Positions 1 through 64,000 of a stretch of DNA of 64,000 nucleotides are shown here, in pieces. This DNA comes from Candidatus Latescibacterota bacterium. GTDB taxonomy: Bacteria; Latescibacterota; UBA2968. The DNA is taken from contig JAYODI010000023.1 in assembly GCA_038279365.1 (NCBI GenBank), positions 1 to 64,000 of the forward strand. The letters are read 5' to 3'. The notes under the pieces are model-generated. The model was not told where the DNA came from, did not search any database, and saw nothing but the letters and a program-made list of their open reading frames with translations. The position numbers and the translations under genes were made by a program. The stretch's first letter is position 1, and the number at the start of each line of letters is the position of its first letter.

Positions 1-735
1 ACATCCAAACCAAAAAAAGAGCGGCTTAATACGCTATCAAAAATCCCTTACTTTTTTGTCTTGAAATATGGGGGGCATTACAAACCCTTCATAGGCAGGA
101 GAAAGGATAAAGCGTTTACGCATCCACCACAGAACTGGGTGAGTTATGGAAAACGAATCGCATATGAACGATCACACGTTAGGGCAGTACTTAAATGTGC
201 CAACGTACCGAATCCCACAATCACAACAGATAAACCGTTCTCCTTTGGCTTGCTCAAACATCTATTTATGCATACGCTTCCAAGGGTGCCATTGGCACAG
301 CAGACCTCACAGTTCACCTGTTTTTAAAAAAGGGGGAAATCTTACGTCAACCATCACACCTATCCTCTGTATATACAAATCTTTACCTTTACATCTTGAC
401 GTGTATTCTCACCCATCCCCAGGCCCACTAACCAAAGTGGACATGGGGATGGCGTCATCATAGGCACACCTATGGCAGGGATGTTTATAAAACCAAGTCG
501 CAGCAAACCCTTTCTCCACAGCAAAATGGTTCTTTGTAAAGCAATAGATTGAGCAATTTCCCAAAATGGCTTATAAACCATTCTATTTAGGTTGAACCTG
601 AACGATGCTTGACCCAATGTCTTAAACCACTTACATTCACCAAGATAGGATCTTGGCATGTTACACATTGCACCTCATACTGGTGAATCATAGTGATTGT
701 TCAAACACAACGCGCAAAACATCGTTAATCTCTTG

Positions 736-752
736 AGCAATTCACGTACCAA
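736..752 (-). promoter_or_regulatory. sigma54 (-24/-12) promoter pointing leftwards
   Basis: Minus strand reads TTGGTACG-TGAA-TTGCT, an exact GG-N10-GC spacing close to the TGGCACG-N4-TTGCW consensus. Confidence 0.7.
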
Positions 753-793
753 AGCGCCTCACACACACAACCGCACACAACAAGACCCATAAA

Positions 794-806
794 AATCAAT
801 CACTTA
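794..806. promoter_or_regulatory. IHF binding site
   Basis: AATCAA-TCAC-TTA matches WATCAA-N4-TTR, about 45 bp upstream of the sigma54 -24 element. Confidence 0.55.
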
Positions 807-871
807 CACGTATAAAAAATATACGAAGCCCTACGAATGACATTCCCGTACGGCAAGTATTTCCCTACCCA

Positions 872-3379
872 ATGCCATTATCAAACCCAACGATCACACC
901 CCCGCCACCCCGTCTTTTGCCTTATGTGCTTTATGCCATTTTAGGGCTTATACCCTTTGTTTTTGTTGCTGGTTTAGACGCCCCAGACCTCCTACCACGC
1001 CTATTGCTCTTTCAGTTGGGGACCCTAATCATCACCCTAGTTTGGATACACTTAAAAGCGCCCCACCAATCCTCCCCATTCCATTTTTCCCTCCTGATCT
1101 ACATATTGATAATGACACTCTCTGTCTTTTGGGCCACAACACCGTTTCGCAGTGTTCATTTTTTGGCCAAACACATCTCATTTTTTTGCTTTTTTTGGAT
1201 ATTGTCGAACACAATCAAAAAACACCATATTCCCAACCTACTGACCGTTACAGCCCTTGCGGGCACAGGCGTCTCTCTATTTGGTATTCTGGAATACCAC
1301 AACATCATTCCCCACTGGATACCCTCAACAGGTCGCCCCAGCAGTACTTTTATGTTTCGCAACCTGGCTGCCCACTATCTCGTCGTCAACCTACCCTTAG
1401 CGGGTTTGTTATTTTTGATCGCCCAAAAATCGCTTCACCGTTGGATCAGTTGTATCAGTGCCTCAACCATGTTCATTTTTTTACTCTACACACGCACACG
1501 AGGTGCTTGGGTAGGTCTGTTTTGTGCAACAATACTCAATTTGGTTTTATGGTTCATATGCCACAGAGCCACCTTTTATCAAGCAATCCGAACCCATTTC
1601 AATCGACAATCGGCTACATTTGTCATCGCATCTCTTTTATTTATCGCCATCCTTGGCCCGCTGCCTGCCAGTTTCAAAGAACAGCACACCCAACGATTTG
1701 ACGAAAAAAAAGCCGACATATCGTCGGCGGTTACATCCATATTTAAAACGGGTGGTGATCGTGGGCGCACCAAAATGTGGCAACACACCCTATCTATGAT
1801 CGCAGAAAATCCTTGGGGTGTCGGGCTTGGCAATTGGGAGTTTTTATATCCACGCTATGACAAAGGAGAGCAAATCAGCCCAGATACCACCCCCAGACGC
1901 CCACATAATGACCTTTTGTGGATTGCATCAGAAGTTGGTATTTTAGGGCTATTCGCGTATCTCTCAATTTTGATTATGGTTCTCATCATCAACGTGCGCA
2001 TTTGGAAAATCAACAACGCCCCCCAAAACCATTTTATGGTTTTGATGTGTGGTATTGCGATGTTTGCCATGATCGGTGATGGTTTTTTTAATTTTCCCTA
2101 TGAACGAATTCCACCCGTTATTCTATTTTGGTTATCCTTGTCTATAATCGTTGTTTGTTACAAAGACCTCCACCCCACGCCAGTAAAACACTATCCAACC
2201 CGTTTCAACATATTGCTTCCCATCTTGCTCATAGGTGCCATTTGCATCACCCTAAAAAATATTGCATTTGACTATCACTACATTCGCGCCGTTCGCGCCT
2301 CCTTACAATCAGATGTCAACACCGAGAGCGATGAAGCGGGCAAAGCACTCCGTTATGGCCCATTTAACCATCAAGCTCTTGTGATTTACGGAAGTGCCTT
2401 AAAGGAACAAAAAAGATTTGTCCAAGCAGAACAAGCTTTGCAACGCGCACTAAATTATCACCCTTATTTTGCCAATATCTACAACAATATTGGCCACCTT
2501 TATGATGATTGGGGGCGCTTAGAAGACGCCACCCAAGCCTATCATAAAACCATTCAATTAATGCCTACGCACCACAAAGCCATTTATAACCTCGGCATCA
2601 TCTATGAAAAAAAAGACCAACCAGACAGTGCCAAAGCAGCCTATCACAAAGCCATTGCTACAAATGGTGACTTTGGCAAAGCCTATCACAATTTGGCAGG
2701 CATTTTTAACAAACAAGGTCAACCCGATTCTGCACGCTTCTATTATGAAAAAGCGATCCGTGCCGTAAACAGCACCCCAGAGTCATATTTCAACTTGGGC
2801 AACTTGTTTGCACAACAAAAACATTTTAAAGCGGCTATTCAAGCTTATGAAGCCTTTATTGCCAACTGGCAAGGAGACGCAATATGGCTTGTTGAAGCCC
2901 AAAAAGGATTGAGCGAGGCCTATAGCGGGTTGGGTGTACAAACAGAACAACAAGGAGACCTTGACCAAGCTCTTATATTGTACCAAACAGCCATCAAGCA
3001 TTGGCCCGACAATGCCATGAATTGGTACAACTTGGGCAATGTTTACCGCTTGCAAGACAATTCCGAACAAGCCATATCGGCTTATAAAAAAGCAATCGAG
3101 AACGACAATCAATTTGTCAATGCCTACAACAATATGGGTTTAACATATACAAATCTCAAACAATACTCCAAAGCTGTTGAAACCTTCACAAAATCATTAA
3201 AAATCCATCCAGAAAACCCAGCAAATCACATCAACTTAGCCAATGCATATCTTGGAAAAGGTGACATTTACCGTGCAATTGATTCATACGAAACATTTTT
3301 AAGTTTGTGGGATCGCGAGGATGATACCCAAAAACAAGTACTAACAATTCTTAAAGAACTGAAAGCTTCTATCAAATAA
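872..3379 (+). CDS. O-antigen ligase/OTase-like (Wzy_C) membrane protein with TPR repeats, paralog 1
   Basis: Multi-TM N-half with PSSTFxFRN, YTRTRGAW, GDRGRxxMW, GVGLGNW and RPHNDLLW motifs; C-half has many TPRs (YNNIG, YYNLG type). Confidence 0.85.
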   Translation: MPLSNPTITPPPPRLLPYVLYAILGLIPFVFVAGLDAPDLLPRLLLFQLGTLIITLVWIHLKAPHQSSPFHFSLLIYILIMTLSVFWATTPFRSVHFLAKHISFFCFFWILSNTIKKHHIPNLLTVTALAGTGVSLFGILEYHNIIPHWIPSTGRPSSTFMFRNLAAHYLVVNLPLAGLLFLIAQKSLHRWISCISASTMFIFLLYTRTRGAWVGLFCATILNLVLWFICHRATFYQAIRTHFNRQSATFVIASLLFIAILGPLPASFKEQHTQRFDEKKADISSAVTSIFKTGGDRGRTKMWQHTLSMIAENPWGVGLGNWEFLYPRYDKGEQISPDTTPRRPHNDLLWIASEVGILGLFAYLSILIMVLIINVRIWKINNAPQNHFMVLMCGIAMFAMIGDGFFNFPYERIPPVILFWLSLSIIVVCYKDLHPTPVKHYPTRFNILLPILLIGAICITLKNIAFDYHYIRAVRASLQSDVNTESDEAGKALRYGPFNHQALVIYGSALKEQKRFVQAEQALQRALNYHPYFANIYNNIGHLYDDWGRLEDATQAYHKTIQLMPTHHKAIYNLGIIYEKKDQPDSAKAAYHKAIATNGDFGKAYHNLAGIFNKQGQPDSARFYYEKAIRAVNSTPESYFNLGNLFAQQKHFKAAIQAYEAFIANWQGDAIWLVEAQKGLSEAYSGLGVQTEQQGDLDQALILYQTAIKHWPDNAMNWYNLGNVYRLQDNSEQAISAYKKAIENDNQFVNAYNNMGLTYTNLKQYSKAVETFTKSLKIHPENPANHINLANAYLGKGDIYRAIDSYETFLSLWDREDDTQKQVLTILKELKASIK

Positions 3380-3505
3380 CCATCCACCGTATGCTAAAAA
3401 TCAATCTCCTGTGATAATCATTCCTTGCCCAGGTAAACATTTCGATCAAAAACCAATACCACTCCACAACCAAGCATATATAACCCCATCAAACCCAATA
3501 AAAAT

Positions 3506-5572
3506 ATGTCTACCCAATCAAAACACAATTTATCTGTTTGGATCATAGCCTTATTAATTGGCATCATCCCACTGCTTTATCCTGGTCTCTCTTATGCATC
3601 TACAGATTTGTTGCCCAAAAGACTCTTTCTTTATTTGGGTTGTGCCATATTGTGTTTGACATGGCTGGTTCAACACGCAAACATTTCAACACAATCCCTA
3701 CAATCTCATCTCACCAAAATCGCTGCGGTATATGTAGTTTGGAACATTGCCTCCCTTTTTTGGGCAACAAACGCTTTTTCTGGGTGGGTTGAAGTCCTTC
3801 AACTCTTGGCCGTGTTCACCATATTTATAGCCACCACCGCACTCAACGTTCGCCAACACATTCAAATCATCAGTCTGGTGGCCTCTATTGGTGGTCTGAT
3901 GGTATCTCTAATTGGCATCGCACAATACTTAGGTTTGGGCTTTGATACCATTCCTTCAGTAGGCTTGCCCAGCAGCACATTCATTTTTCGCAATTTAGCC
4001 GCAGCATATTTGTTGGGCGCAATCCCTTTGGGACTTTTGGCTCTATTCCATTCACCAACAACCCTATCTAAAAACATCAGCATCCTTTCTCTTTCCAGCA
4101 TGTTGCTCTATTTGTTTTATACCCGAACGCGTGGCGCTTGGGTTGCGCTCTTTGGTTCTGTTTTGGTTTTGGCACTTCTGTTGGGTTTGTCAAAAGACCT
4201 ACGACATACAACAAAGCAATTGATTTTAAACCTATGGCATACGCCTTCAAACCGTTGGATAGGAATATTATCCATTTCGCTGATGGTCATCGGTATGACC
4301 TTGTCAGCACAAACATCAAAACAAGTTATCCAACAATTTGACGAACAAAAAGCAACACCAACCGCAGCCGTCACATCACTCCTCACGCCCGGCGGTGATC
4401 GTGGGCGTTTTACCATGTGGCGTCATACGGGCAGTATGATTGTCGATCACCCACTCATAGGTGTGGGCCTTGACAACTGGGAATACGTATATCCACTGTA
4501 CGATAAAGGTGAAAAAATAACATTTTCTTCAGAACCCGTTCGTCCACACAACGACTTCCTTTGGATTGCATCAGAGCTTGGTTTGGTGGGTCTCTGCATT
4601 TATGTGGCCCTGCTCTTTTTGGCCATACAACGCGTCTTTCAGTCCCTTAAACAACCAGATAAACAACAATCATTTTTATTGACCCAAGCACTTTTTGGTC
4701 TTATCGCCCTCACACTTTATAGTCTTTTTAGCTTCCCCAAAGAACAACCCACAACAGCGCTTCTTTTTTGGTTTTATTTGGGTTTAATCAACGTCACACC
4801 ACCAATAAAAGAACAAAACAGGCAAGTTATTATTCCTTTGTTGGGCCTCATCATATGCCTGTATGCCACCTTTATGTGCATACGCCACATCCAATTTGAC
4901 CAACATTATCAAATAGCGCGTTCATATGAATCTCAACAAAAATGGGCACAAGCAGAGCAAGCCATTCATAAGGCCATCGAGCAAGGTGTATTTGATCATC
5001 GGGCCCAGTTTTTACAAGGCCACTACCTCCAAAAGATGGGAAAGTTAGACGCCTCTGCAACCGCCTATTTAGCAGCACTCAAAACACACCCCAATTATGC
5101 GCATACGTATCACAACTTAGGGGGCGTATATGCCGCACGTGGCAATCTTAAACAAGCCATTAATAGTTTTCAACAGGCTTTAGAAATTCGCCCCAATTAC
5201 CATCAAGCCAGTTTGCATTTGGGTAACGCCTATGTTGCAACACGCCAGTTTGACTTGGCAAGCAAAGTCTTCCAAAACATTTTGGAAAACAATCCAAACT
5301 CGGCAGATGCCTATACCAACCTTGGCGCGGTCTATTTGCGCCAAGAAAAATTTGGTCTGGCCATTCAAGCCTTTCGCAAAGCCCTTGAAATACAACCGCA
5401 AAGTGCACAAGCTTACAACAATTTGGCGTATGCCTACGAACAAACAGGCCAAATTGCCAATGCCATTACAGCTTATGAAAACCTCTTAAAACATTGGCAA
5501 GGTGATCAGGCATATCGCACCACAATAGAAAACCATTTGAAACAACTTCGCCTACAAATTGAGATACCGTAG
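3506..5572 (+). CDS. O-antigen ligase/OTase-like + TPR protein, paralog 2
   Basis: Same motifs (YTRTRGAW, GDRGR, RPHNDFLW), TPRs, C-terminal HWQGD. Confidence 0.85.
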   Translation: MSTQSKHNLSVWIIALLIGIIPLLYPGLSYASTDLLPKRLFLYLGCAILCLTWLVQHANISTQSLQSHLTKIAAVYVVWNIASLFWATNAFSGWVEVLQLLAVFTIFIATTALNVRQHIQIISLVASIGGLMVSLIGIAQYLGLGFDTIPSVGLPSSTFIFRNLAAAYLLGAIPLGLLALFHSPTTLSKNISILSLSSMLLYLFYTRTRGAWVALFGSVLVLALLLGLSKDLRHTTKQLILNLWHTPSNRWIGILSISLMVIGMTLSAQTSKQVIQQFDEQKATPTAAVTSLLTPGGDRGRFTMWRHTGSMIVDHPLIGVGLDNWEYVYPLYDKGEKITFSSEPVRPHNDFLWIASELGLVGLCIYVALLFLAIQRVFQSLKQPDKQQSFLLTQALFGLIALTLYSLFSFPKEQPTTALLFWFYLGLINVTPPIKEQNRQVIIPLLGLIICLYATFMCIRHIQFDQHYQIARSYESQQKWAQAEQAIHKAIEQGVFDHRAQFLQGHYLQKMGKLDASATAYLAALKTHPNYAHTYHNLGGVYAARGNLKQAINSFQQALEIRPNYHQASLHLGNAYVATRQFDLASKVFQNILENNPNSADAYTNLGAVYLRQEKFGLAIQAFRKALEIQPQSAQAYNNLAYAYEQTGQIANAITAYENLLKHWQGDQAYRTTIENHLKQLRLQIEIP

Positions 5573-7678
5573 ATGAACCAACCCTCTAAAAACAGCACCA
5601 CAAACATCCCAAGCACCATATTCTGCATCCTTTGTGCCAGCATCCCCTTATTCATGTTACCCAGCCTCTATGAGTATGCCTTGCTACCCAAACGCATGCT
5701 CTTACAACTTGGGTTATTTACCATCGCACTTATCTGGTGGTTTGATTTTAAAAATCAAAAAAAACACTTATTTCACAGTGCCCTATATCTCCCCATCATT
5801 TGTTATTTTTTATTCGCCACAGTGTCTATCACACAGGCCACCAATAGCACAACAGCCATCATAGAACTTGCACATCAACTGACTTTTGTTGGTCTTTTTA
5901 TTTTGGCATATCATACATTTCAGATTGAAAATTTTCCAAAATTCTTACGAATTTGTGCCACTGTAGGCATTGTGGTCTCTTTCATGGGCATATTAGAAGC
6001 ACGTGGCATAGATGCCAACTGGTTTCCCTTATCCAATGGACGGCCCAGTGCAACGTTTGAATATCGAAACTTCGCTGCCGCCTATCTCATATTAAGCTTA
6101 CCATTAACTTTGTTGCTGTGGATTCAAGCAAAAAAAAATACCGACTTTCTGCTCGGTATTGTCGCAACAACCATGATGTTAACATTTCTTATTTATACCC
6201 GCACCCGAGGTGCTTGGGTAGGATTTTTGGGTGCAATATGTATCACCCTATTCATTGCAAGTTTTGCAAAGTGGCGCTGGAAAACACCGTTTGCGTTCAC
6301 AATCTGTTGGAAAAACAAAACCAATCAGGCCATAACTGCGCTTGCCGTCATACTCTTGGTATTCTTGGCAACATTGCCGCCTCAAATCGCCTCTCCACAT
6401 TCAAGAGCCATTGATGAAGGGAAATTAGAACTGGCAAATGCCTTGTCTTTTGCCACTGCCCCGCAAGCAGATCGTGGGCGACGTACTTTGTGGACCCACA
6501 CAATCGCCATGATCCAAGATCATCCGCTACTCGGTGTGGGCCTCAACAATTGGCAATACCTATATCCGCTATACGACCAGGGTGACATGATAGGTGCCCA
6601 ATCTGCCCCCGTACGCCCCCACAACGATTGGTTATGGATTGCCTCCGAAATGGGCATTCCGGCCTGGTTCATCTATATGTGGTTTTTGACCACAATTGCC
6701 CTTATGGTCGTACGTATATTACAAAATACAAAAAACCCCTCTTACGGACTCTACACACTTGCAATCTCAGCATCTCTATTGGCCATGTTAGGCCACGGAC
6801 AAGTCAGCTTTCCCAAAGAGAGAATTGAAACCAACTTTATTTTTTGGTTTGGCCTTGGCATAATTGCACAAATAGCAACACACACCCAAAATGCCAAGCC
6901 AATTCACCATCCAATTACAAAATGGGGTATCTTAAGTATCCCACTGGTATTGCTTTTTTGTACAGGGCTTTCGTATTGCCACATTCAATTTGACCGCCAT
7001 TATCTACGCGCGTATGAATATCATCAAGGCAATCAATATCAAGGTGTCATTATGGAGGCTAACCAAGCCTTAAAGTGGGGGAACTTCAACCCTCAAATAT
7101 ATTTTTTACAAGGCAATGGTTACCGCTACACCAACCAACCTCTCCATGCCGAAAATGCTTATTTGCAAGGGTTGCGTTATCATCCCTACTCGGTTCAATT
7201 TCTCAAGGCATTGGGCACGGCCTATGCCTTACAAAACAAGCTTGATCTAGCAGAAAAAACATATGATAAAGCATTAGAAATTTATCCTGATTATGCCCCT
7301 GTCTACAACGATTTAGGAAACATCTATCAACAACGTCAGGAATTTTCAAAAGCCATTGCAGCATATAAAAAAGCATCGCACCTAAACGATCCGACTACCC
7401 AGCGAAACTTGGCCCTTGCCTTTGTTGCCACCGACAGTACCCAACAAGCCATTGCACTTTACCGCAATCTCATCACATCCCAACCCTCAGATATTGCTCT
7501 GTTTTATGAACTGGGTGAAGCCTACTTCAAACACGCATCACAAGATCCCAATGCCTACATACAAGCAAGAGCAGCCTTTAATCATTTCTTAAAACATTGG
7601 CAAGGTGATCCACAATTTAAACAAATTGCACAAACCAAACTCCAAGCCATCCAAACCCATCTCACACAAACACCGTGA
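5573..7678 (+). CDS. O-antigen ligase/OTase-like + TPR protein, paralog 3
   Basis: YTRTRGAW, ADRGR, RPHNDWLW, TPRs, HWQGD; starts immediately after the previous stop. Confidence 0.85.
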   Translation: MNQPSKNSTTNIPSTIFCILCASIPLFMLPSLYEYALLPKRMLLQLGLFTIALIWWFDFKNQKKHLFHSALYLPIICYFLFATVSITQATNSTTAIIELAHQLTFVGLFILAYHTFQIENFPKFLRICATVGIVVSFMGILEARGIDANWFPLSNGRPSATFEYRNFAAAYLILSLPLTLLLWIQAKKNTDFLLGIVATTMMLTFLIYTRTRGAWVGFLGAICITLFIASFAKWRWKTPFAFTICWKNKTNQAITALAVILLVFLATLPPQIASPHSRAIDEGKLELANALSFATAPQADRGRRTLWTHTIAMIQDHPLLGVGLNNWQYLYPLYDQGDMIGAQSAPVRPHNDWLWIASEMGIPAWFIYMWFLTTIALMVVRILQNTKNPSYGLYTLAISASLLAMLGHGQVSFPKERIETNFIFWFGLGIIAQIATHTQNAKPIHHPITKWGILSIPLVLLFCTGLSYCHIQFDRHYLRAYEYHQGNQYQGVIMEANQALKWGNFNPQIYFLQGNGYRYTNQPLHAENAYLQGLRYHPYSVQFLKALGTAYALQNKLDLAEKTYDKALEIYPDYAPVYNDLGNIYQQRQEFSKAIAAYKKASHLNDPTTQRNLALAFVATDSTQQAIALYRNLITSQPSDIALFYELGEAYFKHASQDPNAYIQARAAFNHFLKHWQGDPQFKQIAQTKLQAIQTHLTQTP

Positions 7679-9711
7679 CCTCAAAAATTATTTCCATCAT
7701 ATTGGGCGTTTTGGCAGGCATTGTCCCCATTATTTATGTGCCAGGCATTTTTGACTTTGCCCGACATCCTCGCCTTTTTATGATTCAACTGTTTTTGCTC
7801 TTGGGGTGTTTCTTATTAGCCATCGCCAATAAGCCTCCCCATATCTCACAAAAAATATACCGACCATTGATCTGTTGGACCTCCTGGACGTTGCTTTCTA
7901 CACTTTGGGCAATCAATCCCATTGAATCGCTCATCCAAGCACAACGCATTGTCATCTTTTCTCTTATTCCGCTCATATTTTGCACCATACGATCACAAAA
8001 TGCTGTCAAATCCATTTATGCCATGGCCTGTTTTACGGGGGCAATTGTCTCAATTATTGGCATTTGTCAATATTTTGGGTGGGCATTTAATACCCTTCCC
8101 ACAGTAGGTAACCCCAGCGCTACTTTTGGCTATCGCAATTTTGCTGCCAGCTATTTGGTCGTATTATTGCCTGCCACGACAGGGTTTGCTCTTTCCGAAC
8201 AAACCCATAAAAAAATAGGCTGGGGGATCGCAGCTGTGCTAATGGCTATTTTCTTAGCCTACACACGCACACGAGGCGCGTGGTTGGGATTCATGGTTGC
8301 CACCTTAATAGCGATAACAGCATTAACTTATTTGTATATGCGTCATCAAATAAAGCAACCTATTTTTCAATTTGTAAAATGGCCAATGCTTGTCGTCATA
8401 TTTGCTGTGGTCTGTATGGTAGGTTTAATACCAGATCAGATGCAACAAACAGGGAAGTTCAAATTTGACGAGCGCAAGACAGATGCCGTAACGGCATTAT
8501 CAACAGCCTTTTCGCCCTCAGATGCCAGAGGCCGTCTCATTGTTTGGCAACATACCCTTGAAATGGTTCGCAACAATCCATTGGTGGGTGTGGGTTTAGG
8601 CAGTTGGCAATATGAATATCCCAAATATGACAAAGGCGATTGGATCACCAACAACACAGCTCCCCAAAGACCACACAACGATTTGCTTTGGATATTGTCT
8701 GAAACGGGCGTAATTGGGCTGGGACTTTTTTTGTGGTTACTCTTTGTCATTTTACAAATGATTTGGCAAAAACTAAAGCATCCGACTGACATCACAACAC
8801 TATGGATGCTGGGTATTGGTGTTGGTTTGCTTGCTTTTGTCGGGCACAGCTTTTTTAGCTTTCCCCAAGAACGCCCAGCACCGTCCCTAATTTTTTGGAT
8901 GGGCATAGGTGCTATTGCCAACCTTGCTTACAAGCCTAATGAAAGACCACTTCCCTTTCGTGTGGCCTACCTACTTGCCATCCCCTTATTGTTTTGTGGT
9001 CTCATATTATCTTATCACCACATCCAATTTGACAAATTTTATCTACAAGCCCACAGTGCTTGGCGTCAGCAAAATTGGCAACAACTTTTATCGGCAACCA
9101 ACCAAGCGCGCCAATGGGGGCCTCTCAACTATCGCATTTACCTCTTAAAAGGTGCGGCCCACCAGCAATTGGGTCAGCTTGAAGAAGCCATTGCATCATA
9201 CCAAAATGCACAACAACAACACCCCAACGAAGGTCATGCCGCCTTAGGCTCAGCTTATTTGGCCAATAAAAATTACGATCTGGCACTCAAACACTTGCGA
9301 ATCGAACACGCACTCTACCCAAACGCCCCCCAGGTAAAAGCCGACTTGGCCAACGCACTTTTGCAAGTGGGGACACAGCACCAAATACAACGCGCTTATA
9401 CACTAGCACAGGCATCCTACCAAGAAGCACTGTCCTTTCAAGCAACCGATCCACGCATCTACAACAACTTGGGCAGTGTGATGATGGCACAAAAAAACTT
9501 TGCTCAAGCAGAGATCGCATTTTTAGAAGCATTGAAACGCCAACCCGACTATGCACGCGTCTATCATAATTTGGGAGATTTATATACCTTACAAAAAGAC
9601 ACATCTCGAGCCATTGATGCCTACCAACAATTTATATCAAAATGGCAAGGTGATCCTCAAATGATAGAAATTGCGCGCAAAAAAATCATCCAATTGACAT
9701 TACCCCAATAA
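7675..9711 (+). CDS. O-antigen ligase/OTase-like + TPR protein, paralog 4
   Basis: YTRTRGAW, DARGR, RPHNDLLW, TPRs, KWQGD; GTGA overlap with the previous gene. Confidence 0.85.
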   Translation: MTSKIISIILGVLAGIVPIIYVPGIFDFARHPRLFMIQLFLLLGCFLLAIANKPPHISQKIYRPLICWTSWTLLSTLWAINPIESLIQAQRIVIFSLIPLIFCTIRSQNAVKSIYAMACFTGAIVSIIGICQYFGWAFNTLPTVGNPSATFGYRNFAASYLVVLLPATTGFALSEQTHKKIGWGIAAVLMAIFLAYTRTRGAWLGFMVATLIAITALTYLYMRHQIKQPIFQFVKWPMLVVIFAVVCMVGLIPDQMQQTGKFKFDERKTDAVTALSTAFSPSDARGRLIVWQHTLEMVRNNPLVGVGLGSWQYEYPKYDKGDWITNNTAPQRPHNDLLWILSETGVIGLGLFLWLLFVILQMIWQKLKHPTDITTLWMLGIGVGLLAFVGHSFFSFPQERPAPSLIFWMGIGAIANLAYKPNERPLPFRVAYLLAIPLLFCGLILSYHHIQFDKFYLQAHSAWRQQNWQQLLSATNQARQWGPLNYRIYLLKGAAHQQLGQLEEAIASYQNAQQQHPNEGHAALGSAYLANKNYDLALKHLRIEHALYPNAPQVKADLANALLQVGTQHQIQRAYTLAQASYQEALSFQATDPRIYNNLGSVMMAQKNFAQAEIAFLEALKRQPDYARVYHNLGDLYTLQKDTSRAIDAYQQFISKWQGDPQMIEIARKKIIQLTLPQ

Positions 9712-9715
9712 CCCA

Positions 9716-11740
9716 ATGACCCACATTCAACAAATCAAAACATGGCTTATTGCCAGCATTTTTATTGCTGTGCCATTGATCTATTCCCCAACGCTTAAAG
9801 ACCACACACTGGGGCCAAAGCTTTTTACGTGGCAAATAATATTGCTCGGCATCCTCATCTTGTGGTTTGTCGCCAAAGAAGGCTCATTTTATTTGCCCAA
9901 GTTAGCCATACCAGCATTGGTCTACACAGCGACAACATTGGTCACATCACCATTTGCAACACATCCCGATGTGGCCTATCTCGAAACGTCAAAAGTCGTA
10001 TCGGGTTTGATATTTTTCTTGATCTTATGCAATCACCTCACACATCAAAATATTCCCAAAATACTTTCTGTTTGTATAGGCGCGGGAATTATTGTGGCTC
10101 TTTTGGGAATGTGTGATTATTTGGGTTGGCGACCTTTTCGCATACCATCAGCGGGTTTGCCAAGTGCCACTTTGGGGTTTCGCAACATTGCCGCAATGTA
10201 CATGATACAAACGCTCCCGTTTGCCTTTGCCTTATTTGTAACCACAACAAAACATCACAAAGTAGCATTAACCGCCACGGCGCTCACTCTTATGGGAGCC
10301 TTTTTGGTATATACACGTAGCAGAGGCGCTTGGTTGGGTTTTGGGGTGGCTTCACTTACCACAGCCATATTATGGTATTATCTTCCGCCCACAAACATCT
10401 TACCCATTCTCAATCGACAAAAACAAAAATATATTGGCATAGCGTCCGTCGTTTTTATCTTATTCATAACCCTCCCGTCAGGCATGCAAAAACAAGGACC
10501 GCAAAGCATTGATGAAAAAAAGACCACCATTGGTCAAACCATTCAATCTGCCACTCAAGCAGGTGGTGATCGGGGGCGTTTAACCGTTTGGCGCAACACC
10601 CTTCCTCTTATCGCCACCCACCCTATATGGGGCATTGGACTGGGAAATTGGGCAGTGCATTATCCCATATACGACAAAGGCACACACATCACATTCAACT
10701 CAGCCCCCGAACGTCCTCATAACACCTTTTTATCTATTTGGGCCGAATTGGGCAGCATAGGATTGATCTCTTATTTATGGCTTTGTATCGCAACCATACG
10801 CCTGGGGGTTCGCCAACTCCAAAATTCACAAACCCGATGGGTGGCAGCTGCAGGGCTTGCCAGTTTTATTGCCATTCTCACACATAGTTTTTTTTCTTTT
10901 CCCAATGAACGCATTACACCCACACTTTTTTTTTGGTTTGTCCCCGCTCTTTTTGTGGCCTTGCATCCATCTAAAAAACCTTTTCCCCACAAACTGAGTA
11001 AAGGCATATTGGGAATATTATTGGTCATAACAGCATTACAACTCGCCTTAACTTGGCGTGTCATTCAATTTGATTCTTGGCTTTTCCAAGCCACACAATC
11101 AGAGCGCGTAGGAAATTGGTCAGCCGTTGCCACCCAAACAGAAAAGGCACTCAGCTATGGTGAATTTCATTCGGAAGCATTTATTTTGCGAGGGTATGCA
11201 CTCAATACATTAGGTGATTACACAACATCATTGTCGCATTATCAATATGCCATACAAAAACGACCTTATGACCTCCAACTCCTCAATGGCTTAGCCATTT
11301 CAGCCCAAAGTCTTCAACAATACGAATTGGCTCACCAAACCTATTTAAAAGCACTCCAAATAGTTGACAGCGCAGACACACGATATAATTTGGCTGGGCT
11401 TCTATTGCTATCGGGGCATGCTGAAGATGCAGCCAAACAATACACACATGTTTTACAAATTGAACAACCTTCTTTAGATCTTTATTATCATCTCTCCTTG
11501 GCCTTTTTTTTGGCACATGCATCACAAAAGGCACAAAAAGTTTTACAACAAGCCTTTGCACTTGTGCCCAACCATGCCCAAGCACACTTTGAATGGATTG
11601 AAACGCTTTATAACAGACATCGCAAACCCGCACTGGCCAGCGTCTATTATCAAACCTTCATTCAGTTTTGGCAGGGCACATCTCAAGATCTTGAACAAGC
11701 CCAAAAACGCTTAAATGAACTGCAACAAATGAAACCTTAA
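9716..11740 (+). CDS. O-antigen ligase/OTase-like + TPR protein, paralog 5
   Basis: YTRSRGAW, GDRGR, RPHNTFL, more degenerate TPRs, FWQGT. Confidence 0.85.
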   Translation: MTHIQQIKTWLIASIFIAVPLIYSPTLKDHTLGPKLFTWQIILLGILILWFVAKEGSFYLPKLAIPALVYTATTLVTSPFATHPDVAYLETSKVVSGLIFFLILCNHLTHQNIPKILSVCIGAGIIVALLGMCDYLGWRPFRIPSAGLPSATLGFRNIAAMYMIQTLPFAFALFVTTTKHHKVALTATALTLMGAFLVYTRSRGAWLGFGVASLTTAILWYYLPPTNILPILNRQKQKYIGIASVVFILFITLPSGMQKQGPQSIDEKKTTIGQTIQSATQAGGDRGRLTVWRNTLPLIATHPIWGIGLGNWAVHYPIYDKGTHITFNSAPERPHNTFLSIWAELGSIGLISYLWLCIATIRLGVRQLQNSQTRWVAAAGLASFIAILTHSFFSFPNERITPTLFFWFVPALFVALHPSKKPFPHKLSKGILGILLVITALQLALTWRVIQFDSWLFQATQSERVGNWSAVATQTEKALSYGEFHSEAFILRGYALNTLGDYTTSLSHYQYAIQKRPYDLQLLNGLAISAQSLQQYELAHQTYLKALQIVDSADTRYNLAGLLLLSGHAEDAAKQYTHVLQIEQPSLDLYYHLSLAFFLAHASQKAQKVLQQAFALVPNHAQAHFEWIETLYNRHRKPALASVYYQTFIQFWQGTSQDLEQAQKRLNELQQMKP

Positions 11741-11769
11741 ACCTATCTGACATTTATAGGTCATTGCTC

Positions 11770-14046
11770 ATGAAAACAGACTTTTTACGCCTAACACTTT
11801 GTATCACATTTGGTATTGTGCCACTCGTATACCTTCAGGAAATCTATGCATTTACACTGCTTCCCAAACGATTGGCATTTTTTGTAGGCATGATATTCAT
11901 TTCTATCGGGTGGCTCATACGCATACTCAAAAATGAATCGCCACATATTTCTCGTTCTCCTGCTATCACTTGTTTGATTGGCCTATCTGTCATTGCCATA
12001 GCCTCTCTCTACCAAACGACACACCCTCTTGACAGCCTCTTTGAGATCACCTATCAACTTGCGCTGGTAAACCTCTTTTTTATTTCGGCCAGCACACTCA
12101 ACAAAGAGGATATTTTTGCGCTGTTATGGACAATCACCCTCACAGGTTTGATTGTTTCCATCATAGGCATATTGCAATATCACAATTTGGCATTTACAGA
12201 TATACCCAGCAATGGCCACCCCAGTTCAACATTTGGCTTTCGCAATTTTGCAGCCATGTACCTCATTGGTGCCATCCCTCTTGCATGTTTTATCTTTTTG
12301 AAAAGCCGCACCATAACAAGCCAAACCTTATCTATATGTGCGCTTTCAACCATGCTCATTTTTCTCATGTATACCCGCACCAGAGGTGCTTGGGGTGGGT
12401 TGGGAGTCGCGTGTTTACTCATCATCGGCATACTGCTGATACATCCTAAGTTTCGTCTTTTGTGGAAAGAAACATTATCTGCCTCACAAACTTCGCACCA
12501 AAATTATCTTCTCTTGGGGGGGGTATGTGCCATTGCAATATTTGCCCCACTTTCACCACAATTTAGTGACACGGGCATACAACGTTTTGACGAAAAAAAA
12601 TCGGACATTACCACTGCCGTAACATCCGTATTTCAAGTTGGGGGAGATCGTGGGCGATTGCAAATGTGGGCAAATACACTTGAATTAATCACCGATTACC
12701 CATTTTTCGGTGTTGGCATAGGTGGATGGAAACGTATTTATCCCCACTACGACAATGGTGCCATGATTCGCCAAAATTCATCTCCCGTTCGTCCACACAA
12801 CGATTACCTATGGATTGCGTCAGAATCTGGCCTTGTTGGCTTCATCTTCTATATTTCATTTTTAACCCTGGTCTTCATTTCGCTATATCGACAAAGCATT
12901 ATCCCCTCTCAGATTTTGCAAACATCATTGTTCGCCATAGCCATATTGGCCATATTGGGACATTCGTTTTTTAGCTTTCCCAAAGAACACCCACAATCTG
13001 CCATGTTACTCTATGCCCTGTGTGGCATTGCCATAGGCGGGTTGCCACACACACCCTTGTCTCATAAATGGGGTTCGTGTTTGGCCATCGTCTTTGCACT
13101 TCATGCTTTAGGTGCTTCAGCACTGTGCTATCGTTATGTCCTTTTCGACCATGAATATTTCAATGCACTCATCGCAGAAGACCAAGACGATTGGCAAACC
13201 GTCGAAATTGCAACTCAAACAGGGTTGTCTTATGGTGAATTTCGATCTCATATGTGGATTATTGCCGGTCGCATGGCCGAGAACAAACAACAATATGACA
13301 TGGCACAAAAAGCCTACACACGAGCACTCACCTTATCGCCATATAGTTGGCATGCACATAATGGGTTGGGCATTGTCTTTAAACGTCAAAACAATTATGA
13401 CCAAGCATTGATGCATTATAACGAAGCGCTGCATTACTTCCCGGGCCAAAACAATCCAAACAGTGTCGGGATTCGCACCAATTTGGGAGCACTTTACAAA
13501 AGCATGGGCAAACTTCGAGAAGCCGAAATGGAATATCGACAAATATTAGCCACAAACCCAGAGCATGCTGGTGCAAACAACAATATGGGTAATTTTTACA
13601 AAGCCATAGGCCAAACCGATAGCGCATTGGTTGCTTATCAAATGGCTCTTCAAACCGATTCAACGCTCGTGCAAGCCCATTTTAACATTGCTGACCTATA
13701 TTTGAAAATGAAACACCCCGAAGAAGCCCTTCATCATGCCCAAATGGCCGCACAATTACACCCAAACCAAGCACATATTTTATGGGGTTTGGGGTTGGCT
13801 TTGGAGGCCAACAAATACCCCAAGGATGCGCTTCTCGCTTATCAACAGGCCCTTGAAATTGATCCCCAACACCACCAAGCACGTTTTAGTTTGGCCAATT
13901 TATACTTCTCTTTAAGCCAATATGCCGATGCAAAACACAATTATCAGGTTTTTGTGGATCACTGGCAAGGTGACCCCAAATTTGCACAATTTGCCAAAGA
14001 ACGAATTGCAACCAGTGAAAATTACTATCGCCGAACACTAAAATAA
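11770..14046 (+). CDS. O-antigen ligase/OTase-like + TPR protein, paralog 6
   Basis: YTRTRGAW, GDRGR, RPHNDYLW, long TPR array, HWQGD. Confidence 0.85.
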   Translation: MKTDFLRLTLCITFGIVPLVYLQEIYAFTLLPKRLAFFVGMIFISIGWLIRILKNESPHISRSPAITCLIGLSVIAIASLYQTTHPLDSLFEITYQLALVNLFFISASTLNKEDIFALLWTITLTGLIVSIIGILQYHNLAFTDIPSNGHPSSTFGFRNFAAMYLIGAIPLACFIFLKSRTITSQTLSICALSTMLIFLMYTRTRGAWGGLGVACLLIIGILLIHPKFRLLWKETLSASQTSHQNYLLLGGVCAIAIFAPLSPQFSDTGIQRFDEKKSDITTAVTSVFQVGGDRGRLQMWANTLELITDYPFFGVGIGGWKRIYPHYDNGAMIRQNSSPVRPHNDYLWIASESGLVGFIFYISFLTLVFISLYRQSIIPSQILQTSLFAIAILAILGHSFFSFPKEHPQSAMLLYALCGIAIGGLPHTPLSHKWGSCLAIVFALHALGASALCYRYVLFDHEYFNALIAEDQDDWQTVEIATQTGLSYGEFRSHMWIIAGRMAENKQQYDMAQKAYTRALTLSPYSWHAHNGLGIVFKRQNNYDQALMHYNEALHYFPGQNNPNSVGIRTNLGALYKSMGKLREAEMEYRQILATNPEHAGANNNMGNFYKAIGQTDSALVAYQMALQTDSTLVQAHFNIADLYLKMKHPEEALHHAQMAAQLHPNQAHILWGLGLALEANKYPKDALLAYQQALEIDPQHHQARFSLANLYFSLSQYADAKHNYQVFVDHWQGDPKFAQFAKERIATSENYYRRTLK

Positions 14047-14429
14047 AAGCGGATGTGCTTGACGCACACCCGCTTCGTAAATCATAAAATATCAACACAT
14101 TACCTATCGCAATTGACGCAAAGCCTCAAATCGACGCGATTTTTGATCTTGATATTCAACCACAATCATCGATAAAATACCCAACACCACCAAAGAAACG
14201 CCCAAAAAAGGAATGATCCAAAATCCCATAACTAACCTCACAATTCAATAGACATCCGCCATGTATATCCTTATTCTTACTTATCGGCGCATTTAAAAAA
14301 AACTTTGGTAAAATCTTTTGTACGAAAGACATTTTAAGAAATTGGTTGTGCAAATGCCTGTAGCTTGATAAATTATACGGTCTCAGTACAGAATTCACAA
14401 TATCCAAAGCGTGTAAGGAGGTGAACAGC

Positions 14430-14687
14430 TTGCCCAAATTGCCCTCATCTAAAAAACGTCTGCGTCAGGCAGAAAAGGCCCGAGTTCGTAACAAGGGTGT
14501 GCGCACATTGTTGCGTTCTACAATTAAAAAAGTAATGGCCACAACATCCAAAACAGAAGCAGAAGCCCTATTAGGCCCCGCACAATCTACGATCGACAAG
14601 ACATTGAAAAAAGGCGTCATTCATAGCAACGCTGCTGCACGGTATAAATCAAAAATCACACGCTATGTAGGTGCCCTTCAAGCATAA
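14430..14687 (+). CDS. rpsT: 30S ribosomal protein S20
   Basis: SSKKRLRQAEKARVRNK...KGVIHSNAAARYKS; SD AGGAGGTG precedes a TTG start at 14430. Confidence 0.95.
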   Translation: MPKLPSSKKRLRQAEKARVRNKGVRTLLRSTIKKVMATTSKTEAEALLGPAQSTIDKTLKKGVIHSNAAARYKSKITRYVGALQA

Positions 14688-14720
14688 AAAAAACCCGGTG
14701 TTGCACACCGGGTTTTTTTT
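14686..14720. terminator. bidirectional intrinsic terminator
   Basis: A-tract, ACCCGGTG/CACCGGGT stem, T-tract; lies between convergent rpsT and cysK. Confidence 0.9.
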
Positions 14721-14736
14721 ATGTCCACACCCTCGT

Positions 14737-15663
14737 TTATCCAAACAAAAACGTGCCCAAATACCGCTCACCCGTATCGCATAACACAGTAACAACCTTT
14801 TGATTGGGTTTCATCTCTTTGGCCACTTCCACGGCTGCATGCACATTTGCCCCCGACGATATGCCCGCCAACACACCTTCCTCTTTGGCCAACCGCCGCG
14901 CCATCTGCCGAGCCTCTGCATTAGACACTGCAATCACACGATCCAAAATTTCTTGATTTAAAATGGGTGGAATCATGCCGGCACCCAAACCATCTATCTC
15001 CGTAGGTCCTGGTGCACCACCAGACAATACGGCAGAATCTTGTGGTTCAACACCAACGATTATCACTTCTGGATTTGCACCTTTAAGCACCTCTCCAACC
15101 CCAGTGACCGTTCCCCCAGTACCCACTCCCGCAACAAATGCATCTGGTACACCATCCATTTGTTTCATGATCTCTTTGGCCGTTGTCTGTCGGTGAATCT
15201 CTGGATTGGCTTGGTTCTCAAACTGTTTGGGCATAAAACAAGCCCCATACTCGTCTTTCAAGTTTTGGGCTTTTTCAATGGTTCCCCGCATACCTTCATA
15301 GGCCGATGTTAAAACCACTTCTGCACCAAAAGCTTTGAGCAACTTGGTGCGCTCATCACTCACGCCCTCTGGCATTGTGATGACCAGCCGATATCCTTTT
15401 ACAGCCGCCACCATCGCAAGACCAATACCCGTGTTGCCACTTGTCGACTCAATAATGGTCATACCAGGTTTTAAAAGCCCTTGGTTTTCTGCGGCCTCAA
15501 CCATTGCCAAAGCAGTGCGATCTTTAACACTTCCAGCAGGATTAAAAAATTCTAACTTAGCCCAAATTTGGGCTCCGTTCAATGGCCCAACGCGATTTAA
15601 GCGCACCATTGGGGTGGCACCAATAAGATCTAAGATCGTCTGCCCAGTTCTCAAGTTATCCAT
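14737..15663 (-). CDS. cysK: cysteine synthase A (PLP)
   Basis: KLEFFNPAGSVKDR, ESTSGNTG, GVGTGGT, DTGERYL; likely start MDNLRTG. Confidence 0.9.
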   Translation of the reverse strand: MDNLRTGQTILDLIGATPMVRLNRVGPLNGAQIWAKLEFFNPAGSVKDRTALAMVEAAENQGLLKPGMTIIESTSGNTGIGLAMVAAVKGYRLVITMPEGVSDERTKLLKAFGAEVVLTSAYEGMRGTIEKAQNLKDEYGACFMPKQFENQANPEIHRQTTAKEIMKQMDGVPDAFVAGVGTGGTVTGVGEVLKGANPEVIIVGVEPQDSAVLSGGAPGPTEIDGLGAGMIPPILNQEILDRVIAVSNAEARQMARRLAKEEGVLAGISSGANVHAAVEVAKEMKPNQKVVTVLCDTGERYLGTFLFG

Positions 15664-15664
15664 A

Positions 15665-16099
15665 TCAAATCCGGAACATAAAATTTGCCTGTTGCATCTG
15701 CTGCTTTTTACATAAATCAGCAAATGTCACAGCAAATAAAACATCATTAATGGCGTTTTCAACCGCCAACCAAACATCTCTCAAAACATCTACTTCGGCA
15801 CCATCTGGAATACGTGCCTCACTTTTACCAACCAAATCTACAGGCCCTTCCAATGCGGCCAACACATCCCCAACAGAAACTTCCTCGGGTCGCTTAACAA
15901 GTTGGTGCCCACCTTTAGGCCCTCTTACACTGCGTACCACTCCAGCTTTACCCAATAAATTGAGCAACTGAACCAAATAAGCTTCGGGAATTTGTTGACG
16001 TGTCGCAATATCGGCACTCAAAATGGAACCATGCCCATAATGCAACGCCAAATCAAAAACTGCGCGCAGCCCATAATTGCCTTTGGCAGAAATATGCAT
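15665..16099 (-). CDS. Rrf2-family regulator (CymR-like, lacks the IscR Cys triad)
   Basis: YGLRAVFDLA...YLVQLL..L.KAG.V.SVRGPKGG. Confidence 0.9.
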   Translation of the reverse strand: MHISAKGNYGLRAVFDLALHYGHGSILSADIATRQQIPEAYLVQLLNLLGKAGVVRSVRGPKGGHQLVKRPEEVSVGDVLAALEGPVDLVGKSEARIPDGAEVDVLRDVWLAVENAINDVLFAVTFADLCKKQQMQQANFMFRI

Positions 16100-16127
16100 G
16101 CAAACCTCATAAAATCAGAAAGGAGTG

Positions 16128-16188
16128 AAAAAAGAGGATTGAAGAAACAGCATTCACCACGCTTCTGCCTTCTTTCATCTTCCTTCTC
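16128..16188 (-). terminator. long imperfect hairpin plus U-tract between the sulfur carrier gene and rrf2
   Basis: Minus strand AGAGGA...GGCAG...CTGTT...TCCTCT followed by a T-run. Confidence 0.45.
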
Positions 16189-16467
16189 TTAACACCCACC
16201 TGCAATTGCAGGTACTATTGTCATCTGATCGCCATCTTTCAGCGCAGAATCTGGGCCATCGAGAAACCGAATATCTTCTTCATTGACATAAATATTCACA
16301 AAACGTCGAATAGCACCCGATTCATCTGCAATTTTTTCTTTAATGCCACTGTGTTTTGCTTCTAAATTGTCAATAACCTCTCCCACAGTAGCACCTTCAA
16401 TAGCCACTTCGGCCTGATCATTGGTAAATTTGCGCAAAGGTGTTGGAATTCGAACAGTAACGGCCAT
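16189..16467 (-). CDS. MoaD/ThiS-family sulfur carrier (CysO-like), ends GG-C
   Basis: VTVRIPTPLRKFT...RRFVNIYVNEEDIRFL...IVPAIAGGC; SD AAGGAGG. Confidence 0.9.
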   Translation of the reverse strand: MAVTVRIPTPLRKFTNDQAEVAIEGATVGEVIDNLEAKHSGIKEKIADESGAIRRFVNIYVNEEDIRFLDGPDSALKDGDQMTIVPAIAGGC

Positions 16468-16496
16468 GTGAAACCTCCTTAAAATAATATTCAAAG

Positions 16497-17528
16497 TTAT
16501 CTTTCAATATAAAACGGTTCTGGTGGTTGCCACTGTGCCATACACAACAGCCGATCAACCAAGAGTTCAGGGACATCTAATGCAAATGCGGGCACTTGAG
16601 GCAAATTCTTGCGCATCAAGTCATCATATTCCGTAAGCACATCTGGCACCCTACGGTGATGTGCATCTGATATTAAAGCACCAGCATATTCACCACTCAC
16701 AATCGCCAAAGCAACACCACCACCACAAAAAGGCTCCGACAATCCTCCAGCATCCCCCACAAGCAACACACCATCATCTTGCATTTTTTTGAGCGGTCCA
16801 TTTACTGGCAACAAACCACCCGTGGCGCCCAAAATACCGTCATACACCTGCCCATTGGCAATTAAACGCCCCATAAAGTGATTGAGCCAATACTTGAGAT
16901 GGCGTGCATGCGCACGCAACAGTCCCACCCCAATGCGCGCCGTCTGACCACAGGGTACAAACCAAGCAATACCTGGCAAATCATCGGTGACATAATAGGT
17001 CAGCCACTCTTGTGCGCTTTTAATACCCACTTCATATTGCAATGAAGCATAAAAACGGCGGTTGGCCAACCCCAGTGAACGTCCGATAATCGAAGACGGC
17101 CCATCTGCTCCTAATAAAAACTGTGCGCCAAAAGAAGCTTCCAACCCGTTTCGTCGCCCTATTACCCCTGTTCCATCGCGCCTCAATACCAAGGCTTGGG
17201 CCAAATCGGCGCCAGCTTCTAAAGCATGAATGGCCAAATTTTTATCAAAACGCGTACGATCTAAAATACAACCAGGGGCCACAATTTCACGCATACGCCC
17301 CTGCCTATCAATAACTCGGAAACCATTTACAAGCTGAATAATGGCACTGTCATCAACATCTGTTCGCGTGCGAACCCATGCAGGCACATACCCAGCACAG
17401 CGGGGTGGTGTGCCAACCGAGCGACGACGATCAATGATCATGACAGATAAGCCACGATCAGCAGCCACGCGCGCAGCCGTTGCACCCGCAGGGCCACAGC
17501 CCACCACAATCAAATCAAAACGATCCAG
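16497..17528 (-). CDS. geranylgeranyl-reductase-family FAD-dependent oxidoreductase
   Basis: DLIVVGCGPAG, PPRCAG, LDRTRFD, GADG, VGDAGG; start uncertain (CTG 17528 or TTG 17513). Confidence 0.8.
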   Translation of the reverse strand: MDRFDLIVVGCGPAGATAARVAADRGLSVMIIDRRRSVGTPPRCAGYVPAWVRTRTDVDDSAIIQLVNGFRVIDRQGRMREIVAPGCILDRTRFDKNLAIHALEAGADLAQALVLRRDGTGVIGRRNGLEASFGAQFLLGADGPSSIIGRSLGLANRRFYASLQYEVGIKSAQEWLTYYVTDDLPGIAWFVPCGQTARIGVGLLRAHARHLKYWLNHFMGRLIANGQVYDGILGATGGLLPVNGPLKKMQDDGVLLVGDAGGLSEPFCGGGVALAIVSGEYAGALISDAHHRRVPDVLTEYDDLMRKNLPQVPAFALDVPELLVDRLLCMAQWQPPEPFYIER

Positions 17529-17542
17529 AAAAATGTATCCTT

Positions 17543-17989
17543 TTAGGGGATCTGCTCAAATGTCGATGTCTGATCACACCACTGAAATACTTTACGACCT
17601 GCTTCATCAACGCGACCATCTTTAACTGGTATCACAGGATAAACCACACCAGGATATGCCGGTTCACCAAAAAACATGGCTGCATTTTGATCTTCTTCAG
17701 AAAAATAAGCATCCACATCAATATGTGAATGATAGATCGCAACCATTTGCCCCTCTTTACTTTCTGCTTCCCTTTGAATACGCATCACTTGCATGTCATC
17801 CATGCGATAGGCCAGTTTAGAGGTGCGTGGATGGGTTTGAGGATCTGCAGCATGAAGTTTGTCTTGAATATTTTCACATCGATGAACCGTCAGGTTGCCT
17901 TGTACGTTTGTAATAATACCGCAACACTCTGCTGGATAATCTGCTTTGGCATGTGCAAACATTTCATTCCATATCTCTTCACCAAACAT
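17543..17989 (-). CDS. JAMM/M67 metallopeptidase (Mec-like CysO-cysteine peptidase)
   Basis: YPAECCG and YHSHIDVDAYFSEED (E...HSH...S..D JAMM motif). Confidence 0.9.
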   Translation of the reverse strand: MFGEEIWNEMFAHAKADYPAECCGIITNVQGNLTVHRCENIQDKLHAADPQTHPRTSKLAYRMDDMQVMRIQREAESKEGQMVAIYHSHIDVDAYFSEEDQNAAMFFGEPAYPGVVYPVIPVKDGRVDEAGRKVFQWCDQTSTFEQIP

Positions 17990-17991
17990 CT

Positions 17992-18936
17992 TTACCCCCG
18001 CTTATCCAAGCGCCAAAGAGGCGTACTCATATACTTTTCACCACTATCGGGAAACAATGTCACCACCACACCCTCATCTAATGTCTCAGCTACTTTTAAA
18101 GCCCCAACCATCGCCGCACCACACGATTGCCCCACCAACAACCCCAACTGATGTGTCAAACGACGGGCAGCATCATATGCTTCTTCTGTATCAACCTGCA
18201 CTTTTTGATCCCACACCGACGTATCATAAATGCCAGGGATAATTGAAACATCCATATTTTTTAATCCTTCAATGCCATGAAACTCGGGAGGTTCCACAGC
18301 AACCACTTGGATATTGGGGTTTAATTCTTTCAGCCGTCGGCCAGTACCAATAAGGGTTCCACTGGTGCCCAATGTGGCCACAAAATGTGTCACTCGCCCT
18401 TGTGTTTGCATCCAAATCTCAGGAGCCGTATGTAAATAATGGGCCTTAGGGTTTGAAGGATTGTTATACTGATCGGGTTTGTAATAACGTTCTGGATCTT
18501 TGGCCAACACCTCTCGGCACATCACAATAGCCCCATCAGAGCCTTCTAATGGATCACTCAAAATCAGTTCAGCACCATAAGCCTGAATGACATACCTTCG
18601 TTCAATGCTCACACTTGAAGGCATCACCAATTCAACGCGGTATCCTTTAACAGCCCCAATCATGGCATAGGCAATGCCCGTATTACCAGAAGTAGAATCA
18701 AGAATCACCTTTCCTGGGGTAAGCAAACCCGATTCTTCCGCATCCAAAATCATCTGTAACGCCGGGCGATCTTTTACGGACCCACCGGGATTAAACATCT
18801 CTAATTTTGCCCACACTTCCACATTGGGCTTCAGATGATCTGTCAGTTTGCGAATACGCAAAATGGGTGTGTTGCCAATTTCATCTAAAATTGTTTTGCG
18901 AATCATCTGCGTTTGAGAAACGGTATTCATAAGCAT
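17992..18936 (-). CDS. cysM: cysteine synthase B/CysM-type, probably sulfur-carrier dependent
   Basis: NPGGSVKDRPA, DSTSGNTG, LGTSGT, PDSGEKYMST; adjacent to JAMM and carrier genes. Confidence 0.8.
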   Translation of the reverse strand: MLMNTVSQTQMIRKTILDEIGNTPILRIRKLTDHLKPNVEVWAKLEMFNPGGSVKDRPALQMILDAEESGLLTPGKVILDSTSGNTGIAYAMIGAVKGYRVELVMPSSVSIERRYVIQAYGAELILSDPLEGSDGAIVMCREVLAKDPERYYKPDQYNNPSNPKAHYLHTAPEIWMQTQGRVTHFVATLGTSGTLIGTGRRLKELNPNIQVVAVEPPEFHGIEGLKNMDVSIIPGIYDTSVWDQKVQVDTEEAYDAARRLTHQLGLLVGQSCGAAMVGALKVAETLDEGVVVTLFPDSGEKYMSTPLWRLDKRG

Positions 18937-19012
18937 CCAAATAAAAACGAAGGCCCCCGAAGGGACACCATAAGTGGCCTTGGGGGCCCGATCACAGACA
19001 GATTAAAATAAG

Positions 19013-19037
19013 ATTCTTGAGCGATAAAATCAAGAAT
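19013..19037. promoter_or_regulatory. 25-bp palindromic Rrf2-type operator upstream of cysM
   Basis: ATTCTTGA-N9-TCAAGAAT, same geometry as IscR type-1 sites. Confidence 0.55.
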
Positions 19038-19051
19038 CTTGTGATCAGACA

Positions 19052-19807
19052 TTATTCAGCATCAACAACAACACCCTCTGAAGGTGCAATGGGTTGTAAA
19101 AATGTGTGAATACCACACTCTGTTTTGGCCTGCCCTTCCCAACGCCCAGCCCGTTCATCGGCATCGGCACCAGCAGGCATTGTACAGGGCCAGCACCCCA
19201 CACTGGGATATCCTTGGTCCATCAATGGGTTGTAAGGAATTTGGTGCTCAAGAATATAATCCCAAGTTTTTTTACGCGTCCAGGTAGCCATAGGATTGAG
19301 CTTCAGCAATGCCCGACTATCGGTCTCGTAATATTCCAGTATAGGAATGTCTTTGCGGGTGGTGCCTTGATCGCGACGGCGACTGTTAATCCACCCATCC
19401 AATTCGCCTAATTTGCGTTGGAGTGGCTCAACTTTGCGAATCCAACAACAACGATCAGAATCTGAGCGATAAAGCTCAGCACCATAATCATGATTTTGCT
19501 CTTCAATGGTCAAGCGGGGCAAAACCGATTCTATCTCAATGCCATACTTTTCTTCTACACGCGCTTTTAAATCGAGTGTTTCTTGAAAAAGAAAACCTGT
19601 ATCAATGGTAAAAATAGGAATTTCAGGCACATATTTTTGTATCACATCTAACAAAACCATACCGCTTGCGCCAAATGCTGTACCAAAAGCAACACGTGGC
19701 CCCAAAGCATTCCACGCCCATTGCAATATTTCTTCTAAAGGTGCATTTTCAAACGCATCCGATTGATGCTTTATTGTTGTGCGATCTAAAGCCACAAAAA
19801 ACCTCAT
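19052..19807 (-). CDS. cysH: APS/PAPS reductase (Fe-S APS type)
   Basis: IDTGFLF, CCWIRKVEPL, YPSVGCWPCT, ECGIH. Confidence 0.9.
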   Translation of the reverse strand: MRFFVALDRTTIKHQSDAFENAPLEEILQWAWNALGPRVAFGTAFGASGMVLLDVIQKYVPEIPIFTIDTGFLFQETLDLKARVEEKYGIEIESVLPRLTIEEQNHDYGAELYRSDSDRCCWIRKVEPLQRKLGELDGWINSRRRDQGTTRKDIPILEYYETDSRALLKLNPMATWTRKKTWDYILEHQIPYNPLMDQGYPSVGCWPCTMPAGADADERAGRWEGQAKTECGIHTFLQPIAPSEGVVVDAE

Positions 19808-19848
19808 GATTAAAATATGCCCGCGAATTCTTGAGTTACTTGATTCAC

Positions 19849-19877
19849 AATATATACAAACAATGAAGCACTGTCAA
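19849..19877 (-). promoter_or_regulatory. sigma70 promoter of cysH
   Basis: TTGACA-17 nt-TATATT on the minus strand. Confidence 0.7.
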
Positions 19878-20075
19878 CCCAGTCAAAAACAACAAAAAAA
19901 GCATAATCTTAGTTTATAATTACCTTGACCATATAAAAAGACTGTTATAAATTAGTTGCTCTGCCAGACCTTAAATGACAATGAGCAATACCATGCAAAA
20001 CAACAAAACAAAAGCCCCGTATCCATTTGGACACAGGGCCATTATTTTATACTGTAATTATTGAACTTATAAAAA

Positions 20076-20147
20076 TGAGCCCGGAAGGATTTGAACCTTC
20101 GACCAATGGCTTAAAAGGCCACTGCTCTACCACTGAGCTACGGGCCC
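20076..20147 (-). tRNA. tRNA-Lys(UUU)
   Basis: GGGCCCGTAGCTCAGTGGTAGAGC...GTGGC-CTTTTAA-GCCAT...GGTTCAAATCC cloverleaf; CCA not encoded. Confidence 0.97.
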
Positions 20148-20182
20148 ATACAGGGCTTTGCATTGTTTAATGCGGAGCAACC

Positions 20183-20211
20183 AATATAGCCACTCTCGCT
20201 TTTTCTGTCAA
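20183..20211 (-). promoter_or_regulatory. sigma70 promoter of tRNA-Lys
   Basis: TTGACA-17 nt-TATATT. Confidence 0.7.
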
Positions 20212-20231
20212 GCAAAAGGACGCTAAAAATT

Positions 20232-21377
20232 ATGATGCGCAAACGCCAACGTGGCAAAGTTGTTAAATGGTTACTCTGGATAACAGGCATTTTAACCCTC
20301 ACTATTGTGGCTCTTGGCCTCATAGAAATTGACGATATCATCATTGCACAAGGTATTGTTGAACCTGGTCAAAAAATATATATCGATTCTCCTATGAGTC
20401 GCGTAGTGCACCGTATTTATGCTCTTCCAGGCGACACGGTACGAGCCCATCAACCCGTAGCCCAACTCTACGACGGAGACTTGCGGGCAGCCGTTGCTGC
20501 TGCAGAAAAAGAAGTTAAACGAGAAATGGCAAACTTAGCTGCTGCCAATGCCCAATTGGCACTCTTGCAAGAAAACCCCATCGAAGAAAGAAAAATTGCC
20601 GAATCACGTGTACAACAAGCCCGCATCAGCTTAACAGCACGCGAACAAGAACTCAAACGCGCCAAACAACTCTTTTTTGGAGAACGGCTTTGGAGCCAAG
20701 AAGACTTTGAACGGGCACAAACAAATTACGATTTGGCACATGCCAACTTACAGGTGGCCATTGAGAGCCTCAACTTGGTAAAACGAGGTCCATCTCCAGC
20801 AGAATTGCAAAAAGCCGAGGCCACAGTACAACAAACAGAAGCTGCGCTCGAAAAAGCCCAGCAACATCTCCACGCCGCACGCGAAGCATTGGAATTGGCC
20901 ACATTGCGCTCACCCGTAGATGGCATTGTGGCACGCCAAGATTTATACCCAGGCATGCAGGCAAGCCAAGGTGGCATCGTATTAATTGTTGCAGGTCTTG
21001 AAGAAGGCACTGTGATTGGGGCTTGGATGCCAGAAACCAATGCCTGGAAGGTGCAGGTAGGCCATCCGGTAGAAATTTTGAGCAACCTTTTTACAGACCG
21101 CGAGGGTTTTGTAGGTGAAGGGGAAGTTGCAGAAATTTATGGCTATGCCCTACATGAAAATAACCTAAGAACCTTTGGGTTAGAAGTGGCCGTTAAAAAA
21201 ACCCCCATTCCATTGCGCTATGGTTCTACAGCTGACTTACGCATAATTGTGGGGCGACGCAGCATCTTACAAACACTCCTTAGCCTCGAAAACCCAGAAG
21301 CCGTAGAATCCAGTTCTGGTGCCATCTTACAAAAAAAATCAACCACACCAACTGCTGATTCACTGCAAAGCCCATAG
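20232..21377 (+). CDS. HlyD/membrane-fusion periplasmic adaptor
   Basis: N-terminal TM, GDTV..QP lipoyl half-motif, long coiled coil, LRSPVDGIV. Confidence 0.85.
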   Translation: MMRKRQRGKVVKWLLWITGILTLTIVALGLIEIDDIIIAQGIVEPGQKIYIDSPMSRVVHRIYALPGDTVRAHQPVAQLYDGDLRAAVAAAEKEVKREMANLAAANAQLALLQENPIEERKIAESRVQQARISLTAREQELKRAKQLFFGERLWSQEDFERAQTNYDLAHANLQVAIESLNLVKRGPSPAELQKAEATVQQTEAALEKAQQHLHAAREALELATLRSPVDGIVARQDLYPGMQASQGGIVLIVAGLEEGTVIGAWMPETNAWKVQVGHPVEILSNLFTDREGFVGEGEVAEIYGYALHENNLRTFGLEVAVKKTPIPLRYGSTADLRIIVGRRSILQTLLSLENPEAVESSSGAILQKKSTTPTADSLQSP

Positions 21378-21542
21378 ACTAAACAAGTCAACCTAATAAA
21401 GCAAAGGCGAATGCACCATGCGTTCGCCTTATGTTTTGTATATAAAACCCTTGCTCGAAACACTACCTACCATTATATTTGGCAGTCTGTAAAATGAACT
21501 GCGCTAATCGTTTCTGCCAAGAAGGACATTCAGGAGGATCAA

Positions 21543-24203
21543 ATGGCAATGGCAAAAAAAGCCACCCGCACGAGTGGCAAAAAGTACGTGTATTTCTTTG
21601 GCGATGGTAAGGCCGAAGGCAAAGCCGACATGAAAAACTTGTTGGGTGGCAAAGGTGCCAACCTTGCAGAAATGTCTGGCATTGGCATTCCTGTTCCAGC
21701 AGGATTTACCATTACCACCGAAGTGTGCACCTATTACTACGACCACGGCAAAAAATATCCTGCCACTCTTGAAAAAGAGGTCTTAGAAAACGTCGCCAAG
21801 CTTGAAAAAGCAATGGGTGGCAAATTTGGAGATGCATCCAACCCTTTGCTCCTCTCCGTTCGCTCGGGTGCCCGTGTTTCCATGCCTGGTATGATGGAAA
21901 CGGTGCTCAACTTGGGTCTCAATGACGAAATCACCCAAGGCATTATTGCCAAAACGGGCAACGAACGTTTTGGGTGGGATTCTTATCGCCGCTTTATTCA
22001 AACCTACGGCGATGTGGTCATGGGTGTGGCCGCCGAAGGCCGCGAAATTGACCCATTTGAAGCCGCCATTGACGAAATCAAACACAAACGCGGCATCGAA
22101 GACGACCTCGACCTTTCCATTGATGACCTCAAGCTCTTGGTCGATATGTTCAAAAAGATTGTTAAAAAACGCACCGGGAAAAACTTCCCAACCGACCCAC
22201 TCGAACAACTCTGGGGTGGCATTGGTGCTGTTTTTGGCTCTTGGCAAGCCGCACGTGCGATAACATATCGTCGCTTAAACAATATTCCCGCAAGTTGGGG
22301 CACCGCCGTCAATGTACAATCTATGGTCTATGGCAACATGGGCAACGACTGTGCCACAGGTGTTGCATTTACACGCAACCCTTCCACGGGGCAAAACAAG
22401 TTCTACGGCGAATACCTCGTTAACGCCCAAGGCGAAGACGTGGTAGCAGGTGTACGCACACCCGAACCCGTTTCCAAAATGAAACGCAAAATGCCCGAAG
22501 CCTACAAAACGCTTGAAACCATTTACAAAAAACTCGAAAAACACTATCGCGACATGCAAGACATCGAATTCACAGTACAACAAAACAAACTGTGGATGTT
22601 GCAAACACGCAATGGCAAACGCACCGCTGCCGCAGCCGTCAAAATTGCCGTGGATATGGTCAAAGAAAAACTGATCACACAAAAAGAAGCCGTTCAACGC
22701 GTTGAACCCGGCCAACTCGACCAACTCTTGCACCCCACCTTTGACCCCAAAGCTGAAAAGAACGTTTTGGCCAAAGGCTTGCCCGCTTCTCCAGGTGCTG
22801 CTTCTGGCACCGTGGTCTTTACCGCAGAAGATGCCGAAGCCGCAGCCGCTAAGGGTGAAAAAGTCATTCTCGTGCGTTTGGAAACCTCACCTGAAGACAT
22901 TGGTGGTATGAACGCTGCTCAAGGTATTCTCACCGCACGTGGAGGTATGACCTCACACGCAGCAGTGGTGGCTCGTGGTATGGGTAAGTGCTGTGTAGCA
23001 GGTTGTGGTGCCCTGTCTATCGACTATCAAAAAGATTTATTCTCTATTGGCAAAACCACCGTCAAAGCTGGTGATTGGATTTCCATTGATGGTTCAACGG
23101 GTGAAGTGATGCTCGGCCAAGTGCCCACACAAGAACCCAAACTATCGGGTGACTTTGGCACACTGATGAGCTGGGCCGATAAAATTCGCACCCTCAACGT
23201 GCGCACCAATGCCGACACACCACACGATGCCGCTGTTGCGCGTAAGTTTGGTGCCGAAGGCATTGGCTTGTGTCGCACTGAGCATATGTTCTTTGAAGGT
23301 GACCGCATCAACATCGTGCGTGAAATGATTCTGGCCAATGACGAAGCCGGTCGTCGCAAAGCCCTCAAGAAACTCTTGCCCATCCAACGCGGAGATTTCG
23401 AAGGCATCTTTAAAGCCATGAAAGGCTTGCCCGTGACGGTGCGTTTGCTCGACCCACCCTTGCACGAATTTTTGCCACACGAAACAGACCAACAGCAAGA
23501 AATGGCCAAACGCTTGAAACGCTCACTCAAAGAAATCCAAGACAAGGTTGAATCGCTCAGCGAATTCAACCCCATGTTGGGTCACCGTGGGTGTCGTTTG
23601 GGTGTTACCTATCCCGAAATTTATGAAATGCAAGTACGCGCCATCTTAGAAGCTGCTGCAAAAGTGGGCAAAGACGCCATTGCAGAAATTATGATCCCCT
23701 TGGTTGGCACAGTCACAGAATTTACCATGCTCAAAGATATGACGGACCGTGTGGCCAAAGAAGTGCGCAAAGAAACAGGCAAAAAAGTCACCTACACCGT
23801 AGGCACCATGATTGAAATTCCTCGCGCAGCTCTTACTGCCGATGAAATTGCCGAACACGCACAATTCTTCTCCTTTGGTACCAATGACCTCACACAAATG
23901 ACCTTTGGTTATTCGCGTGACGATGCCGGTGTGTTCTTGGGTGAATATGTTGAAAAGGGTATTCTCGAAAACGATCCCTTCCAAACACTCGACCAAACCG
24001 GTGTGGGCCAATTGGTTGAAATGGGCACCCAAAAGGGCCGCAAAGTTCGCAAAAACCTCAAAGTGGGTATCTGCGGTGAACACGGTGGCGATCCTGCCTC
24101 CGTTCACTTCTGCCACAATGTGGGTATGAATTACGTTTCGTGCTCACCCTTCCGTGTTCCCATTGCACGTTTGGCGGCCGCACATGCTGCCTTAGAAGGC
24201 TAA
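21543..24203 (+). CDS. ppdK: pyruvate phosphate dikinase
   Basis: [42 protein letters not shown]. Confidence 0.98.
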
Positions 24204-24248
24204 ACAAATGCACATCTCTTCTCGTAATCGAGGATAGCGCATCAAAAC

Positions 24249-24281
24249 AATTGCCCGCTTCCATAATGGAAGCGGGCAATT
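24249..24281. terminator. perfect inverted repeat after ppdK
   Basis: AATTGCCCGCTTCCA-TAA-TGGAAGCGGGCAATT. Confidence 0.65.
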
Positions 24282-24390
24282 AAGTTTCATCAGACAACTT
24301 CCCCTGCTTGATTTTCCCTCCACCTTAACCTATATTTTACCGATCTATTCATCCCTTTTTTCACGAAATTACAGGAAGTTCGGTACATTT

Positions 24391-25155
24391 ATGCCAGCAA
24401 GAGTTATTGCCGTAGCCAATCAAAAAGGTGGTGTGGGCAAAACCACCACAGCGGTCAATTTATCCGCGTGTTTGGCGGCAGCAGAGAAAAAAACCCTGCT
24501 ACTTGATATGGACCCACAGGCCAATGCAACCAGCGGTTGTGGCGTGAGTATGGAAGAAGATACATCCAGCATCTACGAAGTTTTATTGCAAGAAAAACCA
24601 TTTAAAAGCATCATTAAAGATACCAAAGTGCCTTTTTTAAGCATTGCACCATCACACATTAGTCTGACGGGTGCTGAAGTTGAAATGGTATCTATTATTT
24701 CACGCGAACAACGCCTCAAATCAGCTCTGTTAAGCATTCGAGATGCATATGACTTTATCATTATTGATTGCCCACCCTCATTGGGGTTGCTCACACTCAA
24801 TGCACTAACGGGTGCAGACTCGGTGCTCATTCCCATCCAGTGTGAATATTATGCCCTTGAGGGTTTGGGAAAATTGCTCAACACCCTGCGCCTCGTACAA
24901 CGCCACCTCAACCCACAACTTCAAGTTGAAGGTGTGTTGCTCACCATGTATGATGGGCGCCTCAACCTCTCTCGACAAGTGGCAGAAGAAACCAAAGCAC
25001 ACTTTGGCGACAAAGTGTATAAAACCGTGATTGGACGCAATGTCAAACTCGGAGAAGCACCCAGTTTTGGCAAACCCATTATCCTTTATGACATCATGTC
25101 TTCCGGCGCACAAAGCTATATGAATCTCGCCGGGGAGGTCATCAACAATGGCTAA
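24391..25155 (+). CDS. parA: chromosome partition ATPase ParA/Soj
   Basis: NQKGGVGKTT, DCPPSLG, QCEYYALEG, EAPSFG. Confidence 0.95.
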   Translation: MPARVIAVANQKGGVGKTTTAVNLSACLAAAEKKTLLLDMDPQANATSGCGVSMEEDTSSIYEVLLQEKPFKSIIKDTKVPFLSIAPSHISLTGAEVEMVSIISREQRLKSALLSIRDAYDFIIIDCPPSLGLLTLNALTGADSVLIPIQCEYYALEGLGKLLNTLRLVQRHLNPQLQVEGVLLTMYDGRLNLSRQVAEETKAHFGDKVYKTVIGRNVKLGEAPSFGKPIILYDIMSSGAQSYMNLAGEVINNG

Positions 25156-26032
25156 ACGCAACGCCCTCGGCAAAGGTCTTGGTGCACTCATCCCTGGTGC
25201 CAATGACGACACCCACACGCCCACAGAAGAACAAGAAACCCCATCGGGTCGGCAAGTGATAGACATTGCCATTGAAGACATCGACCCCAACCCACACCAA
25301 CCGCGCACAGAATTTGACCCCAAAGCCGTTAGTGAACTGGCCCAGTCCATTCGCGAAAAAGGCATCTTACAACCCATTAGCGTGCGCAGATATGGAACGG
25401 GGTATCAACTGATTGCTGGCGAACGTCGTTTTAGGGCAGCCAAACAAGCCGAATTAGAAGTTGTGCCGGCACTGGTCATGGACATTGGTACCGACCAAGA
25501 GATGATGGAACTGTCGCTTATTGAAAACATTCAGCGCGAAGACCTCAACCCCGTTGAAGAAGCCAAAGCATATCGCATGCTTATTGACGAATGTTTTCTC
25601 ACACAAGAAGAAGTGGCCGAACGCGTTGGCAAAGACCGTTCGACGGTCGCCAACATGTTGCGTTTATTGGCTCTCCCAAAAGAAATTCTCGATGCCCTGC
25701 AAACAGGCCAAATATCATCAGGTCATGCACGCGCCCTATTGGGATTAGACGACCCAGAACTTCAAATTGCCATTTGCCAACAAACAGTTGCACAGGGTTT
25801 ATCGGTTCGCCGTGTTGAATCACTCGTGAAGGCCTACAAAGACGGCACGGCCAAAAAACCACAAAAAACACACACTTACAAAGACCCCAACATCCTCTCT
25901 CTAGAAGAAGATCTTCAACGGCAATTTGGCACCTCGGTCAATATTCATCGCCGAGGACAAAAAGGCAAAATTGAAATTGAGTTTTATAGCGATGACGATT
26001 TAAATCGCGTTCTGGACTTGATTCGCGACTAA
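25148..26032 (+). CDS. parB: chromosome partition protein ParB/Spo0J
   Basis: LGKGLGAL, NPHQPR, AGERRFRA, ENIQREDL, HTH. Confidence 0.95.
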   Translation: MAKRNALGKGLGALIPGANDDTHTPTEEQETPSGRQVIDIAIEDIDPNPHQPRTEFDPKAVSELAQSIREKGILQPISVRRYGTGYQLIAGERRFRAAKQAELEVVPALVMDIGTDQEMMELSLIENIQREDLNPVEEAKAYRMLIDECFLTQEEVAERVGKDRSTVANMLRLLALPKEILDALQTGQISSGHARALLGLDDPELQIAICQQTVAQGLSVRRVESLVKAYKDGTAKKPQKTHTYKDPNILSLEEDLQRQFGTSVNIHRRGQKGKIEIEFYSDDDLNRVLDLIRD

Positions 26033-26077
26033 AAATATTTTACTATTACGCCAAAAGCGTCTCCACGATAAGATATT

Positions 26078-26117
26078 AAAGTGTGGCCAGTAGGTTACCT
26101 ACTGGCCACTTTGTTTT
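26078..26117 (+). terminator. terminator after parB
   Basis: GTGGCCAGTAG/CTACTGGCCAC hairpin plus T-rich tail. Confidence 0.7.
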
Positions 26118-26214
26118 GACCGGCAAGACAGGATACAAAATATAGTGAGATGATTGTATGCAAATTATGAGTTTATATTATAAATATTAATGCAATCCAT
26201 AAGCGAGGTTGGTT

Positions 26215-27897
26215 TTGATTGATCTGATAATAAACCGAGAAATAAATTTTAAAAATGAACTGCTATCAGGTTTAACTGTGGCACTTGCCCTTGTACCAGA
26301 AGCCGTGGCTTTTGCCTTTGTTGCGGGTGTTGAGCCATCTGTTGGTCTTTGGGCCGCATTTTTTGTTGGTTTCATCACCTCCCTAATAGGTGGCCGCCCA
26401 GGCATGATCTCGGGGGCAACTGGTGCAATGGCTGTGGTCATGACGGCATTTGTGATTCTCTATGGCATTGAATATTTGTTTGCAGCAGTCATTTTATGTG
26501 GGGTCATTCAAATTTTATGTGGGGTCTGCAAAATTGGCAAATTTATTCGTCTCCTGCCACACCCCGTTATGTTGGGTTTTGTAAATGGATTGGCCATTGT
26601 GATTGGGTTGGCTCAATTTGGTCAACTTAAAGAAAACCACCAAGTGATCTTTAACGAAACAGCTCACAAGTTTGAAATTGCGGCACAATGGATGAGTGGA
26701 AACAACTTATTGACAACAATCGCCCTGATCTTGATAACCATGGGCATTATTAACCATTTCCACAGAATCACCAAAGCCGTTCCGGGCACATTGGTTGCCA
26801 TTGTAACCGTTACCCTTATGACTTACTTTTTGCCCATTGATACCGTGACAGTGAATGACACCGTTGAGATACAAAATGCAGTGGCGGCAGAAAAAGCTGA
26901 AAAAATGCGCCTCTTTGAATTAGAAAAACCTAACCTACTCTATTCCGAAGTCGATAAACGCGGCCACGAAATCGCAGCCAGCACCATTCCAATTCCTCAA
27001 ACAGTATCTGATCGTCAAGCAGGCAGTTTCCAAATTCCCAGTATTCCGTTTACACTCCAAAGCTTGTGGATCATTCTCGGGCTCAGTGTCACCCTGGCAG
27101 CCATTGGACTCATCGAATCGCTTATGACACTGACGCTTATTGATGAATTAACAGAAACAGATGGCAACGGCAACCGCGAATGTATTGGACAGGGTGTTGC
27201 CAATATGGTTGCAGGTCTTTTTGGAAGCATGGGGGGTTGTGCCATGATTGGCCAATCCATGATTAATATCCGTTCAGGTGGACGCCATCGTTTATCAGGC
27301 ATATCTGCCGCTCTCTTTCTGCTGGCATTTATCGTTTTTCCACCCTTATGGTCTTGCATTGGTCTGATCCCTGTGCCCGCACTCATTGGCGTGATGTTTA
27401 TTGTGGTCATTGCCACGTTTGAGTGGACCAGTTTGCGCCTGTGGAACAAGATTCCCAAAAGTGATTTTTTTGTTATTGTGGCAGTATCTGGCATTACCGT
27501 ACTTTTTGATTTGGCTATTGCCGTTGCTTCGGGGGTGATCATATCCGCCTTGGTATTTGCTTGGAAAAAATCACAACGCATCGATGCCGAAGTGCGCCAA
27601 GAAAATGGCGTTACCATTTACGAACTCAACGGTTCACTGTTCTTTGGTGCCATAACCTCATTTAAAGAAATATTCACCCCCACAGAAGATTCAGACCAGG
27701 TGGTCATCGAATTTAAAAACTGTCAGGTATATGACCATTCGGCATTGGAAGCCATTAACAACCTCTGCGAAAAATATCGCGACTTGGGCAAAACAGTCAT
27801 CTTAAGGCACCTGTCACCAGATTGCCGAAAAGTGTTGAGCAAAGCCGATGCAATTCTTGAAGTGACAATAGAAGACCCCAAATATCACGTTGCCTAA
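26215..27897 (+). CDS. SulP-family anion permease with STAS domain
   Basis: SGLTVALALVPEAVAFA, GGRPGMISGATG, GGCAMIGQS, C-terminal STAS; start approximate. Confidence 0.9.
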   Translation: MIDLIINREINFKNELLSGLTVALALVPEAVAFAFVAGVEPSVGLWAAFFVGFITSLIGGRPGMISGATGAMAVVMTAFVILYGIEYLFAAVILCGVIQILCGVCKIGKFIRLLPHPVMLGFVNGLAIVIGLAQFGQLKENHQVIFNETAHKFEIAAQWMSGNNLLTTIALILITMGIINHFHRITKAVPGTLVAIVTVTLMTYFLPIDTVTVNDTVEIQNAVAAEKAEKMRLFELEKPNLLYSEVDKRGHEIAASTIPIPQTVSDRQAGSFQIPSIPFTLQSLWIILGLSVTLAAIGLIESLMTLTLIDELTETDGNGNRECIGQGVANMVAGLFGSMGGCAMIGQSMINIRSGGRHRLSGISAALFLLAFIVFPPLWSCIGLIPVPALIGVMFIVVIATFEWTSLRLWNKIPKSDFFVIVAVSGITVLFDLAIAVASGVIISALVFAWKKSQRIDAEVRQENGVTIYELNGSLFFGAITSFKEIFTPTEDSDQVVIEFKNCQVYDHSALEAINNLCEKYRDLGKTVILRHLSPDCRKVLSKADAILEVTIEDPKYHVA

Positions 27898-27912
27898 TAA
27901 GCAATGTATTAT

Positions 27913-27960
27913 AAAAATAAACAAGCGATCCATCTCAATCTGGATCGCTTGTTTATTTTT
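27913..27960. terminator. bidirectional terminator
   Basis: AAAAATAAACAAGCGATCCA/TGGATCGCTTGTTTATTTTT. Confidence 0.85.
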
Positions 27961-27993
27961 ATCTCTCCCATAAATAACGTCGAAAATTTTATC

Positions 27994-28272
27994 TCATGGC
28001 GCTTCATGGTTATCCAGATTGTGTGCTTCGTATTGTTTTTCATTCCGATGCCACGTCCACTTACTCCCCCAATACCCACTTATCGGAAATAAAATCAGTG
28101 CAATAATAAATGTCACATAAGGGTTTTTGTTGGGCATCACATACATCATGACCACAGACCACATAATACCCGTTAAAATACCCCAAAACAAAACACCGTT
28201 AAACCAAACAAAGTGGGTCTTCCCTTTTTCTCTCACTTTTGACCATTTGTCATATTGATGAGGATTCATCAT
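27994..28272 (-). CDS. small two-TM membrane protein
   Basis: KWSKVREKGKTHFVWFNGVLFWG...; SD-like AAGGGTG upstream. Confidence 0.65.
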   Translation of the reverse strand: MMNPHQYDKWSKVREKGKTHFVWFNGVLFWGILTGIMWSVVMMYVMPNKNPYVTFIIALILFPISGYWGSKWTWHRNEKQYEAHNLDNHEAP

Positions 28273-28279
28273 CACCCTT

Positions 28280-28873
28280 TCATGTATTAAGTATTTGCGA
28301 CACCTTCTCTTGGAGGGATGGCAACAACTCTTTTTCAAACCACAGATTTCGTTTTAACCAAAGATTGTTTCTTGGGCTGGGATGTGGCAAGGGCACCACA
28401 TGAGGCCAAGTATCTCGCCACCGCAACACCCGTTCTGTTAAGGACAAGCGCGATTTACCAAAATGATAAGCCTGTGCATATTGCCCAAGCACCAGTGTCA
28501 TTTGCACATTGCTCAGATGACCAAGCAATTGTTCTCGCCAAGCAGGTGTACACTCGGGGCGAGGGGGTAAATCACCCGATTTGCCTGTTCCGGGATAACA
28601 AAATCCCATCGCCATAAGCGCTATTTTTTCAGCATCGTAAAAAACGTCTGGCGAAATCCCCAGCCACTGACGCAAACGATCTCCACTGGGGTCGTTAAAT
28701 GACACACCCGACTCATGCACCCTGCGCCCAGGTGCTTGCCCCGCAATTAGAATTTGTGCCTTGGGATGCACCTGTAAAACGGGCCGGGGTCCAAGGGGCA
28801 AATGTGCTTTACAAATGCTACAAGACCTTACGTCTTTTAACAATGACAAAAAGCCAACCATCTCTTTGACCAC
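28280..28873 (-). CDS. uracil-DNA glycosylase family protein
   Basis: CSIC, GQAPG, FNDPSGDRLR, LPHPSPRN. Confidence 0.9.
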   Translation of the reverse strand: MVKEMVGFLSLLKDVRSCSICKAHLPLGPRPVLQVHPKAQILIAGQAPGRRVHESGVSFNDPSGDRLRQWLGISPDVFYDAEKIALMAMGFCYPGTGKSGDLPPRPECTPAWREQLLGHLSNVQMTLVLGQYAQAYHFGKSRLSLTERVLRWRDTWPHVVPLPHPSPRNNLWLKRNLWFEKELLPSLQEKVSQILNT

Positions 28874-29101
28874 CCATTAAAATCATTCATAAGCCAGTAG
28901 CGAATCATCTTTTTTATACAGCCCGGCCATATCATTCGCATGATAAAGCAACAGGCATTCATTTTCAAATGGTGCCATTTTTAAACTTCCTTTATTTTGT
29001 CAAAAAACCGCGTTTTGTGTATCTTCATAGCCCGATTCGAAAAAGTATCTGTTTTAATAATATGACCGCACTTCATAAGTTGGCATAATTAGGAGAACCA
29101 C

Positions 29102-30031
29102 ATGCTCAGCAGACTCATTGACAAGTTCAAAAAGGGCCTTGCCAAAACCCGTGAGGGCATGGTGCAAAAAATACGCGAAGTGATTCGCTTGCGGCCCAAA
29201 CTTGATGAAGAAACCTTGGAAGAAATTGAAGAAATACTCATTCAAGCAGATGTGGGTATAGACCCAACCATGCGCATCATTGACAACTTGCGTGAACGTG
29301 TGGCATCGGGAGAAAAGGTAGAAGACCCTGAAAACATGGTACAACAATTTTTAGAAGATGAAATACGAAAAATACTCCAGCCGGAAAATACCGCCCCTAC
29401 ACTCACCCTTACACACAAGCCACATGTCATTCTTATCGTAGGTGTCAACGGCGTGGGCAAAACCACAAGCATTGGCAAGCTTGCACGCAAATTTAATCGC
29501 GAAGGTAAAAAAGTCCTTTTGGCTGCTGGCGACACATTTAGAGCCGCTGCCATTGAACAGTTAGACATTTGGGCCGACCGCACCGATGCCGACATTGTCA
29601 AACACAAACCCGGTGCCGATGCGGCCTCGGTTGCCTTTGACGCCATACAGGCCGCCAAAGCCCGTCAGACAGACGTGGTAATCATTGACACGGCAGGGCG
29701 TTTGCACACCAAAGTCAACCTCATGGAAGAGGTCAAAAAAATTCGCAGAGTTGTTGACAAAGCCTTACCCGGTGCCCCCCACGAAACCCTGCTTGTATTG
29801 GACGCCACCACAGGCCAAAACGCCGTGAATCAGGCCCGTCAATTTCATCAAAGTTGCGAACTCACGGGCCTCATATTGGCCAAACTTGATGGCACGGCCA
29901 AAGGCGGTGTGGTCATTGCCATTGCCGCCGACTTAGACTTGCCAGTGCGCTTTGTGGGCTTGGGTGAAGGCCCCGATGACTTGGAAGATTTTGTGCCCGA
30001 AAACTTTGTACGGGCATTGTTTGAAAAATAA
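29102..30031 (+). CDS. ftsY: SRP receptor FtsY
   Basis: [30 protein letters not shown]. Confidence 0.97.
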
Positions 30032-30318
30032 TACCCCATTCGGCCTGCTGTAGATCGGAAATGACATCGAACACTGCCCTGCGAACCGCGCCGAAAAAGT
30101 GAAGACGGGCGTCGGTAATCGTCCGATCAACTGCGCTAAAATAAATTTCAACGCTACGAGAGGAAAAGTCCTACGGACTTAAGGTCAAAAACCCAACCCG
30201 TGCCGATTTATTTAAAAAAGTTCGATCATTCCAATGCCCTTATAACGAAGCGCTACGCATTAAAAACAAGAACATACACCATTAAGAACCGCATTGTATT
30301 TGCAACACCTGTTGAACA

Positions 30319-30346
30319 TTGACGCACCCATAAAATCAAGTATATT
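30319..30346 (+). promoter_or_regulatory. probable promoter of iscS-mrp-moeB, overlapping an Rrf2 half-site
   Basis: TTGACG-16 nt-TATATT; contains ATAAAATCAAGTAT. Confidence 0.5.
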
Positions 30347-30504
30347 GAACCTTGCTTCGCAGCCCATTCGGATCTAAAATGATCAAAGTTACATCACCTC
30401 TCATCTGCGTGGCACCCTGCATTTTGGGCAAGCAACAACAGTAGCCGAACCTGTGCGCCCAAATCTTCTACGCAACTCAATTTGAAAATTTTAAAACATA
30501 ACCG

Positions 30505-31671
30505 ATGTCTATGAAAACACCCATTTATCTCGACCATCATGCCACAACCCCAGTTGACGAACGGGTGTTAGAGGCTATGTTGCCTTATTTTAAGGACCAC
30601 TTTGGCAATGCGGCCAGTCGCACACATACATTTGGATGGGAAGCAGAGGATGCCGTTGATCGGGCGCGTGAACAAATAGCCAAACTCATCAACGCACAAC
30701 CCAAAGACATCATCTTTACCAGCGGTGCCACAGAATCGGATAACCTCGCCATAAAGGGTGTGGCAGCTGCCTCAGAAAAACCCTGCCACATCATCACCCA
30801 AACCACAGAACATCATGCCGTGCTCGACCCTTGTAAAGCACTCGAGCGACAAGGCGTTGAAATCACAGTCTTACCCGTTGACCAACATGGGCAAATCAAC
30901 CCAGATCACATTCAAAACGCGATAAAAGACAACACAGCGCTCGTATCTGTCATGATGGCCAACAACGAAATTGGCACCCTTCAGCCGCTCACCGAAATTG
31001 GCAAACTGTGCCGCAAAAACAACATCTACTTTCACACAGACGCCGCCCAAGCCATTGGCAAATGCCCCATTGATGTCGAAGCCATGCACATTGATCTGCT
31101 CTCCATTTCTGCCCACAAAATGTATGGCCCAAAAGGTGTGGGCGCATTATATGTACGCAGCCGCCCTCGGGTGCGTCTCATTGGCCAAATGGACGGTGGT
31201 GGGCACGAAAAAAGCATGCGCTCTGGCACGCTCAATGTACCTGGCATTGTTGGCTTGGGAGAAGCCTGTGCCATTGCTCAAAAAGAAATGGCATCTGAAT
31301 CGACGCGTATCAAACATTTACGCGATCGCCTCCAGCACAAACTCTTTGAATCACTCGACCGCATTCAACTCAATGGCCACCCCGAACACCGCTTAGATGG
31401 CAACCTGAACATCAGCTTTTCGGCAGTGGATGGTGAAAGCTTATTAATGGGTTTGCGCGACATTGCCCTCTCATCAGGTTCTGCTTGCACATCGGCGTCT
31501 CTTGAACCTTCTTATGTGCTAAGAGCCATTGGCGTATCACCCGACCTGGCCCAAAGCAGCATCCGTTTTGGCATTGGCCGATTTAACACAGAAGAAGAAA
31601 TCGACCACACCACCAACCGCGTCATCGAAGAAGTAAACCGATTACGAGAGATTTCGCCGAATTATAAATAA
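30505..31671 (+). CDS. iscS: cysteine desulfurase (IscS type)
   Basis: [37 protein letters not shown]. Confidence 0.92.
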
Positions 31672-31674
31672 AAA

Positions 31675-31754
31675 TCAGTCACAAGTCGCAGGTCACCAGG
31701 TCACTGGTCTTTAGATTTTGACCTGCGATTTGCAGACCTGTGACTTGCGACCTA
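31675..31754. repeat. inverted array of degenerate heptamer repeats
   Basis: ACAAGTC GCAGGTC ACCAGGTC ACTGGTC ... TGACCTG CGATTTG CAGACCTG TGACTTG CGACCTA. Confidence 0.75.
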
Positions 31755-31769
31755 TTCTTTGGAGTATTC

Positions 31770-32588
31770 ATGCAAGCCCCCAAACAACCTCAAGCGCCAC
31801 GTCTCCTGCCAGGTGTGAAGCATATTATTGCCGTATCCAGTGGCAAAGGTGGCGTGGGCAAAACCACGGTGAGTGTAAACCTATCCATTGCACTGGCCAA
31901 AACAGGTGCTACCGTCGGGTTGCTTGATGCCGATATTTATGGTCCAAACGTGCCCATGATGCTTGGTGCCAAACGTCAGCCTGACACCGATGGTGAAAAA
32001 ATCATCCCCTTAGAAGCCCACAACATCAAACTCATGTCGTTGGGCCTTATTACAGATGAAAACACACCCATTATTTGGCGTGGGCCCATTGTGGGCAAAG
32101 TCATTCAGCAATTTATGATTGACGTCCTTTGGGGAGAACTGGACTTCCTTATTGTGGATCTGCCTCCGGGCACAGGTGATGCCCAACTCACTTTGGCGCA
32201 AACGGTGCCCTTATCGGGCGCAGTCATCGTGACCACGCCACAAAACGTGGCTCTTGAAGATGTGCATCGAGGCATTGAAATGTTTCGCAAAGTCAATGTG
32301 CCCATCTTGGGGGTTGTAGAAAACATGAGTTATTTTTTATGCCCATGTTGTGGAGACCGCACCCCGCTCTTTGGCGATGGTGGTGGCTTACGCATTGCCG
32401 ATACATTTCGCCTGCCCCTATTGGGGCAAATTCCCATCCAACCCGAAATACGCATCGGTGGCGACGAAGGACAACCCATTGCCTTGGGCGATAATGAACC
32501 CGCACGTGCATTTGCAGACATGGCGCAAACACTCAAAAACATGTTAGGTGAAACGGCACAAGGAATGCCAGAGATCACCATTGTATAA
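31770..32588 (+). CDS. mrp: Mrp/NBP35 (ApbC) Fe-S carrier ATPase
   Basis: SGKGGVGKTT, DADIYGP, DLPPGTGD, ENMS..CPCC. Confidence 0.92.
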   Translation: MQAPKQPQAPRLLPGVKHIIAVSSGKGGVGKTTVSVNLSIALAKTGATVGLLDADIYGPNVPMMLGAKRQPDTDGEKIIPLEAHNIKLMSLGLITDENTPIIWRGPIVGKVIQQFMIDVLWGELDFLIVDLPPGTGDAQLTLAQTVPLSGAVIVTTPQNVALEDVHRGIEMFRKVNVPILGVVENMSYFLCPCCGDRTPLFGDGGGLRIADTFRLPLLGQIPIQPEIRIGGDEGQPIALGDNEPARAFADMAQTLKNMLGETAQGMPEITIV

Positions 32589-32690
32589 TCCAACACTTGC
32601 GAACAAAAACCAAATTCCTTACATTTGTTATCAACAAACTCTGAAATCAATTGTTCAGTGTTTTTCACGATCAACCGAAAGGCAACCGCA

Positions 32691-33866
32691 ATGGGATTTG
32701 AAACACTCGTTGCCCAAGCCGAATCGACGACCACTGGGTTAACCCCCAAAGAAGCCCAACAAAAGCTTCAAAGTGGTGACACGGTTCTGCTTTTGGACGT
32801 GCGCGAGCGCGAAGGTTATTCGAAGGGATATATCTCGGGGGCACAAAATGTACCCCGCGGATTCCTTGAACTTCGCATTGAAGGCATTGAAAACAGCCGC
32901 AATGCCAACATCATCGTTTATGGGGCACCAGGCCAAGGGCCTTTGGCAGCACGAGCACTGCAAGATATGGGATATCAAAATGTATCGTATATCAAAGGTG
33001 ATTACGACGCTTGGATTGTTGCCGGTTATGAAACCGAACGCGACCGTCCATTGAGCAAAGCCGAAGTACAACGTTTTTCTCGCCACTTGCTCATTCCCGA
33101 AGTGGGTGAAAAAGGCCAAGGCAAATTGCTCGACGCCAAGGTATTGCTCATTGGTGCAGGAGGCTTAGGCAGTCCAACCGCCCTCTATTTGGCGGCAGCA
33201 GGTGTGGGCACCCTCGGCATTGTGGATGCCGATGTGGTCGATGTGACCAATTTGCAACGCCAAGTGTTACACGGAACATCGGACGTGGGCCGTTTAAAAG
33301 CCGTTTCGGCCTATGAAACGCTCAAAGAAATCAACCCAGGTTGCAATGTGGTTCCCCACACAGAATATCTCACATCTGCCAACGTGATGGACATTTTGCC
33401 ACATTACGACATTGTGGTCAATGGCTGTGACAACTTCCCCACACGCTATTTGGTAAACGATGCGTGTGTGTTCTTGAACAAACCCATTGTAGATGGCAGT
33501 ATCTTCAGATTCGAGGGCCAGGTTACGGTGTACTCGTGCGATAAGGAGGGGCCCTGTTATCGTTGCCTCTACCCATCGCCGCCACCGGCTGATCTGGCAC
33601 CTTCTTGAGACGAAGCAGGTGTCTTGGGCGTTTTGCCCGGCACAGTTGGCCTGGTCCAGGCCACAGAGACAGTAAAAATGATTCTCGGTCAAGGTACATC
33701 ACTCGTTGGCAGGTTGCTGATGTATGATGCCTTGAGCACAAGCTTCAACACCTTTAAGGTGCGTCGTGATCCCAATTGCCCGGTCTGTGGAAACAATCCC
33801 ACCATCACCGAGCTGATTGACTACCAAGCATTTTGTACTATGGATCATGGCGAGGCCGCAGATTAA
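32691..33866 (+). CDS. moeB: rhodanese-like + MoeB/ThiF E1 adenylyltransferase, probable selenoprotein (UGA at 33606)
   Basis: RFSRHL, GAGGLG, TNLQRQ, CYRC, APS-TGA-DEAGVLGVLPG in one frame, then RRDPNCPVC; joins the track ORFs 32625-33608 and 33624-33866. Confidence 0.88.
33619..33643 (+). promoter_or_regulatory. candidate SECIS hairpin of moeB
   Basis: GTG-TC-TTGGGC-GTTTT-GCCCGG-CAC; loop G lies 21 nt after the UGA. Confidence 0.6.
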
Positions 33867-33884
33867 GTTGTTCTTCGGCATATT

Positions 33885-33922
33885 TAAAGGGGTAGAACCG
33901 AGATAGGTTCTGCCCCTTTTTT
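33885..33922 (+). terminator. terminator after moeB
   Basis: AAAGGGGTAGAACC/GGTTCTGCCCCTTT followed by a T-tract. Confidence 0.85.
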
Positions 33923-33963
33923 ATTTGTATCTCATTTCATTTGACGCATAAAAATAAAAGGCT

Positions 33964-33986
33964 GGGCACGGAGACCGTGCCCCTAC
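33964..33986. repeat. REP-like palindrome
   Basis: GGGCACGG-AGA-CCGTGCCC-CTAC (GTAG-terminated REP-type hairpin). Confidence 0.6.
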
Positions 33987-33993
33987 GAAAACA

Positions 33994-34143
33994 ATGAACA
34001 TCAAATCCAATCATATATCGCGGGCGCTCGTACCCTCTTGAGGCCAGTCATTTTGCAGCCTGGGTCAGGTTCATCGTATGCCAACACGGCACACCCTTGT
34101 ACACGCGCGTCTACAAGTCTCTATAAAGGATGAGACCATGTAA
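33994..34143 (+). CDS. putative Sec-containing leader peptide (49 aa)
   Basis: MNIKSNHISRALVPS-TGA-GQSFCSLGQVHRMPTRHTLVHARLQVSIKDETM-TAA; SECIS-like hairpin after the UGA; no clear SD. Confidence 0.55.
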
Positions 34144-34167
34144 TGGATAAACGCATTTGTAAAAAAA

Positions 34168-34199
34168 GGGCGACTGCTGTGTGGCAGTCGCCCTTTTTT
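34168..34199 (+). terminator. intrinsic terminator/attenuator upstream of the ABC operon
   Basis: GGGCGACTGCT-GTGT-GGCAGTCGCCC-TTTTTT. Confidence 0.9.
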
Positions 34200-34348
34200 A
34201 TGATGTTTGCCCATATCGCCCAGTGCGTGCATTCCAAATTGCGGCAGAATACCTCTATTGGAAAACCGAATACAATGGTCTTGCAGAAGGCAAAGCCAAT
34301 CGGGGCGATTTGCATGCAACATTTTATTTTTAGTTCGCACACCGACAC

Positions 34349-34419
34349 ACAAGTCGCAGGTCACACGGCACAGGTCTACAAGGCGGGATTTTTAGTTTCG
34401 ACCTAAAGACTTCGACCTC
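34349..34419. repeat. second heptamer-repeat element
   Basis: ACAAGTC GCAGGTC ACACGGC ACAGGTC ... CGACCTA AAGACTT CGACCTC; ACAAGTCGCAGGTCAC is identical to the copy at 31681. Confidence 0.65.
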
Positions 34420-34443
34420 AATTCACACATAAAGGATGACAAG

Positions 34444-35301
34444 ATGAAAGCACTTTTATTTGCCTTATTCATCACCCTGACAATCTCCGTCACCACACGA
34501 GCCGAAACATTGCGCTTTACCGCCATACCAGACGAAAACACCGCACGGCTTAAAGAACGTTTTGACAAAGTGGCGGTCTACCTCTCAAAGCAGCTTGGCG
34601 TAGAAGTCGAATATGTGCCCGTTAAATCCTATGCGGCATCTGTTGCGGCATTTAAAAATAATGAAGTTCAGCTGGCTTGGTTTGGTGGGCTTTCAGGTGT
34701 ACAAGCTCGGCGTGCCGTACCGGGTGCCCAAGCGATAGCACAAGGCGAAGAAGACACCCAGTTTATTACCTACTTCATCGCCAACAAAAGCACAGGGATT
34801 CATGCCACAAAAGCATTTCCAACGGCCATCAAGGGCCACACCTTCACCTTTGGCTCCAAAGGCTCCACATCGGGTCGTCTCATGCCCGAATTTTATATTC
34901 GCCAGTACTTAAAAAAATCACCCGAAGACATTTTCTCACGTGTTGGATTTAGTGGCGACCACTCCAAAACCATTGCCCTTGTGCAATCGGGCAGTTATGA
35001 AATTGGGGCAACCAACTACAAAGTGTGGGAAAATGAACTCGACGCAGGCACCATTGACACTGCAAAAATTCGTGTCATATGGCAAACCCCCACCTACCCC
35101 GACTACAACTGGAGCATTCGAGGAGATGTGAACACAACCTTTGGCCCAGACTTTATTGCCAAAGTACAAAAAGCATTGATAGACATGGATGACCCCGAAT
35201 TGCTCAATTCATTCCCCCGCACCAAATTTATCAAAGCAGACAACAGTATGTATGACCCCATATTGAAAACTGCCATTGAAATTGGCATCATTGAAGATTA
35301 A
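34444..35301 (+). CDS. PhnD/PtxB-like substrate-binding protein, putative selenate-binding clade
   Basis: Signal peptide; FTAIPDE, AWFGGLSGVQAR, GSTSGRLMP, TPTYPDYNW, recognised as the putative selenate SBP clade (TIGR04553-like). Confidence 0.8.
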   Translation: MKALLFALFITLTISVTTRAETLRFTAIPDENTARLKERFDKVAVYLSKQLGVEVEYVPVKSYAASVAAFKNNEVQLAWFGGLSGVQARRAVPGAQAIAQGEEDTQFITYFIANKSTGIHATKAFPTAIKGHTFTFGSKGSTSGRLMPEFYIRQYLKKSPEDIFSRVGFSGDHSKTIALVQSGSYEIGATNYKVWENELDAGTIDTAKIRVIWQTPTYPDYNWSIRGDVNTTFGPDFIAKVQKALIDMDDPELLNSFPRTKFIKADNSMYDPILKTAIEIGIIED

Positions 35302-35402
35302 GATGCACCATTGTACAAAACGGACAACGTGCATCTCGCCTGTTGTTCATTTCATGATCTCACCAAGTTTATGAACCCCTATTCTATTTGAAGCGATCGT
35401 CC

Positions 35403-36056
35403 ATGTTCCATCTGACCAATATCTCTGTTGCCTACGACGATGAACCCGTTTTGCACAATATCTCTCTTCACATAGATGAAGGAGATAAGGTTGTATTCAT
35501 TGGACCAAGTGGTGCCGGGAAATCAACCCTGTTGCGCAAACTCTATGACCTACAAAAACATCAAGCAGCCTTCATCCATCAAGATTATGCACTCGTGCCT
35601 CAACTATCCACCTTTCACAACGTTTACATGGGCCAATTGGACCAACACAATATATTTTACAACGCCCTCACTCTTATTCGCCCACAAAAGAGAGAACGCG
35701 ACGAAATTGCGCCCATACTCGATGCCCTTGGCCTAACAGAAAAACAAAATGAACGCATCAGTGAACTTTCGGGTGGGCAACAACAGCGCGTGGCTGTAGG
35801 GCGCGCATTGTATCGCAATGCCAAAATTATTTTGGGTGACGAACCCGTTTCGGCCATAGACCCCCAACAATCAGATACCGTACTCCACTTGCTCAAACAA
35901 CACGCCAATACGCTTGTCTTAGCCATGCACGATGTGGAACTGGCCTTGCGCCACTTTGATCGCATCGTTGGTTTGCGCAAGGGGCGTGTCGCATTTAATC
36001 TACTGCGCAATCAAGTGACAGACACCCATCTCTCCGAGCTTTTTAACCGTGCTTAG
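35403..36056 (+). CDS. ABC transporter ATP-binding protein (PhnC-like)
   Basis: GPSGAGKST, LSGGQQQRV, GDEP, MHD. Confidence 0.92.
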   Translation: MFHLTNISVAYDDEPVLHNISLHIDEGDKVVFIGPSGAGKSTLLRKLYDLQKHQAAFIHQDYALVPQLSTFHNVYMGQLDQHNIFYNALTLIRPQKRERDEIAPILDALGLTEKQNERISELSGGQQQRVAVGRALYRNAKIILGDEPVSAIDPQQSDTVLHLLKQHANTLVLAMHDVELALRHFDRIVGLRKGRVAFNLLRNQVTDTHLSELFNRA

Positions 36057-37542
36057 AACAAGTCTCTCCTTTCTCGGCATTGCGTTGTTGTGTGTGCTCT
36101 TGGCCGACATCGAAATCACCACCCTTGATCCTTGGGGCGAACTACAGCGCATGGCCTTGGGTGCACTGACTCCCAATGTGTCTGCACTCTACAGCTTTCG
36201 CACCGCATTGCTCAACACCTTCACCTTTGCATTTTGTGGCCTCTCACTCAGCATTATCGGTGGCAGCATCCTCGCCTTCTTTTTTCACCTTACAAGTGTG
36301 CGCCTTTTTTGCGCTTTTATTCGCGCCATACACGAAATCTTTTGGGCCTTTCTCTTTTTGCCCCTTGTTGGCCTGAACCCTATTTGTGGCGTCTTGGCCA
36401 TTGCCATTCCTTATGCCGGCATCTTTGCCAAAGTTTATGCCGAAATTTTGCAAGAAACAGACCGCCAGCCCTTACAAGGGTTGCCCCACCAAACCCATCC
36501 CTTGAGCCAATTTCTCTACGGTCAGTTGCCTCTTGCCTGGGCAAACATCAAACACTACACGGCTTATCGTTTTGAATGTGCTCTGCGCTCGAGTGCTGTG
36601 CTTGGTTTTATTGGTTTGCCCACCATTGGTTTTCACCTTGAAACGGCCTTTCGCGAAAGCCTTTATGCCGAAGCGGCCGTACTTCTTTATGCCTTTTATC
36701 TCCTCATCGCCTCACTCAAATATTGGGTCAAACCCAAGCTCGTGTCTCTCTATGTCTTATTTTCTTTTGCCGTGATTCCCAAAACCATCCATTTTTCATT
36801 GGACAACCTCACCCGAATTCTCACCTACGAAATTTTTCCTTGGCCAATGCGTCGTGAAGGCTTCTTAAGTGGCAACAATGACCTCGCACTGCCCTTACAC
36901 GAAACCTATATTTGGTTTACTGAACGCCTCGTGAATGCCATTCTACCGGGCATTTGGAACACCGTTATTCTCACACAAATTGTGCTTGTTGGCACGGGCC
37001 TTTTTGCACTCATTGCATTTCCCATCATCAGTCACCATTTTTTTTCTCGCCTCGCCACCCGCATCGGACACATCGTGCTCATTGTCATTCGCACAACACC
37101 CGAATATATGCTGGCCTATCTCTTTTTACAGCTTTGGGGGCCATCCATGTTGCCTGCCATTGCAGCCATTGCGCTACACAATGGGGCCATACTGGCCTTC
37201 CTTTCAGGGCAAAGCGCCAATCACATGCACCTCCGCTTGGACGCCCCCAAAATGCGCATCAACCGGTATCTCTTTGAAATTTTACCCCGTATTTACAACC
37301 AATTCCTGGCCTTCCTCTTTTATCGCTGGGAAGTTATGATGCGCGAATCGGCCATTTTAGGCATCTTGGGTATTTATACCCTCGGTTTCTTTATTGACAG
37401 TGCCATTTCTGAACAAAAAATGGACCGCGTCATTCTATTAATCTTTGTAACGTCATTGCTCAATATGGGCATTGACACCCTATCACAGCGCATCCGCCAA
37501 CGCCTCAGATTGTCTGTAGGCACAGTGAAAACAACCATTTGA
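36049..37542 (+). CDS. ABC permease with two fused PhnE/PtxC-like halves
   Basis: Duplicated YRFECALRSS / YRWEVMMRES motifs; multiple TMs. Confidence 0.88.
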   Translation: MLRTSLSFLGIALLCVLLADIEITTLDPWGELQRMALGALTPNVSALYSFRTALLNTFTFAFCGLSLSIIGGSILAFFFHLTSVRLFCAFIRAIHEIFWAFLFLPLVGLNPICGVLAIAIPYAGIFAKVYAEILQETDRQPLQGLPHQTHPLSQFLYGQLPLAWANIKHYTAYRFECALRSSAVLGFIGLPTIGFHLETAFRESLYAEAAVLLYAFYLLIASLKYWVKPKLVSLYVLFSFAVIPKTIHFSLDNLTRILTYEIFPWPMRREGFLSGNNDLALPLHETYIWFTERLVNAILPGIWNTVILTQIVLVGTGLFALIAFPIISHHFFSRLATRIGHIVLIVIRTTPEYMLAYLFLQLWGPSMLPAIAAIALHNGAILAFLSGQSANHMHLRLDAPKMRINRYLFEILPRIYNQFLAFLFYRWEVMMRESAILGILGIYTLGFFIDSAISEQKMDRVILLIFVTSLLNMGIDTLSQRIRQRLRLSVGTVKTTI

Positions 37543-37747
37543 TCTGATCACAAGATCAGGTGTTTTTTCAAACTTGCTACAATCACCCATTCCCAAACCC
37601 CAGACTGGGAACCTTGTCTTTTGGTCTATCGTCTAAATTTATGTCGGTTTCTTCATTTAACGAACCCAAAGCACCTCCTATTGCCATTGCCCCAGTACAT
37701 AGGACATCTCACAGCCTATTGACGATTGGCATAATTCCGTTAAACTT

Positions 37748-38266
37748 ATGCATATGAACATCAAATATTACCCAATTCTTTTTTTCTGCTTGATATCTTT
37801 GTGGGGATGTGGCAACCCAGCCAAAGACTTGCCCAAAGAAAATGGCCTAAGCATTCGCCCTGCAACCGCCGAACAAGTGCTTGGTGCAATAGAAAATGCC
37901 AAAGGCAATGTGGTATTGGTCAACTTGTGGGCAACGTGGTGCCAACCTTGTGTAGAAGAATTTCCAGACATCATGGCACTCCACAAAAAATACAAAGACC
38001 GTGGCTTGAAAATTATTTTTGTTTCTGCTGACTTCGAAAACCAAACCGAAGTTGCAAAAGCCTTTCTTCAAAAACAAGGCGTAGACTTTGCCACCTATCA
38101 AAAATCGGGCAAAGACATGGCCTTTATCAACACTTTAGACGAACGTTGGTCGGGTGCATTGCCCGCTACTTGGATTTATGATGCAAGTGGCAACAAACGC
38201 CACTTTTGGGAAGGCAAAAAAGACCACGTGCATTTTGAAAAAGCCATATTAGATGCAATGGAGTAG
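37748..38266 (+). CDS. TlpA-family thioredoxin-fold lipoprotein
   Basis: Lipobox LWGC; NLWATWCQPC; GALPAT. Confidence 0.88.
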   Translation: MHMNIKYYPILFFCLISLWGCGNPAKDLPKENGLSIRPATAEQVLGAIENAKGNVVLVNLWATWCQPCVEEFPDIMALHKKYKDRGLKIIFVSADFENQTEVAKAFLQKQGVDFATYQKSGKDMAFINTLDERWSGALPATWIYDASGNKRHFWEGKKDHVHFEKAILDAME

Positions 38267-38321
38267 CTGTTCACGCAATTCAACAAACAACAGCCGGGAA
38301 ACATATAGAGGAGAATGTCGC

Positions 38322-38957
38322 ATGAAGAACAAACTAACAATGGGTTTCATCGCGCTGGCTTTGGCGGTTGGCATCGGTTTTTCGATGGGAAACAGCGTTG
38401 AAGCTGGCAATGCATTAGACCTCAATGCCAAAGCACCCAAAGCCGACGTCAAAATGAAAGGTGTTGACGGGGCTTGGCACACCATCCAAGGTGTTGCAGG
38501 TGAAAAAGGCACACTCGTTTTGTTTTCGTGCAATGCCTGCCCCTGGGTCAAAAAATGGGAAGATCGCATCAGCAGCATTGGCAACGAATATCAGCAAAAA
38601 GGCATTGGCGTGATCATGATCAATTCCAATGATCCTGCCAAAGTAGCCGAAGACGGCTTTGAAGAAATGGTTGCACGCACCAAAGCCAAAGCTTTTGGTT
38701 TTCCTTATGTTGTAGATGCCACCTCCGAAGTGGCCCGTGCATTTGGTGCCACACGCACCCCCGAAGCCTTTCTCTTTGATGCCAAAGGCAAGCTGGTCTA
38801 TCACGGTGCCATTGATGACAACGCCTCAGATGCCAAAGCCGTTGAAGTGCCCTATTTGAAAAATGCACTCAATGCGGTCATTGCTGGCGAAGCCATTCCC
38901 GCCGCCAAAACCAAAGCCCTCGGTTGCAGCATTAAGTTTCACAACGAAGATTCATAA
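38322..38957 (+). CDS. secreted AhpC/TSA-like redoxin
   Basis: Signal peptide; FSCNACP, FGATRTPE, YHGAIDD, GCSIK. Confidence 0.88.
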   Translation: MKNKLTMGFIALALAVGIGFSMGNSVEAGNALDLNAKAPKADVKMKGVDGAWHTIQGVAGEKGTLVLFSCNACPWVKKWEDRISSIGNEYQQKGIGVIMINSNDPAKVAEDGFEEMVARTKAKAFGFPYVVDATSEVARAFGATRTPEAFLFDAKGKLVYHGAIDDNASDAKAVEVPYLKNALNAVIAGEAIPAAKTKALGCSIKFHNEDS

Positions 38958-39026
38958 ACCAGATAGCACCAGAATAAATTCCGGTACTATGATAAAAAAG
39001 TCCCTACGGGACTCAGAATTTCATAC

Positions 39027-39072
39027 ATAAAAAAAGCGAGCATGTTCACTTGAACATGCTCGCTTTTTTATA
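39027..39072. terminator. bidirectional terminator
   Basis: A-tract, GCGAGCATGTTCA/TGAACATGCTCGC stem, T-tract. Confidence 0.88.
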
Positions 39073-39085
39073 TTAACCAAGCAGA

Positions 39086-40360
39086 TCACACATCGCCAAT
39101 CTGTGGCACAATCATCTTTGCCAACCAGTCGAGAGGCATCTTTTTGCCCAACAAAAAAAACTTTCGTTCAGGATACCACAACACGGGCATCCCATTGCGA
39201 ATGGTTACGCTGTCATACATTGCCAAATCGGTTCGACCACGACCATACCCTACTTTATTGCCCGTATTGTCCATCATAAAAACGGGTTCGGCAAACCAAA
39301 TGGGTTGGTGTGCCCCTGATCGAAATTGACCATGTGCCACATAAATAGGTCTGCGATGCCAAGACGTATCTTGAGGTGTCCATTCTTCAAAGTGACCGTC
39401 GTGGTTATGAAACAAAAAGAAATATTCGCCTTCATCCACACAATACATGGGGCAAGGGCTCAAAGGATGTTTAAATATTGGCCCGCCATCAAATTGGCGC
39501 AAAGGTTCGGGAGATTGCCACGTCATGCCTTCATCATCAGACACTGTCCAATAAGGGTGCCCCGTCATCGTGCGCACCACACAAAACAATCGTCCATCGG
39601 GTAACGGAACAATTGTGGGTTCGTGTACCACACTCACTTCAGGGTGATCGGGCAATGGAACTTGTAAAGCATCGTGATCTTTCATAAAAAACTGCAACAC
39701 AATGGCCCCCACCTCGGGGTCGTCATCTATATTCTCAAACCGCATAAACTCTGTTACCGACGCATCACCCGTCCACCGTCCATAAGGGTTTTGGGCTCTA
39801 ACCGCAGGACTCACCCAACGCGTAAACCCAGCATAATATTTCCCTTCTGACAAACGCAGCGGCTTTTGCCAGACAATCCAATTGGCTGGTATTTCTGGAT
39901 CAGGATTATCCCACACACTGCGTCGCATAGGCACCCATTGCTCCTGCGACCACGTCTTTCCACAATCGTCACTATAAATCCCCGCCATCCACCCCGTTGT
40001 GTGTGTGCCATAATCATTGATACCAATATGTCTGCTGTAGAGCACATAAATACGCCCAGAATGTGACACCATTGGAAAAGCCCAACTGGCCATTCCTTTG
40101 CCTGTGCGAGGATCTTCTGCCGCAATGACCACGGGGTCTGACCAAGATATGCCTTCATCATCACTGCGAGAAAACACAATGTGCTGATCGGCCATGCCTT
40201 CAAATGTGCTTTGTGTCCACACAGCCATCAAAGATCCATCAGGCCCATCGAATACCAAAAAGTGCTCATTGCCCGAATCACCTTTGGGGTCATCCAACTG
40301 CTTCGGCACATACACAACATAATCGGGCTGTGTACTGTTTAATTCTTGCTCCAAATCCAT
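39086..40360 (-). CDS. BNR/Asp-box sialidase-like protein
   Basis: Asp-boxes SDDEGISW, SDDCGKTW, SDDEGMTW. Confidence 0.85.
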   Translation of the reverse strand: MDLEQELNSTQPDYVVYVPKQLDDPKGDSGNEHFLVFDGPDGSLMAVWTQSTFEGMADQHIVFSRSDDEGISWSDPVVIAAEDPRTGKGMASWAFPMVSHSGRIYVLYSRHIGINDYGTHTTGWMAGIYSDDCGKTWSQEQWVPMRRSVWDNPDPEIPANWIVWQKPLRLSEGKYYAGFTRWVSPAVRAQNPYGRWTGDASVTEFMRFENIDDDPEVGAIVLQFFMKDHDALQVPLPDHPEVSVVHEPTIVPLPDGRLFCVVRTMTGHPYWTVSDDEGMTWQSPEPLRQFDGGPIFKHPLSPCPMYCVDEGEYFFLFHNHDGHFEEWTPQDTSWHRRPIYVAHGQFRSGAHQPIWFAEPVFMMDNTGNKVGYGRGRTDLAMYDSVTIRNGMPVLWYPERKFFLLGKKMPLDWLAKMIVPQIGDV

Positions 40361-40554
40361 AACACATCCACCTTTCACAAACTCACGTATTAGAAAAATT
40401 ACACCTGCGCATTAACCTTCCAAAATCGCCCCATTCGCCATTGACGACACACCACATCTTCTGTAAAGTTTGAAAAGGTATAAAACACATATCCCGCAAG
40501 AAGCGCAAGCCATAACGCCACATCATACATCGGTGAAAAATTTCCGATAAGGAG

Positions 40555-41034
40555 ATGGATATGCAAACTGTTGAAGACAGAATTGCCAACAAATACTTTG
40601 ATCAACTGGATCAACAGATTTCCACTTGGATGAATCATACAGGTGTCATTGTTTTGCGTATTGGATTGGGCATTGTTTTTTTCTGGTTTGGTCTGCTTAA
40701 ATTTTTTCCCAACTTAAGCCCTGCCGAAGGGCTGGTGCGCAACACCGTTTATTTTATGAATCCCGATATCTTCTTGCCCATATTAGCCGTTTGGGAAACC
40801 TTAATTGGCATTGGCCTCATCACCAACAAATTCATGCGTCTCACGATCTTATTGCTTTTTTTACAAATGCCAGGAACCGCACTTCCGCTCATCATTTTAC
40901 CCGATGTGGTGTGGACTGTTTTTCCTTATGGACTCACGTTAGAAGGGCAGTATATTGTTAAGAACCTCGTTCTGATTGGTGCAGGCTTGGTTTTGGGTGG
41001 ACAAGTGCGCAATCAAAACGATACCACCTCATAA
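40555..41034 (+). CDS. DoxX/YkgB-like membrane protein
   Basis: [17 protein letters not shown]...[10 protein letters not shown]. Confidence 0.8.
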
Positions 41035-41088
41035 AACAATGATGGATATTAAAATTTCATTCCACCACCACACACTGAGGGAAAAATT

Positions 41089-41811
41089 ATGTACCGTTCT
41101 GAAACCCTTACCGTTCAAAACAATCCCATGAACACCCTCATTTTTGAACCCGAAGGCAATGGCCCCCACCCAGGCCTCATCATTGCGCAACACTTGCCCG
41201 TTGCACATGCGGGCTTAGAAAAAGACCCCTTCACCATTGATATTGGAAAACGCTATGCTGCCGCGGGGTATGTGTGTGCCATCCCGTTCATTTTTCACTG
41301 GTGGCCAGAAGATGAAGATGTGACCGTAAAACGCGAAGGTTTTCGAGATGATTGGACGGTGGCCGACTTGGATGTCACATTTCAATATTTGGCAGGCTTG
41401 AAAAATGTAGATGAACACAACATTGGCATATTGGGTCACTGCTGGGGTGGGCGTGTGGCCTGGTTGGGCGCGTGTAACAACCCCAAACTCAAAGCGTGTG
41501 GTGTGTTTTATGGCGGGCGTGTGAATGTTGCCTTTGCCGATGGTGGGCCAGCACCTATTGAACTTACAGAAAAGATTCAATGCCCCGTATTAGGTATATT
41601 TGGCAATGACGACCAAAATCCATCACCAGAATTGGTCAATGGCTATGAAATGGCTCTTAAAAATGCCAACATAGAGTATGCGTTTCATCGCTACGACGGA
41701 GCAGGACATGGCTTTCAAGACCACACCAATGTAGATCGTTACCGACCACAACAATCGGAAGATGCTTGGGAAAAGACGATTGCTTTTTTGGATAAGAATT
41801 TGAAACCGTAG
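41089..41811 (+). CDS. dienelactone hydrolase family
   Basis: GHCWGG nucleophile, YDGAGHGF. Confidence 0.9.
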   Translation: MYRSETLTVQNNPMNTLIFEPEGNGPHPGLIIAQHLPVAHAGLEKDPFTIDIGKRYAAAGYVCAIPFIFHWWPEDEDVTVKREGFRDDWTVADLDVTFQYLAGLKNVDEHNIGILGHCWGGRVAWLGACNNPKLKACGVFYGGRVNVAFADGGPAPIELTEKIQCPVLGIFGNDDQNPSPELVNGYEMALKNANIEYAFHRYDGAGHGFQDHTNVDRYRPQQSEDAWEKTIAFLDKNLKP

Positions 41812-41874
41812 GACGTTTCGGGCATTACCTTTTTAATGTGAAATAGCCAAACCATTGACAACAAGGGAATACCG

Positions 41875-42732
41875 ATGAATCATACACCACAAAAAACCGC
41901 CCCCATCATTTTGGAATTATGGCCAGGCCCCGTGCCCAAAGACATTGGTATTGAAGGCGAAGAAAAAACGCGAATCTACGACTCCAAGTTGGTCAGCACA
42001 ACAACACTGATCACCAATGTCACGCGTCCCTCGATCACCGTATACTTACCACCTCCAGAAAAAAACACAGGCACAGCCATGATCATTTGCCCTGGTGGTG
42101 GATATTGGGATCTCTTTTGGGAATTGGAGGGCGAAGAAGTGGTCGCGTGGTTGCTGGAACAAGGCATTGCAGGTATCATTCTCAAATACCGCGTGCCTCG
42201 CAGACCTGGTGAAGAAAAGCGTGTGCCTCCAGTTGGCCCCCAGTTAGACGCCCAGCGTGCGGTGAGTATGGTGCGCCACCACGCCACAGAGTGGGGCATT
42301 GATCACAAGCGCATTGGCATGGTCGGTTTCTCTGCAGGAGGGCACTTGGCTCTTGCAACCGCCACACAATTTAACACACGCACATATGATGCCCAGGACA
42401 GCATCGACACCGTGAGTTGTCGCCCAGATTTTGCAATCTTGTGTTACTCAGGTTTTCTCAAACATCGTGAATCCGATGCCATTTGGCCCGACCTGCACAT
42501 TCATCCCAACACGCCTCCAGTCTTCTTAACACACGCCAGTGACGACAGCATATCGGAAGTAGATCACAGTGTGATCATGTATCTCGCGCTTCACCGAGCG
42601 GGCATCCCCACCGAATTACATGCCTATACATCAGGTGAACACGACTTTGGTGTGCGTCAAAATGACAAACTGCCATCGAGTTGGCCCAACCTTTGCCTTT
42701 GTTGGTTGCGCAGCCTTGATTTGCTCACATAG
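41875..42732 (+). CDS. alpha/beta hydrolase (carbohydrate-esterase-like)
   Basis: ICPGGGY, GFSAGGH, RPDF, GEHDFG. Confidence 0.88.
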   Translation: MNHTPQKTAPIILELWPGPVPKDIGIEGEEKTRIYDSKLVSTTTLITNVTRPSITVYLPPPEKNTGTAMIICPGGGYWDLFWELEGEEVVAWLLEQGIAGIILKYRVPRRPGEEKRVPPVGPQLDAQRAVSMVRHHATEWGIDHKRIGMVGFSAGGHLALATATQFNTRTYDAQDSIDTVSCRPDFAILCYSGFLKHRESDAIWPDLHIHPNTPPVFLTHASDDSISEVDHSVIMYLALHRAGIPTELHAYTSGEHDFGVRQNDKLPSSWPNLCLCWLRSLDLLT

Positions 42733-42871
42733 ACCACAAAAACCACTGACCGCCATTTTCAATCACCTTTCTCTTAAGAGGGAGGTGATTTTTTATTTTT
42801 GATCTCAAAATTGCATCGTTATCTTAATCCAAGAATAAGACAACCCAAAAACTTTCAATAGAGGTCAGACT

Positions 42872-43804
42872 ATGTCACTTGCAATGACGCCACAGCAAAA
42901 ACACGACTTTGAAAACAAGGGATTCATCATCTTAGAAGACTTTTTAACACCCGAAGAATTAGACCGCATATTGGGTGCCATAGACGAAGTGGCCGACCGC
43001 GTACAAAAAGCACAAGGCCTTGGCCCAACAGATCCTTTTCAGGTGCGCAATGTACTGGCCCAACACGATGCTTTTCTCGACCTCATAGACAACCCCAGAA
43101 TTTTACCCTTGGTGGTAGATGCCATTGGCTGGAACATTCAAATTCGCACCTCTCACTTAGATTATCGCCCACCATATCCCAAAGACCTGCAAGCAGGTAA
43201 AGTAGGCGTGGGCAAAGGTGATGATCAAAGCGCAGGATATCGCAACCTTGCTTGGCACCCCGATTTGGCAGGCGATTACCTTTTCCAAGCCCCCTCACTA
43301 GATGGACGGTTGCCCTTTATGGAAATCAAAGTCTTCTACGTGCTTTCCGACCTGAGTGAATCCAACTCGGGTAACTTGTGGCTCGTTCCTGGCAGTCACA
43401 ACCGCACACCACAAGAGCTGAAAGAAATGGGCCGAGATGTGAACCCCGAAGAAGCTGTGGAACTCAAATTGCGCCCTGGATCTGCTGTTTTGTGGCGCAC
43501 GGCAACATGGCATTGTGTGGGCCCAAACACATCGGATAAAACGCGCAAAATTATGCACATCGGGTATCATTATCGCTGGTTGCGCCCCACCGATTACACC
43601 CATCAAGACCCTGCTCTGATTGCCCGTTGTTCACCCATTCGCCGCCAATTATTAGGTGAAGTAGCAGAAGGTCATCACCCCTTAGGCGATGCCCCCGACT
43701 TTCAACCCTCATCGCGTTATTGGCTCATCAAAGATGCCGAAGACGTGCCACTTAAGGCGTGGGCCGAAGCACAAAAAACCCAATCACTTGTTGGCGCGGT
43801 CTAA
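42872..43804 (+). CDS. phytanoyl-CoA dioxygenase (PhyH) family
   Basis: WHPD, VPGSH, TWH. Confidence 0.88.
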   Translation: MSLAMTPQQKHDFENKGFIILEDFLTPEELDRILGAIDEVADRVQKAQGLGPTDPFQVRNVLAQHDAFLDLIDNPRILPLVVDAIGWNIQIRTSHLDYRPPYPKDLQAGKVGVGKGDDQSAGYRNLAWHPDLAGDYLFQAPSLDGRLPFMEIKVFYVLSDLSESNSGNLWLVPGSHNRTPQELKEMGRDVNPEEAVELKLRPGSAVLWRTATWHCVGPNTSDKTRKIMHIGYHYRWLRPTDYTHQDPALIARCSPIRRQLLGEVAEGHHPLGDAPDFQPSSRYWLIKDAEDVPLKAWAEAQKTQSLVGAV

Positions 43805-44562
43805 TGTCTATGCCCCCATTCTCAGCCAAACAATACACCGAAGAAGGTTATACGGGTCCCATATCGCTCCTCAGCCCAGAACAAGCGGCCATTTACCGCC
43901 AAGCTTTTTTTAATGCCATTGGTCAAGATGAAAAAAAACCAGGCCCTGCCAAATCTTCGGTTTCAGGTTTCAACCTCAAACACCGATGGGCACACGACAT
44001 TGCCACCCACCCCATCCTTCTCAACCATATTGAAGAAGTGTTGGGCCCCAATCTCATGTGCTGGGCCATGTATTTTTGGTATAAGGAACCCCACAATACC
44101 AAATACATTCCGTGGCACCAAGATGCCGTTTATTGGCCCATGCAACCGCGCATCAACATGACCGCGTGGGTGGCCTTAAGCCCCACCTTTAAAGAAAATG
44201 GTTGCTTGCGCATCATTCCTGGTTCTCATAAAAAATGGCTCGATGACCATTACCAAGACCTCGACAGTGGTGCCCAATTTGGTCGTGGTTTGTCTGCCGA
44301 TCAAGTAGATGAATCACAGGCCATTGACCTTGAAATGAACCCAGGTGACGTCATCTTTTTTTCAGAAGCCACCTTGCACAGTTCCACCACCAACATCAGC
44401 AACACCCCACGTGTGGCCTGCTCCATTCGTTACACCACCCCCGAAGTGGTCTTTGACACCGAAGAAGTCTTTAAACGCTTTGACCACGTGCGCCCTATCT
44501 TGGTGCGCGGAGAAGACACACACCACCACAACGACGCCATTGCAGGTAAAATTCCCACATAG
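43804..44562 (+). CDS. PhyH family dioxygenase
   Basis: PWHQD, ENGCL.IIPGSH, LHSS; TAATG overlap with the previous gene. Confidence 0.88.
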   Translation: MSMPPFSAKQYTEEGYTGPISLLSPEQAAIYRQAFFNAIGQDEKKPGPAKSSVSGFNLKHRWAHDIATHPILLNHIEEVLGPNLMCWAMYFWYKEPHNTKYIPWHQDAVYWPMQPRINMTAWVALSPTFKENGCLRIIPGSHKKWLDDHYQDLDSGAQFGRGLSADQVDESQAIDLEMNPGDVIFFSEATLHSSTTNISNTPRVACSIRYTTPEVVFDTEEVFKRFDHVRPILVRGEDTHHHNDAIAGKIPT

Positions 44563-44569
44563 AGCCCTC

Positions 44570-45814
44570 ATGAATAAACTCATCACAGCAGACCACTTGT
44601 TTGACGGTGTTGATGGCAACATATGCAAAGACCAAGCCATACACATTGCCAATGGCCGTATTGTTGCAATAGATCACAAACAAGCCCTACAAAAAGAATT
44701 ACCTCCCGACACAGAAATGATCGACTTGGGTAATATCTGCTTGGCTCCAGGCCTCATTGACAGCCACACCCACGTTACCTTGCCGGGTGACAGCCACACC
44801 TATGAAGAAATGTTTTCTGAAACCGATGAAATGATGGCCCTTACGGGTGTTATGAACCTACAAATCCATTTAAAAGCAGGCATTACATCGGTACGCGAAC
44901 ACGGTGCGCGCAACAAACTCGGTTTTGTTTTAAAAGAAGGCGTAAAAAGAGGCTACTTTCCAAGCCCGCGTATGCTCGTAAGTGGCCGCCCCATTACTTG
45001 CACGGGCGGGCATTTTCATTTTTGTAATGAAGTAGCCGATGGCCCCGACGAAATTCGTCGCTCCGTTCGCCGGCTCGTTCACGAAGGTGCCGACTATATC
45101 AAAATTATGGCATCAGGAGGTGGCACATTAGGCACCCTTCCAGGACGCGCCAGTTACACCACAGAAGAACTTCATGCAGCCGTTCACGAAGCCCATCATT
45201 TTCATAAGCTCACCGCTGCCCATTGTCGTGCCAAAGAGTCGATGGTGCGCGCCATTGATGCAGGCATAGATCTCATGGAACACGCCGAATTTTTAGACCC
45301 CGACGACATCATCCGCTTTGATCCCGACTTGGCAAAAAAAATGGCCGAATCCCAAATATGGATCAGCCCCACCCTACAAGCGTGGACGCGTTATTATCGC
45401 ATTGTGCACCTTCGCAGCCTACGAGAAACATCTACCTTATCGCCCTCAGAAGAAGCAGAACTTGCCCACTTAGAAACCCGAATGGCATCCCGCTTAGACA
45501 TCATGCGCCAAATGCTCGACTTTGGCATGAAAGACCGCATTGTTCCTGGCACCGATTCTGGCGTGCAAAACTTCGCGTTTGGACACCTAGACTACGACCT
45601 CCAAATCTTAACCCAAATAGGCTTCACACCTGCCGAAGCCCTCATATCGGCCACAAAAACTTCCGCAGAAGCTATTGGACTGGCCGATCAAATGGGCACA
45701 TTGGAAGTCGGCAAGGTGGCCGACATTGTGGCCCTTGATGGTGATCCAACAAAAGACATTGGTGCGTGTAGCCGTGTCAAGGCAGTGTTTTTGGAAGGCA
45801 ATCGGGTCGGGTAG
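44570..45814 (+). CDS. metal-dependent amidohydrolase
   Basis: PGLIDSHTH, GADYIKIMASGG, GTDSG, GKVADIV. Confidence 0.9.
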   Translation: MNKLITADHLFDGVDGNICKDQAIHIANGRIVAIDHKQALQKELPPDTEMIDLGNICLAPGLIDSHTHVTLPGDSHTYEEMFSETDEMMALTGVMNLQIHLKAGITSVREHGARNKLGFVLKEGVKRGYFPSPRMLVSGRPITCTGGHFHFCNEVADGPDEIRRSVRRLVHEGADYIKIMASGGGTLGTLPGRASYTTEELHAAVHEAHHFHKLTAAHCRAKESMVRAIDAGIDLMEHAEFLDPDDIIRFDPDLAKKMAESQIWISPTLQAWTRYYRIVHLRSLRETSTLSPSEEAELAHLETRMASRLDIMRQMLDFGMKDRIVPGTDSGVQNFAFGHLDYDLQILTQIGFTPAEALISATKTSAEAIGLADQMGTLEVGKVADIVALDGDPTKDIGACSRVKAVFLEGNRVG

Positions 45815-45955
45815 TATGCGTGCAACAGACAGACGGAAAACGGTAAACGACTGACCGCTGATCGCAAAACAATCGACATCGCTTCAACGGATCACTTGCC
45901 TAAATAACATTATTAATTACCCCTCAAATAACACGCCAAACATCGTGAGACAATT

Positions 45956-46813
45956 ATGGCAACACGCATAGAATCACAGAACGCGGAACTATCCCAATCC
46001 GAAATCGCACAATTTCAAGAAGATGGATTTCTTGTTATTGACAATGTCTTCTCACCCGAAGAAGTCGAAGCCTTACGCCAAGCAACACAAGACCCAGCCA
46101 TTGTAGAAGAAATAAAAAAGCGCGACTTTGAAAACACAACCGTTCACCTCTTAAGCCTTGCCGCACGCCACCCTGCGTTTCTGGCGCTGGCCAAAGATCC
46201 GCGCATCATCAACCGCATCAAACCCTTCATTGGCCCAGACATTCAGTTGCAACATTCCAAACTCACCACCAAACCCCCAACCAAAGGCAAAGGCCCCTTT
46301 GCGTGGCACCAAGACTTTGCCTTCTTTCCGCATACCAACACAGACTTGGTAGCTGTTATGGTCATGCTTGATGACGCCACCCCCGAAAATGGCTGTATGC
46401 AAATGGTCAAAGGCAGTTACAAATTAGGGCTTCGCAACCACATCAAAGACGGAATCTTTACGGGCGGATGCCAAGAACCTGAGCTTTGGGCAGACAAAGA
46501 AAAAATCACCTACATCACCCCCAAAGCTGGAGGCATCAGCATTCACCACTGCCTCTCACTACACGGTTCAGAAGTGAACCAATCGGGCAAACCCCGTCGG
46601 GGCATTGTCTTCCAATATCGCGCCGACGACGCCTATCAATTGGCCGACAACATTTGGGAAGACACGGGTTTGCTCATGTGTGGTCAATATAAAGAACACG
46701 TGCGTTGCGAACCCAACGTCATTCAACTGCCCAAACGACACCGTGAACCACCCTTTGGCAGCGTGTGGAACCAAGACGGTGCATTAGCAAAAAAACGAGA
46801 TTATTTCAAATAG
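45956..46813 (+). CDS. PhyH family dioxygenase
   Basis: WHQD, ENGCM, LHGS..N. Confidence 0.88.
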   Translation: MATRIESQNAELSQSEIAQFQEDGFLVIDNVFSPEEVEALRQATQDPAIVEEIKKRDFENTTVHLLSLAARHPAFLALAKDPRIINRIKPFIGPDIQLQHSKLTTKPPTKGKGPFAWHQDFAFFPHTNTDLVAVMVMLDDATPENGCMQMVKGSYKLGLRNHIKDGIFTGGCQEPELWADKEKITYITPKAGGISIHHCLSLHGSEVNQSGKPRRGIVFQYRADDAYQLADNIWEDTGLLMCGQYKEHVRCEPNVIQLPKRHREPPFGSVWNQDGALAKKRDYFK

Positions 46814-46885
46814 ACAATTTCATATATTTCAATCAGTTATTAATTTTAACAAGAAACTGTTTTCGTAAGGATACTTTCAGCCAAA

Positions 46886-46912
46886 AAGAATGAGACACAA
46901 GGTCTCATTCTT
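46886..46912. terminator. hairpin between convergent genes
   Basis: AAGAATGAGAC-ACAAG-GTCTCATTCTT. Confidence 0.65.
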
Positions 46913-46921
46913 AAATACCCA

Positions 46922-48016
46922 TTACGGCTTCCAAATCGTGGCACCAATATAACGATCCCCTTCTGCCGTATTGTTGTAATAATAAGCCGTCACAATAGCG
47001 CCATCGGCCCTCAACACAGTACGTGGATAGCCAATGTCTGGATTGCCACCGTCTTTGCGCAACACAATGTCTTCGCTCCAAGTTACCCCTTCATCTTCAC
47101 TGATTTTGGCACGAATACCAAATGGTGCGGCCCGATAGCCATAAACCAGCACGATACGCCCATCTGCCAATCGCGTGAGCGTTGGCGGGTTGCCCCCCAT
47201 GCCCGATGCCGGAACGGGTTGGCCCACAAGTGACCACGTAAGGCCATTGTCCTGGGTCATATACGTGTCAATCCAGTGCTTCACCTCTGTAAATACGCCC
47301 TTATCGCTACACCTTACCGCCACCAAAATGCGTTTGTCATCCAACCGCAAGCTGGCGGGCATAATTTGAAAACCTTCCGGTTCCTTGCTTAGCCACGACA
47401 CAAACCCAAACTTGCGCCCACCATCTACGCTGCGTGCACAAAACACACGTCCCTCGTGACCATTCTTTTTATTGGCCGTCAAAAACAACGTCGCCACATT
47501 GGCACTGTCCACAATATAATCCGTACGCGCAGCAATGCCTGTTTGCCCCCAGGTGGGCAACCAAAATGGCCCTTCCCAAGACTGACACCGATCCATCGAA
47601 TAATACCAAAAAGAGCGCACACCCGGCCGAAGACCTGTTTTGGCGCACATCAGAGCAAAATCGGGGTGTGAAAAATGAACCCCACCCAAACAATCTACGG
47701 GGCCATTTTCACCATCTAACACCTCGCCGACCCACAATCCTTCATTCATGTGCTCATCTGCCGACAAACCCCGTCCACCAGGTGTCTTGCAAGGCATGGG
47801 AACCACATCCCAACTTTCGCCACCATTGACACTACGCGCCTGCATATTGACAAACGGTCGCGTTTTATCACGTGCATGAAAGCCACCCTCGGGGTCGGTA
47901 TAACCCACCGTAAATCCCAACACAATTTCATCACCCCACCCCCAAATGCCATAATTGGCGGGCCACCCCGCAAACCGTCCTTTTTCACGATAAACCTCAA
48001 CGTGCATCACATCCAT
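46922..48016 (-). CDS. BNR/Asp-box sialidase-like protein
   Basis: SVNGGESW, SVDGGRKF, TQDNGLTW, SEDEGVTW, DIGYP. Confidence 0.85.
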   Translation of the reverse strand: MDVMHVEVYREKGRFAGWPANYGIWGWGDEIVLGFTVGYTDPEGGFHARDKTRPFVNMQARSVNGGESWDVVPMPCKTPGGRGLSADEHMNEGLWVGEVLDGENGPVDCLGGVHFSHPDFALMCAKTGLRPGVRSFWYYSMDRCQSWEGPFWLPTWGQTGIAARTDYIVDSANVATLFLTANKKNGHEGRVFCARSVDGGRKFGFVSWLSKEPEGFQIMPASLRLDDKRILVAVRCSDKGVFTEVKHWIDTYMTQDNGLTWSLVGQPVPASGMGGNPPTLTRLADGRIVLVYGYRAAPFGIRAKISEDEGVTWSEDIVLRKDGGNPDIGYPRTVLRADGAIVTAYYYNNTAEGDRYIGATIWKP

Positions 48017-48020
48017 TCAA

Positions 48021-49292
48021 TCACTCCTTCACCGCAATAAACAACGCATCACCCTGAAACATATTCATGCCAATTTGCGACACCTCACCCGTCACGACAA
48101 CAGGCACAGTATAACGTTTATTCGTCAAATCAATCAACGTGCAATCATATCCACTCAAATCCATCGCCACGTCAATATCGTAAGCACACGGTGTGTAAAG
48201 CACCACTTTAGAAACATCGGCATTCACAGACAAACGCACCGCATCATCGTCACCTACCACACAGTCTGAGGGTTCAACATCCAACAAACCATATTGCTCC
48301 CAAATCCACTTCGCATAGGCCACATCCCACGCCCCATCCAAACGCACCCCAACTTCCCAATCATAAGGCACAAATTTGCGCGAAGGGTTCACAAACCCCA
48401 TACCATCAAAATGGCACGACCACACCCCATGAGCACCATAGGCCATGCCCATCTTCGCACCAGACAACAAACTTTGCCACGTGGCCTTGCGCATATCAAA
48501 CGCATCAAACCGCATTCGAGAAGGGGCGTTAACTTTGCCGTGGCCTTCATAACACGGTTCACTGTTTACCACAGGTCGCTTGATGGTGCTGTTATAATGC
48601 TTCTGTGCCGACAAATAAGGCGTTTTCTGCTCCAGCCCATGCCCCGATTGATACATATAAAAATCGACCCGCTCTTCAAATATCAAAGGCAAGTCTCGCC
48701 CCGTAGCCAAATGCATCGACAACAACGCATCGGGGCATTCGCGCTTTGTAATCTCCAACGCCTCCAAATAATACGTCACTTCTTCATCGTGGTTCCACTC
48801 GGTATCGCCACTGATAAAAAAAATCGGATCATATTTTTTAAACCGACGAACGGCATAAGCCACATAAGCCCGCATATCCTCCAAAGACATACCCGTATTT
48901 TCAGGACTTCGTTCACACGCCCTAGTTTTGGGCACATAACATTTCCAAAGCACACCCAGCACGGGCACAAAACCCGCGTCCACAGCCATTTGCACCATTT
49001 CTTCGGCTCGGTCAAAATACCCATCATTTAACCGCGACACATCCCATTTCCCATGCTGGTCGCGCCAGAAAGGGTCCACATTGGTCACGGAAGAGCTCGC
49101 ATCGTGCGCCACAGGCAAAATGCTGATCTGAATGGCATTAAACCCCTGCATTTTGCGATATCGCAAATAGGGTCCCCAACGATCCAAAGGCAAATTGGCA
49201 AACGCCGCCCAAACCGTATCGGCCAAATAAAAAAATGGCTTTCCATTTCGCAGCAAATAATCTTTGGTTTTTGAAACTTCTAATTGCCGCAT
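48021..49292 (-). CDS. DUF4038 / apiosidase-like glycoside hydrolase
   Basis: GKPFFYLADTVW, QGFNAIQ, YQSGH, NSEPCYEG. Confidence 0.82.
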   Translation of the reverse strand: MRQLEVSKTKDYLLRNGKPFFYLADTVWAAFANLPLDRWGPYLRYRKMQGFNAIQISILPVAHDASSSVTNVDPFWRDQHGKWDVSRLNDGYFDRAEEMVQMAVDAGFVPVLGVLWKCYVPKTRACERSPENTGMSLEDMRAYVAYAVRRFKKYDPIFFISGDTEWNHDEEVTYYLEALEITKRECPDALLSMHLATGRDLPLIFEERVDFYMYQSGHGLEQKTPYLSAQKHYNSTIKRPVVNSEPCYEGHGKVNAPSRMRFDAFDMRKATWQSLLSGAKMGMAYGAHGVWSCHFDGMGFVNPSRKFVPYDWEVGVRLDGAWDVAYAKWIWEQYGLLDVEPSDCVVGDDDAVRLSVNADVSKVVLYTPCAYDIDVAMDLSGYDCTLIDLTNKRYTVPVVVTGEVSQIGMNMFQGDALFIAVKE

Positions 49293-49316
49293 CAGCACCT
49301 CCACCAAATGCGTGGC

Positions 49317-50153
49317 CTACGACCAAACCATCACTTCATTTTCATCTTCCGAATACCCAATAAAAACCGCCAACACAATGCGGGGTGCATCGCCTTTTAC
49401 TTCGGGCACCTCATGAATGCATCGTGTGTTAAAGAAGTATAAATCACCCGGTTCCAATTCCACCTGACAATGTTCAATACCCCTCTCTTTTGCAAATGCA
49501 TCAAAAGTCTCGGCTTCAATATGGGGTTGTACTTCGGGTTGCCACAAATAACGGTGCAAACGCGATTGCACTCCCGGTCCACTGGCATCGGCATTTTGCA
49601 AACACAACACACCCGCAAACTGATGCTTGTAACGATACACCGTATAATCTGTGCGTCCTTCACGCAAAACCACATGATCGATATGAGGTTTATAGCGTTG
49701 CCCATCATAATGCACTCGAAAAATTGCAGGCCCATACTTTTGCCCATCTGGCTCGTGGGCAACCTTTACTTCATTTTGAGGACACAACTTGGCCAAAGAA
49801 TCATAAATCAAGTCCACAGGATTATCAAAGCCCTGAAACAAAAAGTCGAACAAAAAATGTGTGGTTTTGGCATGTTCCAAAAACCGCTTTTTGTCACTGC
49901 CTCGGTTACCCAAGCTCGTGCCAATATCAATGCGTACCCGTTTATCGGCAGAAGCATGTAAGGCCTTGCCATCGCGCATCAATCCCATATCTGTAAACCG
50001 TTGAATCAACCCCTTACAATGTGCGGGATCATACGCATTGCGAATAATAAAGGCTGGCACTTCGGCATCAGCCAAGGTTTGAATCGGATTTTTGTATTTG
50101 GCCAAGGCCGTCTTTAAATCGGGTTCAACCGCTTTCCAATCACTCATCATCAT
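49317..50153 (-). CDS. 2OG-Fe(II) oxygenase-like protein
   Basis: PHID...PGDLYFFN..CIHEV....R. Confidence 0.7.
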   Translation of the reverse strand: MMMSDWKAVEPDLKTALAKYKNPIQTLADAEVPAFIIRNAYDPAHCKGLIQRFTDMGLMRDGKALHASADKRVRIDIGTSLGNRGSDKKRFLEHAKTTHFLFDFLFQGFDNPVDLIYDSLAKLCPQNEVKVAHEPDGQKYGPAIFRVHYDGQRYKPHIDHVVLREGRTDYTVYRYKHQFAGVLCLQNADASGPGVQSRLHRYLWQPEVQPHIEAETFDAFAKERGIEHCQVELEPGDLYFFNTRCIHEVPEVKGDAPRIVLAVFIGYSEDENEVMVWS

Positions 50154-50209
50154 TCCTTACCGAAATAGATCATCATAAAAATCCCTACCTTTAAAAGGTA
50201 GGGATCCCG

Positions 50210-51073
50210 TTAATCTGCAGCCACCGACTCACCCGTAGTCGCTTGAATCGCATGTAAAGTATGTTCAATATTCAAACGAATCTGATCTTCATACTTAGGA
50301 AACATGCCCACCACAACAGCATCTTTGGCTTTGATATTGGCAAAAGCATATTCAAATGCCGCACGCACATCTTCTTGGGTTTGACACCGCCTACTCGCGG
50401 CCAAAATCTTAAACGCCAAACACATTTTATCGGTCTGTTGAATCACGCGAATCATTTTAGGCGGGTCGTCTTCGTGAAATTCTTCCAATGCCCCTTTATT
50501 AAAAGGATCAACCAAAGCACTTTCGCGTTTTTGGCGTTGTAAATTATAAAAACACGTCATATAAAAATCGACATCCCACCCCTTCTCTTCCACATAATCG
50601 AACACTTCAGGAATATGTGAGCCAATGCCTACTTGCACACCGCAATCGCGCATACATTTCAAATAATCTTCGGCCTTATCAATCTCACCATCGAGCCACC
50701 AGTTGTTAACCTTGGTGCCATGCAAATAAATCCCTTCTGCACCCGTCGCTGCAATCACGCGAATATTTGAAAACACATCGTGCATTTCAGAAGCCGTTTG
50801 TGTAATAAACTGCAACTGCCCACCTTCACGCATAAACAACTCTCGCCAATACAAAATGCGATGAAAGTCACCCCGCGCCTGAAGGGTATCAATGCCCGAA
50901 GCTTGCAACTTGTGCAAATATTTCACCACCTCTTCGGCCGTAAAATATTCGCGCATATCTTTGCTCATGTCGGGCGTAAAGTGCGAGTTGCCACACAAAG
51001 GATTACCGCCACTGATCAGGCGTGTCACTTCAATATCCGAATTGCCGAGTTTTACTTTTGGAATCTCGTACAT
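50210..51073 (-). CDS. aldo/keto-reductase-like protein
   Basis: PKVKLG..EVTRLISGGN, AFKILAA. Confidence 0.65.
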   Translation of the reverse strand: MYEIPKVKLGNSDIEVTRLISGGNPLCGNSHFTPDMSKDMREYFTAEEVVKYLHKLQASGIDTLQARGDFHRILYWRELFMREGGQLQFITQTASEMHDVFSNIRVIAATGAEGIYLHGTKVNNWWLDGEIDKAEDYLKCMRDCGVQVGIGSHIPEVFDYVEEKGWDVDFYMTCFYNLQRQKRESALVDPFNKGALEEFHEDDPPKMIRVIQQTDKMCLAFKILAASRRCQTQEDVRAAFEYAFANIKAKDAVVVGMFPKYEDQIRLNIEHTLHAIQATTGESVAAD

Positions 51074-51119
51074 ATCACACTCCTATAGCAGGGTTAAAAT
51101 GACACGCCCGATACATCCA

Positions 51120-52457
51120 CTAATTGCCCTTCACCACTGCCGCCCAATAGCCTTCTTCGTCGGGGGTGACCAATCGGATTTTTCCATCTTTTGCCAAAAT
51201 ATCCACCTCATCTTCGGCCCACATACAATTGCGAATATCGAGCCATTGAATGGTCAAAGGTTGATCGCCCAAAGCAGACACATCCAAAGATATATTGCCC
51301 CCATCGGGAAAAAATACCAAATACGACTCGCCCAAATGCGCTGAACAATACGCCTCATTCACACTGCGTTCACCAATCAAATCCAAACGCGGCTCACTTT
51401 TAAAAATATTGTGCTCCGTCAACGCCATTCGCATCGACTGAATATGCGCCTGTGCAATCTCGCTCAAACCCAACCCCGAGGGGGGGCGATGAAACCGCGT
51501 GCCGGCCATGCCCACCAAAATATTGCGCCAAAACCGCTCTTGCGCATCGCGCGTTGTGCCATAGCGCCCAGTATTGGCACCATAAATTTTTACCGTATTC
51601 ATTGGTCGAATGTGGCCAGAGTCGATAATATATTGCCGTACGGCCAATGGGTTGTCCCAATGCACTTTGCCCACCTGATGATTGTTTTGTGATACATCTA
51701 CAAAATCATAGGTCTCTGGGTGGTCAAATGTGGCCTTATGTTCATCAGCCAACAAATTGTGCGCATCCCACATTTCGGTGGTCATCACCGTCACACCGGC
51801 CTCTTGGGCTTTGGCCTTAATATAATTCGACCAATACTTGCCCCATTCTGGCGATTCATTGGTTTCATTGTCCATACAATACAGCACGTGCTCATACATC
51901 AATGTGACAGACAGCATACGGTCCACTTGTTTTTGCTGATATGCCAACAGCAATTCATTGTTTTCCAATGCAGGCACCGATCTAAAAAACGGATTCTCCT
52001 TGCGACCTGGGTGCAATTCATACGCTTCGGCCAACCCCGATTCTTCACCCGAATAATTGACATTGTTCTTTGGGTTATACGGGTTTACTTCCCAATTATC
52101 TCGCGCAAAATCGAACCGATCCCACATCTCAAATTGTGCCACAATGCCCCGCTCCGACGTCAACTTCATAAAACGATCAAACCGCGCCCAATGGTCAGTG
52201 CCTGGTTTGTTCAAATCGTATAAACCTGTCTGTGTATCTTTTTCGAACCACCAAGCATCTCCCTCATCTCGGCACGACATGGTGCATCGTACATAATTGC
52301 CACCCACCGATGCCAATAAATCCAAATGCGCTTCCAAATCGGCAATCTGATACACATTGTCTTCAACCGTGCCTCCCAACAACAGCACAGGCTCACCTTT
52401 TAATTGCCAATAAAATGTATTCTCTCGATACGGCTGAATATAGTTTTCTGCAGACAC
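51120..52457 (-). CDS. TIM-barrel glycoside hydrolase-like protein (clan GH-A-like) with C-terminal beta domain
   Basis: GGNYVR, YCMDNE, ERFWRN; SD AAAGGAG before the GTG. Confidence 0.65.
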   Translation of the reverse strand: MSAENYIQPYRENTFYWQLKGEPVLLLGGTVEDNVYQIADLEAHLDLLASVGGNYVRCTMSCRDEGDAWWFEKDTQTGLYDLNKPGTDHWARFDRFMKLTSERGIVAQFEMWDRFDFARDNWEVNPYNPKNNVNYSGEESGLAEAYELHPGRKENPFFRSVPALENNELLLAYQQKQVDRMLSVTLMYEHVLYCMDNETNESPEWGKYWSNYIKAKAQEAGVTVMTTEMWDAHNLLADEHKATFDHPETYDFVDVSQNNHQVGKVHWDNPLAVRQYIIDSGHIRPMNTVKIYGANTGRYGTTRDAQERFWRNILVGMAGTRFHRPPSGLGLSEIAQAHIQSMRMALTEHNIFKSEPRLDLIGERSVNEAYCSAHLGESYLVFFPDGGNISLDVSALGDQPLTIQWLDIRNCMWAEDEVDILAKDGKIRLVTPDEEGYWAAVVKGN

Positions 52458-52540
52458 AACCCCCACTCCTTTCAAAATCATTCCCAACCATAAAATTAAA
52501 AACATCCACATAAAAAATAGGTCTCCGAAACGACTGCGCC

Positions 52541-53386
52541 TTATACCGCTTCTTTGCCCAAATGTTCTTGAAGCCACACCTTCAAAGGCACATCCTCATC
52601 GCGCGGTGTGGTATAACCATGCCCTCCTGAATAACTGACACCAAACAGTTGCTTTTGAATGGGCGTGCACTGATCAATAATATGCGCCACATCATGATCA
52701 TCGCGCGGGCGCAACCATCGATAGGAATAACCAAAAAACAAAGCCTTGCGCGGAAAGGGCGCATAGTTCAAACTGCGAGAATGCCAAATGCGTCGGTCAA
52801 ACAAAACTGCCGTCCCGCGCGGAACCTGAATACACAGGGCATCGGGGTGCTCCACGCTTTTATCTTCTGGCAAATCGAGTTTGTTCTTTAAATGACTGCC
52901 CGGAATTACATAAAAATTGCCACAATCATCTCGTGTTGTATCCGAAATAAAAAACGCCATCTTCACCGATACACGCGGGCGTGGGTCCGTCTCAAAGTCT
53001 TGGTTCAACCGCCCGCTGTCTTGGTGCCATTTTAATCGGCCTTCGTCTCTCCCTTTTCGGGGGTCTTCTGTGGGCGTCACGTTAAGATGTGACAAATACA
53101 ACTGAATGTGCCACCCCAATGCCCCCCACACCTTAGGAAATGTTCTTTTCCAAGTGAGCAATTCCAAAAACCGAGGATCTTTGCCTGCAAAATCGCGAAC
53201 GTGCAACAAATCGTGTGGCCCCAATCCCATACGAGGTCGATAGACCATATCGGCACGATCCATAGCATCTTCGATGTTGACAACCTCATCTTCTGTCAAC
53301 GCGTTATCAACAATCAAATACCCATCGCGCTCAAAAGCAAGCTTTTCGGCCTCCGTCATCACATGGTCTAAGCAAGCAGTATCCAT
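52541..53386 (-). CDS. PhyH family dioxygenase
   Basis: WHQD, IPGSH, FDRRIWH, GYSYRWLRP. Confidence 0.88.
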   Translation of the reverse strand: MDTACLDHVMTEAEKLAFERDGYLIVDNALTEDEVVNIEDAMDRADMVYRPRMGLGPHDLLHVRDFAGKDPRFLELLTWKRTFPKVWGALGWHIQLYLSHLNVTPTEDPRKGRDEGRLKWHQDSGRLNQDFETDPRPRVSVKMAFFISDTTRDDCGNFYVIPGSHLKNKLDLPEDKSVEHPDALCIQVPRGTAVLFDRRIWHSRSLNYAPFPRKALFFGYSYRWLRPRDDHDVAHIIDQCTPIQKQLFGVSYSGGHGYTTPRDEDVPLKVWLQEHLGKEAV

Positions 53387-53397
53387 ATATGCTCCTT

Positions 53398-55275
53398 CTA
53401 TTTTGTCAGACGCAAAGTCCACTGACCTTGTTTTTGCAAGTTTTTAACCTGCATAACAATTCGCACAACACGTGACCCCCAAATCTTATGCAATTTCTCA
53501 CCATCCATCAGCGATATCTCTTCGGTTGTCACATCAAAAATATCTGCATCAAAATGAATTTTACCCACACCAGAAACACGTCCATCGGCAAGTGACACTT
53601 CCTTGAAATCCAAAACACCCTTGCCCACAACCACATCACTGGCCGTCATCAAATGCAACGTCAAAGCATCTGCTTTTGTCAATTCATACACATCATCAAT
53701 CTGTACACCTTTGCCACGTTCAAAACCAATGGTGCGCATCCAAGATTTTACGCCCGCCTCCGCGGCATAAGCTTTGGCAATGTTGAGTTGATACCTAACC
53801 CCATTGTCATTGGCATCATAAACCACATCTTTTGCCACAAAAACTTCGCCATCTTGCTGAGACTGTCCATTAATTTGCGGCACATTGTGATAGTCTGAAG
53901 ACATCGTCCATATATCATAACGCTGTGGACTGGCATTTTTGGCGGTATATGGCTCCACACCCGTATCAATAAGCAAAGGTTTGCCGTCTACAAACACCAC
54001 AAAGTTTCCCACATCGTTGTGGTTGTGGCTCTCAAAATTTGACCCACCTTTGGCCGCCACAAAAAACCCATCGGCAAAACCCGCTTTGCTGCGTGTGGCC
54101 ATTACCTGAATATCAGGAAACCAAGCATCCCGTGGCAGTGGTTGTTTTCCCTTGGTGGCCAACAAATCGTTTACACAGAACAAGGCTGGTAACTGACGCG
54201 CCACACTGTCTCCAAACCCTTCTTCAGCTACCTGCTGCTTGTGTGCCAACCAAGAGCCAAAGGCCGTCATCTCCTGATCCCCCACGCGCTTGCCATACCG
54301 ATATATAATAGAAGCAGCAGGTGAAACCAAAGGTGCTGCATCTGCAAAGTTCACATAGTAATCTTCGTGAATATGTAGTTTATAAATAAAACTGCCCATA
54401 TTTTTTAACAAGGGCATATCGTATAAATCAATGCCACTATTTGTTGCAGACTCTAAAATTTCCAAACAATCATACAAAGACGCCGCCGCACGCCCCCAAT
54501 ACCCAGGGCCTTCGTCGCATCCACCATCTTTGGGATACGGTTCTATAAATTGATCCAAAGAACGCATAGACTTTGCTACGCTTTGCACCAAACGACCGCG
54601 ATCTTTTTCTATCAACAATGCCGATTGCAACCAATTGGAATTGATCCACGGGTTCCAATTGTTCACCCTACGTGCACTTTTGCTCAACCCCATCCAGCCA
54701 AAGTCTTCTCGTTGTAGCAACGGCGTCAAAATTCTTCGTTCCACTTCAACAGCTATACGAGGACAAATCAGAGAGGATACCGTGTTCATTTGAGAACCCA
54801 ACAAATACGATGTCCAAGACAACAACGCAGATGTTTCTGCAGCAAATAAATCAACTGTGGGTTCCGTCACATCGGGCAAACCTTTGCCTGCTGCTTGCAA
54901 CCTCAAATGAGCTGGCACCCCCCAATATGTTTCTTCACAAGTGACCCAAATACCGTTGGCAATTTGATCCCAAAATCGCCCTTTACCTTCCACACATTCG
55001 GCCATCACCAAATGAGCCAACGCATTGCGTCTGTCATTGCGCGCTGCCTGATACCGCGTGCGATTTCCCGTTCTGACATGATCCAAAAAGGATATTGCCG
55101 TCAATGAAGGCCAATTAAAATCAAGTGCTTTTTCTCCACGCGCAATGTATGCACTCCGAATACCTTGGGGCAAATCCTCCCATTTATCACGTTCATTTGC
55201 CGTGGGAAAGGGGTGCCACTCAGCCACCAAGATATCATTTAACTTTTCAAAAGAAAACCGTTCGCTTAACATCAT
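53398..55275 (-). CDS. heparinase II/III-family protein
   Basis: NNWNPW, DGGCDEG.GYW, NFAD, ESHNHNDVG, HNVP. Confidence 0.82.
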   Translation of the reverse strand: MMLSERFSFEKLNDILVAEWHPFPTANERDKWEDLPQGIRSAYIARGEKALDFNWPSLTAISFLDHVRTGNRTRYQAARNDRRNALAHLVMAECVEGKGRFWDQIANGIWVTCEETYWGVPAHLRLQAAGKGLPDVTEPTVDLFAAETSALLSWTSYLLGSQMNTVSSLICPRIAVEVERRILTPLLQREDFGWMGLSKSARRVNNWNPWINSNWLQSALLIEKDRGRLVQSVAKSMRSLDQFIEPYPKDGGCDEGPGYWGRAAASLYDCLEILESATNSGIDLYDMPLLKNMGSFIYKLHIHEDYYVNFADAAPLVSPAASIIYRYGKRVGDQEMTAFGSWLAHKQQVAEEGFGDSVARQLPALFCVNDLLATKGKQPLPRDAWFPDIQVMATRSKAGFADGFFVAAKGGSNFESHNHNDVGNFVVFVDGKPLLIDTGVEPYTAKNASPQRYDIWTMSSDYHNVPQINGQSQQDGEVFVAKDVVYDANDNGVRYQLNIAKAYAAEAGVKSWMRTIGFERGKGVQIDDVYELTKADALTLHLMTASDVVVGKGVLDFKEVSLADGRVSGVGKIHFDADIFDVTTEEISLMDGEKLHKIWGSRVVRIVMQVKNLQKQGQWTLRLTK

Positions 55276-55285
55276 CTCATCCTTT

Positions 55286-55733
55286 TTAACGTAAGTAAAT
55301 CGCACAAGGGGCATCCCATTGGGCAAGTGGTTTTTTCAAATCGCTCGTTAACTTCAAATCACTCACCTCGCAATCTACATGTTCACCTGTCCAAATATCC
55401 ATCCAAGTAGCCGTTAAGATGGTAGCCGTGCTTCGCGATCCACCTGAACACGACCATGGTGCGGGTATTTTTTTTGAGGCACACAATCGACAACACAATC
55501 AGCAAATACATTTAATATTGCATCATCAGATGTCGCCACACCTCGCCACATACCTTCAAGCGTTGGACAAAACCGAACGATCCAAATACCATTGCCATCA
55601 TAAAAACCTGCCACTTTTATCTTTGCGCCCACCTCATGAGTAAACGTGATTGAAAGTTGAACCTCTAAAGGATTTGGGTGGTATATACACATTGTAATTT
55701 AAAATCGTGAACATCAAAGCGGGCCACTTTCAC
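55286..55733 (-). pseudogene. frameshifted, internally deleted DUF5060/DUF4038-type gene remnant
   Basis: Fragments MKVARFDVHDF / HPNPLEV..GFYDGNGIWIVRFCPTLEGMW / WMDIWTGE lie in different frames. Confidence 0.65.
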
Positions 55734-55745
55734 AAGACCTGTCTC

Positions 55746-56825
55746 CTAATCGTCTATAATGGCATCCACAAGCATTTTGATATGCTGATTAAAAAGACTG
55801 GTTGCATTTCCCGCATCCAACTTACCCCAATCTCCTTTGGCACTTACCAAAACCAAATTTAGGCTTGGAATCATTACCGCATTATTGCCTCCTGCACCAA
55901 TGCTCATCACCGTATCTTTCGGCGCATCAGGCCACGTTAACTGGTCGGGATGTAACAAACCCGTATTGTTAAACCACCAATTGCATCCATAAATCCCCGC
56001 ACCAAACTTTGTAAAATGTGCAGAACCACCCCCAAAACTTTCAATATTCAAATAGTCGCCCGTATCCTCACCCTCAGACAGAGGCAAATCTTGAGATGTT
56101 AATGGACACATATAGGTGTCAAAATATACCTGAGGCAAAATTTGTTTGCCTTGCCAATTACCCTTTTGAAGCCAAAACCAACTCACCCGCGCAAAGTCTC
56201 TTACCGAAGCTTTGAGCCGAGGTTTGTCTTCGCGAAAATGAATCTCATCTTCAAATTTCAAATTGCCCAAACGGGATCTCAAAACCGCCGTAGCATTTTC
56301 TTGAAAGACTTTTTCAAACAAACTTTTTTGATACAATTGAATGGCAAAATCATTATATGCCCAAGCCTGGCCAGGTTTTTCAGGGCGTGCATATCCACTG
56401 GTCATGTTCATCAAATGTAAAAAGGTCATGTCTTGATCTTTGGGCTTTAAATCCCATCCCAAATCTGCAATACGGTCATCTACGCCCTTAACCAAACCTT
56501 CTTCCATCGCAAAAAACAACAACGTACCAAACAATGGTTTCACCGAAGACATCCAATCACCCAATTCGGAAATGTCGCCCCACTCTTTTACGACATACCC
56601 ATCTTTAATCACACACCCACGCCCTCCCAAATTTTGGGCCAGTTTATCCAACACAACACTCTGCAAACCTTGTTCAATGGGCCTGCGGTGTTCCCACGTC
56701 TTTTCTGGAAATTTGGGTGATTGTGCAAAACAATCGACAAAACCGAAGCCCACAACGACAACAAAAACACATACACTCAGCACCCAATAAACCACATCCA
56801 CAACAACATCCTGGCCTGACACCAT
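55746..56825 (-). CDS. serine hydrolase (beta-lactamase-like), probably exported
   Basis: Hydrophobic N-terminus, SSVK (SxxK), HLMNMTSG, WAYND, IPSLNLV. Confidence 0.82.
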   Translation of the reverse strand: MVSGQDVVVDVVYWVLSVCVFVVVVGFGFVDCFAQSPKFPEKTWEHRRPIEQGLQSVVLDKLAQNLGGRGCVIKDGYVVKEWGDISELGDWMSSVKPLFGTLLFFAMEEGLVKGVDDRIADLGWDLKPKDQDMTFLHLMNMTSGYARPEKPGQAWAYNDFAIQLYQKSLFEKVFQENATAVLRSRLGNLKFEDEIHFREDKPRLKASVRDFARVSWFWLQKGNWQGKQILPQVYFDTYMCPLTSQDLPLSEGEDTGDYLNIESFGGGSAHFTKFGAGIYGCNWWFNNTGLLHPDQLTWPDAPKDTVMSIGAGGNNAVMIPSLNLVLVSAKGDWGKLDAGNATSLFNQHIKMLVDAIIDD

Positions 56826-56830
56826 ATTAC

Positions 56831-57703
56831 CTAACCCTTCCACTCCAAATTAATGCTTGTATATCCATCCGTATACTTTTGAAAGCGTTCTGGCAAGTCA
56901 CGTAAAAACTTCTTTCCCACCTCAGGGATTTCCCACGGCACATCAATCTTGTGATTGCGATCTCGAAACCCAATGGCACAAGAAAGGCGCACCTGTTCTT
57001 CGGCATTGGGAAACGCACCGTGATACGTTCGGTGTGCAAACAAAATCATATCACCAGGGTTCGTAAACAATGGCACCAAACCAGGAATATCAAATCCATT
57101 ATAGGGGCGTGCTTCCGTTCCTTTTGGGTAAAAAGACTTTCGATTCTCCATCAACTCAAAACCTTCAGGCCCTTCCCAATTTTCTACATGCGAATCTTCA
57201 ATGACACACAACCCACCATGAGTGGGTCGTGATCCCCCCAAATAAAACCACTTACCAGAGGGCCACAAACCTCGGTTGAGCACATCGCCCGAGTTTTTAG
57301 GTGGGCCCTTATCAAACCCACACCAATCGGTGTGCCATGTCACTGGTGCTGAACCGTGCTTGCGCATAATGGCCGCCGAACGATGAATCGTTAAATCATC
57401 TGTGCCAATCAAAAACCGATGGATACGCATAAAAGGTTCATAGTCCATCAAGGACCACGCCCCAGGCCCCGATTCTACCCATGCATGTCGCGTGCGGCTC
57501 TCGCCTGGACCCAGTTCACCATTTGGATCGGTTCCATCAATGACAGCCTTACGCAAACCAGCCACAATATCGTCGGGCAACACATCTTTAATAATTGCAA
57601 AGCCGTGTGTGTTCATACAATGTTGCGCCCCTTCCAACTCATCAGTGCCAAACTCATACCGATAATGAAACTGGGGTTTTTGAATGTGTGAATAATCTTC
57701 CAT
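56831..57703 (-). CDS. PhyH family dioxygenase
   Basis: WHTD, DSH, PGDMILF.HRTYH. Confidence 0.82.
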   Translation of the reverse strand: MEDYSHIQKPQFHYRYEFGTDELEGAQHCMNTHGFAIIKDVLPDDIVAGLRKAVIDGTDPNGELGPGESRTRHAWVESGPGAWSLMDYEPFMRIHRFLIGTDDLTIHRSAAIMRKHGSAPVTWHTDWCGFDKGPPKNSGDVLNRGLWPSGKWFYLGGSRPTHGGLCVIEDSHVENWEGPEGFELMENRKSFYPKGTEARPYNGFDIPGLVPLFTNPGDMILFAHRTYHGAFPNAEEQVRLSCAIGFRDRNHKIDVPWEIPEVGKKFLRDLPERFQKYTDGYTSINLEWKG

Positions 57704-57742
57704 TTCTTCCTCCAACAAGTCCAATTATGCCAGCTAAAATCG

Positions 57743-59188
57743 TTAAAAAGTATTGTTCTTTGTCGTAATCGGGCACCAGCGCGAAACAAACAACTGATCC
57801 AGCAAAACCTCTCGTGCCTCCGGGGTGCCAATGCGACGCAGAGCCAATGTCGCATAAAACCTGTTGTAACGGTTTTCGTCATCCAACATGGTTACCAAAT
57901 TAGGTATCGCAAGTGCGCCGACAGCCCCCATTTTAGCCAAGGCCAAGGCCGCATTGCGGCGCACCCGATAATCTTCATCGCCAACAAGGTCTACCAACAC
58001 GTTTACAAATGCATCGGAAGTTATACCTATCATGCTCAATGCCTCAACAGCATTGCGACGCACCCACCAATGTTCATCATGCACAGCCCGTAACAATGCC
58101 GATTCTGCCCCCAAAGCATCTTTGCCCATACGCCCCAATACATTGGCCCCCACAGCCCGTAACCACCAATGTTCATCATCCAATACCTGGACCAACGCAG
58201 GCACAGCCACCTGCCCCATTACCGACAGTGCATGTGCGGCAATGCCAATCGTCGGATTGGTACCATGTGCGTTATCGGCCGTTTTGGCCTCCGTTTCTTC
58301 AAGTGTTGCCAAAGTTTCTGCACGCATCGCATCCATCAAAGCGGGCACCGCAGGCATTCCTATTTCGGCAAGTTGATACGCAACCTGCAACCGAAATGTT
58401 TCCGATCCCTCAGTAAGTTGGGTAATCAAATCCAAAACCCGAGCATCATCCCCATTTTCCCCCACCTGCTTTTTATCCCCACACAGCCAATCCCATACAT
58501 CACGCGAAACATCGGGGTGGGCATCTGCCACCCGCAATGACCACATGCGTTTTTGATGGTGCCACGCAGGTGCCACGGGTTCTTGCATACGCGCAAACTG
58601 AAACTTGAGCATATACCTTTTTTTATCACTCACATTTTCCGTTGCTCTGTGCCAAATATCAAAGTGAACCAGTGCCACTGTTCCTGCTGGCCCACACAAC
58701 TTCAACTCGGTTTCTTTTGTGTTTGCCGGATTGGGGTCACTGATTTGTTTATACATATGCTTGTTAGGTAAAATACCCGTAGGTCCCATATCTTCCGTTG
58801 TATCTTGTGGATAATAAAATCCCAAAATCCAATAAAACCTTGGATGACGCAAATTATGATCGTACACATAACAGTCTTTGTGCCAACTTTGTCCTTTTCG
58901 TCCCGGCGGATTTAAATGACAATGTCGATGTGGATTCATGATATATCCAGGCCCCAACAAACTGGTCAATGCGCCCTTCACATTGGGGTGTTCATACACT
59001 TGCCCAATCTTGGGAATACGGGGCAAAATATTATTGCCCAAATTCCCTTCTTCTTCAAAAACCGTTTCAATTTGTCCATACACATCTTCATGAAACGGCT
59101 TTGGATAGTCGGCCTGAACGGTCAAATAACCATCCACAATAAACTGCTGAACCTGTTCATCACTTAACAAATTCAGTTGATCTGCCAT
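57743..59188 (-). CDS. PhyH dioxygenase fused to HEAT repeats
   Basis: WHKD, HFDIWH; C-terminal VPAL..L.D..WWVR..A..AL repeats. Confidence 0.85.
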   Translation of the reverse strand: MADQLNLLSDEQVQQFIVDGYLTVQADYPKPFHEDVYGQIETVFEEEGNLGNNILPRIPKIGQVYEHPNVKGALTSLLGPGYIMNPHRHCHLNPPGRKGQSWHKDCYVYDHNLRHPRFYWILGFYYPQDTTEDMGPTGILPNKHMYKQISDPNPANTKETELKLCGPAGTVALVHFDIWHRATENVSDKKRYMLKFQFARMQEPVAPAWHHQKRMWSLRVADAHPDVSRDVWDWLCGDKKQVGENGDDARVLDLITQLTEGSETFRLQVAYQLAEIGMPAVPALMDAMRAETLATLEETEAKTADNAHGTNPTIGIAAHALSVMGQVAVPALVQVLDDEHWWLRAVGANVLGRMGKDALGAESALLRAVHDEHWWVRRNAVEALSMIGITSDAFVNVLVDLVGDEDYRVRRNAALALAKMGAVGALAIPNLVTMLDDENRYNRFYATLALRRIGTPEAREVLLDQLFVSRWCPITTKNNTF

Positions 59189-59209
59189 ATAAACCTCACC
59201 TATTTTCAC

Positions 59210-61168
59210 TTACCAAGAATGGGTGCCATGACCTTGTCCGGGAAACCAAATTTGATCTACAAAAAATGAAACCAAAATGCCCAATGCATACCCAACAACC
59301 AAACCTAAGAAAAACGGCCGAGTACGACGGTAAAAAGCAACCCCACCAATACGCAAAATAATCAGCTTAATGCCCCACGACAAAAAGATAGTAAAAATCG
59401 AATGAATCGCATGTGTTAAAGGCACCACCATACCAATGGGCGAAAGTGGCCACCACGCAAACCGATATCGCATAAAACTAACAGCCGCAAACGTGAGTGC
59501 ACCCAAAAGTAAAAAATAATATCGTTCCGTTTCCCATGCGACTTCCGATCGAAGTGCCTTCACCAAACCGTCATATGCCCCTGGCGGATATCGGGTAAAC
59601 GGATAATCGTTAAAATTATAAGCCCCATATGTATACCCCAAATAAAGCGTATACACAACAGCCACACCAATACCCACCACAATGGTCAATATAATTCCCA
59701 ACGTCAAACGTTTGCGATGGGATTGTACCATCTCCCCAATTTTTGCAGCATGAACCAAGGGAGGCAAAAAGATGCCTTTGCCCTGAGCCGAAATGGCATT
59801 CACAATCGTCAAGGCAGTCTGGGTGGGTGGCTCAAATGAATTGGGTCCACCAAACAAAAAGGGCAAAATGCCAGGCCCACTCATCGACATGCTGTAATAC
59901 ACCACCCCCGTTTCGGCAATCACCCGCGCCACACCAAGGTAAGACATAAACAAACCCAATGTAAGCACAAACGATACCATCCACGTAATGCCAATAGCAT
60001 GTAACCATGCAATCATAAACACCAAACTAAAAAGAAACCCAAAAGTACAAAACCGATACGACAACATCTCATCGCTGTCATCTACATCATACGAAGGATT
60101 AAATGCTTTTCGAAACACATCGCGCAAATGATGCCGCGCCATCCACAACCCCCACAGCACCAGCATCAAAAACGCCCCTCCCGCTTGTAATGACGCCGTT
60201 GCATCACTTTTGGTATCGCCCCGACTGCTTAAGTTGATGCCCAATCGGCGATAAATTGAAATCTGGGTGCAATAAAACAAATAAAACACCCAAATAGAGA
60301 ACAGCACATCTAAGTTTGCAAAATAAGCAAATCCCATCGTATAAAGATTGAGCGAAATATGAATATGTGGGAAATAAGTCCCCATGGGCATCCACCCACG
60401 ATAAAGCGAAATGCGTGGAAACCCCGGCGAAAAATAGCTGATCATATTAAACGAAAAAATGAAAAAAGGAATGGCCACACCAAACCAAAACAAATGATTC
60501 TTAAACAATGAAACTTTGTCTTCTGTCTGCGCCAAATCCATGGCCGGTTGCAAAATAGGATAGGCCAACCGCTCATACTCCGACCACTGCCGTCGCAACA
60601 TCACAGACAAACAAATAGAACCCAACGCAATCGCACCAATAAACAACATCCACCCCATCAACGGCCCGACCCACATCGCCCAAGGGATGGGCATATCGGC
60701 ATTGGGCAATCCTTCAAACAAATACTGCATGGCCCCCCCCTCATTGGACGGGATCAACCACGTGGGCAAATACTGATGAAAATAAGAGGCCCATTGATTT
60801 TCGGGTGTGGCCAAATAGTAGGGAATTGCAATGAGACCCAAAAAGTAACTGGTAAGCCCATAGGCCGGAATGGCAGCCCCCACAAGCCCCATTGCCAGCA
60901 TCGCCAACAACTCGGGTGCCGACAATGCCCAAGACACCTGATAGCGTCGCAAAATGCCATTCACAAGCGCAAGCGTTGCATAAGGCGCAAAAATCGATAT
61001 CGGAAAGTGTGTGATATTGATACGCCCCGTATGTGCTATATACTCCACATAGGTGTTCCAAATAATTGTCAACAAAGCCAATCCCAAACCCAATATCAGG
61101 GATCGTATTGTCACACCTTGCAATGCCACTTTGGGCTGACTCTCTGACCAAGATTCTTGAATCGCCAT
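59210..61168 (-). CDS. large polytopic membrane protein (DUF6785/DUF6784-like, putative transporter)
   Basis: RRQW...ERLAYP, WMARHHL, ARVIAETG, WWPLSPIG, PFFLGL. Confidence 0.7.
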   Translation of the reverse strand: MAIQESWSESQPKVALQGVTIRSLILGLGLALLTIIWNTYVEYIAHTGRINITHFPISIFAPYATLALVNGILRRYQVSWALSAPELLAMLAMGLVGAAIPAYGLTSYFLGLIAIPYYLATPENQWASYFHQYLPTWLIPSNEGGAMQYLFEGLPNADMPIPWAMWVGPLMGWMLFIGAIALGSICLSVMLRRQWSEYERLAYPILQPAMDLAQTEDKVSLFKNHLFWFGVAIPFFIFSFNMISYFSPGFPRISLYRGWMPMGTYFPHIHISLNLYTMGFAYFANLDVLFSIWVFYLFYCTQISIYRRLGINLSSRGDTKSDATASLQAGGAFLMLVLWGLWMARHHLRDVFRKAFNPSYDVDDSDEMLSYRFCTFGFLFSLVFMIAWLHAIGITWMVSFVLTLGLFMSYLGVARVIAETGVVYYSMSMSGPGILPFLFGGPNSFEPPTQTALTIVNAISAQGKGIFLPPLVHAAKIGEMVQSHRKRLTLGIILTIVVGIGVAVVYTLYLGYTYGAYNFNDYPFTRYPPGAYDGLVKALRSEVAWETERYYFLLLGALTFAAVSFMRYRFAWWPLSPIGMVVPLTHAIHSIFTIFLSWGIKLIILRIGGVAFYRRTRPFFLGLVVGYALGILVSFFVDQIWFPGQGHGTHSW

Positions 61169-61204
61169 ATCACACTCTCAATTTTTATGATGCTTTGATC
61201 GATA

Positions 61205-61238
61205 AAAACCCGCCACATCCCCATATGATGTGGCGGGC
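61205..61238 (-). terminator. terminator
   Basis: CCCGCCACATC/GATGTGGCGGG hairpin with a T-tract on the minus strand. Confidence 0.75.
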
Positions 61239-61246
61239 ATTCAAAT

Positions 61247-62236
61247 TTAACCCGCCAATGATGCCGGGTTTACAGGTTGGCCCAAGCGAGCCGATTCGTA
61301 GATACCATCCATCAACAAACTGTGATTGATGCCATTTTTTGTTCCAGCGGCCACTTCGGCATTGCCCAAAATGGTATCCACAAAATTGTTAATCGGATGC
61401 ACTTCGGGAATATCAATCTCTGGGTTTTCTGGCACATCTTTGGCATATACCCGAATCCAACTGCCACCCCACCCATCAATTTCAACCAAGCCATTTTCAA
61501 AAATAAAGGCCATATGTCGCCCACTCGATGCACAGTTCCCACTAATTGTAATATTGGCCAGCACCCCATTGGCAAAACGAATGCTCATCACACTGTTAAT
61601 ATCCACAGCGCAACCTTTGTTGTCTGTAAAAGCAAACACCGTTTCAGGTTCTGATTCCACACTCCACAACAAGCTGTTTAAAATGTGTGCCCCGCTGTCA
61701 TAAGCCTGTCCACCACCCGATAACGCAGGGTCTTGGCGCCATTTGCCAGCCGTGCCTTTCATCCAATTTTGCGAAATAAAACCCGTCACCATTTCCAATG
61801 GCCCAAAGGTCTGGTTCCGAATTTGTGCTCTCAAATATTGAAAGACTTGTTTGCTGGCGGTGTTATATCCCACAGCCACCACTTTGCCAAGTGCTTCTGC
61901 TTTTTCGGCCAACAAATACGCTTCTTTAGATGACGTGGTCATTGGTTTTTCCAAAAACACATGGCATCCTGCCTCTAATGCTTGCACGGCCTGCCCATAG
62001 TGCAAGGTATGTGGCGTTGCAATAATCACCGCATCCAAATTTTCAGCATCATACATTTTTTGTGGATCTGAATAACCATGAACCGGTTTGTCTTTAAAAA
62101 ACGCATCTTGCGCCGCCTGAATATTTTCAGGATTTACATCACACAAGGCCACAATACCAGCATCGGCACGATCAGCCAAATGTCCAAGATGTTTTTTAAT
62201 AATACCGCCACTGCCCACAACACCAATTTTAATCAT
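61247..62236 (-). CDS. Gfo/Idh/MocA oxidoreductase
   Basis: IGVVGSG, IATPHTLH, LEKP, WRQDPALSGGG. Confidence 0.92.
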   Translation of the reverse strand: MIKIGVVGSGGIIKKHLGHLADRADAGIVALCDVNPENIQAAQDAFFKDKPVHGYSDPQKMYDAENLDAVIIATPHTLHYGQAVQALEAGCHVFLEKPMTTSSKEAYLLAEKAEALGKVVAVGYNTASKQVFQYLRAQIRNQTFGPLEMVTGFISQNWMKGTAGKWRQDPALSGGGQAYDSGAHILNSLLWSVESEPETVFAFTDNKGCAVDINSVMSIRFANGVLANITISGNCASSGRHMAFIFENGLVEIDGWGGSWIRVYAKDVPENPEIDIPEVHPINNFVDTILGNAEVAAGTKNGINHSLLMDGIYESARLGQPVNPASLAG

Positions 62237-62294
62237 GTCCTACCCTTTCAAAAACCATCGTGAATAAAATCAAAAATGACCATCTCTACGGCAA

Positions 62295-63131
62295 TTACGC
62301 CACACAAGACCTCAATTTTTCCAAACCTTCTTTGGCCACTGCCACCGAGCCCTTTGCCCAATAGCTTTCATTAAACAATTCAAGCGACAACATCCCCTCA
62401 TATCCCACCCGCTTAAGCGCCACAACAAGTTCGGACCAATTGGCCAACCCATCACCAGGATATACACGATCTGCATCCGTAACGGTGTCTCGCCCTGGCG
62501 TTTCTGGGTAATCGTTTACATGAACAAGCCCCAATTTATTTGGTCCCAAATGTTCCAACCCACAAAAATGACCACTGCCCTTATACATATGATACACATC
62601 GGCCAAAAGCACTGTATTGGGGCGGCCACATTCGGCCGCTACCATCAACGCTTCACCCAACGTGCCCAACGTTTTGGCAATGCCCCAAAATTCCAAAATG
62701 GGTTTGGCCCGAAATGCAGCCACCTCATCCACAAGCTGGCCATAACGCTTTGCCACTGAAAACAGATTCACCTCGCGCGTATGAATACCAAAAGGGGGCG
62801 CTGCAACATACGTGCAATTTAACGCATCGGCCATTTCAAAACACCGGCGTGCTTCTGCAAAACCCAAAACCCGCCGATCATCTTCCGGAACCGCCCACTC
62901 AGGAAAAGCGATCAAGTTGACAATTTGAATGCCTCTATCAGACGCTTTTTTTTGTAAATCGGCCAATGTGCCACCGTTGGCCACCCACGCATCTATCTCT
63001 TTTACCCATGGCTCTATACCATCATACCCCGCATCGGCGGCAATATCAATCGCATCCATCACCGATGTGTTTTCATTGCGAATGGTGCTGGTGTTCAAAC
63101 AATACAAAAAACCCATATCTCTTTGCGCCAC
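62295..63131 (-). CDS. sugar phosphate isomerase/epimerase (TIM barrel)
   Basis: GYDGIE, LEF, DVYH, HVND, RVYPGDG, SLELF; start may be the later ATG. Confidence 0.88.
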   Translation of the reverse strand: MAQRDMGFLYCLNTSTIRNENTSVMDAIDIAADAGYDGIEPWVKEIDAWVANGGTLADLQKKASDRGIQIVNLIAFPEWAVPEDDRRVLGFAEARRCFEMADALNCTYVAAPPFGIHTREVNLFSVAKRYGQLVDEVAAFRAKPILEFWGIAKTLGTLGEALMVAAECGRPNTVLLADVYHMYKGSGHFCGLEHLGPNKLGLVHVNDYPETPGRDTVTDADRVYPGDGLANWSELVVALKRVGYEGMLSLELFNESYWAKGSVAVAKEGLEKLRSCVA

Positions 63132-63144
63132 CTTTCCGAAATGC

Positions 63145-63381
63145 TCACTTTTTGTTTTCTATTTTTTTTCGTCTTTCAAATTGTGCCTCATACAAATCAA
63201 TAGGCATCACACCCTCTTCCAATGGCTCTATCCAAATCCCATCTTTTGTTTTTTGTGCTTCATAACCCGCCACACCAATCACATTCACCTGTGGCCATTT
63301 TTCAGGTGCGGCTTGTACCTTCTCACCATTGTGCCGAATATTCCACACCGTTGTACGCACCGCCGATCCAAATGCGCACAA
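63145..63381 (-). CDS. small hypothetical protein
   Basis: Fills the operon gap; SD AAGGAG upstream. Confidence 0.5.
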   Translation of the reverse strand: MCAFGSAVRTTVWNIRHNGEKVQAAPEKWPQVNVIGVAGYEAQKTKDGIWIEPLEEGVMPIDLYEAQFERRKKIENKK

Positions 63382-63396
63382 CCCACTCCTTCGTGA

Positions 63397-63999
63397 TTAG
63401 TCAAAAAAAGTGACATCTTCATCTTTTAAATATGGTTTGGCTGCCTCTGGAATCAAATTCACGCCCATACCTGGTCGGTCCCACACCTCAATGTGGCTAT
63501 TGACCACAATAGGGTTGGGCAAACCATCCACAATGTCATACCACCAACTGGGGCTGCCTGTTGGATATTCAAATGCAATATAATTCTGGGGCATGGTAGC
63601 CGCCACCTGCACCAAGGCCGCCAATCCAAGCAGCCCATCCCCAGTGCCATGAGGGGCCATCAAAATACCGTGTAAGTCGGCATATTCGGCAATCCATTTC
63701 AACTCTGCAATCCCTCCCACATCGCACGGATCTGGGCCAATAATGTTCACGGCCTTTTGCTCGATCAGGTCTTTAAAGTTTTCACGCAAATATATTTGCT
63801 CGCCCGTATGAATGGGGGTGGTGGTTGCCCGTGTCACTTCGCGATATTGATCGGGTGCCACCCACGGCACATAATCCCCCGTGAGCAGATCTTCCAACCA
63901 CATCACATTGAGGGGTTCTACGGCCTTTGCCAAACGGATGGCATCGGGCACCATAAAACCTGGCCCACAATCCAATGCCAAACCCACCTCATCTCCCAA
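63397..63999 (-). CDS. mandelate racemase/enolase-superfamily dehydratase (5' end outside the window)
   Basis: WLED, HTGEQ, PD..DVGGI, APH, RPGMGV. Confidence 0.88.
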   Translation of the reverse strand: MGDEVGLALDCGPGFMVPDAIRLAKAVEPLNVMWLEDLLTGDYVPWVAPDQYREVTRATTTPIHTGEQIYLRENFKDLIEQKAVNIIGPDPCDVGGIAELKWIAEYADLHGILMAPHGTGDGLLGLAALVQVAATMPQNYIAFEYPTGSPSWWYDIVDGLPNPIVVNSHIEVWDRPGMGVNLIPEAAKPYLKDEDVTFFD

Positions 64000-64000
64000 C

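Follow-up and report, generated by a model that had tools for sequence, protein, structure and literature searches.

The window, a stretch of 64,000 nucleotides, corresponds to contig C149 of a 6.03-Mb Latescibacterota MAG in 199 contigs (98.5% complete, 7.4% contamination). Positions 32691 to 33866 of the forward strand form a single reading frame of 391 codons, which starts at an ATG (32691) and ends at a TAA (33864-33866). The sole in-frame stop inside this frame is a TGA at 33606-33608, codon 306, in the peptide context PPADLAPS-TGA-DEAGVLGVLPG. Translation, together with Pfam and NCBIfam (NF006444) matches, delineates 32691-33866 as a predicted complete selenoprotein gene, in whose product a degenerate rhodanese domain precedes the MoeB/ThiF adenylation domain. 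The mechanical ORF list cuts the gene in two pieces, 32625-33608 (327 aa, with a TTG start) and 33624-33866 (80 aa), a split that an earlier note on this DNA had recognized. As that note had also claimed, the second Zn motif, C363-P-V-C366 (33777-33788), lies in this same frame, which stays open to the TAA at 33866. The ATG at 32691 is favored over the TTG at 32625 because orthologues align from residues 1-3. A Shine-Dalgarno-like GAAAGG, read from the sequence, is located 8 nt 5' of this ATG (32677-32682, forward strand). On the other side of the gene, 20 nt past the TAA, is an intrinsic terminator (33886-33927, forward strand) made of a stem of 14 bp and a run of T; it is placed after the TAA and not after the TGA.

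The adenylation domain involves residues 129-365 (33075-33785, forward strand) and matches the ThiF/MoeB profile PF00899 over its entire length (276.7 bits, profile positions 1-238 of 238). Alignments to the structures 6yub, 1jw9 and 1zud locate a G155-x-G-G-x-G160 motif and the two Zn pairs, C289xxC292 and C363xxC366. The match to the NCBIfam family NF006444 scores 505.8 bits (cut-off 449) and aligns residues 4-384 with positions 4-385 of the 387 of the profile.

MoeB/ThiF-type E1 enzymes adenylate the C-terminal glycine of MoaD/ThiS-family carriers, which leads to thiocarboxylates. The role of the crossover-loop cysteine of MoeB in this chemistry is still debated. In HMMER alignments, residue 306, the predicted selenocysteine encoded by the UGA at 33606-33608 (forward strand), is aligned with Cys187 of E. 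coli MoeB (1jw9), with Cys184 of E. coli ThiF (1zud, 1zfn) and with Cys202 of Chaetomium Uba4 (6yub); the structures 6yuc and 6z6s (C202K) show K there. By these structure-sequence alignments, and by the Sec/Cys column described below, residue 306 is the position of the catalytic crossover-loop cysteine of the E1. Cys187 of E. coli MoeB is dispensable, so that residue 306 need not be important for catalysis. The crossover-loop cysteine of Uba4, C202, forms a thioester with Urm1 that precedes the attack of the rhodanese persulfide (PMC7527816), and Cys184 of ThiF makes an acyl disulfide with ThiS (PMC12596934).

The rhodanese-homology domain spans residues 18-109 (32742-33017, forward strand; Pfam Rhodanese). 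Gly78 (32922-32924) occupies the column of the catalytic cysteine, and the loop of the active site has one residue less than in homologues, Y-G-A-P-G-Q-G-P versus Y-C-A-G-G-N-R-S, with no C-x5-R catalytic Cys. Because glycine replaces the catalytic cysteine, this domain probably cannot carry a persulfide. Among 116 aligned rows, the column is Gly in 52, including every Sec and Cys form of this order (families f1 and f2), and Cys in 64, all of them more distant homologues that keep C-x-G-G-x-R-S. A strict coupling between a dead rhodanese and Sec was considered and rejected: Gly is shared by the Cys forms of f1 and f2, and the Cys is retained in 27 of the 29 metagenome Sec forms whose rhodanese is N-terminal, the two Gly ones being Latescibacterota-like.

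An IscS-subfamily cysteine desulfurase is encoded two genes 5' of the E1 (30505-31671, forward strand; NF010611, 603 bits versus a cut-off of 548), and a Mrp/ApbC-type P-loop Fe-S carrier (31740-32588, forward strand; PF10609, 332.5 bits) lies between the two. The IscS-Mrp-E1 order of genes is kept throughout the order. At other Latescibacterota loci, IscS directly abuts the E1, and it is absent at Binatia-type E1 loci. We performed a PF00899 search of the whole genome, which returned the E1 gene as the sole match (1 from 33 candidates; at 33075-33785, with 1 TGA), sole among the assembled sequence of a MAG with the above 98.5% completeness and 7.4% contamination. Four small-carrier genes of the PF02597 family were found in the genome. 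The first is a MoaD carrier that adjoins moaE (TIGR01682, 77.5 versus a cut-off of 66). Another, a MoaD-family carrier and candidate substrate, lies in the window (16189-16494, reverse strand; PF02597, 65.8 bits; TIGR01687, 52.5 versus a cut-off of 49.5), adjoining a CysK-type cysteine synthase (14737-15723, reverse strand; TIGR01139, 426.8 bits); an Rrf2 regulator also adjoins this carrier. The third adjoins a molybdopterin-binding oxidoreductase subunit, and the fourth is a weaker match. As the E1 is the only ThiF-family gene found alongside four carrier genes, it probably serves all four carriers.

Sec and Cys forms among relatives and in metagenomes

An orthologue of the E1 was found in 41 of 41 relatives, and 36 full genes taken from these were used for a codon alignment. 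TGA is present in 18 of them (3 from genus g1, 14 from g5 and 1 from g6), in the same column in all 18, and the remaining 18 (g2, g3, g4 and family f2) all have TGC in this column. The Cys/UGA alternation, which the earlier note had proposed to look for among homologues, is therefore strict (18/18 TGA versus 18/18 TGC). Its claim that a UGA stands at the conserved cysteine of a MoeB/ThiF E1 agrees both with this single TGA/TGC column and with the alignment to MoeB C187 and ThiF C184. A wider alignment of 116 rows has TGA at residue 306 in 21 rows and Cys in 95.

At the scale of the phylum, 168 Latescibacterota genomes were searched, 131 of which bear an orthologue at a threshold of E<=1e-90. 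An internal TGA was observed in 24 of the 131: 3/3 from g1, 20/21 from g5 and 1/1 from g6. The g5 genome counted without a TGA (G019) has a 49-residue end fragment only, at a contig edge. The orthologue of G009 is split into two pieces. G104 was considered as a further Sec form and discarded, since its one TGA is the terminal stop and its site reads TGC. Several orthologues, L026, L035, L042 and L043 among them, end normally at a TGA, so this codon is not reassigned.

In a maximum-likelihood tree of 45 rows, the 18 Sec forms of the relatives are monophyletic (SH-aLRT 96) and branch from within the Cys forms. A distant MAG, L080 (55% identical), harbors an independent TGA in the same column. 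With 139 rows that have an N-terminal rhodanese, a FastTree phylogeny gives five Sec/Cys changes as the most parsimonious number, and at least three are forced by well-supported branches.

We also scanned JGI metagenome contigs with a pattern consisting of TGA, then G-x-x, then E-A-G-V-L-G-V-L-P-G in any codons. This analysis revealed 91 stretches with the same TGA context, 80 of which were fetched. Among the 78 classified TGA forms, the rhodanese is C-terminal in 40 and N-terminal in 37, and 1 form is unclear. The loops of the C-terminal rhodaneses, such as IYLYCYKGKRS, were read by eye, 27 of 35 rows being unmatched by the loop regex.

Purifying selection acts to the same degree on the codons 3' and 5' of the TGA. 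Nei-Gojobori dN/dS values for ten pairs of Sec forms, with one saturated pair left out on each side, are 0.024-0.142 downstream (82-85 codons) versus 0.049-0.094 upstream (302-303 codons), and the frame is open to the normal stop in all 18 TGA forms. Decay of the downstream part in relatives, which the earlier note had named as an observation that would speak against its reading, was not seen at these downstream values of 0.02-0.14.

Two salt-marsh RNA libraries, X10 and X11, which come from different studies, contain contigs that match the locus at 100%, their presence in such libraries being no proof of transcription. Record 4 of X11 (33512-33670), from an independent study, bridges the TGA with 0 differences. 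Record 2 of X10 (33592-33838) begins only 14 nt before the TGA and was therefore not counted as a bridging contig. Two DNA runs, X5 and X6, gave no match to the locus, which is not taken as proof of absence.

The SECIS-like hairpin

A SECIS-like hairpin is located at 33621-33643 (forward strand; RNAfold, -9.7 kcal/mol). Its arms, 33621-33629 and 33635-33643, enclose the loop GUUUU (33630-33634) and contain one C.C mismatch (33623/33641). The loop G is positioned 21 nt after the A of the UGA, and the hairpin with a G-initiated loop that the earlier note had placed at this distance is thus present. A bacterial SECIS has been described as a hairpin that follows shortly after the UGA and has a G in its small apical loop (PMC1088965). 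A second small hairpin, UGGCCU/AGGCCA (33647-33663, forward strand), follows just 3' of the first; its cells are 100% paired in Sec forms versus 67.6% in Cys forms, and it may extend the SECIS.

Folded as a single sequence, the 81 nt from 33600 to 33680 are no more stable than after shuffling (z -0.99, with 32 of the 200 shuffled sequences folding equally well), and the significance of the hairpin therefore rests on comparison and not on energy alone. Such a comparison can be made between Sec and Cys forms, which have an identical peptide over the first helix (GVLGVLPG) and differ by V/I over the second. In the first helix, 97% of cells are paired in Sec forms versus 75% in Cys forms. For the two-helix structure the values are 98.2% in 15 distinct Sec rows versus 72.2% in 18 Cys rows. 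Over the peptide VLGVLPGT, the mean energy is -15.6 kcal/mol in Sec forms versus -8.7 kcal/mol in Cys forms.

The comparison was extended to 76 distinct Sec segments, which comprise 62 metagenome and 15 genome or genome-contig loci, one being common to both. In 73 of the 76, the loop starts 20-21 nt after the UGA and a G is among its first two bases. Two registers of the hairpin were observed, CCUGGG/CGUGCU/CCCGGG and GGGC/GUNNN/GCCC, the window being of the latter type. The mean minimum free energy of these segments is -13.0 kcal/mol versus -9.6 kcal/mol for 57 Cys forms with an identical peptide (GC 0.69 and 0.70), a difference whose Mann-Whitney p-value overstates the evidence, since the sequences are related. 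One Leu codon has G at its third position in 76/76 Sec forms versus 31/57 Cys forms, and the eleven bases TGAGACGAAGC are identical in all 19 Sec forms from genome and genome-contig loci.

The hairpin of the window's genus is the weakest among Sec forms, with one C.C or U.C mismatch, and its -9.7 kcal/mol in the window lies between the extremes observed for Cys forms (-3.8 and -12.3). In addition, the conserved peptide already dictates most of the stem. Covariation among the 19 Sec forms is not significant (two pairs with double-sided changes; 61 of 500 shuffles reach the score) because these forms hold too little diversity. The direction of the comparison is nevertheless clear: synonymous codon choice maintains the hairpin in the Sec forms, but not in the Cys forms. 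The peptide GVLGVLPG could also inherently encode a hairpin at SECIS distance and thus be a hot spot for repeated Cys-to-Sec switches, a reading that we regard as unlikely.

Selenocysteine machinery and decoding of the TGA

The genome search for selA, selB, selC and selD that the earlier note had suggested recovered all four components. The selA, selB, selD and tRNA-Sec genes are clustered on contig C34 (31297-36920) and each scores above its curated cut-off: selA with 506.6 bits, selB with 378.9 bits (cut-off 242), selD with 366.7 bits (cut-off 125) and tRNA-Sec with 68.1 bits in Rfam, the latter also being called SeC with anticodon tca by ARAGORN. The selD gene contains one in-frame TGA of its own. 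SelA is present in 40 of the 41 relatives searched, among them every genome with a Cys-form E1; the Sec trait is therefore order-wide.

The UGA at 33606 might instead terminate translation, in which case the locus would encode a truncated enzyme of 305 residues without the second CxxC, followed by a decaying pseudogene remnant. Translation table 11 reads this codon as a stop and the ORF list splits the gene there, and nothing else favors termination. Against it, the downstream 82-85 codons have a dN/dS of 0.02-0.14, like the upstream ones, every one of the 18 TGA forms has a frame open to its usual stop, three genera have retained the TGA, and the terminator follows the TAA; moreover, the truncated product would be deprived of half of its Zn site. 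A pseudogene is thus extremely unlikely. The probability that the TGA results from a sequencing or assembly error, with TGC or TGT as the true codon, is practically negligible: TGA is one base from TGC and nothing more speaks for an error, while the same TGA occurs in 24 genomes, in 91 metagenome stretches and, with 0 differences, in the contigs X10 and X11 of the RNA libraries.

The UGA could also be read through as another residue, for example Cys or Trp, whether through suppressor or near-cognate decoding or because tRNA-Sec is charged with Cys under selenium shortage. The nature of the inserted residue is beyond the reach of sequence analysis, and homologues work with Cys at this site. Such decoding is nevertheless very unlikely in view of the full Sec kit of the genome, the in-frame TGA of selD itself and the SECIS-like hairpin that only TGA forms maintain through their synonymous codons; in addition, many orthologues terminate normally at a TGA, so that this codon is not reassigned. 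We consider, from these sequence signals, that 32691-33866 is very probably a genuine selenoprotein gene with Sec at UGA 306. The Sec machinery, the alternation, the downstream selection and the conserved hairpin all favor the intact selenoprotein proposed in the earlier note over a pseudogene.

Relation to known E1 enzymes and proposed reaction

Selenoproteins of the Sec-MoeB kind have been known since 2005 and form a common family, and the present one is in this respect a fairly ordinary find. A "Molybdopterin biosynthesis MoeB protein" was 1 of 15 new selenoprotein families from the Sargasso Sea, with 11 sequences (Zhang, Fomenko and Gladyshev 2005, PMC1088965). In the GOS study of 2008, 19 MoeB selenoprotein sequences were reported, with the Sec region assigned to pfam05237 MoeZ/MoeB (PMC2398784), and the Olavius study lists MoeB among known families (PMC1976440). 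"Molybdopterin-synthase adenylyltransferase MoeB" (PF00899/COG0476) is likewise listed in reviews from 2022 and 2026 (PMC9312934, PMC13188914). The earlier note was therefore correct in calling Sec-containing MoeB/ThiF proteins a reported family (PMC1088965, PMC2398784, PMC9312934, PMC13188914). Like the product of the present gene, the published MoeB selenoproteins are ThiF/MoeB E1 enzymes; their in-frame UGA is paired with Cys in homologous proteins and followed at a short distance by a bacterial SECIS. The pfam05237 region of the GOS sequences is consistent with the Sec column described here, the likeness being at the level of the region. The present gene differs from them in its occurrence in Latescibacterota, in its N-terminal rhodanese without a catalytic Cys and in being the sole ThiF-family gene found. 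Among the matches listed by a full-text literature search, no paper had both Latescibacter and selenocysteine in its title or abstract, and the 2026 selenoprotein review (PMC13188914) leaves Latescibacterota unmentioned. The loss of the rhodanese Cys, the sole-E1 status and the two-register SECIS are modest additions to the known family.

The closest architecture is that of NF006444 (PRK08762, MoeB with an N-terminal rhodanese), which is matched over the full length. Distant Cys-form members of NF006444 in Binatia, Myxococcota and other Latescibacterota share this architecture. The present protein deviates from NF006444 by Sec in place of Cys at 306, by Gly in place of the rhodanese Cys and by its shortened loop. 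Its adenylation domain also aligns with Chaetomium Uba4 (6yub, E 8.5e-62), but the rhodanese of Uba4, MOCS3 and MoeZ is C-terminal, whereas here it is N-terminal and without the persulfide-carrying Cys; the score against NCBIfam MoeZ (NF005902), 399.9, is below the cut-off of 647. ThiF and MoeB of E. coli have the same fold, Zn CxxC pairs and crossover-loop Cys column. Unlike the present protein, with its extra degenerate domain, its predicted Sec and probably several carriers, these are single-domain enzymes with Cys and one carrier each.

Based on the sequence signals and the Sec machinery, SelB loaded with Sec-tRNA(Sec) would bind the mRNA hairpin at 33621-33643, Sec would be inserted at UGA 33606 and the ribosome would proceed to the TAA at 33866. 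When selenium is scarce, the truncated 305-residue product may be made, as for any bacterial selenoprotein. The full-length E1 would adenylate MoaD-family carriers. By analogy with Cys184 of ThiF and Cys202 of Uba4, Sec306 may then attack the acyl-adenylate or acyl-persulfide of the carrier. A selenoester or an acyl-S-Se adduct would thereby replace the thioester or acyl disulfide, and would be resolved to the thiocarboxylate. Because the rhodanese domain of the protein has Gly for its catalytic Cys, the sulfur is assigned to another source, most likely the IscS encoded two genes upstream. Sec306 could even take both jobs in a single-selenol relay, receiving sulfane sulfur from IscS as Se-S and delivering it to the acyl-adenylate, although we regard this as unlikely. 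If such a relay were true, the synthesis of the molybdenum cofactor and the other carrier-dependent sulfur pathways would depend on selenium, as this is the only E1 found.

The Sec and Cys forms are 70-74% identical, have common synteny and both lack the rhodanese Cys. These paired forms thus offer a natural experiment on what selenium brings at the crossover-loop cysteine of an E1. Since gene callers split the enzyme, this Latescibacterota clade appears to be without an intact MoeB and, wrongly, unable to make the molybdenum cofactor. With Sec at residue 306, the only carrier-activating enzyme found in these bacteria from estuaries and salt marshes would be selenium-dependent, which would tie their selenium supply to molybdoenzyme and sulfur-carrier metabolism.

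Sequence context 3' of the UGA

The sequence TGAGACGAAGC (33609-33616, + strand), which directly follows the UGA of the E1 gene, is unchanged in 19 of the 19 Sec forms from genomes; these include the window, loci L026-L042 and L080, the last from a distant MAG with an independent TGA. Sec is followed by Asp throughout the window's clade, as it also is in L080, whose lineage is independent; Cys forms mostly have Ala at this position. Among metagenome Sec forms, this position is occupied by A, G, D or E. This pattern may reflect an influence of the surrounding sequence on how the UGA is decoded, or an adaptation at the protein level.

A second hairpin, UGGCCU...AGGCCA (33647-33663, + strand), is located directly 3' of the SECIS stem. 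Its cells are paired in 100% of cases in Sec forms versus 67.6% in Cys forms. This hairpin overlaps the codons for the peptide GL(V/I)QA, which carries Val in Sec forms and Ile in Cys forms.

The TGA forms of E1 found on metagenome contigs (L151-L230) display two architectures, about half of them harboring a C-terminal rhodanese domain as in MoeZ. Nearly all of these C-terminal-rhodanese forms carry the string GTCCTGGGCGTGCTCCC(G/A)GG 3' of the TGA, which places the hairpin in a register unlike that of the window.

SelD and a stand-alone rhodanese

On contig C34 of the genome that holds the window, one in-frame TGA was observed inside the match to selD, encoding selenophosphate synthetase (35750-36673, locus L013). 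The organism's SelD is thus probably a selenoprotein in its own right.

A separate rhodanese ORF of about 160 aa was observed on contig C31 (71504-71836, locus L045). It shares 34% identity with the N-terminal domain of E1 and has counterparts in most relatives searched. This stand-alone rhodanese could serve as the trans-acting persulfide carrier.

Gene content of the window

On the + strand, a ParA (AAA_31/CbiA) and ParB gene pair occupies 24391-26032. Downstream of it, at 26209-27897, lies the gene for a sulfate permease of the SulP family that includes a STAS domain. Two neighboring thioredoxin-fold genes of the AhpC/TSA-Redoxin type (37748-38266 and 38253-38957, + strand) lie in different reading frames.

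A four-gene cluster was observed on the - strand (14737-17513). It comprises a CysK-type cysteine synthase (14737-15723), an Rrf2 regulator (15665-16099), a small carrier resembling MoaD/SAMP (16189-16494) and a flavoprotein of the geranylgeranyl-reductase family (16497-17513). This cluster may constitute a carrier-dependent, CysO-like cysteine pathway that the Sec-containing E1 would serve.

Follow-up and report, generated by a model that had tools for sequence, protein, structure and literature searches.

A conserved, genus-restricted, attenuator-like element between a selenocysteine-containing moeB gene and a TIGR04553-type ABC transporter in a Latescibacterota genome

The window analysed here is a stretch of 64,000 nucleotides from contig JAYODI010000023.1 of a Candidatus Latescibacterota bacterium (assembly GCA_038279365.1), a 6.0-Mb metagenome-assembled genome (G000). 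Around its middle lies moeB, which encodes a rhodanese-MoeB protein and has genes for an IscS-type cysteine desulfurase and an Mrp/ApbC ATPase upstream; an ABC transporter and two thiol-disulfide oxidoreductase (redoxin) genes lie downstream (Table 1). The identity of moeB was established by profile search with its in-frame TGA read as C (NF006444; score 505.6 bits, cut-off 449), and the TGA falls at a position that we take to be the conserved cysteine of the family, ahead of the GVLG motif. According to PMC1088965, MoeB is a known selenoprotein family. A preliminary description of the locus had proposed a putative selenate transporter of TIGR04553 type downstream, and the profile search supports the family assignment, with the binding protein scoring 370.4 bits against TIGR04553 (cut-off 250). 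A strong terminator precedes the transporter by 245 nt, a distance that includes a pseudogene piece and repeat motifs, which could contain a promoter of their own. At the position of the repeats L108, the locus with the closest relative of the transporter, has a long (CACAAGT)n array.

Table 1. Features of the moeB-transporter region, in coordinates of the window
Feature	Position	Strand	Remarks
IscS-type cysteine desulfurase gene	30505-31671		upstream neighbour
Mrp/ApbC ATPase gene	31740-32588		upstream neighbour
Rhodanese-MoeB protein gene, moeB	about 32691-33866		in-frame TGA at 33606-33608; NF006444
Intrinsic terminator of Sec-containing moeB	33886-33919	+	14 pairs, then T run; kept in G001 and G002
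Left copy of 13-nt direct repeat ATGAACATCAAAT, the uORF start	33994-34006	+	from exact-match count
Short uORF, 15 sense codons to UGA 34039-34041	33994-34041	+	peptide MNIKSNHISRALVPS, then stop; no SD
Hairpin H1	34020-34048	+	UGA within its 3' strand; pairs kept in G002, one G-C to G-U
Hairpin H2, SECIS-like	34054-34073	+	bulged C56, GGU loop at 34063-34065; identical in G002
In-frame AUG (34078-34080) to stop (34141-34143)	34078-34143	+	21 codons, over the antiterminator strand
Antiterminator 5' strand	34079-34098	+	34079-34095 identical in G002
Long imperfect hairpin H4	34099-34160	+	forms in G000 and G002 despite 27/40 identity in 34110-34149
Strong intrinsic terminator	34162-34199	+	17 pairs, 4-nt loop, T run; arm and loop are the antiterminator 3' strand
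Remnant of DcaP-like porin gene	34196-34333	+	last 45 codons plus stop; homology to L108 ORF
Degenerate heptamer repeats	34348-34382	+	ahead of transporter SD; whole repeat zone 34348-34421
TTCGACCT direct repeats	34397-34421	+	ahead of transporter SD
TIGR04553-type ABC transporter	34444-37542	+	profile search
Transporter binding protein gene	34444-35301	+	TIGR04553
Transporter ATPase gene, PhnC-like	35388-36056	+	
Transporter permease gene, PhnE-like	36049-37542	+	
Right copy of 13-nt direct repeat, first redoxin gene start	37754-37766	+	promoter-like site at 37719-37746

The element between moeB and the transporter carries an open reading frame that stands as the preliminary description had it: an ATG at 33994, a TAA at 34141-34143 and one in-frame TGA at 34039-34041 (codon 16), with 18 nt separating the stop codon from the terminator stem. 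Past the UGA, hairpin H2 has the form U54-G55-(C56)-AGCCUG / GGU / CAGGUU-CA; the distance from UGA to loop is 21 nt, and 4 nt separate the end of H2 from the internal AUG at 34078. The beginning of the antiterminator 5' strand forms, in the terminator state, the local hairpin H3 (UGCC-AACAC-GGCA, 34079-34091), while CCCUU at 34094-34098 pairs with AAGGG at 34164-34168 in the antiterminator. At the top of H4 are a conserved SD-like motif, AAAGGAU at 34125-34131, and, at 34138-34143, an AUG with a stop directly after it. The strong terminator expected at the end of the element is present and contains an inverted repeat, I1, of 16 nt with 100% complementarity. The G-U pairs of H1, H2 and the antiterminator fit the plus strand, which H2 favours because it has such a pair, and the plus-strand fold of the block has z = -3.0. 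An RNA read from the minus strand was considered and set aside: its fold is more stable (z = -5.1) but the G-U pairs become C-A in it, and its left-hand hairpin (33964-33982) is missing from the sister species.

A DNA search of 41 relatives located the block only in G002, a member of the same genus, where 229 nt with 83% identity correspond to window positions 34012-34237; L109, a contig from a metagenome, differs little from G002. A search of 53 genomes of the order placed the element in two, G000 counted. The preliminary description had looked to conservation of this arrangement upstream of TIGR04553-type operons in relatives, and that expectation failed beyond the genus: we compared 80 such loci of species genomes and 80 of metagenomic origin, and beyond the G002 locus (L028) and L109 the element is absent from the other loci, 78 genomic and 79 metagenomic. 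Among the 80 genome loci moeB is adjacent in L028 only (L109 carries the moeB 3' end), and a terminator-like hairpin occurs no more than 700 nt upstream in six of 80. Given this rarity, the arrangement is no property of the transporter family.

Identity between G000 and G002 is unevenly distributed along the block. In 34010-34109, which spans the uORF end, the UGA, H2 and H3, 88 of 100 positions agree; the figures are 27 of 40 in 34110-34149 and 54 of 60 in 34150-34209. At four-fold sites the two species are identical at 128 of 181 positions in moeB and 59 of 123 in the binding-protein gene, and the flanks at 33920-33993 and 34240-34443 are unalignable. From these comparisons it follows that constraint acts on the terminator and on the sensor-like 5' half. 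The uORF, taken from ATGAAC, has 15 codons in both species; its last nine residues, HISRALVPS, are identical, and all three nucleotide changes within them are synonymous. Also kept in G002 are the UGA with its context, H2, the AUG at 34078, the terminator, and the stop at 34141, up to which there are no indels. The frame opened by AUG 34078 retains its start, length and stop position in G002 (TAA replaced by TGA), with a poorly conserved peptide (13 of 21 residues). Eleven of the 12 basal antiterminator pairs are kept; of the 59 pairs in the fold specific to G000, 12 are lost, mostly at the top of H4 and at the far 5' end. As only two species carry the element, this conservation of structure amounts to one comparison, with at most one compensatory change. 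A terminator scan called none in L109, though the hairpin and T run are visible there in sequence and folds.

Conservation in relatives, the check named in the preliminary description, held in G002 for the UGA, H2 and the pairing and broke down for the long frame: in G002 and L109 the UGA is followed by GGC and then TAG. Every one of the 13 codon differences between G000 and G002 past the UGA is non-synonymous or nonsense, and together with the TAG this means that the long Sec read-through ORF is not conserved. A protein-coding block was likewise rejected, since a six-frame comparison of G000 with G002 found coding-like substitution in no frame besides that of the 15-codon uORF. Another frame (+0) stays open for 47 codons to the same stop; it shows 10 residue changes in 38 and has no good start.

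The antiterminator had been described as pairing 34079-34091 with 34175-34186, extending through CCCUU/AAGGG and excluding the terminator. A base-by-base check confirmed the 12 pairs, one of them G-U, with one bulged A, and the extension and mutual exclusion recur in the folds. Transcripts that stop at 34183 or 34186 have the antiterminator as their minimum free energy structure (-36.0 and -42.3 kcal/mol, respectively), and the full transcript folds as the terminator (-55.1 against -46.2 kcal/mol with the antiterminator enforced, a gap of about 9 kcal/mol). When the RNA starts at 33994 and carries no ribosome, the 5' arm of the terminator remains paired upstream through 34192, and the terminator appears at 34195 only. 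Ribosome footprints were imitated by masking, and the folds behaved as the preliminary description had proposed: a ribosome at the UGA (mask 34024-34054) leaves the antiterminator favoured, and a mask over 34075-34105 yields terminator pairs already at 34186-34192. With a ribosome at the UAA the flip comes at 34192. Apart from H3, a weak local hairpin, folding revealed no helix that could act as an anti-antiterminator. In G002, too, the alternative fold is predicted.

To put a figure on this potential, we defined an antiterminator score as the stabilisation gained from pairing of the terminator 5' arm and loop with the 106 nt before them. The element scores -15.7 kcal/mol, against a mean of -4.3 (sd 2.8) for 400 hairpins sampled from the 782 terminator-like hairpins of the genome. 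When all 782, collected under one finding rule and including its own, were scored, the element ranked second, and the G002 copy, at -12.4, would stand about 11th to 12th on the G000 list. The terminator/antiterminator pair is far beyond chance. Two marks of an attenuator are present, namely an intervening intrinsic terminator and an exclusive antiterminator that forms first. Neither a leader start signal (an SD, or a leaderless start with a promoter) nor a conserved leader frame over the antiterminator was found, the conserved portions being the 15-codon part and the part from AUG 34078 to the stop. The element is real, conserved, restricted to its genus and attenuator-like; that 34007-34199 acts as a cis-acting leader RNA of the terminator/antiterminator (attenuator) type is a reading to which we give an even chance.

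Signals for transcription and translation of the element were scarce, as the preliminary description had cautioned with regard to the SD and -10. A scan returned no promoter-like site in 33500-34700 of G000 and none upstream of the element in G002, and reading the sequence disclosed no SD before the uORF. Of 24 public sequencing runs listed for the locus, eight hold half or more of its sampled words. Contigs from four metatranscriptome runs cover moeB at 33300-33877, across the UGA, with 99-100% identity in three; in these four runs 33927-34781 is without cover, which is no evidence either way.

The shortage of start signals also bears on a second reading of the block, as an independent small RNA, some 200 nt long (about 33994-34199, plus strand), that ends at its own terminator and acts in trans, the complementarity to the terminator being incidental or structural. 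Such an RNA would suit a conserved, structured block that closes on a strong terminator, has the plus-strand z-score given above and is unique in the genome. All sub-threshold, weak Rfam matches, moreover, are terminator-bearing sRNAs. Rfam 15 nevertheless gave no family at the gathering score (the best match, owed to the terminator, reached 30.3 bits where 54.3 are required), the missing promoter extends to both species, the upstream sequence is not conserved, and second place among 782 hairpins for antiterminator potential is not expected of an ordinary sRNA. We consider the small RNA unlikely. No Rfam matches were obtained for 13 related loci. The library misses the moeB SECIS as well, so it is blind to SECIS elements of this kind.

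Several other origins for the sequence were tried and dismissed. Membership of a repeat or mobile family was rejected, the genome's other matches being only terminator-like. A decayed copy of the Sec region of moeB finds no footing in alignment, where the best Smith-Waterman score of 22 equals the shuffle mean (22 was reached in 250 of 500 shuffles and by 52 of 100 window chunks); the likeness of element and moeB is confined to the 12-nt UGA context and to the GGCCUG/CAGGCC stem of another hairpin in moeB. A tandem duplication of the transporter leader was suggested by collinear short repeats at 33986-34143 and 34267-34449, and was rejected when the alignment of the two units gave no extended homology, their common content being an SD-ATG 21-mer (81%) and two 9-10-mers.

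The history of the locus can be read in part from its junctions. The 13-mer ATGAACATCAAAT matches the window exactly twice, at 33994 and 37754, where 0.02 matches are expected, and the right copy lies at the start of the first redoxin gene, 7 nt past a promoter-like -10; of the two copies only this one has a promoter-like site. In a third species of the genus, G001, moeB and its terminator are followed by two redoxin genes, and the transporter was not found in that genome, which is 90% complete. The 3.75-kb transporter cassette, with the element at its left end, is therefore an insertion between moeB and the redoxin genes, or else G001 has undergone a deletion. The uORF ATG is a by-product of the cassette event, a duplicate of the redoxin gene start, and this lowers the prior for a uORF shaped as a leader peptide. 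The right-hand part of the spacer tells a similar story. L108, whose binding protein is 92% identical, is without the element and has in its place an ORF upstream of its binding-protein gene, the last 45 residues of which are 80% identical to the product of 34196-34330 (E 6e-20). The same porin gene, of about 400 aa and with a weak Pfam DcaP match, precedes the binding-protein gene in 11 Poribacteria loci; elsewhere in its genome G000 has only a 32% paralogue. The segment 34196-34333 is thus the stump of a porin gene, starting at the T run of the terminator. With the 5' part of the porin gene lost, and with it any promoter upstream, transcription of the transporter plausibly has to pass through the terminator.

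These junctions are also what a third reading builds on, in which the element is functionless rearrangement debris, its terminator just insulates moeB from the cassette, and closeness of the species or local recombination has kept the sequence. The direct repeats that flank the cassette, the cassette-free arrangement of G001 and the porin remnant abutting the T run all agree with it, as does the resemblance of the SD-ATG copy to the transporter's own (repeat D1). The porin remnant, furthermore, is about 72% identical between the species (29/40), which approaches the 71% of moeB four-fold sites, so the neutral level may exceed the binding-protein figure. Even against 71%, however, the 88 of 100 identical positions in 34010-34109 stand out (z about 3.9), adjacent non-coding DNA is scrambled, and debris leaves the exceptional antiterminator score in both species unexplained. 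We regard this reading as rather unlikely.

We turn now to the UGA. The preliminary description had compared its context with that of moeB, and the comparison is good: V-P-S-UGA in the element and A-P-S-UGA in moeB, with 10 of 12 bases around the TGAs in agreement and the moeB TGA lying 433 nt upstream. The SECIS-like hairpin with its bulge and GGU loop was confirmed as well, along with its moeB-like spacing, the moeB hairpin (GGGC-GUUUU-GCCC) having the same 21 nt between UGA and loop. Two further elements of the genome offer a standard: the selD SECIS (8-pair stem, GGU loop, 20 nt from the UGA) and that of an fdhA-like gene (6-pair stem, GGUCU loop, 18 nt). Bacterial SECIS elements follow a spacing rule of 16-37 nt, and the element has the bacterial SECIS geometry, a hairpin past an in-frame UGA with the organism's own loop and spacing. 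It was not found in a translated gene with Sec/Cys homologues, there being no conserved protein after the UGA. Machinery for Sec is present in the genome: a single contig carries selB (378.9 bits), tRNA-Sec (68.1 bits) and a selD that has one TGA; the fdhA-like gene also has one TGA. The absence of this machinery, which the preliminary description had named as counting against it, is therefore not what the genome shows.

How often such a motif arises was estimated with a UGA plus GGU-loop pattern defined from the selD and fdhA-like elements. It occurs at 104 of the 224,474 TGA triplets of the genome, or about 4.6 per 10,000 TGAs, and four of the 104 are in frames open for at least 30 codons on both sides, two of these being selD and fdhA. 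This equals about one chance match per 64-kb window, so the motif alone is only moderately significant; its presence inside the 577-nt spacer beside selenium genes has a probability of order 0.005, which is suggestive and not proof. At other transporter loci SECIS-like UGA motifs account for 6 of 1102 TGAs within 400 nt upstream, against 25 of 22,678 over whole loci, an excess that is not significant because it comes from three independent lineages only, one of them the G002/L109 copy.

The mechanism originally proposed for the locus takes the UGA literally: along the 49-codon ORF at 33994-34143, selenium would allow the UGA to be read as Sec, taking the ribosome on to UAA 34141 and over the antiterminator strand, so that the terminator would form and the transporter would be off; without selenium the ribosome would halt at the UGA, the antiterminator would form and the transporter would be on. 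In G000 its geometry is self-consistent in the masking folds, the hairpin resembles the genome's own SECIS elements in spacing and loop, the UGA context resembles that of moeB, and selB, tRNA-Sec and a Sec-selD are available. The stop at 34141 is kept in G002 and the frame is open in both species but for one codon. That codon is the main objection, since with UGA-GGC-UAG in G002 and L109, the TAG standing 6 nt on, a ribosome inserting Sec cannot reach 34079 or cover 34079-34098. The changes past the UGA, each altering a residue or creating a stop, the lack of an SD or promoter, an ATG copied from the start of another gene, and the background frequency of the motif with few instances in long open frames all weigh further against it. 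Of the Sec attenuation reading, then, the switch, the SECIS likeness and the Sec machinery survive, the long frame does not, and neither an SD nor a promoter was found; the mechanism in its literal form is weakened to the point that we hold it very unlikely.

A looser form could accommodate both species. In the nascent RNA, 34079-34098 is predicted in silico to zip onto the terminator 5' arm and loop (34164-34186), atop H4. Because this antiterminator is the most stable structure until nine bases of the 3' arm have emerged (34192), read-through into the transporter would be the default. Were 34075-34105 occupied, the terminator would nucleate at once and transcription would stop. The occupant would most likely be a ribosome, in the frame common to the 15-codon uORF, the UGA and AUG 34078, and the gate may be the conserved module of UGA and SECIS-like H2. 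Insertion of Sec would lead to read-through or re-initiation, melting H2 and placing ribosomes over the antiterminator strand, so that plentiful Sec-tRNA would turn the transporter off; when Sec is scarce, the antiterminator would form and the putative selenium transporter would be transcribed. G000 might achieve this by direct read-through. In G002 an advance of two codons would melt the lower half of H2 and ribosomes would start at AUG 34078; the 3' strand of H2 has an AGG 8 nt before that AUG, and coupling or re-initiation could in this way rescue the switch in G002. A gate linked to selenium or SelB in any form is a possibility that we rate as low, and the same tentative standing belongs to the proposal that the leader is a selenium gauge in which uORF, UGA and SECIS-like hairpin report the supply of SelB-Sec-tRNA to the switch.

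Comparison with known systems helps to place the element. It shares with the amino-acid attenuators (trp, his, leu, ilvBNC) a leader ORF, an intrinsic terminator and an exclusive antiterminator whose 5' strand lies within the frame, and in its folds, too, cover by a ribosome turns default read-through to termination. It differs in having no runs of regulatory sense codons, the sole candidate control codon being UGA, no 1:2 pause or anti-antiterminator helix that we could find, and no SD; its long frame is broken in the sister species, and the genes that it would control encode a transporter 245 nt downstream, past a pseudogene piece. TnaC-type leader peptides stall at a UGA stop, in a control of tna that is Rho-dependent and senses tryptophan; the element is similar in its short leader peptide with a conserved C-terminal part running to UGA (HISRALVPS-UGA in both species).

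Two selenium-related systems offer closer analogies. The 5' UTR of E. coli selAB contains a SECIS-like SelB operator, a hairpin outside a selenoprotein gene (10.64898/2026.03.03.709296). Its distance from the SD of selA is 3 nt, and it prevents the initiation of translation. By analogy, a SECIS-like hairpin in a leader may be able to report the level of SelB-GTP-Sec-tRNA. The hairpin of the element stands instead at SECIS spacing after a UGA and is coupled to a terminator switch, and H2 was not found abutting a regulated SD, its end lying 370 nt before that of the transporter. In Treponema primitia, fdhF(Sec) shows selenium-dependent translational coupling of transcription (PMC3892789), where selenium acts on elongation through the ribosome at the UGA and SECIS, as is proposed here. 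That coupling takes place inside a selenoprotein gene, with selenium raising elongation, so the sign proposed for the element is opposite, and a dedicated leader or intrinsic terminator switch is not described for it.

Among the titles and abstracts listed by full-text literature searches, none describes an attenuator that works through a Sec codon or a riboswitch for selenium, and none was returned for TIGR04553. According to a review of 2022 (PMC9312934), a high-affinity system for selenium transport is yet to be identified in prokaryotes; "riboswitch", "attenuat" and "SECIS-like" do not occur in it. Were the selenium reading true, the literature searched would hold no earlier attenuator that responds to the 21st amino acid, and no earlier regulator of a system dedicated to selenium uptake. 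The element would furnish functional evidence that the TIGR04553 transporter family handles selenium, and would represent a new route of trace-element sensing, one that runs by way of UGA decoding. Leaving selenium aside, the locus still offers a testable example of a recently assembled attenuator, the parts of which (a duplicated gene start, a terminator and a porin remnant) can be traced to the insertion of a cassette, and so bears on the question of how such switches originate.

The in-frame TGA of the rhodanese-MoeB fusion gene puts Sec at what we take to be the position of the family's conserved cysteine preceding the GVLG motif. This codon is retained in both of the other species of the genus compared here (G001 and the sister species G002), and is spanned by RNA contigs from three metatranscriptome runs at 99-100% identity. 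MoeB appears among the already known selenoprotein families named in PMC1088965.

Features of the window and of the remainder of its genome (G000)
Feature	Location	Detail
Rhodanese-MoeB fusion gene	window 32691-33866	in-frame TGA 33606-33608, context APS-U-DEAGVLG
Exact 13-nt direct repeat, two copies	window 33994-34006 and 37754-37766	flank 3.75-kb transporter cassette
Start-stop island	window 34125-34143	SD-like AAAGGAU, 6 nt, AUG and immediate stop; within top of hairpin H4
DcaP-like porin gene remnant	window 34196-34333	last 45 codons and stop; 80% identity to intact gene end in L108
Promoter-like site	window 37719-37756	TTGACG, 16 nt, TAAACT; end 7 nt upstream of ATGAAC, first redoxin gene
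selB, selD (in-frame TGA) and tRNA-Sec, clustered	contig C34, 32484-36920	
fdhA-like gene	contig C146, 15022-17070	one TGA

Within the long imperfect hairpin H4 of the leader upstream of the transporter, the start-stop island is conserved and the remainder of the hairpin top is fast-evolving. The stop directly after the island AUG is UAA in G000 and UGA in G002, and over 21 nt the island is 81% alike to the transporter's own SD-ATG.

Arrangements of a UGA and a hairpin were also seen upstream of TIGR04553-type genes at other loci. At L034 (811-870; identical sequence in L118), from an unrelated Deltaproteobacteria MAG, a 5-codon ORF (MIPFN) ends in UGA approximately 180 nt upstream of the TIGR04553 gene and a hairpin of 7 pairs, its loop reading GGUC, comes 17 nt after the UGA; past the UGA the frame is open for 35 further codons before a stop, and the arrangement could be due to chance. 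Two related genomes (L052 ~2100-2400 and L060 ~2110-2400) have in common a conserved GC-rich block, situated ~380 nt ahead of the gene for the binding protein, in which a TGA is followed by CCAGUCC-GGUC-GGGCUGG; this block had no Rfam match and may be coding on the opposite strand.

The flanks of the transporter cassette are present in G001 and the cassette itself is absent, which, together with the 13-nt repeats, is consistent with either insertion or excision between the repeats. Downstream, both G001 and G002 retain the promoter-like site that lies ahead of the first redoxin gene; the start of this gene has no SD, and the gene may be leaderless.

In L108, the closest transporter relative, a long array of (CACAAGT)n heptamers (~385-530), in which CACAGGT units occur now and then, lies between the porin and binding-protein genes; only a degenerate trace persists in G000 (window 34348-34382) and a few GCAAGTC-like units in G002. 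One possible role of this region is that of a promoter or leader spacer of variable length. In 11 Poribacteria loci an intact DcaP-like porin-type gene lies ahead of the gene for the TIGR04553 binding protein, an arrangement suggesting that porin and ABC transporter genes formed an ancestral operon.
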